This document shows, in pieces, positions 1 through 64,000 of a DNA stretch of 64,000 bases. The stretch comes from an uncultured delta proteobacterium (GTDB lineage: Bacteria; Myxococcota_A; Polyangia; Polyangiales; Polyangiaceae): positions 576,001-640,000 of the forward strand of contig CAVOKF010000004.1 in assembly GCA_963696385.1 (NCBI GenBank), in the 5' to 3' direction. A program made the position numbers and the translations under genes. The notes beneath the pieces were generated by a model. The model was given only the letters and a program-made list of their open reading frames with translations, ran no database searches and was not told the DNA's origin. The first letter of the stretch is position 1. Every line of letters begins with the position of its first letter.

Positions 1-2218
1 CTCGTCGTCTGCGCGTGCGAGCCCTCCGTCCCGCCTCTTCCGATCGTCGCCCGAACCGGCGCTGCCGCCGTGGCGCCGACGGCCTCGTCGCCCGCTCCCT
101 CGCCGGAGCGCCGCGTCGAACAATGGCTCGCGAAGATGACCCTCGAGGACAAGATCGACTACATCGGCGGCGATCGCGACTTCTTCATCCGCGCCGTGGC
201 GAGCCTGGGGATTCCCGAGATCAAAATGTCCGATGGGCCATCGGGATGCCGCAACTGGGGTCCGAGCACCGCTTATCCAGCGGCTATCGCCCTGGCGGCC
301 TCATTCGATTCGAACCTCGCTGAGCGTGTGGGCCAATCGATCGCTCGCGATTGCCGGGCTCGCGGCGTTCGCATCTTGCTCGCGCCCGGGGTGAACATCC
401 AACGGTCGCCGCTCGACGGTCGCAACTTCGAATACTTGGGCGAGGACCCTTTTCTCGCGGGAACGACTGCGGCAGCTTACGTTCGGGGCGTTCAAGGAGA
501 AGGAGTGCTCGCGACCGTCAAACACTTCGCGGCGAACAACCAAGAGTGGGATCGGCGCGGAATCAGCTCGGAAGTGGACGAACGGAGTCTGCGCGAGATT
601 TACCTTCCGGCCTTCGAGCGCACGGTGCGAGAGGGGCACGTGGGCGCCGTGATGACTGCCTACAATTTGCTCAATGGGACCTACTGTTCCGAACATCCCT
701 GGCTGCTTCGGAAAGTGCTCAAGGAGCAGTGGGGCTTCCCGGGGATCGCGATGTCCGACTGGCATGCCGTGCAGGACGCAGCGGGTGCCGCAAACGCCGG
801 GCTGGATCTCGAGATGCCGGAAGCCCGCTACATGAACCGCGACAAGTTGATTCCTCTCATCCGGGAGCACGCGGTCGATAGTGCGGTCATCGACGACAAG
901 GTCCGTCGCATCCTTCGGACCATCCTCGCGGCGGGCTTCCTGGAGTCTGCCGCGAAGCGCGACGACGTCCCTCTCGATGATCCGAAGAGCTCGTCGGTGG
1001 CTCTCGAGGAGGCCCGGCGCAGCATTGTCCTGCTCAAGAACTCGCACGACCTTTTGCCGCTCGACCGAGCCAAGATCAAGCGAATCGCGTTGATCGGGCC
1101 GAACGCAACGCCTGCGGTCGTCGGGGGCTCGGGCAGTGCGTTCGTCACGCCGTTCCACGCCGTGAGTTTGCTCGACGGACTCACGCGAGCCGCGCGGGGC
1201 ATTGAGGTCGACTACCACCCCGGGGTCCAACAGAATCTCGGATCGTGCGGCGGGGGCCAAAGTTGGCTTCGGTTCCGACGCCCGACGCGATGGCCTCGAA
1301 GGTGGCCCCGAGGTTTCGGCGACCGCTCGTCGTGCCGACGCCGTCGTCGTAGCCGTTGGCTTCGGGCAGAGCGCCGATAGCAACAGCGCGCAGGTCCCGT
1401 TCGAGCCATTCTGGCCTCCTCCCTGGGCGCGTCAGGCCGGACTGGTCGAAGCGGAAAACAGCGATCGCCCGTTCGAATTGCCGGCGCCGCAGCTTGAGAC
1501 CATACGGCTGGCTGTTGCCGCCAACCCACGCACCATCGTGGTGGTGAACTCCGGCGGAGGGGTCGACGTGCAGCCTTTCGCGGACGGCGCGGCCGCGCTG
1601 TTGTGGGCTTGGTATCCGGGACAAGAGGGCGGCCGCGCGATCGCCGACGTGCTGTTCGGCGAGGTGAACCCCTCAGGCAAGTTGCCCGTTACGTTCGCGA
1701 GGCGATACGCGGATTACCCGAGCGCGCCGTATTACAACGTGGATCGGGGGAAAAAAACGCCGTACACGGAAGGGGTCTTCGTCGGCTACCGAGGCTTCGA
1801 AGCCGCCCGCGTCGAGCCCGCATTCCCGTTCGGGTATGGACTGAGCTATACGTCGTTCGGCTACTCCGACCTGCGTGCGTCCGCGTCCGCGGACGGATCG
1901 GCGCGCGCAGTCCTCACCGTAACGAACCGCGGAGCACGCGCCGGCGAGGAGGTCGTGCAACTTTACGTGGCGCCTCCGAAGACGAGTGTTGCTCGTCCCC
2001 CGAAGGAGCTCAAAGGGTTCGCCCGAGTCTCGCTGGCACCGGGCGAGAGCCAATCCATTTCGCTGACCCTCGAGCCTCGGGCGTTTGCGTTCTGGGACGA
2101 CCAGCAGAAGGCCTGGGCGGTTACGCCTGGCCCCTACGAGATCCTCGCTGGCGCTTCCTCCGCCGACATCCGCCTGCGTCAGTCGATTGACGTTGTCGCG
2201 CGGGTTCTTGCGCCGTGA
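1..2218 (+). pseudogene. GH3 beta-glucosidase (BglX-like lipoprotein), 5'-partial, split by a frameshift near 1234-1240
   Basis: Frame 1 is open from base 1 (LVVCAC lipobox-like) and has GH3 motifs SDGPSG, GRNFEYLGEDP, KHFAAN, MSDW. Frame 2 (ORF 1202-2218) has the GH3 C-terminal and Fn3-like parts (WYPGQEGG, NPSGKLPVTF, FPFGYGLSYT, PPKELKGF). Confidence 0.85.
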
Positions 2219-2390
2219 CGCCGCACATGGGCTCCGTTTCCTCCGGTCGCCCCGTGCAGTGGCTGCCCAGCCGGTGGGTCGATCGGTTGCAAGCCACGAC
2301 TTTAAAGACGTTACGGCGGCGAAAGGACTGCGGCGCATGGCCGACTCTCCCGGAGCGCACCGGGCTGGGCCTGCTAAGGTGGGGAACTCG

Positions 2391-3254
2391 ATGCGGACCC
2401 GGCCCACGGCTTGGTGGCTAGCGCAGCTTCGTCGACGGCGCTCTCGCATGGTCGACGAAAGGCTCGACCTCTCCACGCCCCCCGCGTTCGCGACTCTAGA
2501 GGAGCATTCGGCGGCGGTCGCTTTCTTCAACGCAGCATTTCGGGCGGAGGAATCCGGTCTTCGGCAAGCCCACGAGCTTTCGGACACGGTCGCGCAACGC
2601 GATCCCGAGCTCGCGGAATGTCTGCGCCTCTACGGGGACGAAGAGGGCTGGCACCGTCGGTTGCTCACCGAGTTTTTGGGGTGGCTCGGCGGGAGCGTGA
2701 AGCCCATGGGACGCACGACCCGCACCTTCTACGGACTGTATGCGCGAGCCGAACGAATGGAGTCGATCGTCCTGGTCAACCTGATGTTCGAAACGATTGG
2801 CTCGACCACCTATCGGCTCGCGCTTCGAGGTGCCACGCATCCGGTCGTGCGGCAGATGCTCACCATACTGACGCGCGACGAGTCGTTTCACGTGCCGCTG
2901 AACGTCCACTTCCTGCGCGCGGCGCTCGCGTTTGCACCTTCCGTTTCGAAACGTCGCCTGCGTGCGTTGCACAACGCGACGTTCGTGGCGCTGCTTGCGT
3001 CGACGATTCCGAGCCGGCGTCGGGCCGAGCCCTTCGATCGCATTCCGCAACGCGTGCTTGCAAGAGCCTACGCGACGGAGCTCGCGCGCTTATTTCTCGA
3101 GCAAGACGACTTGGGACTCTCGCCCTCGCCGTTGTTTCTGCGCATGTTCGGTCTGGACCGCGAGGACCTTCTCCTGCGCGGACCGTCTACCGTCAGCGTC
3201 GAAGCCGCGGAGCGATCGGCCGAGCGCGCCGACGTCGTCGTCGACGCCTATTGA
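2391..3254 (+). CDS. Ferritin-like (diiron carboxylate) domain protein
   Basis: E...ExxH...E...ExxH pattern (AEESG, DEEGWH, FETIG, DESFH). Start uncertain (2338/2391/2448). Confidence 0.7.
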   Translation: MRTRPTAWWLAQLRRRRSRMVDERLDLSTPPAFATLEEHSAAVAFFNAAFRAEESGLRQAHELSDTVAQRDPELAECLRLYGDEEGWHRRLLTEFLGWLGGSVKPMGRTTRTFYGLYARAERMESIVLVNLMFETIGSTTYRLALRGATHPVVRQMLTILTRDESFHVPLNVHFLRAALAFAPSVSKRRLRALHNATFVALLASTIPSRRRAEPFDRIPQRVLARAYATELARLFLEQDDLGLSPSPLFLRMFGLDREDLLLRGPSTVSVEAAERSAERADVVVDAY

Positions 3255-3261
3255 ACGAACC

Positions 3262-4257
3262 ATGCGCCCCGTTGCTGGATTTGCCTGGGGGCTTCTTGCG
3301 TACGACGTCGCCGTCGTCGCGTGGGGCGCTTACGTTCGGGCGACCGGCTCCGGGGCCGGATGCGGTCGCCACTGGCCAACCTGCAACGGCGACTTCGTGC
3401 CGCGGGTTGCGCGGCTCGAAACACTCGTGGAATTCTCGCACCGTGCGTCCAGTGCGGCCGCGTTCATCCTTACGATCGTGCTGCTCGTCTGGACGCTCCG
3501 GGCATTCCCGCGGGGCCATCGGGTCCGCCGCGGCGCAGCCGCCGCTTGCGCGCTCATGGCCACAGAGGCGCTCATCGGCGCAGGCCTCGTCCTGTTCGCG
3601 CTCGTCGCGCACGACGCATCCCTCAAGAGAGCGCTGAGCATCGCCCTCCACCTCGTGAACACGTTCTTTCTCTTGGCTGCGACCGCGCTCACGGCCTGGT
3701 GGGCATCCGGCGGCGCCCCTCTCGAGCTCCGCGGTCGGCGGACTTTGCTGGCTGGCGTCGGGCTCCCGCTCGTGGCCATGATCTTCGTGGGCGCGACCGG
3801 TGCCGTGACGGCCCTCGGCGACACACTCTTTCCGGCTGCGTCGCTTGCGGAAGGTCTTGCCCGAGATCTCGCGCCGAGTGCCCACCTGTTCGTTCGCTTG
3901 CGCGCGATTCACCCGATCTTGGCCGTGGGCACGGCGACTGCCACGATCGGTGTGGCGAGCGTGGTGCGGAACCTTCGGCCGACGGGCGAGGTCTCCGCGC
4001 TTTCCCGGATCACGACGGCGCTCGCGTCCGTTCAGGTCGCCGCCGGCCTGCTGGACGTACTCCTTCGCGCACCGGTGTTGGTGCAGGTAGTCCATCTCGT
4101 GCTTGCCGACGCCGTGTGGATCGCTCTCATCCTCACGGCCGCTGCTGCGCTGGCCAAGGAGGACGGCGGCCCGGCCGTTAGCCCCCCTCGTATTCGCAGC
4201 GCGACTCACACGTCTCGAACACCGTCACGCGGACGAGCGGCGGCAGAATCGGTTTGA
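3262..4257 (+). CDS. ctaA: COX15/CtaA family heme A synthase
   Basis: [27 protein letters not shown], further His residues in about 8 TM helices. ATG at 3262. Confidence 0.85.
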
Positions 4258-4540
4258 TTCGGTCCCAGATCCAGCGCGCAAGCACTTCGCTGGTGGGGTT
4301 GGCCAGCCCATCCACCTCGTTCAGGTAACGGTGGTCCAGTCGTTCGCTCAATGGCTTCCACGCGTCGTACAACGTTTGAAAGTCGATAAACCAACCGGTG
4401 GCTTCATCCACCGGCCCGTAAACGGCGAGCTCCACGCGGAAGCTGTGGCCATGCAATCGTGCGCACTTGTGCCCGGCGGGCACGTTCGGCAGCCGGTGGG
4501 CTGCTTCAAAGCGGAACTCGTGCACGAGGCGAACGTTCAT
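4178..4540 (-). CDS. queD: 6-carboxy-5,6,7,8-tetrahydropterin synthase
   Basis: [32 protein letters not shown] motifs. Confidence 0.95.
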
Positions 4541-4575
4541 GGTACAGCCCCGTCGGCAACGGAGAGGCCGAAGAC

Positions 4576-4695
4576 ATGTTCATCACCCTTTCGAAGAAGC
4601 CGCGCAAAGTGAATCGCAAGAAGACCGCACGCTTTCGCGCCAAGCTGAAGGCCAAGGATCGCGCGCGTCGCAACCGCGTCTATCAGGGTGAGTGA
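4576..4695 (+). CDS. Small basic protein (39 aa, Lys/Arg-rich)
   Basis: GGAGAGG Shine-Dalgarno at 4561-4567, ATG at 4576. Fills the gap between queD and mglA. Confidence 0.65.
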
Positions 4696-4765
4696 GCCGC
4701 AGTCCAATCGAGGCAGAGCGCGCAGCATCGTCGCCGGTGTACCGAAGGGTGGCGTGGACGCCGCG

Positions 4766-5356
4766 TCAGCCGGCGCCCTTCTTCAGCTCGGTCAGCACGA
4801 GCTTGGCGATCGCCTTCAGCGTGTCGAAGACGCCCGTCCCAATCCGGGCGACGGCCTCGAAGTCGGGGACGGCCGATTTATTGAGCATTTGTTTGAGTTC
4901 GTCGGTTGCCGCGACGTTCGGTAGGTCGCGCTTGTTGTATTGGATGACGAAGGGAAGCCGGTCGAGCGCATAGCCCTGTTCTGCCAAGTTCGTGTGCAAG
5001 TTTTCGAGGGACTCTTCGTTCGCCTCCATGCGCTCGATCTGGGAATCCGCGACGAAAATCACGCCGTCCACCCCCTTGAGAATGAGCTTTCGCGAAGCAT
5101 CGTAAAAGACCTGTCCCGGGACGGTGTACAAGTGGAAGCGCGTCTTGAACCCTCGGATCTCGCCGAGCGACAGGGGCAAAAAGTCGAAGAACAGCGTCCG
5201 CTCGGTTTCGGTCGCGAGCGAGATCATCTTTCCTTTGTGCTCCGGGTTGGTCCGTTCGTAGATGTACTGCAGGTTCGTCGTCTTGCCGCAAAGACCCGGC
5301 CCGTAATATACGAGCTTGCAGTTGATCTCGCGGGCCATGTAGTTGATGAAACTCAT
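4766..5356 (-). CDS. mglA: Gliding motility small GTPase MglA
   Basis: MSFINY, GPGLCGKTTNL, ETERTLFFDFLP, TVPGQ, NKRD; matches the known MglA sequence. Confidence 0.97.
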   Translation of the reverse strand: MSFINYMAREINCKLVYYGPGLCGKTTNLQYIYERTNPEHKGKMISLATETERTLFFDFLPLSLGEIRGFKTRFHLYTVPGQVFYDASRKLILKGVDGVIFVADSQIERMEANEESLENLHTNLAEQGYALDRLPFVIQYNKRDLPNVAATDELKQMLNKSAVPDFEAVARIGTGVFDTLKAIAKLVLTELKKGAG

Positions 5357-5398
5357 CGCGGCAGCCTGGCGGGGGTTCCCCGAAGAGGGGACGTTCGG

Positions 5399-5881
5399 TC
5401 AATCGTTGAAGAGATTGTCGATGTCTTCGTCGGTGATCTCTGCGAACGGCGAGTCGGCCCCCGGCTCCTGCACCTTGTTGAGCAGCGATTCGAAGACATG
5501 GTTCAGCTCCTCGCTCGCCTTCTTCACTCTCAGCCTGACCAACCCCAACGACGACTTCGAGTCGAATATGACGACCAGGATGACGCGATTTCCGACGAGC
5601 TGAATATGGATGTTCGCTCGCTCGCCCTCGTGAAACTGCGTCGCGAACTCCTGCTCCTTGAGCAACTTCGCCATTCCGCCGGTTGCGGCGATGTTGCCGG
5701 CTGTCAGCGAGGCCAGGCTGGTCGTGTCGACGTTGTCGATGTCGCCGGAAGCCGCGATGAGCTGACCGTTCTTGTCGACGATGAAGACGACCTTGGCGTT
5801 CGCATCCCGAACCAGCCGATCGACGATCGTTTGGATCTGATTGAACTCCTCCTCGTACATCACCATCTGCGGGTTGACCAT
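5399..5881 (-). CDS. mglB: MglB roadblock/LC7 GTPase-activating protein
   Basis: MYEEEF, VDKNGQLI, SLASLTAGNIAATGG, C-terminal EITDEDIDNLF. Directly upstream of mglA. Confidence 0.96.
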   Translation of the reverse strand: MVNPQMVMYEEEFNQIQTIVDRLVRDANAKVVFIVDKNGQLIAASGDIDNVDTTSLASLTAGNIAATGGMAKLLKEQEFATQFHEGERANIHIQLVGNRVILVVIFDSKSSLGLVRLRVKKASEELNHVFESLLNKVQEPGADSPFAEITDEDIDNLFND

Positions 5882-6121
5882 TCGAGGCCTCAGTGCGGGC
5901 AGGGCGTGCGGGTTGCTCGTCACGCCGGTAAGGCGCGGATCACGCCATCGGATTTCACGCTAACCATGTGACACAAGCTGTTGTACCCGTGTGGCCGATT
6001 TCAGTAAAGGCGTGAGACCGTCGTCCACGGGGATGGACGACGAGCCGAGGGACCGCTGTGAGTGACCCGGCGACTGGGATCGAGCGTGTCGGCACACGTC
6101 GACGCGATCCTCGCTGTTCGA

Positions 6122-6373
6122 CTAGGAGGCGCGGAAGCGCACATGGATCTCGAGCTCCGATTCGGGGTCTTGTCCGCGTGAAGCCGCGACCGCCTCGAAG
6201 CCTGGTTCGGCCCGCAATTCGTCGAATACGGCGCGCGCCAGGCGCGGTCGAACGCGCTCGCGCCATCGTTCGAGCCACGCGTTGCCGTCTTCGTTGCCTT
6301 CGTAGTCGTAGTCGAACTCGGCGGAGAGCTCGATTCGAACGACGAAACGCCCTTCCTCGCGATGTGTGCCCAT
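6122..6373 (-). CDS. Hypothetical protein (83 aa)
   Basis: ATG at 6373; protein-like composition (DYDYEGNEDG, W..W); fills the gap. Confidence 0.6.
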   Translation of the reverse strand: MGTHREEGRFVVRIELSAEFDYDYEGNEDGNAWLERWRERVRPRLARAVFDELRAEPGFEAVAASRGQDPESELEIHVRFRAS

Positions 6374-6410
6374 CAGTGGCACAATCGTAAATGCTACAAG
6401 GTGGGCAGTC

Positions 6411-7379
6411 ATGCCGGCAGGCATCGCAGTCGTCCGGTGCGATGAGTGCAGGGCACACGACGTTGCCGCACACTCCCGCAACGCGCTCGACGCCCCTCTC
6501 GCCGGCCTCGCGCTCCTGCGAATATCCAGCATACAAGACGTTGCGCTGCTTGTCGGCGCATTCCAACGCGGGGCCGGGTTCTCGGACGCGTGGCCCCTGT
6601 TCAGGCGCGGATCGGGAGGCCCGGAAGTGCTCGTCGGTCCGGGGACCGTTCACGTGGCGCTCTCGCTCCCTCATCCCGGCGCCTTGATCGGGGCCGACCC
6701 AAAGCGCATCGTCAACCGTGCGGTTCGTCCCTTGCTCCGGGCGCTGTCCCGGATCGGGGCGACCGCGCATTTTTTTGGCCGCGACTGGGTAAGCGTTGGC
6801 CAACGGCCGGCGGCGTGGGTCGGCTTCGCGCACGATACATCGACCGGACGAACGCTTTTCGAGGCGTTCATTGCCGTTCGCAATCCGTTCGCGATCGCTC
6901 AGCGCCCGTCGTTTCGCGGCAGGGCCCACGCGACGTTGGAAGAGGTTGTGAAGCGGAACGTCAATCCGGCCGATTTGGCGACCGCCATCATCGATGCCTA
7001 CGTGGAGGGGCACGAGCGCATGAACGTCGACCCCCCGGCACCGGCGCTCTCGCCCGGCCCTCCAGACCTGCGCCACGAGCCGCCGTGGACGGCGACATGC
7101 GAGGAGGCGATCGGATGGCTGGGGGCAGGACCGGATGAGCGCGGTGTGTTCCGCGTGGGCGGCGACTTGCTCGTGTCCCGCGACGCCCTGAGCCGTCTGG
7201 AGGAGCAGATTGCGGCCCTGCCGCCTGATGCCTCCGCGGTCGCGTTGGGCCGCGTGGTGGACGAAAGCCTGGGCGCTCCACATGTCGCCCTCGAGGGCAT
7301 CCGAACGCTCTCGAGCGTGCGAGACCTCATCGCTCGTGCGCGTGGCGTGTCGTGCGTTCCCATACGCGGGCATCCTTGA
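6411..7379 (+). CDS. Lipoate-protein ligase A (BPL/LPL)-like protein, degenerate
   Basis: RRGSGGPEV resembles LplA RRxSGGGxV; C-terminal GDLL resembles the LplA accessory domain. Start uncertain. Confidence 0.55.
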   Translation: MPAGIAVVRCDECRAHDVAAHSRNALDAPLAGLALLRISSIQDVALLVGAFQRGAGFSDAWPLFRRGSGGPEVLVGPGTVHVALSLPHPGALIGADPKRIVNRAVRPLLRALSRIGATAHFFGRDWVSVGQRPAAWVGFAHDTSTGRTLFEAFIAVRNPFAIAQRPSFRGRAHATLEEVVKRNVNPADLATAIIDAYVEGHERMNVDPPAPALSPGPPDLRHEPPWTATCEEAIGWLGAGPDERGVFRVGGDLLVSRDALSRLEEQIAALPPDASAVALGRVVDESLGAPHVALEGIRTLSSVRDLIARARGVSCVPIRGHP

Positions 7380-8904
7380 AGATTCGTACGAGCTCTCCGT
7401 CGAGGTGACCGTCTCGCACGCTGCTGTCCAAGATTTCCATCGCGCGCTCGATTGGAATGGCCGTCTTGTAGGGCCTGTCGCCCGCAGTCAGGGCATCGTA
7501 GATGTCGGCAATACTCATCATCTTGGCTTGGACGGGAATCTCGTCGGACGACAGCCGGTTCGGATAACCTGTGCCGTTCAGCCGCTCGTGGTGCGCGCCC
7601 GCGATGACCGGCACGCGTCGGAGCGACCTGCCCCAGGGAATTCGAGACAGGAATCGAAAGGTATGCGACACGTGCGAGCGAATTTCATCGAACTCGACCG
7701 GCGTCAATGACCCTCGGCCGAGCTTGAGGCAGGCGAGCTCGCGATCGCTCAGCAACGGGTGTCGATCGCCGTTGAGGTCGACGAAGGTCTCCTTGGCGAC
7801 CCGCTCGATTCGCTGGAAGTCGTCGCTCGACAGGACGGTCGGTTCGTTCGCAGCACATACCGCCGCCCATGCTTCTTCGAGCGCCGCGCGCTTGCGCGAT
7901 AGCTCGCGGTCGAGCAGGTCCATGGGGACGGGCCTCGGGCCGGCCTCGAGGATCTTGATTTTGCGCGCCAGAACGTCCGCCTCGATCGAGCGGGCCACGT
8001 AATCGAATCGCGCGCGGATCACGCGCAGGTCGTCGTCGTAAAGCTTTCTGGCCTTGACGAGGACTTTCTCGCGCACGCCGATCTTGCCGAAGTCGTGCAG
8101 CAGGCTCGCGTATTCGATTTCGCGCAGGTCCTCGACCGTAAACGCCGTGCGGCCATAGGGCCCGATCGATTCGCGGTCGACTGCCTGCGCGAGTTGCACC
8201 GTCAGCTCGGCGACACGCCGCGAATGGCCGCTCGTCGTCGGATCGCGCGACTCGATTGCCTCGACGCTCGCCTTCACGAAGCCTTCGAACAGCTGTTGAA
8301 TTTCCTCGTAGAGCAGGGCCGTCTCGAGCGACGCCCCCGCTTGCGAAGCAAGCAGCCCGAGCAGCTCTTCGCTGCGTTCGTCGAACGCCGTCACGAGGTC
8401 GGCGACGTCGGTCAGACTCGATAGTTTGCGGCTCGGGTCCCGCTTCTTGTTGATGAGTTGAATGACGCCAATGACTTCATCGCGCTGACTGATGAGCGGG
8501 GCGGCGAGCATCGATCGCGTGACGTATCCGGCACGGCGGTCGAAACTCGGATCGAAATGAAACGTGGATCCCGCTGGCAGCGCGTACACATTGGCAAGGT
8601 TCAACGGCGCCTTGTGGAGTGCCACCCATCCGGCGACGGATCGCTCGCTGAGCGGGATCGTGAATTCGCTGGAGTCGAAGGCGACACTGTCGTTTTGCGT
8701 CAGCTTGAAGCGAAGAGCCGAACCTTCGCCGTGCGACTCGACGATGTAAATGCTGCCGGCGTCTGCGCCGGTGACGAGGCGGCTTTTCTCCAGAATGAGG
8801 CCGAGCAGTCGGCCCACGTCGCGCACCGTCGTCATCGCTCGCGCGATATGGATCAGTTCTCCGAGCACTCCTGCGTCTCGATCGGAGCCCCAGTCGGCGT
8901 TCAC
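7327..8904 (-). CDS. GAF + HD-GYP cyclic dinucleotide phosphodiesterase
   Basis: GAF (ADAGSIY, GYVTRSML, GVIQLINK); RDPTTSGHSRRV, LLHDFGKIG, HHERLNGTGYP, IADIYDALT. Confidence 0.92.
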   Translation of the reverse strand: MNADWGSDRDAGVLGELIHIARAMTTVRDVGRLLGLILEKSRLVTGADAGSIYIVESHGEGSALRFKLTQNDSVAFDSSEFTIPLSERSVAGWVALHKAPLNLANVYALPAGSTFHFDPSFDRRAGYVTRSMLAAPLISQRDEVIGVIQLINKKRDPSRKLSSLTDVADLVTAFDERSEELLGLLASQAGASLETALLYEEIQQLFEGFVKASVEAIESRDPTTSGHSRRVAELTVQLAQAVDRESIGPYGRTAFTVEDLREIEYASLLHDFGKIGVREKVLVKARKLYDDDLRVIRARFDYVARSIEADVLARKIKILEAGPRPVPMDLLDRELSRKRAALEEAWAAVCAANEPTVLSSDDFQRIERVAKETFVDLNGDRHPLLSDRELACLKLGRGSLTPVEFDEIRSHVSHTFRFLSRIPWGRSLRRVPVIAGAHHERLNGTGYPNRLSSDEIPVQAKMMSIADIYDALTAGDRPYKTAIPIERAMEILDSSVRDGHLDGELVRIFKDARVWERTTRHAHER

Positions 8905-9040
8905 GCCCCCTGCTCGCGACTGAGGTTGAGGGTCCCGTGTCGCGCGATGACCTTGGCAGTCGCCCAGGACGCCCAGCAGCCGACGGCCGTACCCCGAGGG
9001 GCGCTCCGCATTGCGCTACCTTTCCGCGCGGGACACCGCG

Positions 9041-9997
9041 TCACTCGTCCGAAGGGGCGGCGAGTTTGCGCGACCAGAGGATGGCGTCTTTGCGACGCCC
9101 CGCGGTGACCAAATGGTTTACCAGGAGCCCCGTGCGGCGAAAGCCGTTGTGAAGGAATGCGATGGCCAGGGCGACGTCGTCACTTGGCGCGAGAGAGAAG
9201 CAGCTCACGACCTCCTCCGATAGCAGCTTGTCGCACAAGGCGCGCAAGCCGCCGACGGTCGCCGCCCTTTCGCTGTCGTTGCGAGGCGACTGCAAGAGCT
9301 CGAGGTAGGCGTTGCAGAAACACGCTTGCGACTCGGTCGACGCCACGAACTCGAGCCCCCCGCGCGTGCTGACGAGGACGTAGCGCCGCTCCACGTCTCG
9401 CCCAAACGACTCGAACGCCGTTAGCGCGCGCCCGCTGCGCAGGGCGGCGGAGACGGCTTTGCGTGCATCGTGCTCATCGAGGACGGCGACCTTCGCCTGT
9501 ACGGGCTTTTCTGTCATGTCACGGACCGCGCGCTTGGCGGCGGCGAGCGTTCGCTCCATGAGCTCCTGCGCCGCCGTCACGGCTTGGCCCGCCCCGATGG
9601 GCTGTGCTGCGACGAGGCGCGTTTCGCTCTCCACCGGCGGTTCGTCGCGCGATTTCGGATCGTCGCGTTGCGGCCGATTGGATTCCACGGGGGAGCCCAA
9701 CAGAAACGCGTCGCTACGCTTGTAGAACCCCGGGATGTTTCCCTCTTTCGAGAAACCGAGCTTTAGCCACGTTTGGACTTCATCGCGCTCGACGAGCGTG
9801 TAGATCTTCTGCACGCCCTCGCGTTGCGCGAGCGACTGGACGAACTGCCGCTTTGCCGTTGACGCTCCAGCACGAAAGTCGACCACGCGCATCGTGCGAG
9901 CCCGCCGATTGACGAGTAGGCAGAGCGAAACCGTTTCGTTCTGGACAAACAGCTCATCGACCGCCTTCTGCTGCGATCCGAGCGCTCTGGCCGCCAT
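9041..9997 (-). CDS. Tandem GNAT-like protein
   Basis: Two GNAT motif-B-like ends (LGFSKEGNIPGFY; NGFRRTGLLVNH) separated by a charged linker. Confidence 0.55.
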   Translation of the reverse strand: MAARALGSQQKAVDELFVQNETVSLCLLVNRRARTMRVVDFRAGASTAKRQFVQSLAQREGVQKIYTLVERDEVQTWLKLGFSKEGNIPGFYKRSDAFLLGSPVESNRPQRDDPKSRDEPPVESETRLVAAQPIGAGQAVTAAQELMERTLAAAKRAVRDMTEKPVQAKVAVLDEHDARKAVSAALRSGRALTAFESFGRDVERRYVLVSTRGGLEFVASTESQACFCNAYLELLQSPRNDSERAATVGGLRALCDKLLSEEVVSCFSLAPSDDVALAIAFLHNGFRRTGLLVNHLVTAGRRKDAILWSRKLAAPSDE

Positions 9998-10075
9998 TCC
10001 TGCACCCGAACCCCTTCCGCGCAACGACACCGCCGCAGCCTGCGCCTCGCACAACCCCAGTTCAAAGTTGGAAGA

Positions 10076-10105
10076 ACGCTACCACGGCCGAATTTGGGCG
10101 GTCAA
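10076..10105 (-). promoter_or_regulatory. Putative sigma70 promoter of the GNAT-like gene
   Basis: Minus strand TTGACC-N18-TAGCGT. Confidence 0.4.
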
Positions 10106-10244
10106 GAGAAGCCGAGCCGATTCGGGAACTTGTATTCCCAATGCGAGAGTGGGAACGTCAGGCGGCAGCACTGCCGGAAACGGTAACGGTGAAGCGAACT
10201 CGGAAGGCTCCGGGGAACTCGCTCCCCTGTACGTCGTCACCCTA

Positions 10245-11117
10245 CTATTCGGTAAGTCTCATGAGCTCCGCGGCGTTCACGCCGAGCTTACTGAGCGCCT
10301 CGTGAGTTCGCTTGTTGGGGATCGAGACGAGCGTCGGCATGCCTCCGGAAAGCCCGAGCAATGGCAAGAAGCTCATTCCGCTTTCGTAGCGAGCCGCAAG
10401 AGTCAAGGTATCCATGTCGAGCACGGCCGAAATGCTTGCTCGTTCCTGACCGAGCAACAGAAGCAGCGTCTTGTCGTACTTGCCGTGTTGCGCCGTGGCG
10501 TCGACGAAGGCAAGGGTCCGAATGGAATTTGGGACTTCGACCTTGGGGTCAAGATCGACAATGGAATAGTCCGCAGCGACGCGCCGCGTGACTTCCTCGA
10601 TGGGTCGCAGCTCGGCGGCGGCTGAATCGACCGCTTGCCAGAGCGATGAGTCGCGGAGTCCACCCGCGAGGTGACGCACGATCAGGCCGAACAGTGCCGT
10701 GTCGCGAGGGCGAGCGCGAAGTGCGCGATCAAACCGCTGTCCCGTGGCGCTGGAAAGCGCCGTTCGGGTGTCGATGGCACGCGCATCGTCGTCGGCCCCG
10801 GCGTACGGCTGGGTGCCGCCTCGCAACCATTTCGCGGCGCTGCACAGCCCATCGAAATCCGTATGGCAAACGATCGTGTCCACCGGCCCGATTCGCGCGA
10901 TCACTTCCGGCGTGATCATTTCAGGGCATGCGCCGTGCTCTGCCTTGGTCGAGAGGACAAACCGCGGATCGTCCCGGTACTCGGCGTGCATGACATGGTC
11001 ATGATGGTCGACCCAGCCGGCCAGGCGGGGGCCAAGCTCTTGGATGAACGGCAGGGTGATTTTCTGGAAGCCGCCGCCCGACGCTTCCGAGGCAAAAGCG
11101 ACGTCGAGCACGACCAC
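10245..11117 (-). CDS. DHH-superfamily-like phosphoesterase with permuted motif order
   Basis: VVLD, WVDHHDH, then HTDFDG. The frame is open upstream to 11207; the true start may be non-canonical (about 11186). Confidence 0.7.
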   Translation of the reverse strand: MVVLDVAFASEASGGGFQKITLPFIQELGPRLAGWVDHHDHVMHAEYRDDPRFVLSTKAEHGACPEMITPEVIARIGPVDTIVCHTDFDGLCSAAKWLRGGTQPYAGADDDARAIDTRTALSSATGQRFDRALRARPRDTALFGLIVRHLAGGLRDSSLWQAVDSAAAELRPIEEVTRRVAADYSIVDLDPKVEVPNSIRTLAFVDATAQHGKYDKTLLLLLGQERASISAVLDMDTLTLAARYESGMSFLPLLGLSGGMPTLVSIPNKRTHEALSKLGVNAAELMRLTE

Positions 11118-11285
11118 GCGTCCGGTCAGCTCCCGCGGGCGCGGGAGCTTTCGCGGAGATGCGAAGGCCAGCTCGGGTCGTGGCAGATGCGCAAGCGTCT
11201 TGCCTATTTAGCACGCGAGCACCGGATGGATCCGCCCGTCGCGTAACACGAAGTGCCGCAGGCGGTGAGCTACGCTCTCGATCCG

Positions 11286-11993
11286 ATGAGTCAACCGCCT
11301 GCCCGAGCTGAGCTGCCGATCCACTTCGACGTCAACGGACTCGTACCCGTGATCGTGCAGGACCATTTGACAGGCGAGGTGCGCATGTTCGCGTTCGCGA
11401 CGCCCGAAGCCGTGCGAAACACGCTCGATACCGGCCGCGCGACGTTCTGGAGCCGATCGCGAGCCGAACTTTGGGAAAAAGGCCGCACGAGCGGAAACAC
11501 GATCCACGTCCTGCGCGTCCTGGTCGACTGCGACGCCGACTGCCTGATCTATTCGAGCGAGCCTTGCGGACAAACGTGCCACACCGGCGCGCTGAGCTGC
11601 TTCTTTCAGACGCTCGAGCCGGCGACCGCCGACGCTGCGGGTCAACCACAAGCCAGGGATGTGCCCCAAGCGACGGATGCGCCTCAGACGATGCTGGGGG
11701 CTCTCGAAGCTGCACTCGAAGCCCGCAAGCACTCGACGGCCGGGGCCAGCTATACGAAATCCCTTTACGATCGCGGTCCGGTCGCGATCGGGGCGAAAAT
11801 TCGCGAAGAGGCGGGCGAATTGGCTTGTGCCATCGAGGGTGAAACAGACGAGCGCGTCGTTCGCGAGGCGGCTGACGCCGTTTACCACGTGCTCGTCGGC
11901 CTGCGATTACGGGGCATCCCGTTTCGTCAAGTACTCGCCGAGCTGGCGCGTCGCTTCGGCCGGAGCGGACACGATGAAAAGGCTTCACGTTGA
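11286..11993 (+). CDS. hisIE: Bifunctional phosphoribosyl-AMP cyclohydrolase / phosphoribosyl-ATP pyrophosphatase
   Basis: FWSRSR, WEKGRTSGN, DCDAD, TCHTG..SCF; SYTKSL, KIREEAGE, EAAD..YH. Confidence 0.95.
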   Translation: MSQPPARAELPIHFDVNGLVPVIVQDHLTGEVRMFAFATPEAVRNTLDTGRATFWSRSRAELWEKGRTSGNTIHVLRVLVDCDADCLIYSSEPCGQTCHTGALSCFFQTLEPATADAAGQPQARDVPQATDAPQTMLGALEAALEARKHSTAGASYTKSLYDRGPVAIGAKIREEAGELACAIEGETDERVVREAADAVYHVLVGLRLRGIPFRQVLAELARRFGRSGHDEKASR

Positions 11994-12019
11994 CACTGTT
12001 TCGGCCGACGGCCTATTCT
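11990..12019 (+). promoter_or_regulatory. Putative sigma70 promoter of the frzS-like gene
   Basis: TTGACA-N18-TATTCT, 37 nt upstream of the ATG. Confidence 0.6.
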
Positions 12020-12056
12020 CGATGGGCGCCGAGGGCTTGGCCTCCGCCGCTCGCCC

Positions 12057-14198
12057 ATGACGATCAAAGTCCTCGTATTCGAGAGTGACCCGGCGTTCGC
12101 CGACGAGCTCCGGACGGAGCTCGGCACACTCGGATGCGCGACGACGGTGGTTGACGACGGCAACGTCGGCTTGCAGCGAGCCGCCGCTGAAAAGCCGGAT
12201 CTGATCCTCCTGTCGATCGAGCTGCCGCGGATGAACGGGTTTTCGGTTTGCAATAAGCTCAAGAAGGATCCCACCCTCAAGGACGTCCCGCTGATCATCA
12301 TGTCGGCCGAATCGAGCGACGAGACGTTCGATCAACACAAGAAGCTGCGGACGCGCGCCGAGGACTACGTACACAAGCCGATCGCGTTCGCCGAATTGCA
12401 AAACCACATTCAGCAATTCGTCAATCTCGGAGCGTCGCCGCCGGATTCTGACGCCGCAATCCTAGTCGAGGAGATCGAGGTGGGCAGTGCGGATTACCTC
12501 ATCGATGAACAGGGCGAGGACGCAGCCGCAGCGTCGTTGATCGACAACGCGGGCGATGCGGCGACCGACCGGAACGAGCCCGTGGCCGCCGTGCCTCCCG
12601 CGGCAGCAGCCCGACGGTGGCAGGACGCCGCCGACGACGTGGACGCCTTGGCCGAAACCGCGTTCAGCCGGCTGACCGGGTTTGACGGTCCCACCCAGAG
12701 CGGCTCCGACACGCGTGCGGCCCCGAACGGATCGGCGCCGCCGGACTTGGGGATCACGATCCAGCCCATGGGCTCGGTCACGCCGCCGATCGCCCGCCGA
12801 GCCAGCGTGCGTCCCGTACCTCCGGGGACCGCCACCGTCGATGCGAACGAGCACGAGCGTCTCCGGGCCGAGTACGTCCTTCTTCGCGAGCAGACCGAGA
12901 CGGTTCAGCGGGAGCTCGGAGAGGCGCGACGCAGTGCAGACAAGCTGAGGATCGAAGCTGCGGAGGCTGGAAGACTTGGCCGTGAGGTCGACGAGCTGCG
13001 CGCGAAACTCAGTGCTGCGACCAAGTCTGGGGGCATCTCAAGTCGAGATTTTCTGGATCTGCGGGAGGCGCTCAACAAGAAGGACAAGGAGATTCTGTCC
13101 TTTCGTGAGCAACTCTCCAGAAAGGACCGCGACATCGTCGAGTCGCAGGACCGTGCGCTCGCGCTCGACCGGGCCAGGGCCGACCTGGAAGAGCGGCTCC
13201 TCGCGCTCGAGCGACAGCTGGCCGAAACGAAGGAGCTCCAGGACGCGATTGCCGATGAACGCGACCTCGCCAAGAAGACGGCGGAGGACATGCGCTCGCG
13301 GTTCGAGCGGGCCAAGACGGAGGGCGAAGCGCGCGAGCGGCAAATCTCGGAGCTGCGGGCGCGCAACGCCGACGAGCGCGTCGCAAGCGAGGTCAAACTC
13401 GCCGCGGTAAGGGCCGAGCTCGATCAGCTGCTTGCGAACGAGCGAGCGGAACAGGCTCGCACACTGGATCAGGCGGAGCAGCGCCGGCGGGCCGATCTCG
13501 AGCAGCTTCGGCGCGAGCGCGACGCATCCCTTGCAGAGCTGCGCGAGCAGGTCGACCGGGAGAAGCGCGAGGCCTTGAGCGGTCAGGCAGCTCAGCTCTG
13601 GCAAGAGCACGAAGCCAAAATTTCAAACATCCAGCGCGCGCACGGGCAAGAACTGGATCGCCTCCGGACCGAGACCGCCCAGGGCGCCCAGACGGCACTC
13701 GACGAGGTGCGCTCCCGTCACGCCGAGGAACTGAGAACGGTAGGCGAAGACCGTGACGCACGAATCGCCGCGCTGGAATCGCGCATGAGTCGCGAGATCG
13801 CCGAGGCGCGCGAGGTGACGGCGGCCGCCGAGGCCGACGCCATCGCAGTTCGGAACGAGCTTCAAGCCCTTGGCGAGCGCAAGCGGGCCGCCGACGCGGC
13901 CAGCCAAGGCCGGATTGGTGAACTCGAACAGCGGCTTGCTGAGCTTCAAGGCGCTCGCGATGCCCTCGATCAAGGTCTCGCTGCGGCGAGCGATCGAGCC
14001 ACGGCCCTGCAGAGTGAGCTCGAGAGCTTGCGGCGAGAGCTCGGGGAAGCGAAGGACCGGGTCGCGAGCGAAATCCTGCGAAACGATCAGAATCGTGCGA
14101 AGTGGGATGCGGACCGCCAGTCGCTGGATCGATCGAAGGACGCTTTGGCCGTTGCGCTCGCGCAGATTGAGGAAGTCGAGGGGCGTCCACTCGAGTAA
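12057..14198 (+). CDS. frzS: FrzS-like pseudo-receiver + long coiled-coil polarity protein
   Basis: Receiver lacks the acceptor Asp (LLSIEL). ESD, C.KLKKD, F.QH.KL and Y..KP resemble M. xanthus FrzS; long C-terminal coiled coil. An AglZ-like identity is not excluded. Confidence 0.65.
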   Translation: MTIKVLVFESDPAFADELRTELGTLGCATTVVDDGNVGLQRAAAEKPDLILLSIELPRMNGFSVCNKLKKDPTLKDVPLIIMSAESSDETFDQHKKLRTRAEDYVHKPIAFAELQNHIQQFVNLGASPPDSDAAILVEEIEVGSADYLIDEQGEDAAAASLIDNAGDAATDRNEPVAAVPPAAAARRWQDAADDVDALAETAFSRLTGFDGPTQSGSDTRAAPNGSAPPDLGITIQPMGSVTPPIARRASVRPVPPGTATVDANEHERLRAEYVLLREQTETVQRELGEARRSADKLRIEAAEAGRLGREVDELRAKLSAATKSGGISSRDFLDLREALNKKDKEILSFREQLSRKDRDIVESQDRALALDRARADLEERLLALERQLAETKELQDAIADERDLAKKTAEDMRSRFERAKTEGEARERQISELRARNADERVASEVKLAAVRAELDQLLANERAEQARTLDQAEQRRRADLEQLRRERDASLAELREQVDREKREALSGQAAQLWQEHEAKISNIQRAHGQELDRLRTETAQGAQTALDEVRSRHAEELRTVGEDRDARIAALESRMSREIAEAREVTAAAEADAIAVRNELQALGERKRAADAASQGRIGELEQRLAELQGARDALDQGLAAASDRATALQSELESLRRELGEAKDRVASEILRNDQNRAKWDADRQSLDRSKDALAVALAQIEEVEGRPLE

Positions 14199-14313
14199 CG
14201 CGGGTCATCGGCCCCGCGCGTTCGACCGGACCACGCGGTTTGCCCGGGTGGCGGCAGGCGCCCCCGACGTCGGGTGAGACGGATACGGTGGTATGGTCGT
14301 CGCTCGATATCGC

Positions 14314-15561
14314 ATGCCCATTCGTGTTCTCGTCGTCGACGACAGTCCGACCATTCGGAAATTGGTGAGCGCCGTGCTCGAGCGGCACGGCTTCGAGGCC
14401 TTGCAGGCCTCCGACGGACAAGCCGCCCTCGAGCGACTTCTGGAATCGACGAGCTTGCCCGACAGGGCCGGTATCGAAGCCTCCAAGATCGACGTCGTCC
14501 TCGTGGATTTCGTCATGCCCAAGATGAACGGATTTCAGCTGTGCCGCGCGATGCGCCGAAACGAGGCGTTGCGGTCGACCCCCGTGGTGCTGATGAGCGC
14601 GAAATCCGACCGGATTCGAGAACACTTCGTTCAGCAAACCGGAGCCATCGATGCCATCTCGAAACCGTTCGACGCCCAGGCACTCATCGCCGTCATCGAA
14701 AATGCGATCCGCCGGACGGAGCAATGGCGCTTACGCGGGGGCGCGATATCCGCCACGATTCCGGACGATCTCAATAGCGTCGAACCGCCGCCTGTTGCGT
14801 CTGCCGACGATGCGCCGCGCGTGGCTCTCATGGGCAACCTTTCGATTATTCCCATAGGGGCTGTCCTGCAGCTGCTTCAAATCGAGGCGCAAAGCGGCGT
14901 CTTGCTTGTGACCGACGGGACCATCGAAGTGACGATCACCATCGGGCAGGGCCTCATCGATCTGGTGCAAGCTCGCAACGCCGGTGCCGAGTTCCGTCTC
15001 GGCCGGTACTTCGTCGAGCTCGGGCTCGTGACGCCCGAGGACATCGACCGTCTCCTTCGCGATCCCCTTTCCGGTCAGGAAGCGGGCGCGTCGCGCCGCA
15101 AATTACTCGGCGACCTGCTGGTCGATTCGGGACGGGTTACGCCCGAGCAGTTGCGTGACGCGCTGGCTCGCCAGTCGAGCGAGCTCGTGTACGACGTCTT
15201 GCGATGGCCGCGGGGGCGGTTCGAGTTTCGAAGCGAACCTCCCCCGAGCCTCGCAAGCAGCGCGCGTCTCGCGTTGCCTGTCGCGTCGGTGGTCATGGAG
15301 GGCTTCCGTCGCGTCGACGAGTGGCGACTGGTCGAGTCCGGATTGGGCAGTTTCGAGTCCATTCTGCTCGCAGACGTTGGGGCGGTCGACGCGGTCGGGA
15401 TCGGCCGTCTGGCCGTGGCAGAGCAAAAGCTGCTTCGAATGGTCGACGGGGAGCGAACGGTCCGCGAGATCGTGGATCACAGTCACATGTCGAGCTTCGA
15501 TGCGTGTAAAATCCTGTTTCAGCTGCTCGAGTCTCGTCTCGTGCGTCGGCGACTCGCGTGA
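14314..15561 (+). CDS. Response regulator with DUF4388/PATAN-like domain
   Basis: Intact REC (VVDDS, LVDFVMP, SKPF); LMGNL...LQLL...SGVL, RLG..LV repeats, LRWPRGRFEF, MEGFRRVDEW. Confidence 0.88.
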   Translation: MPIRVLVVDDSPTIRKLVSAVLERHGFEALQASDGQAALERLLESTSLPDRAGIEASKIDVVLVDFVMPKMNGFQLCRAMRRNEALRSTPVVLMSAKSDRIREHFVQQTGAIDAISKPFDAQALIAVIENAIRRTEQWRLRGGAISATIPDDLNSVEPPPVASADDAPRVALMGNLSIIPIGAVLQLLQIEAQSGVLLVTDGTIEVTITIGQGLIDLVQARNAGAEFRLGRYFVELGLVTPEDIDRLLRDPLSGQEAGASRRKLLGDLLVDSGRVTPEQLRDALARQSSELVYDVLRWPRGRFEFRSEPPPSLASSARLALPVASVVMEGFRRVDEWRLVESGLGSFESILLADVGAVDAVGIGRLAVAEQKLLRMVDGERTVREIVDHSHMSSFDACKILFQLLESRLVRRRLA

Positions 15562-15947
15562 GCGAGCCGATCCTGTCGGGCGGCATCCTGGTGCAGGCGG
15601 ACCACGCAGTGTGCTTCGTGCCCGCGACCATTGCCGTCGAAATCGTCGCTCGGCCTCGGATTACCCCCGTTCCCGGAGCACCGCCCGAGTTGCTGGGAAT
15701 CGCACTGTATGCCGGGATTATCGTTCCGGTTCTTGCGATCGGTACGTCCAACGCCGAGATGATCGTGTGCCAACATGGGGGCGAGCTGATCGGGCTCTTT
15801 GGTGGCCGCGTCTTGCGGACCGGGTCCTTCGACGTCAAGGCCGACGGTCACGTCGAGTTCGACGGTCTCAGCGTACCGCCCTTGGACGTTGCCGCGGTTC
15901 GGGGACGCATCGAAGCCGGAGCGCTGGCTGCCCGCCGAACAGGTTAG
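15558..15947 (+). CDS. CheW-like protein
   Basis: VEIV..PRITPVPGAPPELLGIALYAGIIVPV; GTGA overlap with the upstream stop. Confidence 0.75.
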   Translation: MSEPILSGGILVQADHAVCFVPATIAVEIVARPRITPVPGAPPELLGIALYAGIIVPVLAIGTSNAEMIVCQHGGELIGLFGGRVLRTGSFDVKADGHVEFDGLSVPPLDVAAVRGRIEAGALAARRTG

Positions 15948-15967
15948 TTCGGAGCGAAGCGTGGCGC

Positions 15968-17269
15968 TCAACGCGGACCTCCGATCTCACTGGTCCCCGG
16001 CGCGACGATCACGTCGGCCGGCTCCCAGCTGTCTCCCAAGAACGTTCGCCATTGCAGCGCGTATCGTCCCCGTAGCAACATCGTGAGGGAGAGCTGAGCT
16101 CCCGGCGCAACCCACGCGACCGGCACGCCGTCGATCCACGCCACCCGAAGCTCGTCGCTCGCGTTGATGAGTAGCAGGCCCGCGTCGGGGCGAGACCTTG
16201 GCGTCTGCGCGTCCGGCCGAACCGGCAACGGTACGTCGACAGGGGCCGTCCGAAAAGCTGCGAGCTCGGCCTTCGAGACGAGCATCTCCGCGGCGGCGGC
16301 CGGCGGGGGCGCCGCGACGAAGTCCAGCGAAGGCGGCGGTGCGCTGAGGTCGAGTGCGGGAATGTCGATGCGACGAGCGATCGACGTCACGTCGAAGGTC
16401 AGCGCCCCTCGGGTCGTCCATCGCAGCTCGGCGTGGACCGGCAGCTCGTCGGGTGCGCAGACGGGCGTCGAAGCCGGAGCGCTCATCAACTCCAACAAGA
16501 AGCCGCATAGGAGCGAGCCGCCGTCGCCCAAATCGTGCAACGTGGCCAGTTCGAGCAGTGCACGCGAAGCCCTGGTCGACACTTCGACGCGGCGCGTCTG
16601 AGCGTTCAACCGACGGGGTCCCTCCCCAGTCGAACGCACGTACGCCGCAGAAAGCGGCGCCACGTCCAAGCGCAGTTCTCCAAGTAAAGCGCGGAGCGCC
16701 CCGGGCTCCGCGATTCGATAGGTCGCCTCGCCCGGCCAGAGCAACAGGTAACCGTAGCGATCGATGCGGGCGCGTAGCTCCGTCCCCGACGGAAGAACGA
16801 ACCCGCCTGAAAGCACGAAACGCGCGCGTGTCTGGGCCACTTCGACGGCGATCCGCGCTTCGGTTTTTCGGCGAGCCGCGTCGATGGCCGAACCGTTGAC
16901 CTCGGCTGCCCTCGGCGCGCTGGGTCCTTCGCCGCTCCGCACAGTGGCTTGCAATGCATACCCGGCTATTCCTCGTGCGTCGCGACCCCCCGGTTCGTGC
17001 GCGAGCTCGGTGGGCAGATCGGCCGAGAGAGCTTCGCCGCTTCGAAGCGGCTGCGGTCCCGGTCCTGCATCGGGCCCGGCTCCGGGCGACACGCCGGCAG
17101 CCGCCAGCGCGGGCAACGACGCGAGCGGTGCAGGCTCCGCTCTGGCCTGAGGACTCGTTGCCGCGTCTGGCGGATCGACCGGTGTACTCCTGCACGCGAC
17201 ACATGCGAAAAAGGAAAGCGCCGCCAGGATGACGACCTTATTGCTCATGCGCGACTTCGGTTCGGACAT
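15968..17269 (-). CDS. Hypothetical lipoprotein
   Basis: Hydrophobic N-terminus with CVAC lipobox; Pro/Ala linker; small beta domain at the C-terminus. Confidence 0.7.
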   Translation of the reverse strand: MSEPKSRMSNKVVILAALSFFACVACRSTPVDPPDAATSPQARAEPAPLASLPALAAAGVSPGAGPDAGPGPQPLRSGEALSADLPTELAHEPGGRDARGIAGYALQATVRSGEGPSAPRAAEVNGSAIDAARRKTEARIAVEVAQTRARFVLSGGFVLPSGTELRARIDRYGYLLLWPGEATYRIAEPGALRALLGELRLDVAPLSAAYVRSTGEGPRRLNAQTRRVEVSTRASRALLELATLHDLGDGGSLLCGFLLELMSAPASTPVCAPDELPVHAELRWTTRGALTFDVTSIARRIDIPALDLSAPPPSLDFVAAPPPAAAAEMLVSKAELAAFRTAPVDVPLPVRPDAQTPRSRPDAGLLLINASDELRVAWIDGVPVAWVAPGAQLSLTMLLRGRYALQWRTFLGDSWEPADVIVAPGTSEIGGPR

Positions 17270-17324
17270 ACGGGGTGGAGAGCGGCTTGTCGCGGCCGAG
17301 TATGCTAGTCAAGCCGGTCGACGC

Positions 17325-18443
17325 ATGCCGCAACGGGACCACTACGAGGTCCTCGGAGTCCATCGCGACGCCCCCCCCGAGGAGATTAAGAGCGCGTTCA
17401 AGAAACTCGCGGCTCAGAGCCATCCCGATCGCCATCAGGGCGACGCGGCGGCGCACGAGCGCTTCAAGGAGATCAATCTCGCGTATCAGGTGCTTTCCGA
17501 TGAAAACCGTCGATCCATGTACGATCGATTTGGGCATCGCGCCGAAGAGCCCGGCTCTCCGTTCGGTGCCGGCGGACCCTTCGCGGGTGGCTTCGTCGAC
17601 ATCAGCGACATTGCCGTGGACGGGCTCCTCGGCGATCTGCTCGGGGTCTTCGGCGTTGGGCGCGGCGACAAAGGCGACATCAAGCGCGAAATCGAGATTT
17701 CCTTCGAGGAGGCGGCTTTCGGATGCGACAAGTCCATGCGCTACGACCGCATCGTGGCCTGCGGAGACTGTCAGGGGTCGGGGGCGGCTATGGGGACGGT
17801 TCCCGACGATTGCCCCACGTGCAACGGGCGTGGCCGGGTGCGCTTGCAGCAGGGGTTGCTCCCGATCGCCGTCGAGCGCGCCTGCCCGAAGTGCCGCGGG
17901 ACGGGGCGCAGCGTACGTCACCCGTGTCCCACGTGTCGCGCCAGCGGTCTGGTCCAGTCGCGCGAGACGATTTCCGTGCCCATTCCCCCCGGCGTCGAAG
18001 AGGGTGCCACCAGGCTGGTGAGCGGCGCCGGCAATCGGGTGCGGCCCGATCGCGCCCCTGGCGACCTCGAGGTGCTCGTACATGTGCGACCTCATCTGTT
18101 CTTTCGACGCGACGGGGATGACGTCGTGTGCACCGTTCCCATTCCGTTCACCCATGCCGCGCTCGGCGGCGATGTCGAGCTGCCGACGCTCGACGGAAAG
18201 GGCAAGGTGCGGGTACCAGCGGGCACTCAACCAGGCGCCGTACTGCGCATCAAAGGCAAGGGGGTTCCGCATCGGGCAGGCCTCGGGCGAGGCGATCAGC
18301 GCATCGAGATCGCGATTGAGGTGCCGACTCAGCTCACCGAGCGGCAGCGCCTGATCCTCGAACAATTCGCAAAGGAGCTCGGTGAGCACGTTCACCCGCA
18401 GCGCAAGACGTTCACCGACAAGCTTCGCGACCTATTCGGTTGA
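17325..18443 (+). CDS. dnaJ: Chaperone DnaJ
   Basis: J domain with HPD, G/F-rich region, four CxxCxGxG-type repeats, C-terminal domain. Confidence 0.95.
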   Translation: MPQRDHYEVLGVHRDAPPEEIKSAFKKLAAQSHPDRHQGDAAAHERFKEINLAYQVLSDENRRSMYDRFGHRAEEPGSPFGAGGPFAGGFVDISDIAVDGLLGDLLGVFGVGRGDKGDIKREIEISFEEAAFGCDKSMRYDRIVACGDCQGSGAAMGTVPDDCPTCNGRGRVRLQQGLLPIAVERACPKCRGTGRSVRHPCPTCRASGLVQSRETISVPIPPGVEEGATRLVSGAGNRVRPDRAPGDLEVLVHVRPHLFFRRDGDDVVCTVPIPFTHAALGGDVELPTLDGKGKVRVPAGTQPGAVLRIKGKGVPHRAGLGRGDQRIEIAIEVPTQLTERQRLILEQFAKELGEHVHPQRKTFTDKLRDLFG

Positions 18444-18465
18444 ACGCGCGTGGAGGTGCGTGACT

Positions 18466-20493
18466 TCAACGCCGAAGCAACGCGTAGAGCCCCGCCTCGT
18501 CAATGACGGTTGTGCCGTATCTCCTGGCCTCATCGAGCTTGCTCTTTCCCGTCTTGCTGCCGCAAACGAGGTACGTGGTTGTCTTTCTGACTGCGTCGTG
18601 GATCTCGCCCCCCGAAGCGCGCACGTCGGCAAGAACATCGCCGCGCTTCTTCGACAGTACGCCGGTGACGCAGAAGCTCGACCCTTTGCCGGGGCCCTCC
18701 GCTGCGACTTCGGGGCGTGGCTGCGCGCGTCCGACGCCAAGCGCGCAGAGCTTGCGCATGAGCGCGCGTTGCTCGTCGTCGTAGAGGAATGCGACGACGC
18801 TTTCGACCATCTTGGGACCGAAGCCCCGTATGCTACCGACGTGCTCGCGAGCTTCCTCCTGCGTCCAGGAGAGCATGCGTTCGAGCGTGACGGCCTCCTC
18901 TGCCAGTTGACGTGCCGCCACTTGTCCCACTTGAGGAATTCCCAGGCCGCAGAGCAATCGATCGAGAGTGCGGGTTCGTGAGCGCTGGATCGAAGCGTGA
19001 ACGTTGCTCGCGCTCTTTTTGCCCATGCGTGCCAGCTTCGCGAACGTCTCTTCCTTGAGCGGGTAGAGATCGGCGACGTCGTGCACCACGCCTCGGTCAA
19101 CGAGCTGCTCCACGAGCGCTGTGCCCAGGTGATCGATGTCCATCGCGAATCGGCGAGCGAAGTAAAAGATGCGCTGTTTCACCTGCTCGGGGCATTGTCT
19201 ATTGGGGCAACGCGTCGCGGCTCCGACCCCAAGTTCGGGCTTGTCGTCGTCACGCAGATCGCGGACGACCGTCGTGCCGCACGACGGGCATTGCGCGGGC
19301 ATCGTGAACCGTCGCTCGTGACCGGTGCGAGTGGTCGCGTCGACCGCTACGACCTGAGGGATGACATCGCCCGCCTTTTGAATGGAGACGCAATCGCCGA
19401 TCCGCACGTCGAGTGCGTCGATCAGGTCGGCATTGTGCAGCGACGCGCGCGACACGGTGGAGCCTGCGAGCGAGACGGGGTCCAAGACGGCAACCGGCGT
19501 CAGCGTTCCGGTTCGGCCGATCTGCACGACGATGGACAAGAGACGCGTCCGCGCCTGCTCTGCCTTGAATTTGTACGCCATAGCCCATTTCGGAAACTTC
19601 GAAGTCGTGCCGAGGATGTCTTGGTGCCGGTAGGCGTCGACTTTGATGACGGCCCCGTCGGTTTCGAACGGGTACTGGGCTCGGGCGCGATCGATGGCGT
19701 CGACCTTCGCCGCGACGGCCTTCCAGTCGCACACCGATTGCCGGCGATGCGTGGGTAGGCCCAGTTTTTCGAGCCATTCGAGGCTTTCGTGATGTGTCTC
19801 GTGCAACGACGGGCCCTCGACGAGCTGGTAGAAGAGCGCGCGGAGCGGGCGACGTGCCACTTCACGTGGGTCGAGCATGCGAACGGCGCCGGCGGCGGCA
19901 TTTCGCGGGTTGGCGAACGGCTCGAGACCTTGCGTTTCGCGCTCCACGTTGAGCGTTTCGAGGTCGCGCCGATAGATGACGATCTCCCCGCGCAGCGTAA
20001 GCGTCCCCTGATGCGCGATTCGCAGCGGAACGCTTCTGATGGTGCGCACGTTTTGGGTGATGTCTTCGCCGGTTTCGCCGTCGCCCCGCGTGCTGGCCGC
20101 TACGAAGCGGCCGCCCTCGTACGTGACCTCGACGCTTGCGCCGTCCAGCTTGGGTTCAATGCAAAAGCGAGGGTGTTCGCCGTCCGGTAGGCCGTCGAGC
20201 ACGCGTCGGTGGAATTCATCGAGCTCTTCGGGCGTGTACGCGTTGTCCAGCGACAGCATGCGGACGGCATGTTTGACCTGAGCGACGGTCGTTCGCGCCT
20301 CGCCCGCGATGCGCTGCGAAGGCGAATCGGCCGTCGCGAGCTCGGGATGCGCTTGCTCGATGATCCGGAGCTCTCGCATCAGTCGATCGAAGTCGGCGTC
20401 GGCAACGACGGAATCGTCCAAGACGTAGTACCTGTAGTTGTGCGCATCGATCTCGCGCACGAGCTCCGCGTGGCGTTTCTCCGGGTCAGCCAT
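18466..20493 (-). CDS. ligA: NAD-dependent DNA ligase
   Basis: EPKLDG, TRGDG..GED, NPRNAAAG, Zn finger, HhH, BRCT. Confidence 0.97.
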   Translation of the reverse strand: MADPEKRHAELVREIDAHNYRYYVLDDSVVADADFDRLMRELRIIEQAHPELATADSPSQRIAGEARTTVAQVKHAVRMLSLDNAYTPEELDEFHRRVLDGLPDGEHPRFCIEPKLDGASVEVTYEGGRFVAASTRGDGETGEDITQNVRTIRSVPLRIAHQGTLTLRGEIVIYRRDLETLNVERETQGLEPFANPRNAAAGAVRMLDPREVARRPLRALFYQLVEGPSLHETHHESLEWLEKLGLPTHRRQSVCDWKAVAAKVDAIDRARAQYPFETDGAVIKVDAYRHQDILGTTSKFPKWAMAYKFKAEQARTRLLSIVVQIGRTGTLTPVAVLDPVSLAGSTVSRASLHNADLIDALDVRIGDCVSIQKAGDVIPQVVAVDATTRTGHERRFTMPAQCPSCGTTVVRDLRDDDKPELGVGAATRCPNRQCPEQVKQRIFYFARRFAMDIDHLGTALVEQLVDRGVVHDVADLYPLKEETFAKLARMGKKSASNVHASIQRSRTRTLDRLLCGLGIPQVGQVAARQLAEEAVTLERMLSWTQEEAREHVGSIRGFGPKMVESVVAFLYDDEQRALMRKLCALGVGRAQPRPEVAAEGPGKGSSFCVTGVLSKKRGDVLADVRASGGEIHDAVRKTTTYLVCGSKTGKSKLDEARRYGTTVIDEAGLYALLRR

Positions 20494-20568
20494 CGAGGCG
20501 CACGATCATAGGCGCTCCGCTGGCCTCTGCACCGACGCCCGTTACAATACCGGGCTACAAGAGATTCG

Positions 20569-21252
20569 ATGCCCGCCAAACCCGAGCCGACCGTCCGAGT
20601 CGTACCCATCCTCGCGCAAATCGCGTTCGTCGTTGTCGCGGCGCTTTTCGTTTATGGCTTCGTGGCCGTTGGGAAAGAAGGTGAGACTCGCAGAGTCTGC
20701 AGTGCACCCTGCTTTCTGCATCCGGACTACATGGCCGCGGACCGACGGGCTCCTGGCTTTTCGCTCAAAGATCTCCACGGAGCGACGGTGACCCTCGATA
20801 GCCTTCGCGGCAAGGTCGTCGTCTTGAACTTCTGGACGAAGACATGCGGCCCGTGTCTCGAGGAAATGCCCGACTTGGCCGAACTGACCAAAATCGTTCG
20901 CGACCGGCCCGATGTCGTCGTCGTCGCTGTCTCGGTCGATCAGGGACCGGACGACGTGAGCGCCACGCTCCAGACCGCGTTGCGCGAATCGCCCCCGTTC
21001 GACATCTTGTTCGATCCGGATTCCGAGGTGGTTGGGGGAAAGTACGGCACCAATCTATTTCCCGAGACCTGGTTTCTCGACAAGCGAGGCGTCATCCGAG
21101 CACGGTTCGACGGGGCCCGAGACTGGACCAATCCGCTCGTTGTCAACTACATCGACGCCTTGCGCGCGGGTGATTTTTGCGACGTCAAGATTGACGGCAA
21201 GTCGCTGGCCGGCAAAGCCGCTGCGATCTGCGACGAGATGACCGGAACGTAA
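20569..21252 (+). CDS. TlpA/ResA family thiol-disulfide oxidoreductase
   Basis: N-terminal TM; LNFWTKTCGPCLEEMP; FPET. Confidence 0.9.
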   Translation: MPAKPEPTVRVVPILAQIAFVVVAALFVYGFVAVGKEGETRRVCSAPCFLHPDYMAADRRAPGFSLKDLHGATVTLDSLRGKVVVLNFWTKTCGPCLEEMPDLAELTKIVRDRPDVVVVAVSVDQGPDDVSATLQTALRESPPFDILFDPDSEVVGGKYGTNLFPETWFLDKRGVIRARFDGARDWTNPLVVNYIDALRAGDFCDVKIDGKSLAGKAAAICDEMTGT

Positions 21253-21258
21253 TCGCGC

Positions 21259-22257
21259 TCACAAATCGCGCGTCCGCTCTTCGTGTGCCGCAGCTCGGCG
21301 TGCATTCACGAGCTCCTCCCGAGTGGCGTACGGCTGAGGAGAAGCTTCGGTCGTGCGAAGATATTCCGCCAAGTCCACGATATCCCACCCGCGGCGATCC
21401 GGGTGGGCCGAGTCCCAGCGGCTTGCCTCGAGGTGGCTCAGCAGCCTTTTGAAGGCTCTGACCGAAGCCCAATGCATGTCGTGCAGGAGCACGATCCCTC
21501 CCTGCTTGTAGTCCAGCTGTTCCTCGAGCGATCGCGCGATCTCGTCGGGATCCGCGCGGCGGATGTCCTGCACGTCGATGTTCCAGAGCAATAGGTCGAG
21601 GTTGCGCTCCCGGAGCGCGTGCTCGAGCCATGGGTCGAGCGCGCCATAAGGTGGGCGAAACAGGCTCGGCCGCGCGCCCGTCGCGCGCTCGATCGCCCCA
21701 GCGGAGTCGTCGATCTCGGTGAGCGCCGCCGCGTGCGACAACCCGGTCAGGATCTTGTGGTGGAGCGTGTGATTGCCGATGGCGTGGCCGGCCGCCGCGA
21801 TCCGCTTGGCCCATTCGCGCGATTCGACAGCCCGACGATCGTTACCCGAGAGGTATTGCCCGATGAAAAAGAACGTGGCGTGAATCTTGTGTTCGCTCAG
21901 GATGCGCAGGAGCGTCGGTGCCGTCTCCGGGAAAGGCCCGTCGTCGAACGTGAACGTGACGATCCGCCGGCCATCCCGCGGCGCGTGTGCAGGGCCCTCG
22001 GCAATCAGCCAGGCGCGCTCCGTACTATCGTCGGTGTTGAGCCGTGGCCAGGGCGGCGCTGGATCGGGGATCAGGGAGCCATCGACGGCCGAGAAACCGC
22101 GATCCAACGGGGGTCGCGAAGGGGCCGGGCTCGCGATCGATCCGGCGGTACGCGTGGCGGCGCCGAATGCCAGTTCGGCGTCCGGCCGGCCGAGGCCGAT
22201 AAAGGTCCCGACCCCCAGTGTCATGACCGGGATCCAGGCTCGCGATAGCGAAGGCAT
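21259..22257 (-). CDS. Polysaccharide deacetylase (CE4/NodB)
   Basis: TFDDGP, GNHTLHH, FRPPYG, IVLLHD. Start uncertain. Confidence 0.9.
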   Translation of the reverse strand: MPSLSRAWIPVMTLGVGTFIGLGRPDAELAFGAATRTAGSIASPAPSRPPLDRGFSAVDGSLIPDPAPPWPRLNTDDSTERAWLIAEGPAHAPRDGRRIVTFTFDDGPFPETAPTLLRILSEHKIHATFFFIGQYLSGNDRRAVESREWAKRIAAAGHAIGNHTLHHKILTGLSHAAALTEIDDSAGAIERATGARPSLFRPPYGALDPWLEHALRERNLDLLLWNIDVQDIRRADPDEIARSLEEQLDYKQGGIVLLHDMHWASVRAFKRLLSHLEASRWDSAHPDRRGWDIVDLAEYLRTTEASPQPYATREELVNARRAAAHEERTRDL

Positions 22258-22352
22258 CGAGACGACGCCGATCGTATCGCGCGGCCTTGGCGCCGGGCCA
22301 AATTCGCCGTCATCGCGACGTCGGGAGCACGGCGTCGGCGAGTTCGTCCAAG

Positions 22353-23486
22353 CTAACGCCAGTCGACTCCCGGGAGCCGGGCGTGTTGGGGCCAGCCCAT
22401 GCGCCACCAAGGGTCGCACGACCAGCGTGCGGCAAATGCATCGCGCACGACCAACTCGGCCAGCTTTCCGCGCGGCGAGAATCCCCAAGGCGGCTCCTGG
22501 GAAGTGTCGTCGGGATCGGCGTATTCGCGCCAAACGAAGAATCCCACGAAATCGGGCTCGTCGAGCAACGGTGCGAGAAGGATGCGGTAGGCCTCGGCTT
22601 GGGCCGCTTCGTCGACGGCGACTGCGGTCATGTGATCGGGCCATTCCCAAGGCCGGTAGGCCGGATCGGATCGCGTCGTGTAACCGGTCTCCGTGAAGAC
22701 GACGGGCTTGTTCCATAGCTCCGCGAGTCGGTGCATTCGCTCACGAATGGCGCGCGCGGCGTCCCGTTGCTTGGACGGAGCGGCGTGGCGTTCCTCCGAC
22801 AAGGGAAAAAACGCATTGAGACCGATCACATCGAGGTCCCCCAGGATCACGGTCTGGTCGACGTCGTCCCAATTCGCCGAGTAGGTCAGTAGCCCGTGGT
22901 AGATCCGTCGCACGCTGCGGACGATGCGGGCGAAGCTCGGAGCGCGTGCGGTCGTCACCCACGAGCGCAACTCGACCCCGACCGAAAACATCTCGGTGCG
23001 CGTAGCCTCGGCGACCTCGGCCCAAGCCCGGACGAACCGCCCATAGCTCTCCGCCCACCGCGCCCATCCCTCATCGGTCTTTGGATCGATCTCTCCGCGC
23101 CACTGGCCCGTCTCGACCCACAGCGGAGGGACGAGCATGACGTGCAGACCGCGGGCGTGCGCCATTTCGACTGCGTGCGCCACATCCTGACGATTCCGCG
23201 CGAACGGCGCCTCGAACGTGAGGTCGACGCCGGCCCCGGTCGTGTCGGCGACGCGCCCGAACGGCGTCAGGGCGACCCATGTGCCCCCCATCGCCAGTAC
23301 TTCGCCGAGTGTTCGGTCGTACGCCGGAGATCCGTAACCGACTCCGGGGTGATATCCGTTTTCGATCGGGCCGATCGTGATGCCGCGCACTCCGCTTAGC
23401 TCCGCGCGCTTCCAGGCATCGCCGCCAGGAGCGGCGGCGGCGAGTTGTGCGGCGATCGACAATACGAAGGGTGCCACTGCAGTCAA
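22353..23486 (-). CDS. Secreted TIM-barrel glycoside hydrolase (GH113-like)
   Basis: Signal peptide; GVEL, LTYSANWD, NAFFPL, PVVFTETGY. Confidence 0.8.
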   Translation of the reverse strand: MTAVAPFVLSIAAQLAAAAPGGDAWKRAELSGVRGITIGPIENGYHPGVGYGSPAYDRTLGEVLAMGGTWVALTPFGRVADTTGAGVDLTFEAPFARNRQDVAHAVEMAHARGLHVMLVPPLWVETGQWRGEIDPKTDEGWARWAESYGRFVRAWAEVAEATRTEMFSVGVELRSWVTTARAPSFARIVRSVRRIYHGLLTYSANWDDVDQTVILGDLDVIGLNAFFPLSEERHAAPSKQRDAARAIRERMHRLAELWNKPVVFTETGYTTRSDPAYRPWEWPDHMTAVAVDEAAQAEAYRILLAPLLDEPDFVGFFVWREYADPDDTSQEPPWGFSPRGKLAELVVRDAFAARWSCDPWWRMGWPQHARLPGVDWR

Positions 23487-24148
23487 AGGCCCTCCTCGAG
23501 CAGCGCGTCCGTCAACGATGCCAGGTCGGCCGCAACGGCGTCGGCCCCGGCTCGGATGAGATCGCCGCTCGTGTACGAATGGGAGACCGCGACGCAGCGC
23601 AACCCAGCGCGCTTGGCGGAAATCACGCCACCGGTCGAGTCCTCGACCGCCACGGCTTGCCCGTCGTATCCGAGGCGCCGCAGCTCTTCGCGCGCCATCT
23701 GAAACGGTGCGGGATCGGGCTTCGAGGCAGTTGCCCGTTCGGCGCTCACGACGAACGCTACGGTCGATCGCGCGCCGATGCGCTCGAGAGCGAACGTGAT
23801 CTCTCGCTCGAGCGCCCCGGACACGATCCCGACCGGGCCGCGCGCGCTGCGACGAGCGATTAAGTCGAACGCCCCCGGAAAGACCCGAAACTGCTGTTCG
23901 AACCGAGCCAAGAACCGCGGGCTCTTCGCGGCCACGAACGACCTCACCTGCTCTGCGCAGAATGCCCGTCCGTTGCGCGCCAAAACCGCACGGAAGACTC
24001 CGGCGTCGTCCAGACTCAAATAGTGATCGAAGTATTCGCGTTCCGTAATCTCGAGGCTCTCGGGCGCGAGGACGTCGTTGAACGCCGCGAGGTGGACCGG
24101 CTCGCTGTCCACGATTACGCCGTCGAAGTCGAGGAGCGTTGCGATCAC
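23483..24148 (-). CDS. HAD-family phosphatase
   Basis: DFDGVIVDSE, KPDP, VEDS..G. Confidence 0.92.
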   Translation of the reverse strand: MIATLLDFDGVIVDSEPVHLAAFNDVLAPESLEITEREYFDHYLSLDDAGVFRAVLARNGRAFCAEQVRSFVAAKSPRFLARFEQQFRVFPGAFDLIARRSARGPVGIVSGALEREITFALERIGARSTVAFVVSAERATASKPDPAPFQMAREELRRLGYDGQAVAVEDSTGGVISAKRAGLRCVAVSHSYTSGDLIRAGADAVAADLASLTDALLEEGL

Positions 24149-24199
24149 TCTTTCAGTCCTTATCCGTCGGGCGGTCCGGTGGCTGACAGACGCCGCGGG

Positions 24200-25345
24200 T
24201 CAGCCGGACACCAAGACAATGCGGGTCACTTCCGGGGAGGCGTTGACTCGAGCGGGCGGGCCGACCGTGCCAAAGCCTCGGCTCACGTAGAGCGTCGTCG
24301 ATCCGACCGTATAAGGACCGGCGATGTATTCGAAGATGGGTCCGAGCACGAAACCGGGATTGATCTGTCCGCCGTGCGTGTGTCCGCTCAGTTGCAGCGC
24401 AACCTGACCGGCCCAACGATCGACCGTATGGGGCTGGTGGGACAACAGAATGCGAGGCAGTCCGGGCGCCACCGTCGACCGCGCACGGTCGAGTCGCGGT
24501 CCCGTCCTTCCGTATCGGCGCGCGCTTAGGTCGTCTACCCCCAGCAACGCAAAGCCGCCGCCGTCGGACGGCCGGATGACTCGTCCTTCATCGACGAGCA
24601 TGCTGATCCCGGCCGCTCGCATCGCGCGCCGGACCCGTTCGGCGCCTGCGTAGTAATCATGGTTGCCGAGCGATGCGAAAACGCCGTCGCGTGCGGGCAG
24701 GTCGAGCAGCTTTCGCGCGACGAGCGGCGCGAACGTGGCGTCGTTGTCCACGAGATCGCCTGTAACGACGATCAGATCGGGTCGTGCCCTACGGGCCAAC
24801 GCTAGGCCGAGGTCGAGCTCACGCTCGCCGACGAACTCGCCGGCGTGGATATCGCTGATCTGTGCGATCACGTAGCCGTCGAGGGCACGCGGCAGGCCCT
24901 CGATGGTGACCGCGAGCTCGGTCAGCTGAAATTCGTACCTTCCCCGCATGACCCCCCACCCCAACATCGCGCCGGTCGCACCGAAGAGCGCCAAACCGGC
25001 GCCTCCCTCGACCATCTGTCGACGGCTGACCGAGCGGGTGTTGTCCGGTCCCGCGCTGCGCCTGCGGTCGATGGACCAAGACGTGGCGATCAGAATGCCG
25101 AGCGGCGGCGACGCAATCGCCAGAGCCACCCCGGCGGTCATGACCGTCATGTGCACGGCGCCCAACGGCCGCCAGTGCTTGCGGATGGCCTGCCAGTGCA
25201 GCAGAAATTGCACCGCGACAAAGAGGGTCAGGCCCCCGATGAGACCGCGCCGCCTTTGGGCGGCCCACGGGAACGAGCGGACTGCCCAGAGGTAGAAGAT
25301 GCACGGGGGCAGGATCGTCAGCAGCGTCGACCAGATGAAGGGCAT
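24200..25345 (-). CDS. Membrane-anchored metallophosphoesterase (YkuE-like)
   Basis: SDIH, TGDLVD, GNHDY, LSHQP, SGHTHGGQ; N-terminal TM helices. Confidence 0.92.
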   Translation of the reverse strand: MPFIWSTLLTILPPCIFYLWAVRSFPWAAQRRRGLIGGLTLFVAVQFLLHWQAIRKHWRPLGAVHMTVMTAGVALAIASPPLGILIATSWSIDRRRSAGPDNTRSVSRRQMVEGGAGLALFGATGAMLGWGVMRGRYEFQLTELAVTIEGLPRALDGYVIAQISDIHAGEFVGERELDLGLALARRARPDLIVVTGDLVDNDATFAPLVARKLLDLPARDGVFASLGNHDYYAGAERVRRAMRAAGISMLVDEGRVIRPSDGGGFALLGVDDLSARRYGRTGPRLDRARSTVAPGLPRILLSHQPHTVDRWAGQVALQLSGHTHGGQINPGFVLGPIFEYIAGPYTVGSTTLYVSRGFGTVGPPARVNASPEVTRIVLVSG

Positions 25346-25364
25346 CGAGCGGCGAAACCGAAAG

Positions 25365-26228
25365 TCACGGCTTGTGTAGCACGCCGCTCACCACCCTCTC
25401 GACGCGCCCGTAGTCTCGCTGAACTTGGACGCTCGCGAAGCCTGCGCGCGCAAGCAACTCGACCACGGCAGCGGATTCTCCTGCCCCTACCTCGAGCGCC
25501 AGGACTCCCGCGGGCGCCAAGTAAGCCGGCGCGTCGATGACGATGCGACGCACGATCGCCAGTCCGTCGTCGCCGCCGTCGAGCGCCAGCCGCGGCTCAT
25601 GGTCGCGAATCTCCGGTGGCAACGACGGGATTTCGCCGCTCGCCACGTACGGTGGATTCCCGGCGACCAAATCGAACCGACAGGAGGGCCCGACGGCCGA
25701 GAACAAATCGCCCCGCCGAAACGACACATTGTACGCCCCGAGCCGCAGGGCGTTGTCGCGCGCAACGGCGAGAGCGTCGGCGCTCACGTCTGTCGCAGTA
25801 ACGCGGGACGTGGGACGCTCGCGCGCGAGCGTGATGGCGACGCAGCCCGTGCCGGTGCACAAGTCGAGCGCACGCATCGCCATCGACACGTGTCGCGTTC
25901 GCTCGAGCGCGGTCTCCACGAGCGTCTCGGTGTCGGGTCTCGGAACGAGGACGCGCCGATCGACTCGAAACGACCGGCCATAGAATTCGCGCATGCCCAA
26001 CAGATACGCGACAGGTTCCCGCGCGCGGCGCCTCTTCACGAGATCGCGGAAACGCGCCAACTCGTCAGCCTCGAGCGGCCGCTTCGCATCGACGATGAGT
26101 TGGACGCGCGTCGTGGAGAGGGCGTGAGCAAGAAGGACCTCTGCATCGAGGCGCGCCGTATCGACGCCGCGTGCGCGAAAGTCGTCTGCCGCCCAACGGA
26201 TGATCGCTTCTGTTGTCCATGCCTGCAT
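25365..26228 (-). CDS. prmC: Release factor glutamine methyltransferase
   Basis: REPVAYLLG.REFYG, LVPRPDTE, LDLCTGTG, NPPY, ALDGGDDG. Confidence 0.95.
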   Translation of the reverse strand: MQAWTTEAIIRWAADDFRARGVDTARLDAEVLLAHALSTTRVQLIVDAKRPLEADELARFRDLVKRRRAREPVAYLLGMREFYGRSFRVDRRVLVPRPDTETLVETALERTRHVSMAMRALDLCTGTGCVAITLARERPTSRVTATDVSADALAVARDNALRLGAYNVSFRRGDLFSAVGPSCRFDLVAGNPPYVASGEIPSLPPEIRDHEPRLALDGGDDGLAIVRRIVIDAPAYLAPAGVLALEVGAGESAAVVELLARAGFASVQVQRDYGRVERVVSGVLHKP

Positions 26229-26325
26229 TCGAGTGTGGCCGGGGTGCTCGTACCCGTAGCGCGCCTGTGGGTTCGCTTCATCCCCGCATGGAACCGATGC
26301 GTTCCCTGCTACATTCGGCGCCAAC

Positions 26326-26994
26326 GTGGACTCGTATTCGGCCAAGGCCCCCCCCGCGCTCTCGGCGCCCCTGCCACCCGCGGACGCGGCGGCCGCCGCA
26401 GGATCACGCGACGCCCTGCCGAGTTACGCCCGCGCCCCCGGCGACATCTATCCACGTGGGGCTCGCGAGCGCGCGCTGTGCGACATCGCGAGCCATGCGG
26501 ACTGGGAATACCTCGTCGGCCTGGTGCTTCTGGACTCGGGTGCGGTCGTCGTCGGAAGCTTGAACAAGATCAAGTCGTCGCCCACCCTTCCCGCTCGCTT
26601 CGTCGGACCCACCGCGATCGGATTCGCGTGGGGCCTTACGGTGGCGGGCGCCTGGCTGGCGATGCCCAAGTGCTCCCCCGAATGGGTCGGCGAATCGCCC
26701 CGCGAAGGAACGGTTCACGTCACGTGGCCCATCGCGCTGTCGTTTGCGCTCCTCGCGGGCGCGACCGCTCCCGTGGTGAACGCAGTTATCGCGGGCTACG
26801 ACACGACGAGCCCGTATTCGACCCTCGAGCGCGAAATGCACATCGTCGCCGCGGGGCTGGCCGGGTTCGGCGGCGCGCTCATCCCGTATCTAGTGCCGCC
26901 GCGGACATGGGCTGCGGTCCAGGAGCTCGATCGGATTCGCATCGGCCCAGACGGTCGAGGCGGTTGGTGCTTCGGGTACGTCGCGCGATTCTAA
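26326..26994 (+). CDS. Hypothetical membrane protein
   Basis: About 4 hydrophobic segments; beta-strand-like C-terminus ending in F. Confidence 0.6.
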   Translation: MDSYSAKAPPALSAPLPPADAAAAAGSRDALPSYARAPGDIYPRGARERALCDIASHADWEYLVGLVLLDSGAVVVGSLNKIKSSPTLPARFVGPTAIGFAWGLTVAGAWLAMPKCSPEWVGESPREGTVHVTWPIALSFALLAGATAPVVNAVIAGYDTTSPYSTLEREMHIVAAGLAGFGGALIPYLVPPRTWAAVQELDRIRIGPDGRGGWCFGYVARF

Positions 26995-27007
26995 AGGGGG
27001 CCCGACC

Positions 27008-29266
27008 TCAACTCGCAGGCTTCAGGAAGCGCGCGAGGATCTTCTTTTCGCCCCATCCTGGGAAGAAGGCGACGACCGCCGGCTCGCCGACCGTGACGAC
27101 CCGCACGACCTGTCCGTCACCGAAGCGTTGGTGCTTGACTCTGGCGCCACGTCGCAGCGGCATACACGCGATTTCTTCCGGCGGATCGTCGAAAAATTCG
27201 CTGTCGATGAAGCGCTCTCCCGGCTTGGGCGCCGCTATGGGCGCGGCCTGCGGGTGGCGCCACGAGCCGCGGGCAGGCGTCTCGTCGGGAGCACGGTCCA
27301 CGTACCTGCTTCCGAAGCGGGGCTCGCCGCTCATGGCCGTCGTCGACCGGTGCTCCGTAACGCTGCTCGGCAGCTCCCCGAGAAATCGGCTGGGCCGATT
27401 CCATCGTGTAGTGCCGAAAATCTGACGCATCTGAGTGTGCGTCATCACGAGCTGGCGGCGCGCGCGCGTGATCGCCACGTAGGCGAGGCGGCGCTCCTCT
27501 TCGAGCTCGTCGCGCTCGCCAGGATCAACGCCTCTGTACGGGAACATCTCTTCTTCCATGCCCGTGAGAAAGACCCTTTCGAACTCCAGGCCCTTGGCCC
27601 CGTGGACCGTCATGAGGGTGACACGCTTGCCGCTTTCGAGGGCGTCCACGTCGTTGACGAGGGTGACGCGCTCGAGGAATGCGGCGAGCGTGGCTGTCTC
27701 GCCGGCGGCTTCCGCCTCTGCTTCATAGTCTTGCAACGACCCAACGAGTTCGCGCAGATTTTCGACTCGCGCGTCCGACTCTGCGGAGTCCTCCTTCTCG
27801 AGCGCACTCCAATAGCCGGACTCGGCGAGCGCCCGCTCGAGCAGACCGGTTGGCGCGAGTGACTCGGCCGCGGCCCGCAGACCCTCGAGAAGCTGGCGGA
27901 AGGCCTGAAGCTTCTTCTTCGCGGATGCCCCGAGGTCGTCGATCTCGTCGACGTGCGCCAGCGCCTCGAACAACGCGACGCCGTTTACGGTGGCCCACGT
28001 GGTGAATCGATCGACGGTCGTCTGCCCGATCCCGCGCGCCGGCACATTGACGATGCGCAACAGATCGACGTCCGATCGCGGATTGACCAGGACGCGCAGA
28101 TAGGAGAGGGCGTCCTTGATCTCGGCGCGATCGTAGAACTTGGTCCCACCCACGATCTGGTAGGCGATGTTGGCTGCGCGGAGGGCTTCCTCGAGGACGC
28201 GCGACTGCGCGTGGATGCGGTAGAAGACGGCGATTTCGCTCAAGTCGACCCCGTCGGCCCCGGCGCTTCGAATCGCGTCGACGACGAACGCGGCCTCGTC
28301 GCGCTCGTCGCGGGCGGCCACGAGCTGCACCGGCGCGCCGGCGGCGTTTGCCGTCCATAGCTCCTTCGGCTCGCGTTCGTTCGACCGCGCGATGACTCCG
28401 AGAGCGGCGGTAACGATGCACTGGGTCGACCGGTAGTTTTGCTCGAGCTTCACGACGGCTGCATCGGCGTAGTCGTGTCGAAACCCGCGGATGTTGCGAA
28501 CGTCGGCGCCGCGCCAGCGATAGATGCTCTGATCGTCGTCCCCCACGACGCACAGATTGCGGTGGTCTTTCGCGAGTTCTCGCAGGAGTCGGTACTGCGT
28601 GGCGTTGGTGTCCTGGAACTCGTCCACCAGCACGTAGTCGAACCTGCGCCGAATCCGTTCGCCCTCGGGCGTGCTGTCGAGGAGACGGGCGACCAGCAGA
28701 ATCAGGTCTTCGAAATCGACCGCATTGGCGGAGCGGAGTCTCTCTTCGTAGGTGCGAAATATTCGGATCGCCACGTCGTCGACGTACGAGTGCGCGGCCG
28801 CCTCTTCTGGCCCGCGTCCCTCTTGCTTGTGCTGGTGAATGTGCGTCAATACGGCGCGCGGGGGATAGCGGCGCTCGTCGAGGTCGAGGTCCTTGAGTGC
28901 ACGTGCGACGACGGCCCTCTGATCGCTGACGTCGTAGATCACGAAGTTTGGCTGAACGCCGACTGCAGCGCCGTGCGCTCGCAGCAGCTTGGCGCAGGTT
29001 GCGTGGAATGTTCCCACCCAGAGAGAGCGCGCGAGGTCTGCGCCGCAGAGCCGCTCGAGCCGATGGCGCATCTCGCCCGCAGCCTTGTTCGTGAATGTGA
29101 CGGCGAGAATGCGCCACGGGGGGACCCGCACGCACGCCAGCAAGTTCGCAATCCGGTACGTAATGACTCTGGTTTTGCCGCTCCCGGCTCCGGCAAACAC
29201 CAACAGGGGTCCTTGCACGTGCGCGACCGCGGCGGCCTGAGGGTCGTTCAGCTCCGCCTCGAACAT
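27008..29266 (-). CDS. pcrA: UvrD/PcrA DNA helicase
   Basis: AGAGSGKT, TFTNKAA, DEFQD, GDDDQSIY, HGAKGLEF, EERRLAYVAITRAR, C-terminal Tudor-like H.RFG.G. Confidence 0.95.
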   Translation of the reverse strand: MFEAELNDPQAAAVAHVQGPLLVFAGAGSGKTRVITYRIANLLACVRVPPWRILAVTFTNKAAGEMRHRLERLCGADLARSLWVGTFHATCAKLLRAHGAAVGVQPNFVIYDVSDQRAVVARALKDLDLDERRYPPRAVLTHIHQHKQEGRGPEEAAAHSYVDDVAIRIFRTYEERLRSANAVDFEDLILLVARLLDSTPEGERIRRRFDYVLVDEFQDTNATQYRLLRELAKDHRNLCVVGDDDQSIYRWRGADVRNIRGFRHDYADAAVVKLEQNYRSTQCIVTAALGVIARSNEREPKELWTANAAGAPVQLVAARDERDEAAFVVDAIRSAGADGVDLSEIAVFYRIHAQSRVLEEALRAANIAYQIVGGTKFYDRAEIKDALSYLRVLVNPRSDVDLLRIVNVPARGIGQTTVDRFTTWATVNGVALFEALAHVDEIDDLGASAKKKLQAFRQLLEGLRAAAESLAPTGLLERALAESGYWSALEKEDSAESDARVENLRELVGSLQDYEAEAEAAGETATLAAFLERVTLVNDVDALESGKRVTLMTVHGAKGLEFERVFLTGMEEEMFPYRGVDPGERDELEEERRLAYVAITRARRQLVMTHTQMRQIFGTTRWNRPSRFLGELPSSVTEHRSTTAMSGEPRFGSRYVDRAPDETPARGSWRHPQAAPIAAPKPGERFIDSEFFDDPPEEIACMPLRRGARVKHQRFGDGQVVRVVTVGEPAVVAFFPGWGEKKILARFLKPAS

Positions 29267-29352
29267 CTCGCGCAACGTAAGCGGGCGCCCGAGCCGAGTC
29301 GAGCGCGAGAGGGAGACCGCGGCCTCCAGGGTCGGGACCGCGGCGAGTGCGC

Positions 29353-29961
29353 TTACCGGTAGTCCTCCGACGTGAAGCGGACCTCGGAGAGGCCCCGCGC
29401 GTCCATCGCGCCCCGAAGAGCGTCGACGAGAATCGCCACGACGTCGAACCGCGTGCTCGGCGCGTAGTACTCTTCGTCATCGACAATCGGCAGAGCTGCG
29501 AGGCGTCGCTCGACCGAATCTCGCTCGGACGGGTCGAGCTCGAAGTGCGCGTTCCAGCCGTCCGCTGACTCGAGGGTGAGCGCCTCGCGCACCATGCCGA
29601 TCGGGTTGAAAGTGCAGTAGACGGTCGATAGGCAGAGCTTCCATTGAAACATCTCGCCGTCCGTCACGATCCACGTGCCGCCGAACGCCCGGCGGATGAC
29701 CTCTCCCAAGTAGGCTCCCGCGGCCGACCCGACCAGATCCATAAGCTCGGCGCGCCGGCCGAGCTCGGGGCGCGCATCGCGAACCCATTGGTCAACGAAG
29801 CTCAGGGTTTCTTGTGAAAAATCAAGGGTGGCGCCGTATCGCGCGCCAATGAAACGCACACATGCGGCCGCCAGATCAGCGACTTGCTGAGGCGCGGCAT
29901 CGACGGGCTCCGGAACGGGATCGGTGAGGACGTACGTCTCCTCCGCCTCGTCCTCCGCCAT
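29353..29961 (-). CDS. Hypothetical protein (DUF3806/DUF6278-like motif)
   Basis: LDFS.ETL..VD ... GAYLGEVIRR...G.W. Start 29961 or 30048. Confidence 0.6.
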   Translation of the reverse strand: MAEDEAEETYVLTDPVPEPVDAAPQQVADLAAACVRFIGARYGATLDFSQETLSFVDQWVRDARPELGRRAELMDLVGSAAGAYLGEVIRRAFGGTWIVTDGEMFQWKLCLSTVYCTFNPIGMVREALTLESADGWNAHFELDPSERDSVERRLAALPIVDDEEYYAPSTRFDVVAILVDALRGAMDARGLSEVRFTSEDYR

Positions 29962-30165
29962 CTCGGCGTGGATAGAGCCGTCTTCTCTGGCTCGCGCCGC
30001 ACGCGCGGCACCCGCGACGTCATCCGTCTCTCGCGTCTCGCCGGTCATCCTACAGGGGACGTAAGCCCGAACGGTGAGACGCGCAAGCGCGCCAAATGGG
30101 TGCGGCCGATGGGACGGTGCGTCGGGCCTGGCGGTTCAGAGCCCGTCGCTCTACGGTGCTGGTCA

Positions 30166-30903
30166 ATGCGCCTCGGGATCTTCAGTGACATTCACGCAAA
30201 CGTCGAAGCGCTGTCCGCCGTCCTCGAGGCCTACACCACGGAGAAAATCGACATTTTTTACTGCCTTGGCGACACCGTTGGCTACGGGGGATCGCCGAAT
30301 GAATGCGCGGATCTCGTTCGCGAGACGGCCAGGACGACCATTCTAGGCAACCACGACGCGGCCGTGAGCGGACGGATGGACTATTCGTATTATTACGAAG
30401 CGGCTCGTCATGCGCTCGATGCGCACGCCGCCATGCTGTCGGAGGCCAACATGGCTTGGCTGAAGGCGCTTCCCTATCAGGAGCGGCTCGACGACTTCGG
30501 TGTCCTGCTCTGCCACGGTTCGCCTGTCCGTCTCGAAGAGTTCGAGTACATCTTTGCGCCCGAGCAGGCTCGCGAGTGCCTGGCCATCTGGGACCGGATT
30601 GGACACATTACGCTCATCGGGCACTCTCACCTGTGCAAGGTATTCGCGCTGACCGAGGGCAATGTCGAAGAACTGCCGGCCGCCGACTTCGACCTCGAAC
30701 CTGACAAAAAGTACATCGTGAGCGTTGGTTCGGTCGGTCAGCCGCGGGATTTCGACAACCGCGCAAGCTACACGGTTTACGATACCGATAAGAAGCGTTT
30801 CGAGTTCAAGCGCGTCGAATACGATATCGAGCTCGCCGCGGACAAAGTTCTGCGCGCCCGTCTCGAGAGAAATTTCGCACATCGGCTCTTCATCGGCGTC
30901 TAA
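30166..30903 (+). CDS. Metallophosphoesterase (calcineurin-like, YfcE type)
   Basis: SDIHAN, LGDTVGYG, GNHD, HGSP, GHSH, GSVGQPRD. Confidence 0.92.
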   Translation: MRLGIFSDIHANVEALSAVLEAYTTEKIDIFYCLGDTVGYGGSPNECADLVRETARTTILGNHDAAVSGRMDYSYYYEAARHALDAHAAMLSEANMAWLKALPYQERLDDFGVLLCHGSPVRLEEFEYIFAPEQARECLAIWDRIGHITLIGHSHLCKVFALTEGNVEELPAADFDLEPDKKYIVSVGSVGQPRDFDNRASYTVYDTDKKRFEFKRVEYDIELAADKVLRARLERNFAHRLFIGV

Positions 30904-30906
30904 GTC

Positions 30907-30941
30907 TAAGTACACCGCCCCAGGAGCAAAGGGGTCAGCCG
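30907..30941 (+). repeat. Truncated copy (C) of the structured intergenic repeat
   Basis: TAAGTACACCGCCCCAGGAGCAAAGGGGTCAGCCG aligns with the first ~35 nt of copies A (reverse complement) and B. Confidence 0.8.
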
Positions 30942-30987
30942 AGAATCCGCCCAACCGCACGCCCCGGCGCGCCAACGCGCGGGAGAG

Positions 30988-31356
30988 TCAATTCGTCGTC
31001 GCTCGACCGCCTCGGCGGCCGAACGTGCGCTCCCAAGACGCTCGATAGGCCGCGGTTGCCACCTGCGCCGGCCCGTCCCAATCCTGCCGGACGGCTGGGG
31101 CGGCACCCGGTAGCTGGTACTCGACCTTGACGTCGTGGACGTTCGGCAAACCCGGACGCGGCGAAAGGCTCACGACTTCTCCTGCGCCCGGCAGTGGGCG
31201 CCCTTCGCGAAGGGGTCGGACCTCGCCGGCCTCGAGTTTTCCAGGTCGCGCACGCAACACGCACGCACCCTCGCCATCGGTCGTCTTGCCGTGCACCAGC
31301 ACCACGTCGAAGGTCTCTCCCCCTACATTTTTTTGGTCGGAGGACACGGATTTCAA
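30988..31356 (-). CDS. Hypothetical protein
   Basis: 122-aa ORF filling the gap, co-oriented with the upstream lipoprotein gene; C-terminal W..YR..W..TFG. Confidence 0.65.
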   Translation of the reverse strand: MKSVSSDQKNVGGETFDVVLVHGKTTDGEGACVLRARPGKLEAGEVRPLREGRPLPGAGEVVSLSPRPGLPNVHDVKVEYQLPGAAPAVRQDWDGPAQVATAAYRASWERTFGRRGGRATTN

Positions 31357-31361
31357 AAAGC

Positions 31362-32618
31362 TTACGGCGCCGAGCCGCTCCCGTCGAGGGCTGAACGTCG
31401 TGCCAAAGGATCAAGCGGGCGGGCGGGCGGCGATCGAGACCCCGCTGTGACGCCGCTCCCGGCGACGATGTCCCGCACGAACGTCGAGACCTCCGCGCGA
31501 ACGCGCCACGTCTCGGCGGCGTCGCCGAGACGGCCGATGATCGAAAACTGAACCGGAGCGCCGCGAGCGTGCGTGAACTTCGAGAGTTTGGCCGTCAGCG
31601 TAGAGTGAGCGATGGGCGTGGCCATGGGTGCGCGGCCCGGGACAATCAGTTCCGCTCGTTCGATTCGAATCTCCTCCGGATCCTTTCCGGCTGTCGCAGC
31701 GGGCTGGAACAGTTCGAGGGCCAGGCTCGGCCGAACCTGCGGTGACGGTGCCACAAAGTCGAGCCCGTTGTCTGTCAGGGGCCCGACCACAAAATGTGTG
31801 CCGTCGCGCTGATCCCTTACGACCACCCCTCGCGCGATGTCCGCTTCCGTCGTGAGATCGACGTCGAGGGAGGTTGAGGCCTCGGCGTTGTCGACGCGCA
31901 ATCTTCCGATGACGCGCGGCATCTCGTCCGGCCGCGCCGCCGTGTCGCTCGGCGCGATGACGGCGCGAAAGCGATCGGCAGCGCGTTCGCACCGGCCTAC
32001 TTCCGATCGAGTCTTCAGACTCGCGCATCGGGTTCGGTCATGCATCGCGATCGCTTCACACGTTGCGCGCGCCGCTGCGTGCTCGACGCCGGCGCAGAGC
32101 CGCGCATCGCGCGACGCGACGGCCAGACACGCTGCGTCATGCCCCTGGCCCGGACGACCCGCGACCGCCCAAGGACAGAGCTCTACGCGGCCAGCGACTT
32201 CGGCAACGGTCGCCTGGCAATGCTCCCGCAGAGCTGAAGCGTCGATCGCTTCGCACAACATGGAGTCCCTGGCCTTCGCGGCTTCGAGCAACCGGCACGC
32301 GTCAAGGAGAAATGCATCGTACCCGATCGCCTCGATGGCCTCGCCCACGAGCGGATCGAGCCGAGCGCGCGTTTCGACGCAGGCGTTGAGCGAAGTGAAC
32401 GCGTCGAGTTCGGCCTTCAGGTCTCCTGCGGGAGCGACGGGGTCGACCGTCGAAGCGAATTCACCGGCATCGGCGCCGAGAATCTCGGCCATGCCGGCTG
32501 GGCGCTCGGGCGAAATTCGCATCGGGGCCGGTACGTGATTGCCGTTGCAGCCCAGCGCAGCCTGAGCGAGGGCGGTGGCCGTACCGGCGCACAGCAACGA
32601 GTATCGCCTGGTGCTCAC
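31362..32618 (-). CDS. Hypothetical Cys-repeat lipoprotein
   Basis: Lipobox ALGC; repeated C..A..D...C units. Confidence 0.7.
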   Translation of the reverse strand: MSTRRYSLLCAGTATALAQAALGCNGNHVPAPMRISPERPAGMAEILGADAGEFASTVDPVAPAGDLKAELDAFTSLNACVETRARLDPLVGEAIEAIGYDAFLLDACRLLEAAKARDSMLCEAIDASALREHCQATVAEVAGRVELCPWAVAGRPGQGHDAACLAVASRDARLCAGVEHAAARATCEAIAMHDRTRCASLKTRSEVGRCERAADRFRAVIAPSDTAARPDEMPRVIGRLRVDNAEASTSLDVDLTTEADIARGVVVRDQRDGTHFVVGPLTDNGLDFVAPSPQVRPSLALELFQPAATAGKDPEEIRIERAELIVPGRAPMATPIAHSTLTAKLSKFTHARGAPVQFSIIGRLGDAAETWRVRAEVSTFVRDIVAGSGVTAGSRSPPARPLDPLARRSALDGSGSAP

Positions 32619-32661
32619 CGGGTCCTTTCTTTCGTTCCTGAAGGGGCAGGCTCTTCCAGCG

Positions 32662-32690
32662 TTGAAAGCTGAACGCAGGGACAGTATAGG
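32662..32690 (+). promoter_or_regulatory. recA promoter with a LexA-like operator in the spacer
   Basis: TTGAAA-N17-TATAGG; the spacer GCTGAACGCAGGGACAG contains CTG-N10-CAG. Confidence 0.7.
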
Positions 32691-32719
32691 TTCGTAAGGG
32701 AAGCAGAGTGGGAAAAACT

Positions 32720-33847
32720 ATGGATGACACCAAGAACAAGAGCAAAGCGATCGAGCTTGCCGTCGCGACGATCGAGAAAGAATACGGCAAAGGCTCGATC
32801 ATGCGCCTCAAGGAAGGGGCAAGCCTGGCCGAGGGCATTCAGACCGTCTCGACCGGGAGTATCGGGCTCGATATCGCCCTCGGCATCGGTGGCTATCCAC
32901 GCGGGCGGATCATCGAGGTGTACGGCCCCGAGTCGAGCGGAAAAACGACATTGACCCTTCATGCCATCGCCCAGGTCCAGAAGGCCGGCGGGGTAGCTGC
33001 GTTCATCGACGCCGAGCATGCCCTGGACCCCACGTATGCCCGCAAACTCGGCGTGAAGACCGACGAGTTGCTCGTCAGCCAGCCCGACTATGGTGAGCAG
33101 GCGCTCGAAATCGCCGACATGTTGGTTCGATCCGGGGCTGTGGACCTGGTCGTCATCGATTCGGTGGCTGCGCTCGTGCCAAAGGCCGAGATCGAAGGCG
33201 ACATGGGGGACAGCCATGTGGGTTTGCAAGCTCGCCTCATGAGCCAGGCCCTTCGGAAGCTCACGGCGACGGTGGCCAGGTCCAATTCTCTCCTATTTTT
33301 CATCAATCAAATCCGGATGAAAATCGGCGTCATGTTCGGGAGTCCAGAGACGACGACGGGAGGCAACGCGCTCAAGTTTTACGCGAGCGTCCGGCTCGAC
33401 ATTCGTCGCATCGGCGCGATCAAGGAGGCGGCTGCCGCGAGCGGAAAGGAGCCGGCGGTGGTCGGGAATCGAACCAGGGTCAAAGTCGTCAAAAATAAAC
33501 TTGCTCCCCCGTTTCGCGAGGTCGAGTTCGACATCCTTTACGGCCAAGGAATTTCCCGATCGGGAGACCTGCTCGATCTCGGAGCGGAGCTCGGAATCGT
33601 CGAGAAGAGCGGCGCATGGTTCTCGTTCGGCACCGACCGGATCGGTCAGGGGCGCGAGAATGCCAAGACGTACATCGAACAACATCCAGATGTGATGGAC
33701 AAGATCGAAGCGCTCATCCTCGCAAAGCACGGCATCCGGCGAGGTGCGGTCGCGAATTCCGGGGCGAACGCGACGTCGCCGCCAAATGGCGTTGAAGAAA
33801 GAGCCATGCCGAAGAAACCAGTACCGGCGGCCAAGCCCGCGAATTAG
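32720..33847 (+). CDS. recA: Recombinase A
   Basis: [34 protein letters not shown]. Start 32708 or 32720. Confidence 0.98.
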
Positions 33848-34350
33848 TGAAGCTTTACCTCATTCGCCACGGTCCGGCGGAGGACCGAGCCGCGAGTCTG
33901 AAAGACGAGGATCGCGCCCTTACGCCAGCTGGACGCGAGCTGGTCCGTTCGGTCGCCAAGCTGCTCGTGGAAGTGGGCGAGGCGCCTCTCGGCATCGTGA
34001 CGAGCCCCCTCGTTCGCGCCGTCCAAACGGCCGAGATCGTCGCTCTGATGACTCGCCTCACCGATCGGGGCGGCTATGTCGAGGTCAGGCGCGAGATGGA
34101 GCCTGGCGGCGACGTCGCCGCGCTTGCGTCGAAGTTTGCATCCGCAGGCAGCAAGCGCGTCATGCTCGTGGGGCACGAGCCTGAACTGTCGATCGCCAGC
34201 CGCACTGTCCTTGGCAAGTTCGATCGAGTCTTCGACAAGGCCATGGTGGTGGCCGTGCATCTGCCGTCCGAAGGTCGCGAGACACGTCTGCGCTTCGTCA
34301 TCGATCCGAAGAACCTTCGGCTCGATCCGGATGCTCGCCGCCACGGTTGA
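33847..34350 (+). CDS. sixA: SixA-type histidine phosphatase
   Basis: LIRHG, DRALT..G, TSPLVRAVQTA, LVGHEP. Start overlaps the recA stop. Confidence 0.88.
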   Translation: MKLYLIRHGPAEDRAASLKDEDRALTPAGRELVRSVAKLLVEVGEAPLGIVTSPLVRAVQTAEIVALMTRLTDRGGYVEVRREMEPGGDVAALASKFASAGSKRVMLVGHEPELSIASRTVLGKFDRVFDKAMVVAVHLPSEGRETRLRFVIDPKNLRLDPDARRHG

Positions 34351-34423
34351 GCTGCCAGCGACCCGTGCCGCGGATGCCCGATCTCGCGCGCAAAGCAACT
34401 CCTAAGGGGGGTATTGCCCTCAC

Positions 34424-34490
34424 ATGCAAGTAATTGTAAATACTATTTAAATTCCCGTTCCTTGACACTCTTCCCCCCTTCTTCTAACCC
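34424..34490 (+). promoter_or_regulatory. AT-rich patch with IHF-like site and sigma70 promoter
   Basis: ATGCAAGTAATTG then AT-rich TAAATACTATTTAAATT; TTGACA(34462)-N17-TAACCC. Confidence 0.5.
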
Positions 34491-34508
34491 GGCGGGTGGA
34501 GGCCACGG

Positions 34509-35360
34509 ATGGGCAGTCGGAGCGTCGTGCCCGTTTTCCACGCGAGTCGCTCGGGGGCGGCTCGCATGGCTGGACGCGCCACCTCTTTGGCCCGCTCTCA
34601 GGTCGCCGCAGCCATCCGAATTCCGGAGCGCGCGGGCGGCCAGCTAAGGCTGGTCTTTCCGCCTGGGTCGCCTCGGCTCTTCGTGCATGAGGGCGCTCGC
34701 CAATCCCTAGAGCGCAAACTTCGTGCCGCCTTCGCGGGCTCGGTGATCCTGTCCATCACGGACAACCGACATTCCATCATCACTCACCGCGTCCAACGCG
34801 GAACGCTCTTCGTTCGAGCACACCACATGTTTCTCGACGCTCCGGCATCGGTCGTCGATGCGCTGGTCCGTTATGTGACCCGCGGCGATCGCGAGGCAAG
34901 CGCGGCTCTCGGCGACTTCATCGACGCCAACGGCTTCAGGCTTGCTCGACGCAAGCGGAACGCGCCGCTCATAGCGCGGGGCAAACATCATGACCTGTTG
35001 GTCGTCTACGGGGACGTAAACGAGCGATACTTTGGTGGAAGTGTCCACGCTTTGATTACCTGGGGCAAGAAGTCCACGACCAAGGCACCGAGACGCAGGA
35101 CCATCAAGCTCGGGAGCTACAGTGCCTTTGATCGATTGATCCGCGTCCACCCTGCACTCGATCGAACGTGGGTTCCACGGTATTTCGTGGCATACATCGT
35201 TTACCACGAGATGCTGCATCACGTGATTCCAGGTAGCCGCGGGCTCGGCCGCGTGAACCTGCACCCCCCCGAATTTAAAGAGCGCGAGAAGCAATTTCGA
35301 TACTACGAGCGCGCTCTCGAATGGGAGAGGCGTCACGTCGGTCGACTGCTCCGAGCGTGA
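34509..35360 (+). CDS. SprT-like zinc metalloprotease
   Basis: IKLGSY, IRVHPALD, YHEMLH, HPPEF. Start uncertain. Confidence 0.75.
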   Translation: MGSRSVVPVFHASRSGAARMAGRATSLARSQVAAAIRIPERAGGQLRLVFPPGSPRLFVHEGARQSLERKLRAAFAGSVILSITDNRHSIITHRVQRGTLFVRAHHMFLDAPASVVDALVRYVTRGDREASAALGDFIDANGFRLARRKRNAPLIARGKHHDLLVVYGDVNERYFGGSVHALITWGKKSTTKAPRRRTIKLGSYSAFDRLIRVHPALDRTWVPRYFVAYIVYHEMLHHVIPGSRGLGRVNLHPPEFKEREKQFRYYERALEWERRHVGRLLRA

Positions 35361-35364
35361 GCGT

Positions 35365-35535
35365 CTTAGTACGGCGCCCATTGAATGGTACCCAGCTTCG
35401 CTGGGCACGCCTGCTTCGCAGGCGGGCGCTGTACTAAGATGATTTCCTTGGGGCTTCGCCCCAAACCCCCAATCGCCTGCCGGCGATTGAAGTACACCGC
35501 ACGGCTGATCCCTTTGTTCTGGAGCGGTGTACTTA
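35365..35535 (-). repeat. Structured intergenic repeat, full copy A (REPIN/BIME- or MITE-like)
   Basis: Nested inverted repeats; its reverse complement aligns end-to-end with 55691-55863. Confidence 0.9.
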
Positions 35536-35567
35536 CGCCCGAATGCATTCGGGCGGACCCTCGCGGG

Positions 35568-38258
35568 ATGATCGAGTCGTCCCCGGGTGTTTCAGCCCAC
35601 GATAGCGTGGGTATCGCGTCTCGCCGCCCGCTCGAGTCAGCGCGAAGCGCGAGGCTCGCCGCTGTCCTGGCGGCCTCGTTGCTTGGTGGGTGTGCTTTCC
35701 AGAGGTCCCATCCAACGGCGCCGGCCGTCGTGGCAGCGGTCGCGCCGCCGATGAGCGCTTCGTCGGCCGCTCGTTGGGCGGTGTCGAAGACGGAGCCTGC
35801 GCGCTCGCATGCGGTCGCAGTGCTGGAGCACAAAACTCTCGGGCCCTTTGTCGCTCGTGGAAGTTCCACGGGGCTGGCTGCTTGGATCGCGCCTGCCGAA
35901 AAGGGAGGCGGCGAGGAGCTCGTCGTCATTCCGCTGGCGGAAGACGGGGCGCCGATGCACGACGCGCGAGGGATCGCGCGCGTGCCTCAGGAGGCGACGT
36001 CGCTCGTCATTCAGCCCGCAGGCGGGAAGCTCGGCGGATGGTTCGTGGCCTGGAGCGCTCTGCTGGATCGCGGCGAATCGCTTACTGTCGTTGGCTTGAC
36101 GCCCGAGGGCACCGTCCGAGGGGCGGCGGCCGACGTGCAGCGCACCAGCGATCACATCCGGTGGTTTCAAATCGTGCCGACCCAAGACGGCGGCTTATGC
36201 GTTTGGGCCGAGGAGACCACGGCGGGCGACGCCAACGTGCTGGCGGTGGGCATGGACGTCGATGCAAAAGTCCACGGGCAACCGGTGCGGGTGGCCCGCG
36301 GCGTGGACCGGTGGCAGACGGTCCCGGCCGGTCGAGGAGCCGCGCTGGCACTCGTGGCGGTTGGCCCCGTCGACGATCGAATGCGTGCCGGCGGGAATTT
36401 GACATGGCAGCGCCTCGATGCGGACGGTCATCCAGACGGAGCCAGTGTGCTTGTGACCGGGCGGCCCACCGTCAGCGGAGACGTCGATGTCGTTCCCATC
36501 CGTGACGGTTGGCTGATGGCCTGGACCGACCGGACCGGCGAAGATCCACAGGTTATGCTCGCCGCGGTCGACGCTCGAGGGCATGTGCGCGGACCGGCGC
36601 CTGCGATGAACGCGGTAGGCGGATCCACCGTCGTAGACCTTGCCGCGGGACCGAAAGGTGTCGCTCTAGCTTGGGCAGAGCCGCACAGCCGTGTGCGTCC
36701 GACGAGTGTGCTTCATCTTGCGCTGGTCTCTACCGAATTGGAGCTCTCGGCTTTGCCGCTTACGTCGTTCGACATCGCGTCCGGAAGCCCACCCGAGCTG
36801 GTGGCCACCGATGTCGGATTCGCCCTTTTGGCGCTCGCCCGCTGCCGCTCCGCCGACCCGAATGCGACGTGCGCCGGATCGGTGGTGCCCACATTTACTC
36901 GTCTCGATGATCGGCTCCGGGCCGTGCAAGTCGAGCCGATGTTCACGGGCGACGAGCACGCTCCGTCATCGATTGGTTGGGGACTGCGCTGCGGCGTCGG
37001 CGGGCGATGTTTTGCTCTGGCCGCGTCGAGCGTTGCGCCAACGCCGATCTATACGGTGGACTTCCCCGTCCGCGCATCCGCCTTCTCTGCGCCGCTTACG
37101 GAGGAGGGGCCGGTTGGCGCGCCGCGCGTCACCGGGGTGGAAACGATCGCGTCGGGACAGCCGTACGAGGATCTCGCGGCCGCCCATGTGGGCGCGGGGA
37201 CGCTGGTGGCAACGCTCGCGGGCGCGCTCGACTTGCCGCGCGAACGGCGCCGGTCTCGCGGCGCTCAGATCGTACTTCAATCGGTCGATCGCACGGGGCG
37301 GCCGCTCGGCCCGGAGAGGCCCCTGACGTCGCGTGCGCTGTTGACTGGGGGTATAGCCCTCGCCGCCGGCGCGCAACCAGGCGACGGCGCCGCGATCGTG
37401 TGGGTCGGCCGAGACGAGGGGGATCCGCATGTGCACGTCGCTCGGACCGATCCGCTCGGGCATTCGATGCAGCAAGCGCGGCTTACAGACGTCGCTGGCG
37501 AGGCAAGCAGCGTTGCGGTGGCATGGGCCGGCAATGGTTGGATTGTCGCATGGGTCGACGGTCGCAGCGGCAACGGCGAGGTCTACGCCGCCAAGGTCGA
37601 TCGCAACCTCAGGCGCGTGGGTCACGAGCAGCGTCTCACGAAGGCGCCCGGCGATGCGGGGGACGTCGCCCTATCCATACGAGACGGTATCGCGTGGGTC
37701 GCCTGGAGCGATCCGCGTGAGAGTCCGCGGGAAGGAGTAGCCGACATTTTTGTGACGACGCTTCATGCCGAAGACGCCACGCGCGCCGGCGATGAGGTTC
37801 GTGTTCTCGCAACGGCCTCTCACTCCCGATCGCCGAGTCTCGCAGCGGTGCCAGGCGGAGGGGCCATACTCGCGTGGATCGAAGATGCACCCTCCGGTCT
37901 CGACGCGCCCGGAGCTGCGATGGTCGCGCGGCTCGATGCGTCGGCTCACGTCGTCGGCGTGCCTGCTGCGTTGCCATTTTCCAAAGACGAGCGGCCGACC
38001 AATGTCGTGCTGGACTCGCAGTCCGGCGATGTCCGGGCCGTGATTGCCCACGGCGGGCGCGATGGGCTAACCCTCGCGGCACTGCGGTTGGGACAGGACG
38101 CGACGCCGGTGACGACTTCGACGCTGCTCGACTTGGACGCATCCTCGTCATTCGACGTGTCCTTGGCCCTCACGACGGACGGACTGGTGTTCGATGACGT
38201 TGGATCCGCCCCTGGCGATCGTCGGGTGCGCCGGGCCGCCATCGACTGGAAGCCTTAG
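35568..38258 (+). CDS. Large lipoprotein with beta-propeller-like repeats
   Basis: Lipobox LLGGC; repeated GW.VAW.D blades. Start uncertain; the longer ORF from 35385 runs through the repeat. Confidence 0.75.
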   Translation: MIESSPGVSAHDSVGIASRRPLESARSARLAAVLAASLLGGCAFQRSHPTAPAVVAAVAPPMSASSAARWAVSKTEPARSHAVAVLEHKTLGPFVARGSSTGLAAWIAPAEKGGGEELVVIPLAEDGAPMHDARGIARVPQEATSLVIQPAGGKLGGWFVAWSALLDRGESLTVVGLTPEGTVRGAAADVQRTSDHIRWFQIVPTQDGGLCVWAEETTAGDANVLAVGMDVDAKVHGQPVRVARGVDRWQTVPAGRGAALALVAVGPVDDRMRAGGNLTWQRLDADGHPDGASVLVTGRPTVSGDVDVVPIRDGWLMAWTDRTGEDPQVMLAAVDARGHVRGPAPAMNAVGGSTVVDLAAGPKGVALAWAEPHSRVRPTSVLHLALVSTELELSALPLTSFDIASGSPPELVATDVGFALLALARCRSADPNATCAGSVVPTFTRLDDRLRAVQVEPMFTGDEHAPSSIGWGLRCGVGGRCFALAASSVAPTPIYTVDFPVRASAFSAPLTEEGPVGAPRVTGVETIASGQPYEDLAAAHVGAGTLVATLAGALDLPRERRRSRGAQIVLQSVDRTGRPLGPERPLTSRALLTGGIALAAGAQPGDGAAIVWVGRDEGDPHVHVARTDPLGHSMQQARLTDVAGEASSVAVAWAGNGWIVAWVDGRSGNGEVYAAKVDRNLRRVGHEQRLTKAPGDAGDVALSIRDGIAWVAWSDPRESPREGVADIFVTTLHAEDATRAGDEVRVLATASHSRSPSLAAVPGGGAILAWIEDAPSGLDAPGAAMVARLDASAHVVGVPAALPFSKDERPTNVVLDSQSGDVRAVIAHGGRDGLTLAALRLGQDATPVTTSTLLDLDASSSFDVSLALTTDGLVFDDVGSAPGDRRVRRAAIDWKP

Positions 38259-38276
38259 TTCGCAGGCAGATTTCGA

Positions 38277-38303
38277 CTCGCTGCCGCCGACCCAGGCAGC
38301 GAG
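38277..38303. terminator. Intergenic hairpin
   Basis: CTCGCTGCC-N9-GGCAGCGAG (9-bp stem) just after a stop codon; no U-tract. Confidence 0.3.
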
Positions 38304-38350
38304 ATGGCATGCGGGCTCCGATCCTTCTATCCTTGCCTGCGAACGACCCC

Positions 38351-38710
38351 ATGGGAATCGACCCGATCGGAAAAGAGGGAGCATCCATCCCGACGAGCGT
38401 CGGCGGCCCCTCTTCTGCCCTCGAAGCGCAGCGTCCTTTCGAGCTTTCCGAGGCTCCTCGGGTTGAGCCCGCTGGGCCCGCAGAGGCCCCTGCCACCAGC
38501 CTCGATCAGCTCCGCGCCGGCCGCGTCACTCTCGAGGGGTATCTCGCCCTGAAAGTCGATGAGGCGACGGTCCAGCTGGGCTCGTTGCCGAGCACGGAGC
38601 GGGAGATGATTCGGTCGGTTCTCCTCGAGCGAATAGCGAGCGATCCGATGCTCGTCGACCTCGTGCGTGCAGCAACGGGCGCCGTCCCTCGGCCGCCGCA
38701 TGACGACTGA
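38351..38710 (+). CDS. Hypothetical protein
   Basis: MGIDPIG..., helical C-terminus; overlaps the start of the next gene. Confidence 0.6.
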   Translation: MGIDPIGKEGASIPTSVGGPSSALEAQRPFELSEAPRVEPAGPAEAPATSLDQLRAGRVTLEGYLALKVDEATVQLGSLPSTEREMIRSVLLERIASDPMLVDLVRAATGAVPRPPHDD

Positions 38711-39710
38711 CGCCGACGAGCCCCGGCAGAACCTCTCAGGCCTTGGTGCGAATGGGAAGGGCGGATCTCGCGCCCGCTCGAAGGGCCACAGCGCTGCCGC
38801 GAGCTTGGGTCGTCGCGGGTTCGTGCTTGGCGCCACGGCGGCAGTGGCCTGTTCGCGCGGCGAGCGCGACGCTCGGGGAGGTTCCTTGGACGGATCCGTG
38901 TCGTCGAACGTCCGGCTTCTCGAATGGGATCTCGGCTCGCAACCGTGGGGTCAAGCACGGGCAGCGGTTGTCGTGCCGACGTGGGGCGCGCCCAACGAAC
39001 GGTTTCCGCTGCTTATCGCCCTGCACGGTCGCGGCGAAGCGGTCAAGCCGCCCGCCGACGGTGCTCTCGGATGGCCGCGCGACTACGCCATGATTCGTAT
39101 GATCGACCGCCTGCGGAACGCGCCGCTTCGAGACGACGACTACGAGGGATGGGCCGACCCGCTACGTCTTGCGCAAACGAACGCTTCCCTCGCTATGCGA
39201 CCGTTCGGCGGTCTCGTCGTCGCCTGCCCGTGGCTGCCCGACTTCAGCCCAACCTCGACCGGCGAGATTGGCGCGTACGCGCGCTTCTTACTGGACGTGC
39301 TCGTGCCCCGCGTTCGGAGCCAGACGCCCGTCGTCACGTCGCCTGAGTCGACCGGCATCGACGGCGTTTCGTTGGGTGGTGTCGTCGCGCTTCGCATCGG
39401 TCTCACCTATCCGGACGCGTTCGGAGCGGTCGGCGGCATTCAGCCAGCCATCGCCGAAGGACAGACGGCACAGTGGACCGCGCTGGCGGAGGCGGCGCGG
39501 ACTCGGCGCCATGACCTGAAGCTGCGATTGGTGACGAGCTCCGACGACTATTTCCGGCGAGCCGTTCTGGCCGTCTCGCGCGCATGGGGCGCGGCGGGCA
39601 TCGGCCACGATTTGGTCGACGTGCCAGGTCCGCACGACTACGTCTTCAATCGCGGTCATGGGTCGATCGAGCTCTTGTTGTGGCACGACCGCGCGCTATC
39701 GCGCGGGTGA
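38700..39710 (+). CDS. Alpha/beta hydrolase (putative esterase), possible Tat lipoprotein
   Basis: GRRGFV + VAC; LHGRG, GVSLGG nucleophile elbow, GPHDY. Confidence 0.82.
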   Translation: MTTDADEPRQNLSGLGANGKGGSRARSKGHSAAASLGRRGFVLGATAAVACSRGERDARGGSLDGSVSSNVRLLEWDLGSQPWGQARAAVVVPTWGAPNERFPLLIALHGRGEAVKPPADGALGWPRDYAMIRMIDRLRNAPLRDDDYEGWADPLRLAQTNASLAMRPFGGLVVACPWLPDFSPTSTGEIGAYARFLLDVLVPRVRSQTPVVTSPESTGIDGVSLGGVVALRIGLTYPDAFGAVGGIQPAIAEGQTAQWTALAEAARTRRHDLKLRLVTSSDDYFRRAVLAVSRAWGAAGIGHDLVDVPGPHDYVFNRGHGSIELLLWHDRALSRG

Positions 39711-39799
39711 GGCCGCTTCCTGCCCGGTAGGCTGGACCATGCCGCACCCGCGGATGGAGAATGCGTCGTCGCAATTTCTGGCCACGCTACAATTGTTAA

Positions 39800-40162
39800 A
39801 TGCGGCGGCTCCTTCTGTCTCTTCCTCTTCCGCTCGGCTTGCTGTTTATGCCTGGCTTGCTGAACGCCTGCGTTGCCGAAATTCCCGATCACGTCGATCT
39901 TCAACCGGCTGCCGCAGACGTCGAATTTGCCACGGAACCGCCGAGCGCAGACGCGTACTGGCTCGTCGGGTCCGTGACCGGTGTTGCAGCGGCGCACGAA
40001 GTCGATGCGGCGCAACAAGCCGCGCGCAACGACATGCGGAACAAGGCTGCCGCGCTCGGCGCCTCGCTCGTGACCATCGACCGAGATACCGGGGAGGCGC
40101 TTCCGTTACGAGACAAGACCAAGGTCACGTTGGTGGGCAGGGCCTATAAGTCCGTCGACTGA
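39800..40162 (+). CDS. Small lipoprotein (DUF4156/YbjQ-like fold)
   Basis: LNAC lipobox; ARNDMRNKAAALGA, GRAY. Confidence 0.7.
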   Translation: MRRLLLSLPLPLGLLFMPGLLNACVAEIPDHVDLQPAAADVEFATEPPSADAYWLVGSVTGVAAAHEVDAAQQAARNDMRNKAAALGASLVTIDRDTGEALPLRDKTKVTLVGRAYKSVD

Positions 40163-40190
40163 AGACTGTGGCCGACTACCATTCGCGCGC

Positions 40191-42848
40191 ATGTCGTGGT
40201 TCGTCGCGCTCGAAGCGCTCGCGCAGCGCCGTGGCGGCGACGACGCTCGCACGATTGGCGGCAAGGCGGCGCGCCTCGTGTGGCTCGAGCGTCACGGATT
40301 CGAAGTCCCTACCGCGGTCGTTCTTCCGGCGGAAGCGTTCGCCCAAGCCATTCGCCAGCTACCGGCGGGTAACGAGCCAAAGTCGCTGCTTCGCGCTGCG
40401 ACGGGGCGGACAGGGCAACTGCGCGCGGCCGAGGCTCGGCAACAGATTCTGACCGTACCCTTTCCCAAAGGTCTTGAAGGGGAGCTGTCGGCGCTTTGGA
40501 CCGCGTTAGGCACACGAGCGCCATGGGGATTGGCCGTGCGATCGAGCGCAACCTGCGAGGACGGGGACCTCGTCTCGATGGCGGGGCTGGCCGACAGCGT
40601 TCTCGGCGTGCAATCGGGCGAAGCGCTGGCCACCGCCGTACGACAGGTGTGGTCGTCGATAGCGAGTGGACGCGCGCTCGCGTACCTCGCGGCCCACGGC
40701 GTGCGCGATGTCGGCATGGGCCTCGTGGTTCAAAGAATGGTCGAAGCGCGGGCCGCGGGCGTGATGTTCACGCGCGCGCCCGATGCTCGCGCCCGAGACC
40801 CCGTCGGGGCGGACGAGCGGATCGTCAACGTGGGATTCGGTCTGGGAGCGCCCGTCGTCAATGGCGTTACCACGCCTGACGTCCTTCGGATCGATTCGCA
40901 GGGGCGACTCACTGCTGCGCTCATCGCGCACAAGGCGCGGGCGACCGTCGTGCGCGACGGTCGCGTTCAGGAAATCGACGTGGAAGCCCCGGATGCGCCG
41001 GCCCTTGGGCCAGAGCGCATCGCACAGCTCGCGCGCCTCGCGGATCGACTCGAGAAACTCGAGCCGGTTGCCTGGGACGTGGAGTTCGCATGCGACGAAG
41101 ATCGCACCTGGATCGTTCAGGCCCGTCCGGCGACCGGCAGGGGATACCCCGAAGGCGGCCATGCCGACACGGTCTGGAGCAATGTCAACGTGGGCGAGGC
41201 CCTGCCCGGGGTCGCCACACCGTTTACATGGTCGGTGGCCGGCGCGTTCAGCGAGGCCGGGTTCCGCCGCGCATTTGCCGCACTGGGGTGCCGCGTTCCG
41301 AAGAACGCCCGTCTCGTCGCCAACGTCCATGGACGGTTCTACCTAAACCTCACTCATTTCATGCGCATCGCCGCGCAAGTGCCTTTTCTCGACCCGCGTA
41401 TGTTGGTCGAGCTCGGTGGGGGTGGCGGCGCCGACGAACTTGCGACCCAAGTAAGAGGCGTGAGCCGCCGGAGCTTCTACCTGCGCCTGCCGCTCACGGC
41501 ATCGCGACTGCTGCGCGAACAAATGCGACTCCACGATGACGTCACGTCGTTCGAAGCGTTCGCCGAGCGGCAATGGCGCGCCCAGAGCGCGCTCGATTTG
41601 GCAATTTTGCCGGACGAGGGGGTCGCCCGGCGCCTGCGCGACATCCAGGCGCTCCTCGAGCGGACGGGCACGATCATGCTCACGTGCGCGTCGAATACGC
41701 TGGGGACGCACCTGGTGCTCAAAGTCGTCCTTGACCGTATCGCACCGATCGACGCCGATCGACTGGCACAGTCGCTCACGAGCGGGATCCGCGATCTGGA
41801 GAGCGCTCGCCCGGGCATCGGAATCATGCACGTGGCCGCACTCGCTCTTCGCGAACCGGAGGCCCGCGCGGTCATTGAGCGTGAGTCGACCACCGGGGTC
41901 GACGCCGTTCCGGAGGGAGCCACCCGCCGCGCGCTGCAGAGCTTTCTCGAACTGTATGGCGACCGCGCGGTGCGGGAGGTCGAACTGTCGACACCCCGGT
42001 GGAAAGAAGATCCGCGCCCGGTTCTGAGGCTGCTTCGCGCCGCGCTACGCACGGACGCCGAGCGGGTCGAGAGCACGGTCGCCCGGACCAAGGCCCAAGC
42101 CGGAGCCGAGATGGAGAAGCTCGTTTCGACGCTGAACATCGCCCAACAGACCCTCGTTCGCCATCTGGTCGCTCGCGCACAGCGCGCGGCTCGCCTGCGG
42201 GAGCGGATGCGCACTTGGGTGACCCGCGTTCTCGGAATGCTGCGCGATGCCGCGCTCGACGCGGATCGCCGTCTGCTGCGGCGCGACCCCGAGCTCGACG
42301 CGGACTGGCGCAAGCTCGTCGAGGCCGGCTCGCCCTTCGCCAGTGTGCCGAGTTCCTTTTTGTTGACCATCGACGAAGTCGTCGGGGCGCTGCGCGCTCC
42401 GCGCGCCGACCTCGTCCTCCTCGTTCGCTCGCGCCGGGCCGAGCTCGCGCGCGATCAGGCGCGGCCGGACCCGCCAGCAACGTTCGTGGGCTCGCCTCCC
42501 CCGGTCGTACTGCCACCGTCGGTCGGACCCGTCTTGCGCGGGCTGCCTGCCAGCCCGGGGGTGGTGGAAGGCAAGGCCCGCGTTCTACTCCGAGAGGATG
42601 AGATGGACGAGCTTCAGCCGGGTGAAATCCTGGTTGTGCATACGACCGACGTGGGGTGGACACCGCTTTTTCTCGTGGCTGCCGGGGTGGTCACGGAGCT
42701 CGGTGGCCCGCTGTCGCACGCGGCGGTGGTTGCGCGCGAGTTCGGGGTTCCAAGCGTGGTCAACGTCGTCGGGGCGACGCGCGCGATTCGGGTCGGCGAC
42801 GTCCTTCGGGTCGATGGCGACCGAGGCACGGTCGAGCAACTGCGATGA
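40191..42848 (+). CDS. PEP-utilising enzyme with rifampin-phosphotransferase-like architecture
   Basis: ATP-grasp (GGKA, VRSSA..ED, QARP), large central domain, swivel His domain (GGPLSHAAVVAREFG). Confidence 0.85.
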   Translation: MSWFVALEALAQRRGGDDARTIGGKAARLVWLERHGFEVPTAVVLPAEAFAQAIRQLPAGNEPKSLLRAATGRTGQLRAAEARQQILTVPFPKGLEGELSALWTALGTRAPWGLAVRSSATCEDGDLVSMAGLADSVLGVQSGEALATAVRQVWSSIASGRALAYLAAHGVRDVGMGLVVQRMVEARAAGVMFTRAPDARARDPVGADERIVNVGFGLGAPVVNGVTTPDVLRIDSQGRLTAALIAHKARATVVRDGRVQEIDVEAPDAPALGPERIAQLARLADRLEKLEPVAWDVEFACDEDRTWIVQARPATGRGYPEGGHADTVWSNVNVGEALPGVATPFTWSVAGAFSEAGFRRAFAALGCRVPKNARLVANVHGRFYLNLTHFMRIAAQVPFLDPRMLVELGGGGGADELATQVRGVSRRSFYLRLPLTASRLLREQMRLHDDVTSFEAFAERQWRAQSALDLAILPDEGVARRLRDIQALLERTGTIMLTCASNTLGTHLVLKVVLDRIAPIDADRLAQSLTSGIRDLESARPGIGIMHVAALALREPEARAVIERESTTGVDAVPEGATRRALQSFLELYGDRAVREVELSTPRWKEDPRPVLRLLRAALRTDAERVESTVARTKAQAGAEMEKLVSTLNIAQQTLVRHLVARAQRAARLRERMRTWVTRVLGMLRDAALDADRRLLRRDPELDADWRKLVEAGSPFASVPSSFLLTIDEVVGALRAPRADLVLLVRSRRAELARDQARPDPPATFVGSPPPVVLPPSVGPVLRGLPASPGVVEGKARVLLREDEMDELQPGEILVVHTTDVGWTPLFLVAAGVVTELGGPLSHAAVVAREFGVPSVVNVVGATRAIRVGDVLRVDGDRGTVEQLR

Positions 42849-42878
42849 TCGTGAGCGCACGCTGGCGCGAGGCCGGCT

Positions 42879-43838
<960 letters not shown>

Positions 43839-44378
43839 GGGCGCGCGCCGACCAGCCGCGTCGATCGATCGACATGGGCCGTGTCTTCGATGCGGGAAGC
43901 GCGCCGGAAATCGACATTTCGCCCGCGCCGCCGGACCCGCGACCGATGGCCGAACGGTTCCAGTGGGTTTTCGATCTGCGCTGGGATCGCGGGGACGTCT
44001 GGTTGCTCGGGATTCGCACGATGGACCTTCTCAGTCCGCAACCGACGCCCCGGGTGATGGGGCGTTTTGCGCTCGAGCTCTTCGAGGGTCCGACACTCGT
44101 CGAGCGAGTCCGCTTCGACTTCCCGCTGCTTGCGTTGCCCGACGCGAGCGATGCCGGAGCGGCTCAAGGTCCCGCACTCACGCCGAAACTGCGCACACGC
44201 ATCGGAGTTGTCTTTCCCGCGACCTCGCGGGGCACTCGCTTGGACCTTTTGGACCGAGCGACGGGACGTCGTTGGTCGTTGCCGTGGCCCATCGCCGCCA
44301 CTGAACACCCGGCCCCAGCCACGCGGCCCTCGCAGTCTCGAGTGAACGGCACGAGCCCTTGACCTAAGATATCTCCCG

Positions 44379-46079
44379 ATGAAGTGCTCTTCGTGTCAGA
44401 GCCCGATCGACGGATCGCAGCGCTTTTGCCCGTCGTGCGGCGCTACGGTGACCGGATCGTCGCCGGGCGGAACCTCCGGCGCCCCGTTGATTGGGCAGAA
44501 CCTGGGTGGCAAGTATCGCGTCGTCCGGCTTATCGGTGAGGGGGGAATGGGGGCGGTTTACGAGGGAGAGCAACTGCTCGGCAGCGCGAAGCGCAGGGTC
44601 GCCGTCAAGACACTCCACGCTCACATGTCGCGCGACCCGAACCTGGAAGCCCGCTTCGAACGCGAGGTGGCGACAATCGCAGAGCTCGAGCACCCCAATA
44701 CGATTCAGGTTTACGACTTCGGCTCGACGCCGCAGGGCGTTCTGTACATCGTCATGGAATTCCTGCACGGAGCGAACCTCTCGCAACGTCTTGTCGCTGA
44801 GGGCGCCATGGCTCCAGATCGCGCCACACACGTTCTCGAGCAAGTCTGCGGTTCGCTCGAAGAAGCGCATGGGCGCGGCATCGTCCACCGAGACTTGAAG
44901 CCCGACAACGTCGTTCTTGTGGAACGTGCGGGACAGAAGGACTTCGTGAAAGTGCTCGACTTTGGAATCGCAAAGCGCGCTCGCGAACCGGACGGCAAAG
45001 AGCAGAAGCTCACCGGGCAAGGCATGGTCCTCGGGACGCCGCCGTACATGAGCCCGGAACAGTTCACGGCGCGTCCCATCGACGCGCGCAGCGACATTTA
45101 TTCGCTGGGAGTGCTTGCCTACGAGACGCTCACCGGCAAGCTCCCGTTCAAGGCGGACACGGCGTGGGAGTGGGCCGCGCAACACATGACGCAGCCGCCC
45201 ACTCCGATCGAGTCGCTTGCCGAGGGAGGGCGTGTTCCTTCGTTCATGCGCAGCGCCATCGCGCGGGCGTTGGCCAAGTCGCCCGAAGATCGCTTCCAGA
45301 CGGTGCGCGAATTCATCGACGTGTTCGCCGGAAGGACCGGGGTCGCGCCCGAAGCGGCTGCGGAGACGCCACCCCGCCCGAGGACAGAGCTGAGCTCGCC
45401 CCTCGACGTCGCCGCGGCCATCCGCCCATCCGCCGTGATGTACACGCCCACGAGCGGCAATATGTCACTTTCGACGCCCGTGCGAGTTCCCGTGCTGGAA
45501 CCCCCCGCCGAGCCATCCGCGAAGGGGAGTGGGGGCCGCGCGACGCTGTTGGCCGCGGCGGCCGTTGTGGGCGTCGCCAGTTTTGCGGCGATTGCTTACG
45601 CGGTCCACGCAGGCGTCGGTCACGGCAACGCCCCCGTCGTTCTCCGCGACGACCCCTCGTCGACTGTGCCCGCGACATCCATTGCGCCCGCTGCGCTGAC
45701 GCCGGATACGCCCCCAAGTGCGGATAACGGGGCGGACATCCCGCCTCTCAGCCACGGCGGAGGAGCGCCGCAACCACATGCGACCGCCCACTCGACGCCG
45801 ATTCCGTCGTCCGTCCCGCGCGCCGAGCCGGGGGCATCCGTGGTCGCGGGCGCATCGGTCGCCACGCCTATGGCTCCCGCGACGCTCGCTGTCCCGTCGG
45901 CCCCCCAGCCGCCGCCGGCGGCCGCCCCACCGACGCCGGCGTTGCGCACACCGGCTTTGCCGTCGGGTCGATACGACGGCCCCGAGTGCCAGAAAGCTCG
46001 TGTGCTCAAGGGTTTTGGTCGGCACAAGGAGGCACAGAGCTGGACGCTCGCCTGTCTCGCGAAAGGTGGCATTCCCTAA
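44379..46079 (+). CDS. Membrane Ser/Thr protein kinase with N-terminal zinc ribbon
   Basis: CxxC..CPxCG; GEGGMG, VAVK, HRDLKPDN, DFG, GTPPYMSPE; TM; Pro-rich tail. Confidence 0.95.
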   Translation: MKCSSCQSPIDGSQRFCPSCGATVTGSSPGGTSGAPLIGQNLGGKYRVVRLIGEGGMGAVYEGEQLLGSAKRRVAVKTLHAHMSRDPNLEARFEREVATIAELEHPNTIQVYDFGSTPQGVLYIVMEFLHGANLSQRLVAEGAMAPDRATHVLEQVCGSLEEAHGRGIVHRDLKPDNVVLVERAGQKDFVKVLDFGIAKRAREPDGKEQKLTGQGMVLGTPPYMSPEQFTARPIDARSDIYSLGVLAYETLTGKLPFKADTAWEWAAQHMTQPPTPIESLAEGGRVPSFMRSAIARALAKSPEDRFQTVREFIDVFAGRTGVAPEAAAETPPRPRTELSSPLDVAAAIRPSAVMYTPTSGNMSLSTPVRVPVLEPPAEPSAKGSGGRATLLAAAAVVGVASFAAIAYAVHAGVGHGNAPVVLRDDPSSTVPATSIAPAALTPDTPPSADNGADIPPLSHGGGAPQPHATAHSTPIPSSVPRAEPGASVVAGASVATPMAPATLAVPSAPQPPPAAAPPTPALRTPALPSGRYDGPECQKARVLKGFGRHKEAQSWTLACLAKGGIP

Positions 46080-46095
46080 CCAATTCGCGGGAGAG

Positions 46096-46130
46096 CTCGG
46101 CAGCTCGAGAAAACTCGGCCGCTCGAGAAA
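46096..46130 (+). repeat. Tandem 17-bp direct repeat (18-bp period), possible operator
   Basis: CTCGGCAGCTCGAGAAA / CTCGGCCGCTCGAGAAA, one mismatch. Confidence 0.55.
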
Positions 46131-46184
46131 GAACGTCGCTGTGACAGCAGTAGACGTCGGGCGAGACGATGCTAGATTGACAGT

Positions 46185-46433
46185 GTGGACGTAGTCCTTC
46201 GAAAGCTCGGAAAGGGCGCGCGGTCCGTGGCGGGGCGCCTGGTTCGAGCACCTCGCAAGGGCTCGGTGGTCGTGATCGAATTTCCCGACGGTATGCACGA
46301 ATACGTGACCACCCCCGTCAAACGCGTGCTGCGGCTCGCCGGCCGCGAGGTCTTCTACATCGAGACCATAAACAGCCGATATCGCCTCGAAGTTCGAGGA
46401 CGAGAGGCTGCGGCGGTCGAAGGTACCGGCTGA
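46185..46433 (+). CDS. Small hypothetical protein (82 aa)
   Basis: Beta-rich; TTPVKRV, ETINSRY; extended -10 TGCTAGATT 6 nt upstream. Confidence 0.75.
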   Translation: MDVVLRKLGKGARSVAGRLVRAPRKGSVVVIEFPDGMHEYVTTPVKRVLRLAGREVFYIETINSRYRLEVRGREAAAVEGTG

Positions 46434-46530
46434 GCGGCGCGCCCGACGCCCGCGCGACACGAGCCGATTCGGCGCTCTCTTCCTTCGAAGCGCTTGACGC
46501 TCCATGCAGCGCGGGGTCATCTTGCGCGCA

Positions 46531-46725
46531 GTGGGAAAGCACGACCGACGGAATTCCGGAAAAACGCGGCGCCTCAAGGGGCAGGTCAAGAAGAAGGCCC
46601 GGCTCAAGCGTCAGGCGCAAGAGCGCAAAGCGGCCGCTGGGCCCGGCGCGAAGAAAGCTGCGGCTCCGAAGCGCCCTTCCAAGGCTGCTGCGGCGTCGGC
46701 CATCGCAGAGAAACTCGGATCCTGA
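46531..46725 (+). CDS. Small basic Lys/Ala-rich protein (64 aa)
   Basis: GTG start, GKHDRRNSGK...; TTGACG at 46494 upstream. Confidence 0.6.
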   Translation: MGKHDRRNSGKTRRLKGQVKKKARLKRQAQERKAAAGPGAKKAAAPKRPSKAAAASAIAEKLGS

Positions 46726-46866
46726 TCCCAGCGGTTCGCCGAGCGAGAGGCGCGACGGCCGAGTCGCGTCCCTCGGGGGTCCGTTTCCTGCTTCGCGAGC
46801 ACGTTCGGTTTTCGCTCAGTCAGGCATCGCCGGCGAGCCAGCAGGACTCCTCATGGTGGTTTGGGT

Positions 46867-47361
46867 TTAGTTCGACGTTCCAGCCAAATGGACCGTTGGA
46901 AACTGCGCGGGCGGCTTTGGCCCGGGCGGCTCTTCAAAGACGACGGGCTCTCCAAGGAGACCGATATCGCCATCGACTCGTTGCTCGGCGACCAGCTGCC
47001 ACCCGTTCGTGTCGTGCCAACTCTGCTTCAGCGTCGTGGTCCGTAGTTCCTGCTCTTCCGGCCGGTACCACTCCACGTGGACCAGAACCTCGGCGTCATG
47101 GCTACCCTTCGGATGCAGTCCCTGAAGCTCGACCTCGGCAATGCGGACCTTGGAGCCCCATGCTCGGTGGTGGGCGATGAAGTCCTGCCGCGCGGACGCG
47201 GCCACTTTCTCCGCGGCGAGCTCATTTCTCCCATAGCGGGTGTTCACGTTGAACTCCTGTGCGGTTTCTTGAGCGCGAGCCATCGGGCTCGGCAGCGCAG
47301 AACACCCGGCGACGGGAAACAAAAGCAAAGCGACGAGAGCGGCTTCCGCGAAGATGCGCAT
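46867..47361 (-). CDS. Hypothetical lipoprotein (NTF2-like)
   Basis: VAGC lipobox; alternating beta pattern, QSW....GWQL. Confidence 0.7.
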   Translation of the reverse strand: MRIFAEAALVALLLFPVAGCSALPSPMARAQETAQEFNVNTRYGRNELAAEKVAASARQDFIAHHRAWGSKVRIAEVELQGLHPKGSHDAEVLVHVEWYRPEEQELRTTTLKQSWHDTNGWQLVAEQRVDGDIGLLGEPVVFEEPPGPKPPAQFPTVHLAGTSN

Positions 47362-47503
47362 GGACCTTTCCGCAAAACATGGTGCCACGGGATGGGCCAA
47401 GTTGCTCGTTGCCGAATCTGGGTCGTGATTACCGGGCGGATTTCGGCCATCGACGAGCCATCCGAACGAGGATCGAGAGAGGCGCCGGCGAGCCGGACAC
47501 ATC

Positions 47504-50488
47504 CTAGAAGGGGACCGCGGCCACGAAATACGTCTTGTTGATCCCGCCGCTCGCGAGACCCCGCGCGTAGCCGGTCCGGAACGTAAACCCCAAAATGTAT
47601 CCGAGCGTTAAATCGTACCAGAGCTCACCGCCGACTCCGGTCTTGAATTGGGCGCTGGCCGCGTCGTTGAAAGCGCTGCCGTAATCGACGAACGCCGCGC
47701 CGTTGATTCGATTCAGAAATAGGGGCAGGGTCGATGGGCCTCGATCGACGTTCACGATCGGAAAGCGATACTCGGCGTTGAAGAGCGCGTAATCTTGGCC
47801 CGTCTCCGCGACGACGGGGTAGCCGCGCAGCACGATGCCCCCCTGTACGAGCGAGTTTTGGACGATATTGATCACCGGAAAGTCGACGAATCCACCCACA
47901 TAGAACGGCCCTTCGCCTCCCATGTTGCCCCCGCTCACGCCGCCGCCGACGTGGAGTGCCAAGTTGTGGTGCTGGAGCCATGGGATGGGCAAGTAGGTCG
48001 CGAAATTGAACTGCGCTGCGTAGCCTTGAAATTGGCTGCCGATCGCGGGGTCCGACACGTCGAGCGTCGCCCCGACGTCGAACCCTATCTCGTTGGCCAC
48101 GCTCCACAGATACCCTGTCGCATTCGAATAACTCCACCCGAGGTGGAGTGTGGCGAGCAGGCCGCGCCCCGGAAGGCTCGGTGCATTGTACGGGTTGAGC
48201 AGGTCCAAAGGCAGAGGAAGCTCGCCTGCCACGCGTGTCGCCCCATAGGTCAAATTGAACGACTGAGAATCGTACGCGTGCAGGATCGAATACCCGATTC
48301 CCGTGCTGCCGCCTGCCGCCTCCTGGATCCACGGAACCGTTGTGCCGCCGAGCTGGTAGTTGCTCTGCGGCGTGATTTGCCGGAAGACGGTAACGCCCAA
48401 GTCGAACGGCAGCCGAGTGTAGTCGTAACTGAAACTCCCCTCGAACTCGGGGTGGGACCACTCGGTCGTCAAGCTGGCAGCAAAACTGTGCGTTGCCGCG
48501 ATGTCGCTCCCGGAGATTGAGACGATGCTGGACTCGCCGAAATTTCCGGGTGTGATCTGAACCGAGTAGTTGTGCGGTCGGATCGTAGGCCACGGATTGT
48601 ACGCGTGCGACGGAAACGATTGTGGAGGTGGATCGGCCGGGGGCGCGGGTCGCGTCTCTTCGTAAGGCAGCGCGTCGAGCCACTGGGACTCGTCGAGCGC
48701 CATGACGAAGACATCGTAGCCCGAGTGCGTGTAGCCGACGTATGCGAGCCACTTTCCGTCCGGCGACGGCTCCGGCTGGTATGCGCCATTGATGACGTTG
48801 GTCACCTGCTTGAGCCGGCCCGTCGCGATTTCGTACGCATAAACGTTCGTGACTCCGGTTCGATCGGAGTGAAAGTAAAGCCAGTGTCCGTCCGGCGAGA
48901 ACACGGGGTCGCCGTCGATGGCACGGTCGTGAGTCACTTGCACAAAGGAGCCGTCGAACGTGTCCACGATACGCACGTCCCGGTAGCCCCCTCGTTCCCA
49001 CGACGAATAGGCGAGGTGGCGTCCGTCAGGTGCCCAGCGCGGCGTGAACGCCTGGTCGAATCGTGCGCTCGGCACGAGCACGCGGGCCTTGGCGATCGCG
49101 TGCACTCCCGCCACATCGGGCGATGAGACGGCGTCTGCCAGCATGAGGTAGGTCGTTCCGCGATGGTTCGTGGTGAATGCGACGCGACGACCGTCCGGAG
49201 AGACGCTCGGGTCGATCGCGCGCCACCCATCCGTCCAGCGCACACGTCGTCCCTCCAGCCCGCTCGGGCTCCGTTCGTGAGGGGGAAGCTCGAAGAGATC
49301 GTCGAACAAGAATAAGTTCTCGTGCACCTCGCCCGTGCTGAACACTGCGGCGCCATCCGGCATGAACGACAGTCCCCCGACGCCGTCCATCCGTATGAGC
49401 AGTTCCCGATCCTGTTCGCGCGCGCCCACGACCGCGCCTTGCGGATTGCGGACCAACGGCAACGCCCAATACCCGGGCAGAGTGTGGCCGTCGTCGACGT
49501 AAAATACGAGATCGCCGGCATGACCCGTCCAGGCATTCGAGGGTGCCCAGCGGGGATGTTCGACGGTGTTGCCCGTATGGGTGACTCGAACCCCCTCGCG
49601 CAGTCCCCGCTCGCGAATGGCGTCGACTTCGGCGCCGAACGTGCGCGCCAGCGAAGCGATCCAAGCGGGGAACAATTCTTCGAACGTTCGACCCGTGACC
49701 CGCCGGATCGACCGATTGATGCTGTACGGGATCAGCTGATGCCCGTAGTCATCGATCATCGCGCGGATCGCTTGCTCACCGTACGTTTCGGCGAGCCACT
49801 GCATGAAGAAGGAACCGTATAGGTACCAGATGTTGCCTTGCGGCCACCGGCGTGGTTGATTCGAGAATACGTCGAGCGGGGCGACGTTCGATTCGAGGAT
49901 ATCCGCGCGCATCCACATGTTCCACATGGACGACCGCAGTCGCCCTCCGCTGGTTCGCGCGCTTTCCTCGAAAACCGCGAGCCCTTCGAGAAGCCAGCGG
50001 GGCTGTGCCTGATTCGGCGCGAGCGTCTTGCCGAGGACCCGGTTGACCAGCGCTGGCAGTCCCACGATGTGATCCGTGTGTAGAATGTGGGTGTATTCGT
50101 GCGTAATGAGTTCGAGATACCAGTCGTCGACGTCGCCCAGAGGCGACATATCGTCTGGCGCGGTTACGTAGAGCGTGATGGCATCGTAGGGCAGGGCTGT
50201 CGCCGAGCCGTTTGCGCTATCCGTTTGGTCGGTGATCACCACCTCGGTTCGTTCGCTCGGCGCCCAACCAACCGCTGGCAGCAGCCGCACGTATACCGAT
50301 TCCGCGAGAGTCGCGACGCGCTGCGCGATTTCATCCTCAGTCGAGTAATACGTGATTCGGAAGTGGGGCGTTTCGAGCGACTTCCAAAGCAGCTTCGGAT
50401 CGCCCGTCGCGTTCGCCGTCCGCGCGTGGACAAGCAAAGCAATCGCAGCGAGAGCCGCGGCGAGATAGGCGACGAAGCGACGGAGCAA
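47504..50488 (-). CDS. Zincin peptidase + TolB/PD40 propeller + Omp85-type barrel protein
   Basis: Signal peptide; HEYTH + WLLEGLA; SPDG repeats; LRGY, NAEYRFP, FVDYG; terminal Phe. Confidence 0.82.
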   Translation of the reverse strand: MLRRFVAYLAAALAAIALLVHARTANATGDPKLLWKSLETPHFRITYYSTEDEIAQRVATLAESVYVRLLPAVGWAPSERTEVVITDQTDSANGSATALPYDAITLYVTAPDDMSPLGDVDDWYLELITHEYTHILHTDHIVGLPALVNRVLGKTLAPNQAQPRWLLEGLAVFEESARTSGGRLRSSMWNMWMRADILESNVAPLDVFSNQPRRWPQGNIWYLYGSFFMQWLAETYGEQAIRAMIDDYGHQLIPYSINRSIRRVTGRTFEELFPAWIASLARTFGAEVDAIRERGLREGVRVTHTGNTVEHPRWAPSNAWTGHAGDLVFYVDDGHTLPGYWALPLVRNPQGAVVGAREQDRELLIRMDGVGGLSFMPDGAAVFSTGEVHENLFLFDDLFELPPHERSPSGLEGRRVRWTDGWRAIDPSVSPDGRRVAFTTNHRGTTYLMLADAVSSPDVAGVHAIAKARVLVPSARFDQAFTPRWAPDGRHLAYSSWERGGYRDVRIVDTFDGSFVQVTHDRAIDGDPVFSPDGHWLYFHSDRTGVTNVYAYEIATGRLKQVTNVINGAYQPEPSPDGKWLAYVGYTHSGYDVFVMALDESQWLDALPYEETRPAPPADPPPQSFPSHAYNPWPTIRPHNYSVQITPGNFGESSIVSISGSDIAATHSFAASLTTEWSHPEFEGSFSYDYTRLPFDLGVTVFRQITPQSNYQLGGTTVPWIQEAAGGSTGIGYSILHAYDSQSFNLTYGATRVAGELPLPLDLLNPYNAPSLPGRGLLATLHLGWSYSNATGYLWSVANEIGFDVGATLDVSDPAIGSQFQGYAAQFNFATYLPIPWLQHHNLALHVGGGVSGGNMGGEGPFYVGGFVDFPVINIVQNSLVQGGIVLRGYPVVAETGQDYALFNAEYRFPIVNVDRGPSTLPLFLNRINGAAFVDYGSAFNDAASAQFKTGVGGELWYDLTLGYILGFTFRTGYARGLASGGINKTYFVAAVPF

Positions 50489-50694
50489 GTCCCGCTAGAC
50501 TAGAGCACCTTTCCCCGCCGTTGATTAGGCCGTCTTGGGGCCGTCGTGGTTGCCGCCCCCCCCGAGCAGGGCTTGGCCCTCGGGCACCGGGTCAAAGCGA
50601 TCCTGCCGTGAGCCTCGCTCGACACGATCCGCCACGCCGCTCGACCCCGCGGCCAAGCCAACTTACGAATCGATGGATCGGTGCGGCATCGGGC

Positions 50695-51624
50695 TCAAAG
50701 ATCGTCGTGAAATAGCGGCTCTCGGTTCCGCACGTACCGGTAAACGAGCTGGCGCGCCTCCGCGGTGATCTCGGTGAACTGAGCCCCGAAGCCTGGCGGG
50801 GCGTCATTTCCAGCATCGCTCGGCTCGCGTCGCCACCTTACGACCGCATTGGCCTCGAACTCGTAGCCGCCCGGAAGCGATACGCGCACCCGTACGGGTT
50901 GCCCAATCTTGGGCAGTCGATACGTCGAGACGAACAAACCGCCGTGGTCGATGATGTCATTGCCCGACAGGCCCTTGTAGAAGTTGCTCGGACTGTGAGC
51001 GCCGAGCTCGGCAGTTACCGTACCCCCGTCGGAAGCCGCGGAAGCGGGGGGGCCGCCTCTCGGCGGAGCAAACGGCGCCTGGGCCGTAGCAGGCTGCGCG
51101 ACTGGCCATTGGGCGGCCTTGGCTTGCGGAGAGGGCGATTGCGCGTACTGCGCCTGAGACGGGGGCATGATGGGCGCGCGCGCGGGCTGCGCCGCGGTCG
51201 GCGGGACAGGTGGCTGCGCTGCCGGCGCAGGGCGTTCCGGTTGAGCGACTATGGTGGGCTGGAACGCCAAGCCTTGCGCGGCCGGTGCGGGCGGGATCAC
51301 CGCTTGCGCTCCCACTCGGGTCAAAGCGTGGACGGTTCCGAGCGCGCCGGCAACGGCCTCGAGAGCGGCTGCGACGGCCTGGTTTTGCGGAGGATGTGCT
51401 TGAAGCTGCGCGAGCGCACTCTGAATATGCGAGAGTGCGGCTTGCGCGCTCGCTCCGACTTGGGCTCCGCCGGAACGCTCGATCTGGTGGAGGGCGCCCA
51501 TGGCCTGGGCGATCGGTGCTGCGAGGTCAAGAATCGGGCGGGGAACGTTTGGGTCACCCTGTAGAGCGTCGAGCCCACGGGCAAGCGACTCTCGTGCAGC
51601 GCGCGCTAGCGAGACGACATCGGA
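50695..51624 (-). CDS. Myxobacterial PilZ-like (TIGR02266-type) domain protein
   Basis: SNFY, GGLFVST, AVVRWRR, PGFGAQF, REPLF; N-terminal helical region and P/A/Q linker. Start uncertain (51624 or 51723). Confidence 0.75.
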   Translation of the reverse strand, partial: SDVVSLARAARESLARGLDALQGDPNVPRPILDLAAPIAQAMGALHQIERSGGAQVGASAQAALSHIQSALAQLQAHPPQNQAVAAALEAVAGALGTVHALTRVGAQAVIPPAPAAQGLAFQPTIVAQPERPAPAAQPPVPPTAAQPARAPIMPPSQAQYAQSPSPQAKAAQWPVAQPATAQAPFAPPRGGPPASAASDGGTVTAELGAHSPSNFYKGLSGNDIIDHGGLFVSTYRLPKIGQPVRVRVSLPGGYEFEANAVVRWRREPSDAGNDAPPGFGAQFTEITAEARQLVYRYVRNREPLFHDDL

Positions 51625-51768
51625 CAAGTTCGGTTCTCCTCGCGGAGCGTGGCGGGAAGATCCCCGAACCCACTCCGTCGTGACAGGCCAAGAAGGCGGC
51701 GGTGTTGCCTCAACCCCTACCATGCGATCGAACCGTAGACGCGCTCTCTGTGCAACGGGAAAGCGTGC

Positions 51769-52647
51769 TCAGGTGCGTGCATCCATGACGAGGTCCGCGA
51801 GCTCACCCGGACCGAGCAGGTCGTCGTCCTCGGTGCGGCCTTCGAGAAGCTCGACGGCGTCGTCACTGGCGCGAACAACGGCGACGCCGTCCTGGCGTAT
51901 CGCGGCTTCGGAGACGAGGAGTGCTTTGGGGTATTCTCGGGTAGGCCGAACACGCAGAAGGGTCACGAAGCGCGTCCCAATTTCCGTCCACGCGCCCGGC
52001 CATGGCGCAGCCGCCCGAACGCGTCGTTCGATCCGCTCGGCCGTCCACGACCAGCGGATCGCAAGCTCTTGATCTTCGGGCTCCGCCGCGCTCGATGCAG
52101 CGTTCTCGTCTTGAGGGATGGGAGTCGGCGCCCGCCCGTCGGCGTACCTGCGCACGACATCGCGCAACAGCGCGAGGCTCGGCCGGTCGAGAGCGCGCGC
52201 CAGTTCCCACGCGTTCCAGGTGGGTTCGATCCGAAGCTCGCGACGGGCTAAGATCGGGCCCGTATCGTACTCAACGTCGAGGCGGTGAGCCGTAACGCCC
52301 GTCATTTCGTCCCCGCAGTCGAGTGCCCAGAAATACGGGTCCGGCCCGCGGTGACGCGGCAACAGCGACGGATGCACGCCGATCGACGACGCCAGACTGA
52401 GGATCGCGGGTGGCAACTTCGTCGTCCAGAACCAGCTGACGACGAGCTCGGGTGAGGCGGCGCGCACCCGAGCAAGGGTGTCTTCTGTGTTCGCATCCGG
52501 GCGCAGCCACGTTCGTCCGGGCGCGACACGAGCCGACAGCCGGCGAAGGCCTGGCGCGCACCTGCACGCGGCCGCGTAAACGATGTCATGACCGTCGCGG
52601 TGGAGAAGCACGGCGGCGAGCGGCAGGCCAAAGAACGCAATCCTCAC
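51769..52647 (-). CDS. Formyltransferase-family protein (Fmt-like)
   Basis: MRIAFFG, HPSLLPRHRG.DP, TGVTAH, YDTG, RA..PWPGAW. Confidence 0.8.
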   Translation of the reverse strand: MRIAFFGLPLAAVLLHRDGHDIVYAAACRCAPGLRRLSARVAPGRTWLRPDANTEDTLARVRAASPELVVSWFWTTKLPPAILSLASSIGVHPSLLPRHRGPDPYFWALDCGDEMTGVTAHRLDVEYDTGPILARRELRIEPTWNAWELARALDRPSLALLRDVVRRYADGRAPTPIPQDENAASSAAEPEDQELAIRWSWTAERIERRVRAAAPWPGAWTEIGTRFVTLLRVRPTREYPKALLVSEAAIRQDGVAVVRASDDAVELLEGRTEDDDLLGPGELADLVMDART

Positions 52648-52674
52648 CTCGCCGCTCCTCGGCGCGCTCGCGCG

Positions 52675-53796
52675 TCAGGTCGTCGTGGCGGTCGGAACCA
52701 ACACGCTCGCGGGCTCTTCGCCGGACTGACGGAGCAATGCGGTTCGGACCGCGTGCTCGCAAAGCTGCCAGAGCTGTTGGCGATCGGTGACGCGACCCAG
52801 AAAGCCAATCGGGATGCGGAAGGCGCCCTTGTCGCGCCGCCCGCCCCCGTAGGGGCGCCCTTTCTCGTCGGCCCCGAACGCTTGTTCGATCCACGCGGCC
52901 GGATCGACACTTGGAGAGTGCGTCCGGAGCGACCCTTCGATGTACTTTTCGCCGATGACTCCGTAGACCACGCACGTGTCGATGTCTTCGCGGCGCACCA
53001 AAAAATCGGCTGCCTGAGCAATCGTGTCGCGCTCCGCCTCGCTGACGAAACCCACTCCAGCCATTGCGAAGTTGCGCCGCACGACCAGCGCTTGAAGCGC
53101 GCGCGCAATGACATCCATGGCGGTCGGCGCAATGAGTCGCCGCGATAGGTCCTGCAACAAGTCCCGGTCGCACACCTCCGCAATGAGCCCTGCCGCTCGA
53201 AAGTCGGCCGCTCGCGCGAGCATGAAGTCGTCCGTGTCCGTCGACAGGCCGTGCATGAGTGCCGTAGCGATTCGTCGGTCCTCCTCGACGTCCCCATCGA
53301 GGCTCGAGAGCTCCTGCAGATATTCCACGAAGATGGTCGCCGTAGCCCCCACGTCCAGCCGCAAGTCGACGAATCGCGCCTTCGGAGGCAGCGCGGCTCG
53401 ATGGTGGTCGACGATTGTCAGCATCTCGTAGTCTCCGGCGTCGCTGAGATCCGGATCGAGCTCGTGTGCGTCGACCAGAGCCACGAAGTCGACGCGCTCG
53501 ATTTCGTGCACACTTTTGACTTTACGAAGCTCCAAGCCCAGAAGTTTTACGAGCGCGCGGTTCTCTCGGTGGCTCAATTCATGGCAATAAGCCACGGTCG
53601 TTTGGGCAACCCCGAGTCGTTGTGCGATGTGAGCTTGTGTGATGGCACAGGCAATTCCGTCCGGGTCCGGATGCCCTCGGAGCGCAATGAGCACGTGCTT
53701 TCCTCGTGCCGCGGCGAGGGCCTCGGCGAAGGCGCGGGCGCGAGACTCGGTCGTCGGCGGACTGGGCAACGCCAAGCGTCGAACGGATTCGGTCAT
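52675..53796 (-). CDS. DHH/DHHA1 phosphoesterase (NrnA-like)
   Basis: HPDPDG, LVD, IVDHH, GATAT, TDTD, GSLRT, GGGR. Confidence 0.9.
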   Translation of the reverse strand: MTESVRRLALPSPPTTESRARAFAEALAAARGKHVLIALRGHPDPDGIACAITQAHIAQRLGVAQTTVAYCHELSHRENRALVKLLGLELRKVKSVHEIERVDFVALVDAHELDPDLSDAGDYEMLTIVDHHRAALPPKARFVDLRLDVGATATIFVEYLQELSSLDGDVEEDRRIATALMHGLSTDTDDFMLARAADFRAAGLIAEVCDRDLLQDLSRRLIAPTAMDVIARALQALVVRRNFAMAGVGFVSEAERDTIAQAADFLVRREDIDTCVVYGVIGEKYIEGSLRTHSPSVDPAAWIEQAFGADEKGRPYGGGRRDKGAFRIPIGFLGRVTDRQQLWQLCEHAVRTALLRQSGEEPASVLVPTATTT

Positions 53797-53928
53797 CTTG
53801 GGTGGAATGGTGGACACGTTTGCATGTATAAATCTAGCCACCCTCCCGCCACACGGATAGTGCTAACGCGCAGCCCTCGTCGAAGACCGGGAAAAAGACC
53901 TACGAATCCACTATAAGCGCGCCGGCGG

Positions 53929-55671
53929 ATGCAGGCACGTCCAGTCCTTCGCGCGCCGTCGCTGCGACTTCGGCGTACGCTTGCCGTTCCGCTTGCGCTG
54001 GCGCTTCCGCCGCTTTTTTGGGTCGTTGACGCCACCCGGCGCGCGTCCGTCACGACGCTCGGTCGCGACCAGGGAATTTTTCAGTACGTGGCGTGGGCCT
54101 TGTCGCGCGGCGCGACGGATTACCGCGACATTCGGGACGTGAACGGTCCGCTCACGCACCTGGTGCATCTCGTTTTCTTGCGGCTCGGCGGTGCGGACGA
54201 GCATCGGTTCAGGCTGCTCGATTTGGCCGTGACGGGCGCGACTTTCGCGTTCGTCGGGTGGTGTGCGCCGGGCGCATGCTCACGTCGTCTGCCGCGCGCC
54301 TTCGAACGAGCGGCCTGGGCCTTGGCCGCCTGGGTCACGCTGAGCGGGCAGTATCTCGCCTACGGGTTCTGGGATACGGCGCAGCGCGAAAGCTTCTTCG
54401 ATTGGTTCTTGCTCCCGAGCGTAGCTCTCCAGCTTATCGCGCAGAAAGCTCGCGCTGCGTCCCGAGGTCACGGTCGGGCTGCACACTGTCCGATGCGACT
54501 TCTCGTCGTGGTGGGCGCGCTCAGCGTCATCCCATGGTTCGGCAAGCCCACCTTCGCCCTGTTTACCTGCGCACAGATCGCGACCGTGTGGATGGATCGA
54601 GGCACGGCGTTGACGCCCGCGAAATCGCTGCTCGCCTTCGCGATTGGCGGAGCCGTCGGCGCGGCAACCCAATTCGCGTTCCTCGTCTCATGGGGTGACC
54701 CCGTGGCGTACGCACGCATCCAGCTCATCGACGTTCCAGCCATGTATCGGTTCATTTGGCCGAGAGCAGCGGCCGACATCTTCTCGGCCCCCTTCTTCGG
54801 GACGTACGCGATCTTCGCCATCGCGGGTGCCGTCATGTTCTTCGCGCTGATTCTGACGGGGGAGATGCCGGTTCGCACGGCTGCCGTCGCCCTCGCTCCG
54901 GTTTGCGCGCTCGTGAGCGTTGTCGTCCAGGCAAAGGGATTTCTCTACCACTTCCACCCGGTGACGGCCTGCGTCCACCTGCAGTGGCTCGTGTTTGTGG
55001 CCTGGATCTCGGAAAGAGCCGGCGTCGCGCGCAAGCGCTGGGCCGGTGCGCGCCTCGTGCCGATCGCGGTTGCGACGCTCATCTCCCTGCATGTCGGTGC
55101 GGAGTTGCTTGACTCGCCCACCATTCGCGACACCTGGCTGCTGTGGGCCGCAGAGACGCCCGAGCGCCGCGCCGCAGCGGAGTACTTCGAACATTTCGTG
55201 CGTTCCGATTTCTTCCCCACCGACATGCGCGAAGCGGCCGCCTATCTGCGCACCCACACGGCGCCGGGCGACGGCGTTCAGACCTACGGGATGGACCCGT
55301 ACGTTCTCTTCTTGTCGGCTCGCATGAGCGCGACTCCGTACATCTACGCGTACGACCTGAACGCGGATGCGGCGCTCGCGGGTGGCACCGGGGGTCGCCC
55401 CGACGCCGTGCAAGCCGATCGGATCCGCGAGATGAGAGACGCCAGAGAATCCGACCTGCTGCAGCGAGTTCGCGAACGTCCTCCCGCGGCGTTCGTGTTC
55501 ATCGACAACTCGCCGCTTCTTTCGGAGGTCGATGCATGGGACGACTTCGAGGCCCATTGCACGCGCACCGCCGCCTGGGTTCGCGCGGGGTATCGAGAGT
55601 CGGCGCGCTTCGGCCACGATCATGTCTGGCTCCGCGTCACATCCGCCCCGGTGCCCCCGCCGGGCGGATGA
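53929..55671 (+). CDS. Polytopic GT-C-type glycosyltransferase-like membrane protein
   Basis: RDQGIFQY..W...YRD..DVNGPL N-terminal loop; many TM helices; soluble C-terminal domain. Confidence 0.65.
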   Translation: MQARPVLRAPSLRLRRTLAVPLALALPPLFWVVDATRRASVTTLGRDQGIFQYVAWALSRGATDYRDIRDVNGPLTHLVHLVFLRLGGADEHRFRLLDLAVTGATFAFVGWCAPGACSRRLPRAFERAAWALAAWVTLSGQYLAYGFWDTAQRESFFDWFLLPSVALQLIAQKARAASRGHGRAAHCPMRLLVVVGALSVIPWFGKPTFALFTCAQIATVWMDRGTALTPAKSLLAFAIGGAVGAATQFAFLVSWGDPVAYARIQLIDVPAMYRFIWPRAAADIFSAPFFGTYAIFAIAGAVMFFALILTGEMPVRTAAVALAPVCALVSVVVQAKGFLYHFHPVTACVHLQWLVFVAWISERAGVARKRWAGARLVPIAVATLISLHVGAELLDSPTIRDTWLLWAAETPERRAAAEYFEHFVRSDFFPTDMREAAAYLRTHTAPGDGVQTYGMDPYVLFLSARMSATPYIYAYDLNADAALAGGTGGRPDAVQADRIREMRDARESDLLQRVRERPPAAFVFIDNSPLLSEVDAWDDFEAHCTRTAAWVRAGYRESARFGHDHVWLRVTSAPVPPPGG

Positions 55672-55690
55672 TCGCGCCCGACACATGCGC

Positions 55691-55863
55691 TAAGTACACC
55701 GCCTCAGAACAAAGGGCTCAGCTGGGCGGTGTGCTTCAATCGCCGGGAGGCGATTGGGAGTTTGGAGCGAAGCCCCAACGAAATCACCCTAGTACGGCGC
55801 CAGCCTGCAACGCAAGGCGTACCCCGCGCAGCTCGGTACCGCTGAGCGGGGCGCTGTACTAGG
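55691..55863 (+). repeat. Structured intergenic repeat, full copy B
   Basis: Aligns with the reverse complement of 35365-35535; same hairpin architecture. Confidence 0.9.
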
Positions 55864-55883
55864 ATGACGGGTCCTGGGCAGAT

Positions 55884-58208
55884 ATGACGGACGACACCGC
55901 TGCTCCGACTGCCGTGAGCCTTGCAAAACCAGGCGATCCCGCAAACTCTCCATCGCGGCCGGCGCTCCCGCCGGCCTCCTCTCCTCGGCTGCCCGCGACC
56001 GAGGTTCCGGACGTCCGCTCGACGGCGCTTTACCTCAATCGCGAGCTGTCCTGGCTCGAGTTCAACGCTCGCGTTCTCGCGGAGGCCGAGAGCGAAAGTG
56101 TGCCTCTGCTCGAACGGCTGAAGTACCACGCCATCGTCGTAAGCAATCTCGACGAGTTCTTCATGGTGCGCGTGGCCGGCCTAAAGCAGCAGCTCACCGG
56201 TGAAGTCGACGAGATGGCGCCGGATGGGATGACCGTCAGCGAACAACTCACCGCTATCGCGGCCCGCGTCCATTCGCTGGTCACGACGCAGTCGCGGAGC
56301 CTGTCGGCGCTTCTGACCAAATTGGCGGACGCCGGAATCGTCATTCTCAAGAGCGAAGAGCTTTCCGACGATATGCTCGCGGACCTGGAAGCACGCTTTC
56401 ACAACGACGTGTTTCCCATTCTCACGCCGATTGCGATCGACCCGGGGCACCCGTTCCCGCGCGTTCGAAACAAGAGTCTGAACCTTGCCGTCATGTTCAC
56501 GCGCGAAGGGACGCTCGAACACGGGTTCGGTGTGGTTCAGGTGCCGTCGATGTTGCCGCGGCTCTTGCCCATGGCGGGGGTCCGCACCCGAAGCGGCGCG
56601 CCCGCCACGCGTGCCTATGTGTTGCTCGAGGATCTCATCGCGCGGCACGCTTCGACCATCTTTCCGGGCGTGCATATCGACGGACTTTACGTCTTCCGCG
56701 TGACTCGCAACTTCGACATCGAGGTCGACGAAGAGGAAGCCGAGGATCTGCTGCAGTCCATCCAGCAGGAGTTGCGTCGTCGAGAGAGGGGCAACGCCGT
56801 CCGCCTCGAGGTCGCGGGGGATCCGCCTGCCGGTTCACTGGCGAAGCTGGTCAAGGCGCTGAAGCTCGATCCCGAAAGGGACGTGTATCCCGTGGCCGGG
56901 ATTCTGAACGCCGCCGATCTGATGAGCGTGAGCCGTGAGGAAATACGCGGGCTGCGCGACGAGTCGTTCATACCTCACGCCGTGCCCCCCCTTCGCGACG
57001 CCGACGACGTCTTTTCGGTCCTGCGCGAGCAGGACGTGCTGCTTCATCATCCCTATGAATCGTTCGACGCGGTCGTGGACCTCGTGGCGCGCGCTGCAGA
57101 CGACCCGGACGTGCTCGCAATCAAGCAGACTCTGTACCGGGCGGGAGGCGATTCGCCGATCGTCAAGGCGCTGGTGCGGGCGGCCGAGAGCGGAAAGCAG
57201 GTGACCGCGATCGTCGAGCTCAAGGCGCGCTTCGACGAGGAGTCGAACATCGTTTGGGCTCGCATGCTCGAGCAGGCCGGCGCGCACGTCGTGTATGGCC
57301 TGCTCGGGTTGAAGACGCATGCCAAGTGCCTGCTCATCGTTCGTCGAGAGAAGGGCAAGCTTCGGCGTTATGCGCACCTGTCGACCGGGAACTACAATCC
57401 GACGACCGCACGGCTCTACACGGATATTTCGCTTTTCACGGCGCGAACCGATCTGTGCGAGGACGTCTCGAGCCTCTTCAACTTGTTAACGGGCTACAGC
57501 GCTCCGCCCAAATGGAACAAGATGCTCGTCGCGCCGCTTGGGCTCCACGAGGCGGTCCTCGGGCTCATCGCACGCGAGGCCGATCACGCCCGGGCAGGGC
57601 GCCCCGCGCGAATCGTCGCCAAGATGAACGCGCTCGTGGACGCTGACGTGATGGCCGCGCTGTATTGCGCTTCGCAGGCCGGCGTGGCGATCACGTTGCT
57701 CGTTCGTGGGATCTGCTGCCTTCGGCCGGGTGTCCCGGGAGTGAGCGAGACCATTGAGGTTCGAGCACTGGTGGATCGGTTCCTCGAGCACGGGCGTGCC
57801 TTTCACTTTATCAACGGAGGGCGCGACGAGGTGTACCTGGCCAGCGCCGACTGGATGCCGCGCAACTTCCACCGGCGTGTCGAGGCGATGTTTCCTGTCG
57901 AGGATCCGGCCATCCGTGCTCGATTGATCGACATTCTGCAGATCCAGTGCGCCGACAACGTGAAGAGCTGGGCGCTCCGCCCGGACGGCAAGTACGAGCG
58001 CGTCTCCGCCAGAGCCGGCAACGCCATCGTTCGGTCTCAAGCGCGGTTCATCGAGATGACCCGCGATCGCTTGAAGGCAGCGGACGGCGTAGCAACGAGC
58101 CGAAGGGTTCATCTGCATTCGTTGCCCAATGGTCGAGGCAATTTGGACAGCAAAGCGAGCGAAGCGAGGCGGGTGCGGCGCGAGGCCCGCCAAATGAAGA
58201 AAGTTTGA
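55884..58208 (+). CDS. ppk1: Polyphosphate kinase 1
   Basis: NRELSWLEFN.RVL, SNLDEFFMVRVAG, HHPYESF, ELKARFDE, KTHAK, RFLEH, ADWM.RN. Confidence 0.97.
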   Translation: MTDDTAAPTAVSLAKPGDPANSPSRPALPPASSPRLPATEVPDVRSTALYLNRELSWLEFNARVLAEAESESVPLLERLKYHAIVVSNLDEFFMVRVAGLKQQLTGEVDEMAPDGMTVSEQLTAIAARVHSLVTTQSRSLSALLTKLADAGIVILKSEELSDDMLADLEARFHNDVFPILTPIAIDPGHPFPRVRNKSLNLAVMFTREGTLEHGFGVVQVPSMLPRLLPMAGVRTRSGAPATRAYVLLEDLIARHASTIFPGVHIDGLYVFRVTRNFDIEVDEEEAEDLLQSIQQELRRRERGNAVRLEVAGDPPAGSLAKLVKALKLDPERDVYPVAGILNAADLMSVSREEIRGLRDESFIPHAVPPLRDADDVFSVLREQDVLLHHPYESFDAVVDLVARAADDPDVLAIKQTLYRAGGDSPIVKALVRAAESGKQVTAIVELKARFDEESNIVWARMLEQAGAHVVYGLLGLKTHAKCLLIVRREKGKLRRYAHLSTGNYNPTTARLYTDISLFTARTDLCEDVSSLFNLLTGYSAPPKWNKMLVAPLGLHEAVLGLIAREADHARAGRPARIVAKMNALVDADVMAALYCASQAGVAITLLVRGICCLRPGVPGVSETIEVRALVDRFLEHGRAFHFINGGRDEVYLASADWMPRNFHRRVEAMFPVEDPAIRARLIDILQIQCADNVKSWALRPDGKYERVSARAGNAIVRSQARFIEMTRDRLKAADGVATSRRVHLHSLPNGRGNLDSKASEARRVRREARQMKKV

Positions 58209-58295
58209 GGCTTTCCAGCAAGAAGGGGACTCGAGCGGGTTCCCCTGAGCAGAAGCCCGCCGGTCGCAGGGGCCGGGTAGAGTAAGCCTTCCCGC

Positions 58296-60206
58296 ATGGA
58301 CGCTCCCCGCGCCGTCGTCGTACCGTTCGGCGTCCCTGAAGAGGGACGCGGGCTCGGGCTGGGCTTGGCGGCTCTGGTGCACGCGTTCGTTCGCGTCGAA
58401 GGGACTGGAGTGGCGATGGCGCAGCTGCATGCGCGGCGGCCCGAAGACCGGTTGGGCGCGGCTTCAGCGCCGGTCGAAGCGTTCATCCCGCCCGCCGCAT
58501 GGCGAGACATGTCCGGGCGAGGAGACGGACCGACGGGCGCGGTGGTTGTCGTGACGGGTTCGTTCGATCCGCCGTTCCATGGACACGGGACGATTCGCCT
58601 AATGGCGTTCGATGCGGGCGACGGTCAGGTGTGCGCGACTCTGGACGCAAACCTCGACGGCGAGCGCGCAGGCGCGACCGTCGTGGATGCGTTCGACCGG
58701 TTCTGCGGTCGGTTACAAGGCGAAGTAGGGGCTCTAGGAGGCATACGGGAACTCGGGTGGGAGTCGCTCGAGAGCGTGTTGCGCGCCGAGCGTTGCGCTC
58801 TGCACGACCCGGCACGTGGTGGTCCCTACGATCGCCTCGCCGCGATGATCCATCTCGGTCGCGCCATTGGCGACGCGCCGCACGCCCGTTACCCGATCGA
58901 TCGGATCGCCTCGCTGGCGCTCGAGGCCGCATCGGATCCTTCCCTGGATGGCAAGCTCGCCTCGGCCGCCGTCCGGGCGCTCGAGCGGGCGGTGGCCGAC
59001 GCGTTTACGAACCCGGAGTTGGTCGAGGCGCTCGCGGCCGTCTTGCTTCGAGTCGGGCGGTTCCACGACGCCGAACGGCGAATGAACTCAGCCATTGCAG
59101 TTGCGCCGAAGAGGGCCCGTTCCTACGCGTTGCTCTCTCAGGCACTCCGTGCTCGAGGCGAACTGGACGGTGCGCTCGCCACCCTGCAGGCGGGCGTGAG
59201 GTCGGTGGGTGCCGACGTCTTGCTCGACATCGAGCGCGGGACGGTCCTTGCCGCCTCGGGCGACTCCGAGGGCGCCGTCGCCGTTTGGCGCGATGTGCTT
59301 GCGTCGGATCCGCTGAACCCCGCGGCCTTCGCGAGGCTCGCCGCCCTCGTTCTCAGGATGCACGACACGGCCACGGCACAATGGCTGATCGACGCGGCAC
59401 TTGCCGCCACCGCCCCCCCGCTCGACGTGATTCGTCACGCCGTTCTGCTCGCACTCGGCACCGAGGCCGAGGGCCTGGCTCGCGCGTCACGGGTTGCGCG
59501 CTTGTGCACGCAGTGGCTGCGCCGGCTCCCGGGCGATCCCACGGGGTTGATTGTCATGGCGCGGGCGCACTTGGTCCTCGGCGACGAGAAGCAGGCGCGC
59601 GCCCACTTGGACCAGGTGGAGCGGGTTGCCCCGAAGTCGGCGGCTGCGGCCGAGGTTCTCGCGATGAGGCTCGCGCTCGACGATCCGTCCGCCGAACGCG
59701 AAATCCAAAGCGCACTTCGAGCGGCACAAGGCGCTCCGGTCGATCGTCTCGCCGAGGTGGCCGTGCGCGCGCGCCGGCTGGCCACCGTCCACGGCGCATG
59801 GACCGGATGGCTGGCGGCAGCTGTTGCCGATCGGCGGCGCGGCCGTCTTACCGCCGCCCGAGGCGCATTGGAGGTGGCACTCGAGATCGCGCCGGGCGCC
59901 GTGATCGCGCACCTAGAGATGGCCGACGTGCTCGCAGAACTCGATGATCCGGGCGGTGCGGTTTCCCATGCGCAAGCCGCCGTGGCGCTCGAGGGCTCGT
60001 CGCCACGGGCGCTCGGACTGCTCGCGCGTGCTCTCGGACAGGTGGGGCGGACGGCCGAGGCGATGGACGCGGCGCGCGCCGCCTTGGCTATCGAGCCCGA
60101 GGACGTGCAAACGCGCGCGTTGCTATCGCGCTTGGGTCGAAAGGAGGATGCCCCGGGCTGGATGGATTGGGCGAAGCGGAAGATCGCCGCATGGACGAGG
60201 CATTGA
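58296..60206 (+). CDS. TPR-repeat protein
   Basis: Multiple A..A...P-type helical repeats in the C-terminal two-thirds. Confidence 0.8.
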   Translation: MDAPRAVVVPFGVPEEGRGLGLGLAALVHAFVRVEGTGVAMAQLHARRPEDRLGAASAPVEAFIPPAAWRDMSGRGDGPTGAVVVVTGSFDPPFHGHGTIRLMAFDAGDGQVCATLDANLDGERAGATVVDAFDRFCGRLQGEVGALGGIRELGWESLESVLRAERCALHDPARGGPYDRLAAMIHLGRAIGDAPHARYPIDRIASLALEAASDPSLDGKLASAAVRALERAVADAFTNPELVEALAAVLLRVGRFHDAERRMNSAIAVAPKRARSYALLSQALRARGELDGALATLQAGVRSVGADVLLDIERGTVLAASGDSEGAVAVWRDVLASDPLNPAAFARLAALVLRMHDTATAQWLIDAALAATAPPLDVIRHAVLLALGTEAEGLARASRVARLCTQWLRRLPGDPTGLIVMARAHLVLGDEKQARAHLDQVERVAPKSAAAAEVLAMRLALDDPSAEREIQSALRAAQGAPVDRLAEVAVRARRLATVHGAWTGWLAAAVADRRRGRLTAARGALEVALEIAPGAVIAHLEMADVLAELDDPGGAVSHAQAAVALEGSSPRALGLLARALGQVGRTAEAMDAARAALAIEPEDVQTRALLSRLGRKEDAPGWMDWAKRKIAAWTRH

Positions 60207-60240
60207 CCTACGGACGCTGAGATCTCTCGATTGACCGTCT

Positions 60241-61112
60241 TCAGTGGTACGTGAAGCGGAGGTCATGGTCGCAAATTCTGAATACATCGCCCTCGGCGAT
60301 CGGCCTTCGAGTAATCCGCTGGCCATTGAACGTGACGCCGTTCGTCGAACCCATATCGACCATGAAATACACGCCGTTCTGGAATTCGACGAGCGCGTGC
60401 TGCCGCGAGACGTTCGGGTCCTTGAGCGTCAAGTCGCTCGACTGCTTGCCGCGGCCAATCGCGAACCTGTCCTTGGTGACGGCGAACCGCTCGCCATTGT
60501 AGAGGAGCGTCAAGGTCGCAGTTTGCGCCGCAGGCGCGACTTGGCCGTTGTTGCCTCCATCCATGGCCGCGCGCGATGCTGCGCCAGGCGACGACGGCAA
60601 CGGGGGCATCGATTGGAGCGCTCCTGTTGGCGCGGGCGCCCGCGACGCCCCGGGAACGGGGGGCGGAGTCGCGCTCATCGGGGGTAGGGGCGGCATGCCC
60701 GATGGGGCCCGAGCGACGGCTGGTGGTGGGACGGGTACGGCGCTGGGCCGATGCGGGGGCGGCAGCGGCATCGAGGGCAAAGGGCGTCCGGGGGGCGGCA
60801 AGACACGCCCTCCCGGTGGAGGAGGAAGCGGCGCCGGCGCTGGGGCACGGCCGAGCGCGGGGGGGGCGCACCCGCGGGGGCGGCGGACGCTTGGGGCAGC
60901 GCCGCACCTTGCGATGCGGGGTCGATGCGTTGGGCCGGATAAGGGGTCCGCGCAACTCCGTGGCTACGCTGGCGGGCGTACTGCTTCATCGCCTCATTGA
61001 CGAGGTAGTCGACGCTGCACTCGAGCTCGCGCGCCATTTGCTCGAACGCTTCCCACAGGACCTCACGACACTGAAATGTGCGGGCGTTCTTCTTATTGGG
61101 ATCCGCGCTCAT
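60241..61112 (-). pseudogene. RHH-like + Pro-rich + FHA protein, frameshifted at a C8 run (60859-60866)
   Basis: N-terminal RTFQC..LWEAFEQMA....SVDYLVNEAM (RHH-like) in one frame; FHA (IGR, VSRQHA, GSTNG) in another. One extra C restores a continuous Pro-rich linker. Confidence 0.8.
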
Positions 61113-61186
61113 CGCCTCGGTACGCGCTCCACGTGGTAAAAGTACCGCTCGTCAAACCGTTTGCACAGTGCGCATCGACCGCTGCA

Positions 61187-62815
61187 TCACTGCAACGACG
61201 GATTGATGCAAAACCGCACGAACTCTCCGACGGTCGTCACCGTCTTGGTTACGGTCTCGGCCGATGCCGGTCCCGCTCGAACGTCACACTGCCATCCGCA
61301 CTGATCGGCCGGATCGCACTTTGGGACGGGGGTCTTGTCTTCAGCAAGACCGGAGACCGGGCCGGCTTCGGACTTCTTTGCGGTGTAATAAGATGCCGCT
61401 GCTGTAAGTTTCGCCCCCAACTCCGGAGATTGCAAAAATGAGTTGAGGACGTCTCGCGGTCGAGGACCCCCTGCCGGATCCATCGCCAGGATGAGCGCCC
61501 CGTAGGTGATGGGCTCGCTCAAAGCCATTTTCACTTTGTCGGTCGCGGGCAGCCGGTGCATGAAATCGGGCACGTCCTTCGTCCCGATGGTCTTGAGGAT
61601 CATGCGCGCGGCGTCGAGCCGAACCTGCCACTTTCGGTCGAAGAGGGGGTAGAGCTTCTGCACGATCATGTCTTTGGGTAGCTCGCCCAGTCGCGCCATG
61701 GCGACGCCACGCAGCCTGTCCGGGTTGGAGTCGTCCCGAACGATGTCGAAGACGACGCTGACTTCGTTGGGAGCGCTTTTGTCGATGCGATTCTCGAGGG
61801 CCGCGAGCGCGTCGGTTCGAATTTTTTCGCTCTTGTCCTTGTCGTGGGCATAAGCCAGGCAGAATTCGACGGCTGGTTTTCCGCCAACGCGCTTGATGTC
61901 GGTGAAAACTCGCTCGAGTTCGCTCTCTTGATACTGCTTCAGCTGTTCGTTGACCTGTTGCGGCGTCGCGTTGATTTTCTGCTTCTGGTTCGCTTCGATC
62001 ACCAGTCCACGTTGCTTGTCCAGCCACTGCGGGGAGTCGATTCGTTTGCCGAGCGCGACGAGCGCTTCGCTTGCCCGCTTCTTGGTGTCGTCGTCACCGA
62101 TGTCGGCGATGAGCGCGCACGCGCGCTCGACCTTGGTCGACGATTCCGTGATGACACTCGGCAGCGTCTTGACGCTCGGTGCGCCGAGAAAACGCATGAT
62201 TTGCTCGACACCGAATTGCTGCGTTCCGTTGTCGATGCGCGACTCGAAATTGGTCTGCACCCACTGCGTCAGCGCCCCTACGAGGGCCGCTTTGGTGGCT
62301 TCGTCACTCACGAGCGGCGGCTCGTGCGAAAGCAAGGCGAAGGCGGCGTCCTTGTAGGGGATGCTTGGGTCGACCGCGATCGCTCCAGTCTCGGCCGAGG
62401 GGACGGGCGGCGGTTGTTGCATGGCCGCGATGAGCTTCGGCGCAATATCGTTTACGATCCGTCGCTGCGCATCCTCGCCGAGCACGGCGAGCGCGCCTTG
62501 AACGCGACCCTGGGGGCTGTCATATCCGACGATCAGGTCCTCGAGGCCGACGCGCTTGCCGTTGCGCGGTCTCATTCGAATGAGGGAGAGCGCCGCTTCA
62601 TCGCGCAGCGGCCAAGCGTATTTGTCGTACGTGACGATCGCGTAGAGCTTTTCGGGCCCGTTCTCGGTCGTCTCCCACCGATGCACGTCCGAATCGCTGA
62701 CGGCGCACCCGGTCGCGTTCCAAGCCAGGGCGCATGAAAAAGCTTGCAAGAGCGTCGCGAACCGGGCTTCCCGGTGCGCCGACCCTGTCGCTACGTCTAC
62801 CCGTCGCTCTCGCAT
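61187..62815 (-). CDS. Hypothetical lipoprotein with HEAT-like helical repeats
   Basis: ATGC lipobox; helical repeats; Cys-rich C-terminus. Start uncertain. Confidence 0.75.
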   Translation of the reverse strand: MRERRVDVATGSAHREARFATLLQAFSCALAWNATGCAVSDSDVHRWETTENGPEKLYAIVTYDKYAWPLRDEAALSLIRMRPRNGKRVGLEDLIVGYDSPQGRVQGALAVLGEDAQRRIVNDIAPKLIAAMQQPPPVPSAETGAIAVDPSIPYKDAAFALLSHEPPLVSDEATKAALVGALTQWVQTNFESRIDNGTQQFGVEQIMRFLGAPSVKTLPSVITESSTKVERACALIADIGDDDTKKRASEALVALGKRIDSPQWLDKQRGLVIEANQKQKINATPQQVNEQLKQYQESELERVFTDIKRVGGKPAVEFCLAYAHDKDKSEKIRTDALAALENRIDKSAPNEVSVVFDIVRDDSNPDRLRGVAMARLGELPKDMIVQKLYPLFDRKWQVRLDAARMILKTIGTKDVPDFMHRLPATDKVKMALSEPITYGALILAMDPAGGPRPRDVLNSFLQSPELGAKLTAAASYYTAKKSEAGPVSGLAEDKTPVPKCDPADQCGWQCDVRAGPASAETVTKTVTTVGEFVRFCINPSLQ

Positions 62816-62948
62816 CGTCGTGCTCGTCTCCTGCCTGCGGGACGTCCGGCCCCTGAATCCGCGCGACATGGCCGGAACGCCGGGACCCGCTCCACTCGGG
62901 TTCGAGATCTTACGCCTGCGTTCGCGCGATCGGAATTGTTTCGGGAAG

Positions 62949-62978
62949 TTGACGCCCTTTGGCGGCCTGTCGTACCGT
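62949..62978 (+). promoter_or_regulatory. Putative sigma70 promoter of ftsK
   Basis: TTGACG-N18-TACCGT. Confidence 0.45.
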
Positions 62979-63000
62979 CTCGTGTGGGTCCACGTAGGGA

Positions 63001-64000
63001 ATGCCGATGCCGGGCAGTTTCGTGAGCGACCGTGCGTCGCCGCCGGCTCGGCCGGTCGGCCCACCGTCGGTGCTGCCCAGCAACACTCGCATGCCCTCGG
63101 TCCTTGGCCGCGGAGCGGCGGCCTATGGCCGACCGCGTGAAGTCGCGGCGCTCGTCCTCTGGACATGCGCGCTCTTCCTGTCGCTCGCGCTCGCTTCGTA
63201 CCGCGGCGATCCAGCCGGCAGTTCCCTGGCCGGTGCGACGCCCGCGGGGGGAGATTGGGTCGGTCCGGTGGGGGCCGCATGCGCACGGGAGCTCGTGTCG
63301 CTCGTCGGGCTCGTGTGCTGGGGCCTTCCCCTGGAGCTGATGCTGCTCGGAATCCCTCTGGTTCGCGGTCGTGTCAGCCCGGCCACGTCGGGTCGGATCG
63401 CCGGCGACCTCTTGATTGCAGTCGTTGCGTCCGCGCTCATTCAGGTCGGAAGCCCGGGTCGCACAGCGTTCGGCACGCACCCGGCGAGTGGCGCCGTCGG
63501 CGAGATCTTCGGTGAGCTGGCGCGTTCCCTGTTTTCGACGGCTGGTTCGTTCTTGGTTGGGTTCGCATGCCTCGGCTTGATTCTTATCGGTCGAGCGGCG
63601 TTTTCGTTCATCGCGTTCGCCCGGCTGCTCGCGCGCATGGCGTCCCGCACCGCCGTCTGGGGAGCGGGTACGGCCCGCGCCCTGGCGCACGCGTGGCGGC
63701 AGGCGCGCGTCCTGGAGCGCGAGCGCAGGGAACGCGAACGTGCCGAAAGCGAACCGCACATCGATACTTCGGCGAAAGACGATGCTGTGGTCGCGGCGCT
63801 GCCACTCGACGCGGACGAAGGCTTGGTCGAGGCGCTGGTCGAACCCTTGTCCAAGAAGAAATGCCATAGACCCAGGATCGATGAGGTCGTCGAGCAGCCG
63901 GTCGCGGAGTGGTTGGCGCCCAGCACGCTGATGGAATCCGGGACTGGCGAGAATGATTCGTCGCAGGCGGTTTTGGCCGATCGGGTGCCCGCTTTCCCTG
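63001..64000 (+). CDS. ftsK: DNA translocase FtsK, N-terminal 4TM region (3'-partial; absent from the ORF track because it has no stop in the window)
   Basis: Manual translation gives REVAALVLW..ALFLSLALASY.GDP...DWVGPVGA...G.VG, the FtsK_4TM pattern, then a linker. The motor domain is not visible. Start 63001, 63007 or 63091. Confidence 0.75.
   Translation, partial: MPMPGSFVSDRASPPARPVGPPSVLPSNTRMPSVLGRGAAAYGRPREVAALVLWTCALFLSLALASYRGDPAGSSLAGATPAGGDWVGPVGAACARELVSLVGLVCWGLPLELMLLGIPLVRGRVSPATSGRIAGDLLIAVVASALIQVGSPGRTAFGTHPASGAVGEIFGELARSLFSTAGSFLVGFACLGLILIGRAAFSFIAFARLLARMASRTAVWGAGTARALAHAWRQARVLERERRERERAESEPHIDTSAKDDAVVAALPLDADEGLVEALVEPLSKKKCHRPRIDEVVEQPVAEWLAPSTLMESGTGENDSSQAVLADRVPAFP

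Follow-up and report, generated by a model that had tools for sequence, protein, structure and literature searches.

The window analysed here, a stretch of 64,000 nucleotides, contains a highly structured intergenic repeat of about 170 bp at 35365..35535, which raises the question of what kind of element it is and which enzyme moved it. The initial annotation proposed a non-autonomous mobile palindromic family, either REP/REPIN/BIME-like or a MITE family, with a repeated ncRNA as the alternative. Element boundaries, empty sites and copy number bear out a mobile palindromic family, and MITE is the correct one of these names. We conclude, with a probability of roughly 0.88, that this is a non-coding MITE, present between genes in about 70 copies, that it duplicated TWA from C-TWA-G, and that it was likely mobilised in trans by a DDE transposase of an IS630 lineage with the same ~29-bp terminal repeats.

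Copy A lies on the minus strand and extends over 164 bp from GTAC to GTAC (35369..35532). Its left target duplication (TAA in element orientation) is located at 35533..35535 and its right one at 35366..35368, 5 nt past the stop of a 283-aa ORF ending at 35360. Copy B (166 bp, 55694..55859, plus strand) is flanked by a 580-aa ORF (end 55671) and a polyphosphate kinase gene (start 55884); its left duplication is TAA (55691..55693) and its right one TAG (55860..55862), one change from TAA. The partial recurrence reported at 30907 is real and represents copy C (30907..30942, plus strand), a TAA followed by a 33-bp left-end stub (30910-30942), 3 nt past the stop of a metallophosphoesterase gene. 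Taken with its duplications, copy A (35366-35535, minus) can be aligned with copy B (55691-55862) over the whole length, as had been claimed, with 13 differences in the first 110 columns and 29 over 172 columns. The repeat as first delimited therefore exists, but its true ends are GTAC...GTAC, the outer TAA/TTA being target duplications. Neither of the ORFs beside copy A (window 34509-35360 and 35568-38258) gave a match in Pfam; an HExxH motif is present in the first.

Folding of copy A recovered all six helices of the architecture proposed earlier (z = -6.85 as RNA and -7.60 as DNA), and none of 200 shuffles folded equally well. Read along the minus strand, copy A begins with a bipartite left terminal inverted repeat of 29 bp (35504..35532), which matches the IS630 lineage ends and pairs with an inner inverted copy of the outer left end (35492..35500) to form stem 1. 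Then follow hairpin 2 (35471..35488) and hairpin 3 with its GAA loop (35448..35464), both belonging to a shared central scaffold, and an inner copy of the target core (CTTAG) followed by one of the outer right end (GTAC; together 35424..35438), which is the partner of the right end in stem 2. Two short hairpins lie within stem 2 (35391..35423). The right terminal inverted repeat (35369..35396) matches the IS630 ends in its outer 12-13 bp and in the distal GGTAC/CCAG part, while its middle part has drifted from them. Each end of the element thus pairs with an inner 9-15-bp copy of itself, whereas most other MITEs with the same ends fold end to end instead. Covariation is modest overall: two-sided changes were found in 9 of 54 pairs, a value reached by none of 500 shuffles, but they represent few independent events and stem from one subfamily or from single copies, and the covariation term of RNAalifold is unfavourable (+1.31). 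In the G024/G003 subfamily the left end has changed at two positions and the inner arm has changed along with it. The CTTAG/CCTAG difference, formerly described as compensatory, opposes an inner base to a target-derived base in one copy only, and the corresponding empty site is CTAAG.

A profile made from 24 copies and searched against the 6.94-Mb genome (G000, 8 contigs) detected 71 loci at E<0.01 and 80 at E<1, compared to none at E<0.3 and two at E<1 in the reversed-genome control; the expectation of many copies genome-wide was therefore justified. Thirty copies are near full length; others are ~45-bp forms that retain both ends only, and tandem and truncated forms also occur. With three copies in 64 kb, the window has about four times the genome average of ~0.7. 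The host, a soil myxobacterium, is of Polyangiaceae type, judged by the labels of genomes in which the right half is also present. The copies show 89% median identity to the majority sequence and are mutually 81% identical on average, with only one of 435 pairs above 95%, for which reason the expansion is not fresh. All 71 loci lie outside called genes (own codon-based gene caller, 5578 genes), and 33 of them are in spacers between convergent genes, which account for 759 of 4139 spacers (18% expected, p 8e-8); the orientation of the copies is also biased. The earlier placing of all copies 3-19 nt past stop codons needs correction in that genome-wide the stop codon of a called gene overlaps the junction itself at 31 of the 70 loci with a defined end, against 104 of 1050 CTWAG sites and 374 of 6887 CTSAG sites. 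An insertion into a TAA or TGA stop leaves the gene undamaged, so the placement is likely the outcome of selection against harm. In six RNA runs, only 7-18% of words were present.

Evidence for mobility came from the close relative G003, which is ~94% identical over the window. The empty-site comparison suggested by the initial annotation revealed precise single targets at A and B: at copy A, G003 has one TTA where the filled site has two, around GTAC...GTAC, and at copy B its empty site has a single TAA. Twelve of 14 orthologous sites (12 of the 13 aligned; one further site is shared) are without the element in G003. Of these 12, only A and B have exact empty sites. At two more sites a single CTWAG is accompanied by an eroded end in G000, at another the position differs by one base, and the remaining sites have diverged spacers. 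Across 49 ends on either side, the left flank reads C-T-A-A in 28, 35, 33 and 42 cases and the right flank T-A-A-G in 41, 31, 41 and 42 cases, with nothing conserved further out. Variant target triplets are mirrored in three copies (TGA/TGA twice, TCA/TCA once), but the two flanking triplets agree exactly in only 8 of the 28 copies that have both ends. With its target GTAAG, copy A excludes a duplication of 5 bp. The plain reading is a duplication of 3 bp; a 1-bp duplication would account equally for the sequences if the A/T were part of the ends. At the element ends, in element orientation, TAA occurs 45 times and TTA only 7 times, an excess that a symmetric enzyme leaves unexplained; in full-length elements the two are nearly balanced (28 and 18 left flanks). 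In other samples, DNA contigs break off at 35533-35535; four DNA runs, in which contigs cannot show absence, gave no junction that bypasses copy A, and no paralogous empty site was found within the genome.

The element ends carry terminal inverted repeats, GTACA(C/G)CGCCCC at both ends, that extend to ~29 bp. The 16-nt right-end pattern occurs in at least 110 places in GTDB. Of the 80 places fetched, 26 are elements of 49-389 bp with both ends (L191, L193, L243 and L190 were left out of this count), and 19 of these are flanked by TAA/TAA, a figure in which the right side is fixed by the search pattern and many cases come from one genome. Longer elements link these ends to a transposase: L190 (1105 bp, TAA/TAA) contains an IS630 transposase between the same ends, L200 and L203 contain pieces of an IS630 transposase beside the end, and L421 is flanked by TTA/TTA. 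The scores for NF033545 are 148.6 and 172.5 bits (cut-off 100), the DDE_3 cut-off was also passed, and the transposase of this lineage is of the DD35E type. A slippery run, T4-6C4-7, is found in 33 of the 36 rows listed for the lineage. Eighty metagenome relatives show 62-73% identity, and 33 of them have both ends and flanks (36 end pairs minus L324, L333 and L357, dropped for miscalled ends); these are 1213-1298 bp long with ~30-bp repeats and lie nearly all at CT(W/S)AG. The same triplet is present on both sides in 16 of the 33 and unlike triplets in 17. The mixed triplets are probably assembly chimeras, and the lean towards short flanks (under 160 bp in 13 of the 17 mixed-triplet elements versus 7 of the 16 same-triplet ones) fits this without proving it; no long-read multi-copy example of a full-length element was found. 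In every testable respect, therefore, the element is a MITE: it is short, non-coding and multi-copy, has terminal inverted repeats and a target duplication seen by empty sites, and outside this genome there are autonomous IS elements that share its ends and its target (L190, L421 and the 33 metagenome elements).

The left end of the MITE is identical to that of L311 at 24 of 29 bases, its right ends to that of L308 at 22-23 of 29, and the G024 variant at 26 of 29. Copy A's left end scores 23.2 bits on the end matrix, its inner part reaching 11.5 bits where the 99.9th percentile of 16,591 genomic GTAC sites is 6.4. Less favourably, the right ends of A and B reach only -12.1 and 5.8 bits on the 30-bp matrix. 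The ends of other IS630 and of ISAzo13 elements receive negative scores from this matrix. The candidate driver lineage is 33-41% identical to the TA-type IS630s of the genus and forms a separate branch with 98/97 support, in a tree whose group was chosen by likeness to L200 and from which the genome's own IS630 row and 10 further candidates of TA or unknown type are absent. The flanks of the driver elements are TWA/TSA at CTNAG, and so differ from the TA dinucleotide duplicated by IS630. Searches for a cognate transposase were negative in this genome (best match 41% identical), in 30 genus genomes and in 250 family genomes, for which 10 candidates were scored per genome; the earlier proposal that the transposase is encoded elsewhere agrees with this. 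The driver was not found in plasmids (E 1e-60), and in 3/12 genomes holding the end motif. The exact left-end pattern occurred in none of 300 family genomes and gave one chance match in a viral gene. The negative outcome in the searched genomes counts against the proposed driver, so that the link to it rests on end sequence and target.

Other MITEs and transposon remnants were seen around these sequences. Short elements with the same ends (L177-L256, 49-389 bp) in Planctomycetota, Acidobacteriota, Pseudomonadota and Myxococcota MAGs are otherwise unrelated to the element and fold end to end, without the four-arm form. The genome's own 1.2-kb IS630 has only GTAC in common with the element and was rejected as its driver; it has its own TA-type MITE of 94 bp, seen in 26 rows, some of them nested (e.g. 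G000 C6:48511 and C4:818756). A GTAC pair spanning 2152 bp at C8:10726 is a chance arrangement around another IS, and the 1.5-kb gap between element halves at C6:329434-331127 has no transposase inside. At L001:1934-3630 left and right halves lie 1.5 kb apart, each ending at the inner CTTAG; between them are a broken piece of a sigma-54 ATPase and, judged by eye, a putative addiction-module pair. The genome has eight IS110 matches; the mirrored variant triplets argue against a fixed core of the IS110/IS1111 type. A ~100-bp MITE with ISAzo13-type ends and a TWA duplication, with nine BLAST matches in the genome, lies inside the inner CTTAG of an element at L002:1520-1625 (G000 C6:156020). At L034:1350-1900 (G000 C7:49431-50142) a piece of an ISAzo13-type MITE, an IS701 pseudogene fragment and four tandem ~58-bp element pieces occur together.

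One rival reading, which follows the REP/REPIN/BIME option of the initial annotation, has a Y1 HUH (RAYT) transposase mobilising the element as a folded single strand of DNA. REP, REPIN and BIME repeats associated with RAYTs are extragenic palindromic repeats with many copies and a convergent-gene bias, and the extragenic position of our element, its enrichment between convergent genes, its tandem and truncated forms, its very stable hairpins with GNA-type loops and its folding as DNA (z -7.6) all resemble them. REP elements, however, have a GTAG/GGAG foot before a short palindrome, whereas the arms here start with TAA/TTA and then GTAC, which are transposon ends. PF01797, the Y1/RAYT family, gave no match in this genome or in any of five relatives carrying the element or its sister, although 6 of 14 control genomes were positive. 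As the ends are IS630 terminal repeats that elsewhere enclose an IS630 gene, and as variant targets are duplicated, single-strand mobilisation is largely refuted and we regard it as hardly credible. A MITE moved by a different DDE enzyme, be it a TA-type IS630 of the L158 kind, ISAzo13 or IS701, is very improbable too. The L158-type outer end differs from that of the element by one base over the first 10, and a frameshifted copy 89% identical to L158 is present at C7:1384609-1385719, but L158-type elements and their MITEs occupy CTAG sites and duplicate TA, and the matrix on which the element left end reaches +23 assigns -23.7 bits to their ends. ISAzo13 elements of the genus share the CTWAG target, but their ends start with GG; the sole IS701 remnant of the genome adjoins tandem element pieces, but IS701 ends start with CACTACT in CTAG.

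A further alternative concerns not the origin of the element but its retention: it might be kept for a function in host RNA, as terminator, RNase site or determinant of mRNA stability, with mobility being secondary. Such a function has reportedly been shown for ERIC and NEMIS. This reading competes with neutrality only and not with a MITE origin. The excess between convergent genes, the biased orientation and the number of two-sided changes relative to shuffled alignments would be expected from it, but the placement is equally predicted by selection against harm. Arguments against it are the unfavourable RNAalifold term, the descent of the two-sided changes from one subfamily or single copies, the decay of the copies and the lack of site conservation among close relatives. 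We therefore consider a host function unlikely. The plain repeated-ncRNA alternative finds no support, as Rfam gave no match at gathering scores over the whole window and the sites are polymorphic between close relatives.

The unusual part of this IS630-type MITE is its scaffold, in which each end is paired with an inner copy and which is common to sister MITEs with the ends of TA-type IS630s. These sisters (171-185 bp) have the same hairpin order, the ends of TA-duplicating IS630s (identical at 25/26 positions to L158, 18/20 to L159 and 14/20 to L157) and inner arms that match those ends. The L158-type sister (~171-175 bp, TA duplication; L423-L446 from G009, G024, G012, G013, G008, G030, G006 and G007) occurs in 14 of 31 genus genomes, one of them the unpublished G010, with at least 26 copies in G008 and decayed copies in G000 (C3:186704, C5:553693 and C7:1214913). 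Scaffold variants of 173 and 185 bp were found in G006 (L019, L447 and L450, with the L157-like ends) and G035 (L021, with the L159-like ends). A profile of 14 sister copies, all from other genomes, matched 29 element loci on the same strand (best E 1e-6), compared to two matches for its reversed control, and the central linkers of element and sister aligned better than 1000 of 1000 shuffles in all four comparisons. Sequence comparison thus shows the core of the element to be homologous with that of the TA-type sisters, and the shared scaffold suggests that drivers changed. The transposases of L158 and L200 are 33% identical and lie on separate branches; because a short core is unlikely to remain this alike over such a protein distance, a driver change would be the likelier history, and it would be facilitated by the outer 10 bp, which are nearly identical between the two ends. 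The alternative is long co-descent under selection. We lean slightly towards the view that one hairpin scaffold is a MITE chassis for at least three to four Polyangiaceae IS630 lineages, crossing the TA/TWA classes with the inner arms rewritten after each switch, in which case bacterial MITEs would be lineages able to outlive and change their transposases, and that the TWA-duplicating IS630 clade, present in several phyla, is an undescribed subgroup.

An older MITE passing from one IS630 lineage to another may have given rise to the scaffold. In the proposed course of events, a visiting full-length IS would have supplied the transposase, which would have cut at the GTAC ends and inserted the element by a staggered cut. 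Insertions into genes would have been purged by selection, leaving survivors at stop codons and between convergent genes, and the match between inner arms and outer ends may have been maintained through hairpin-templated repair or through selection on the fold. The driver would now be gone, or was never assembled, and the copies would be decaying. For the host this is probably of minor importance, a decaying set of insertions at gene ends. What looked like a REP-like puzzle becomes a MITE with a named, testable driver, and a wide-ranging IS630 lineage that departs from the TA rule of its family comes into view. Natural pairs of elements with one core and different ends make MITE origin, driver change and hairpin persistence testable.

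A literature search, with ISfinder and most subscription papers outside it, yielded nothing on the element, on TNA/TWA-duplicating IS630s or on driver switching by bacterial MITEs. Among known systems, the element differs from REP/REPIN/BIME repeats in having no Y1 gene and in its transposon-type terminal repeats and target duplication. ISAzo13, TP36-Zator and Tc4 are kin of IS630-Tc1-mariner; Zator and Tc4 duplicate TWA or TNA, and ISAzo13 shares the CTWAG target and TWA flanks, but its GG ends are carried by another MITE of the genome, and the driver proposed here belongs to IS630 proper. This driver resembles the IS630 family (NF033545, Pfam DDE_3) in passing both cut-offs and in its DD35E motif, length of ~1.2-1.3 kb and terminal repeats, and differs in its CT(W/S)AG target with a 3-bp (or 1-bp) duplication, the usual IS630 duplication being TA according to PMC8533490; an IS630 lineage with a TWA duplication was not found in PMC11544213 under the terms searched. 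The CIR repeats of Caulobacter and Brucella, as far as the excerpt of PMC2229807 describes them, likewise have two independently folding arms with a linker and are strictly intergenic, but their termini are TA, they contain a GANTC site and no driver is known for them. RUP of Streptococcus pneumoniae with IS630-Spn1, described in the same excerpt (PMC2229807), works in a similar way: it too is a short intergenic MITE of ~100 copies whose connection to an IS630 is based on the likeness of terminal repeats and on the target. RUP folds by pairing of its 5' and 3' ends and uses TA, whereas in the present element the duplicated triplet is TWA, within CTWAG, and each end finds its pairing partner in an inner copy.
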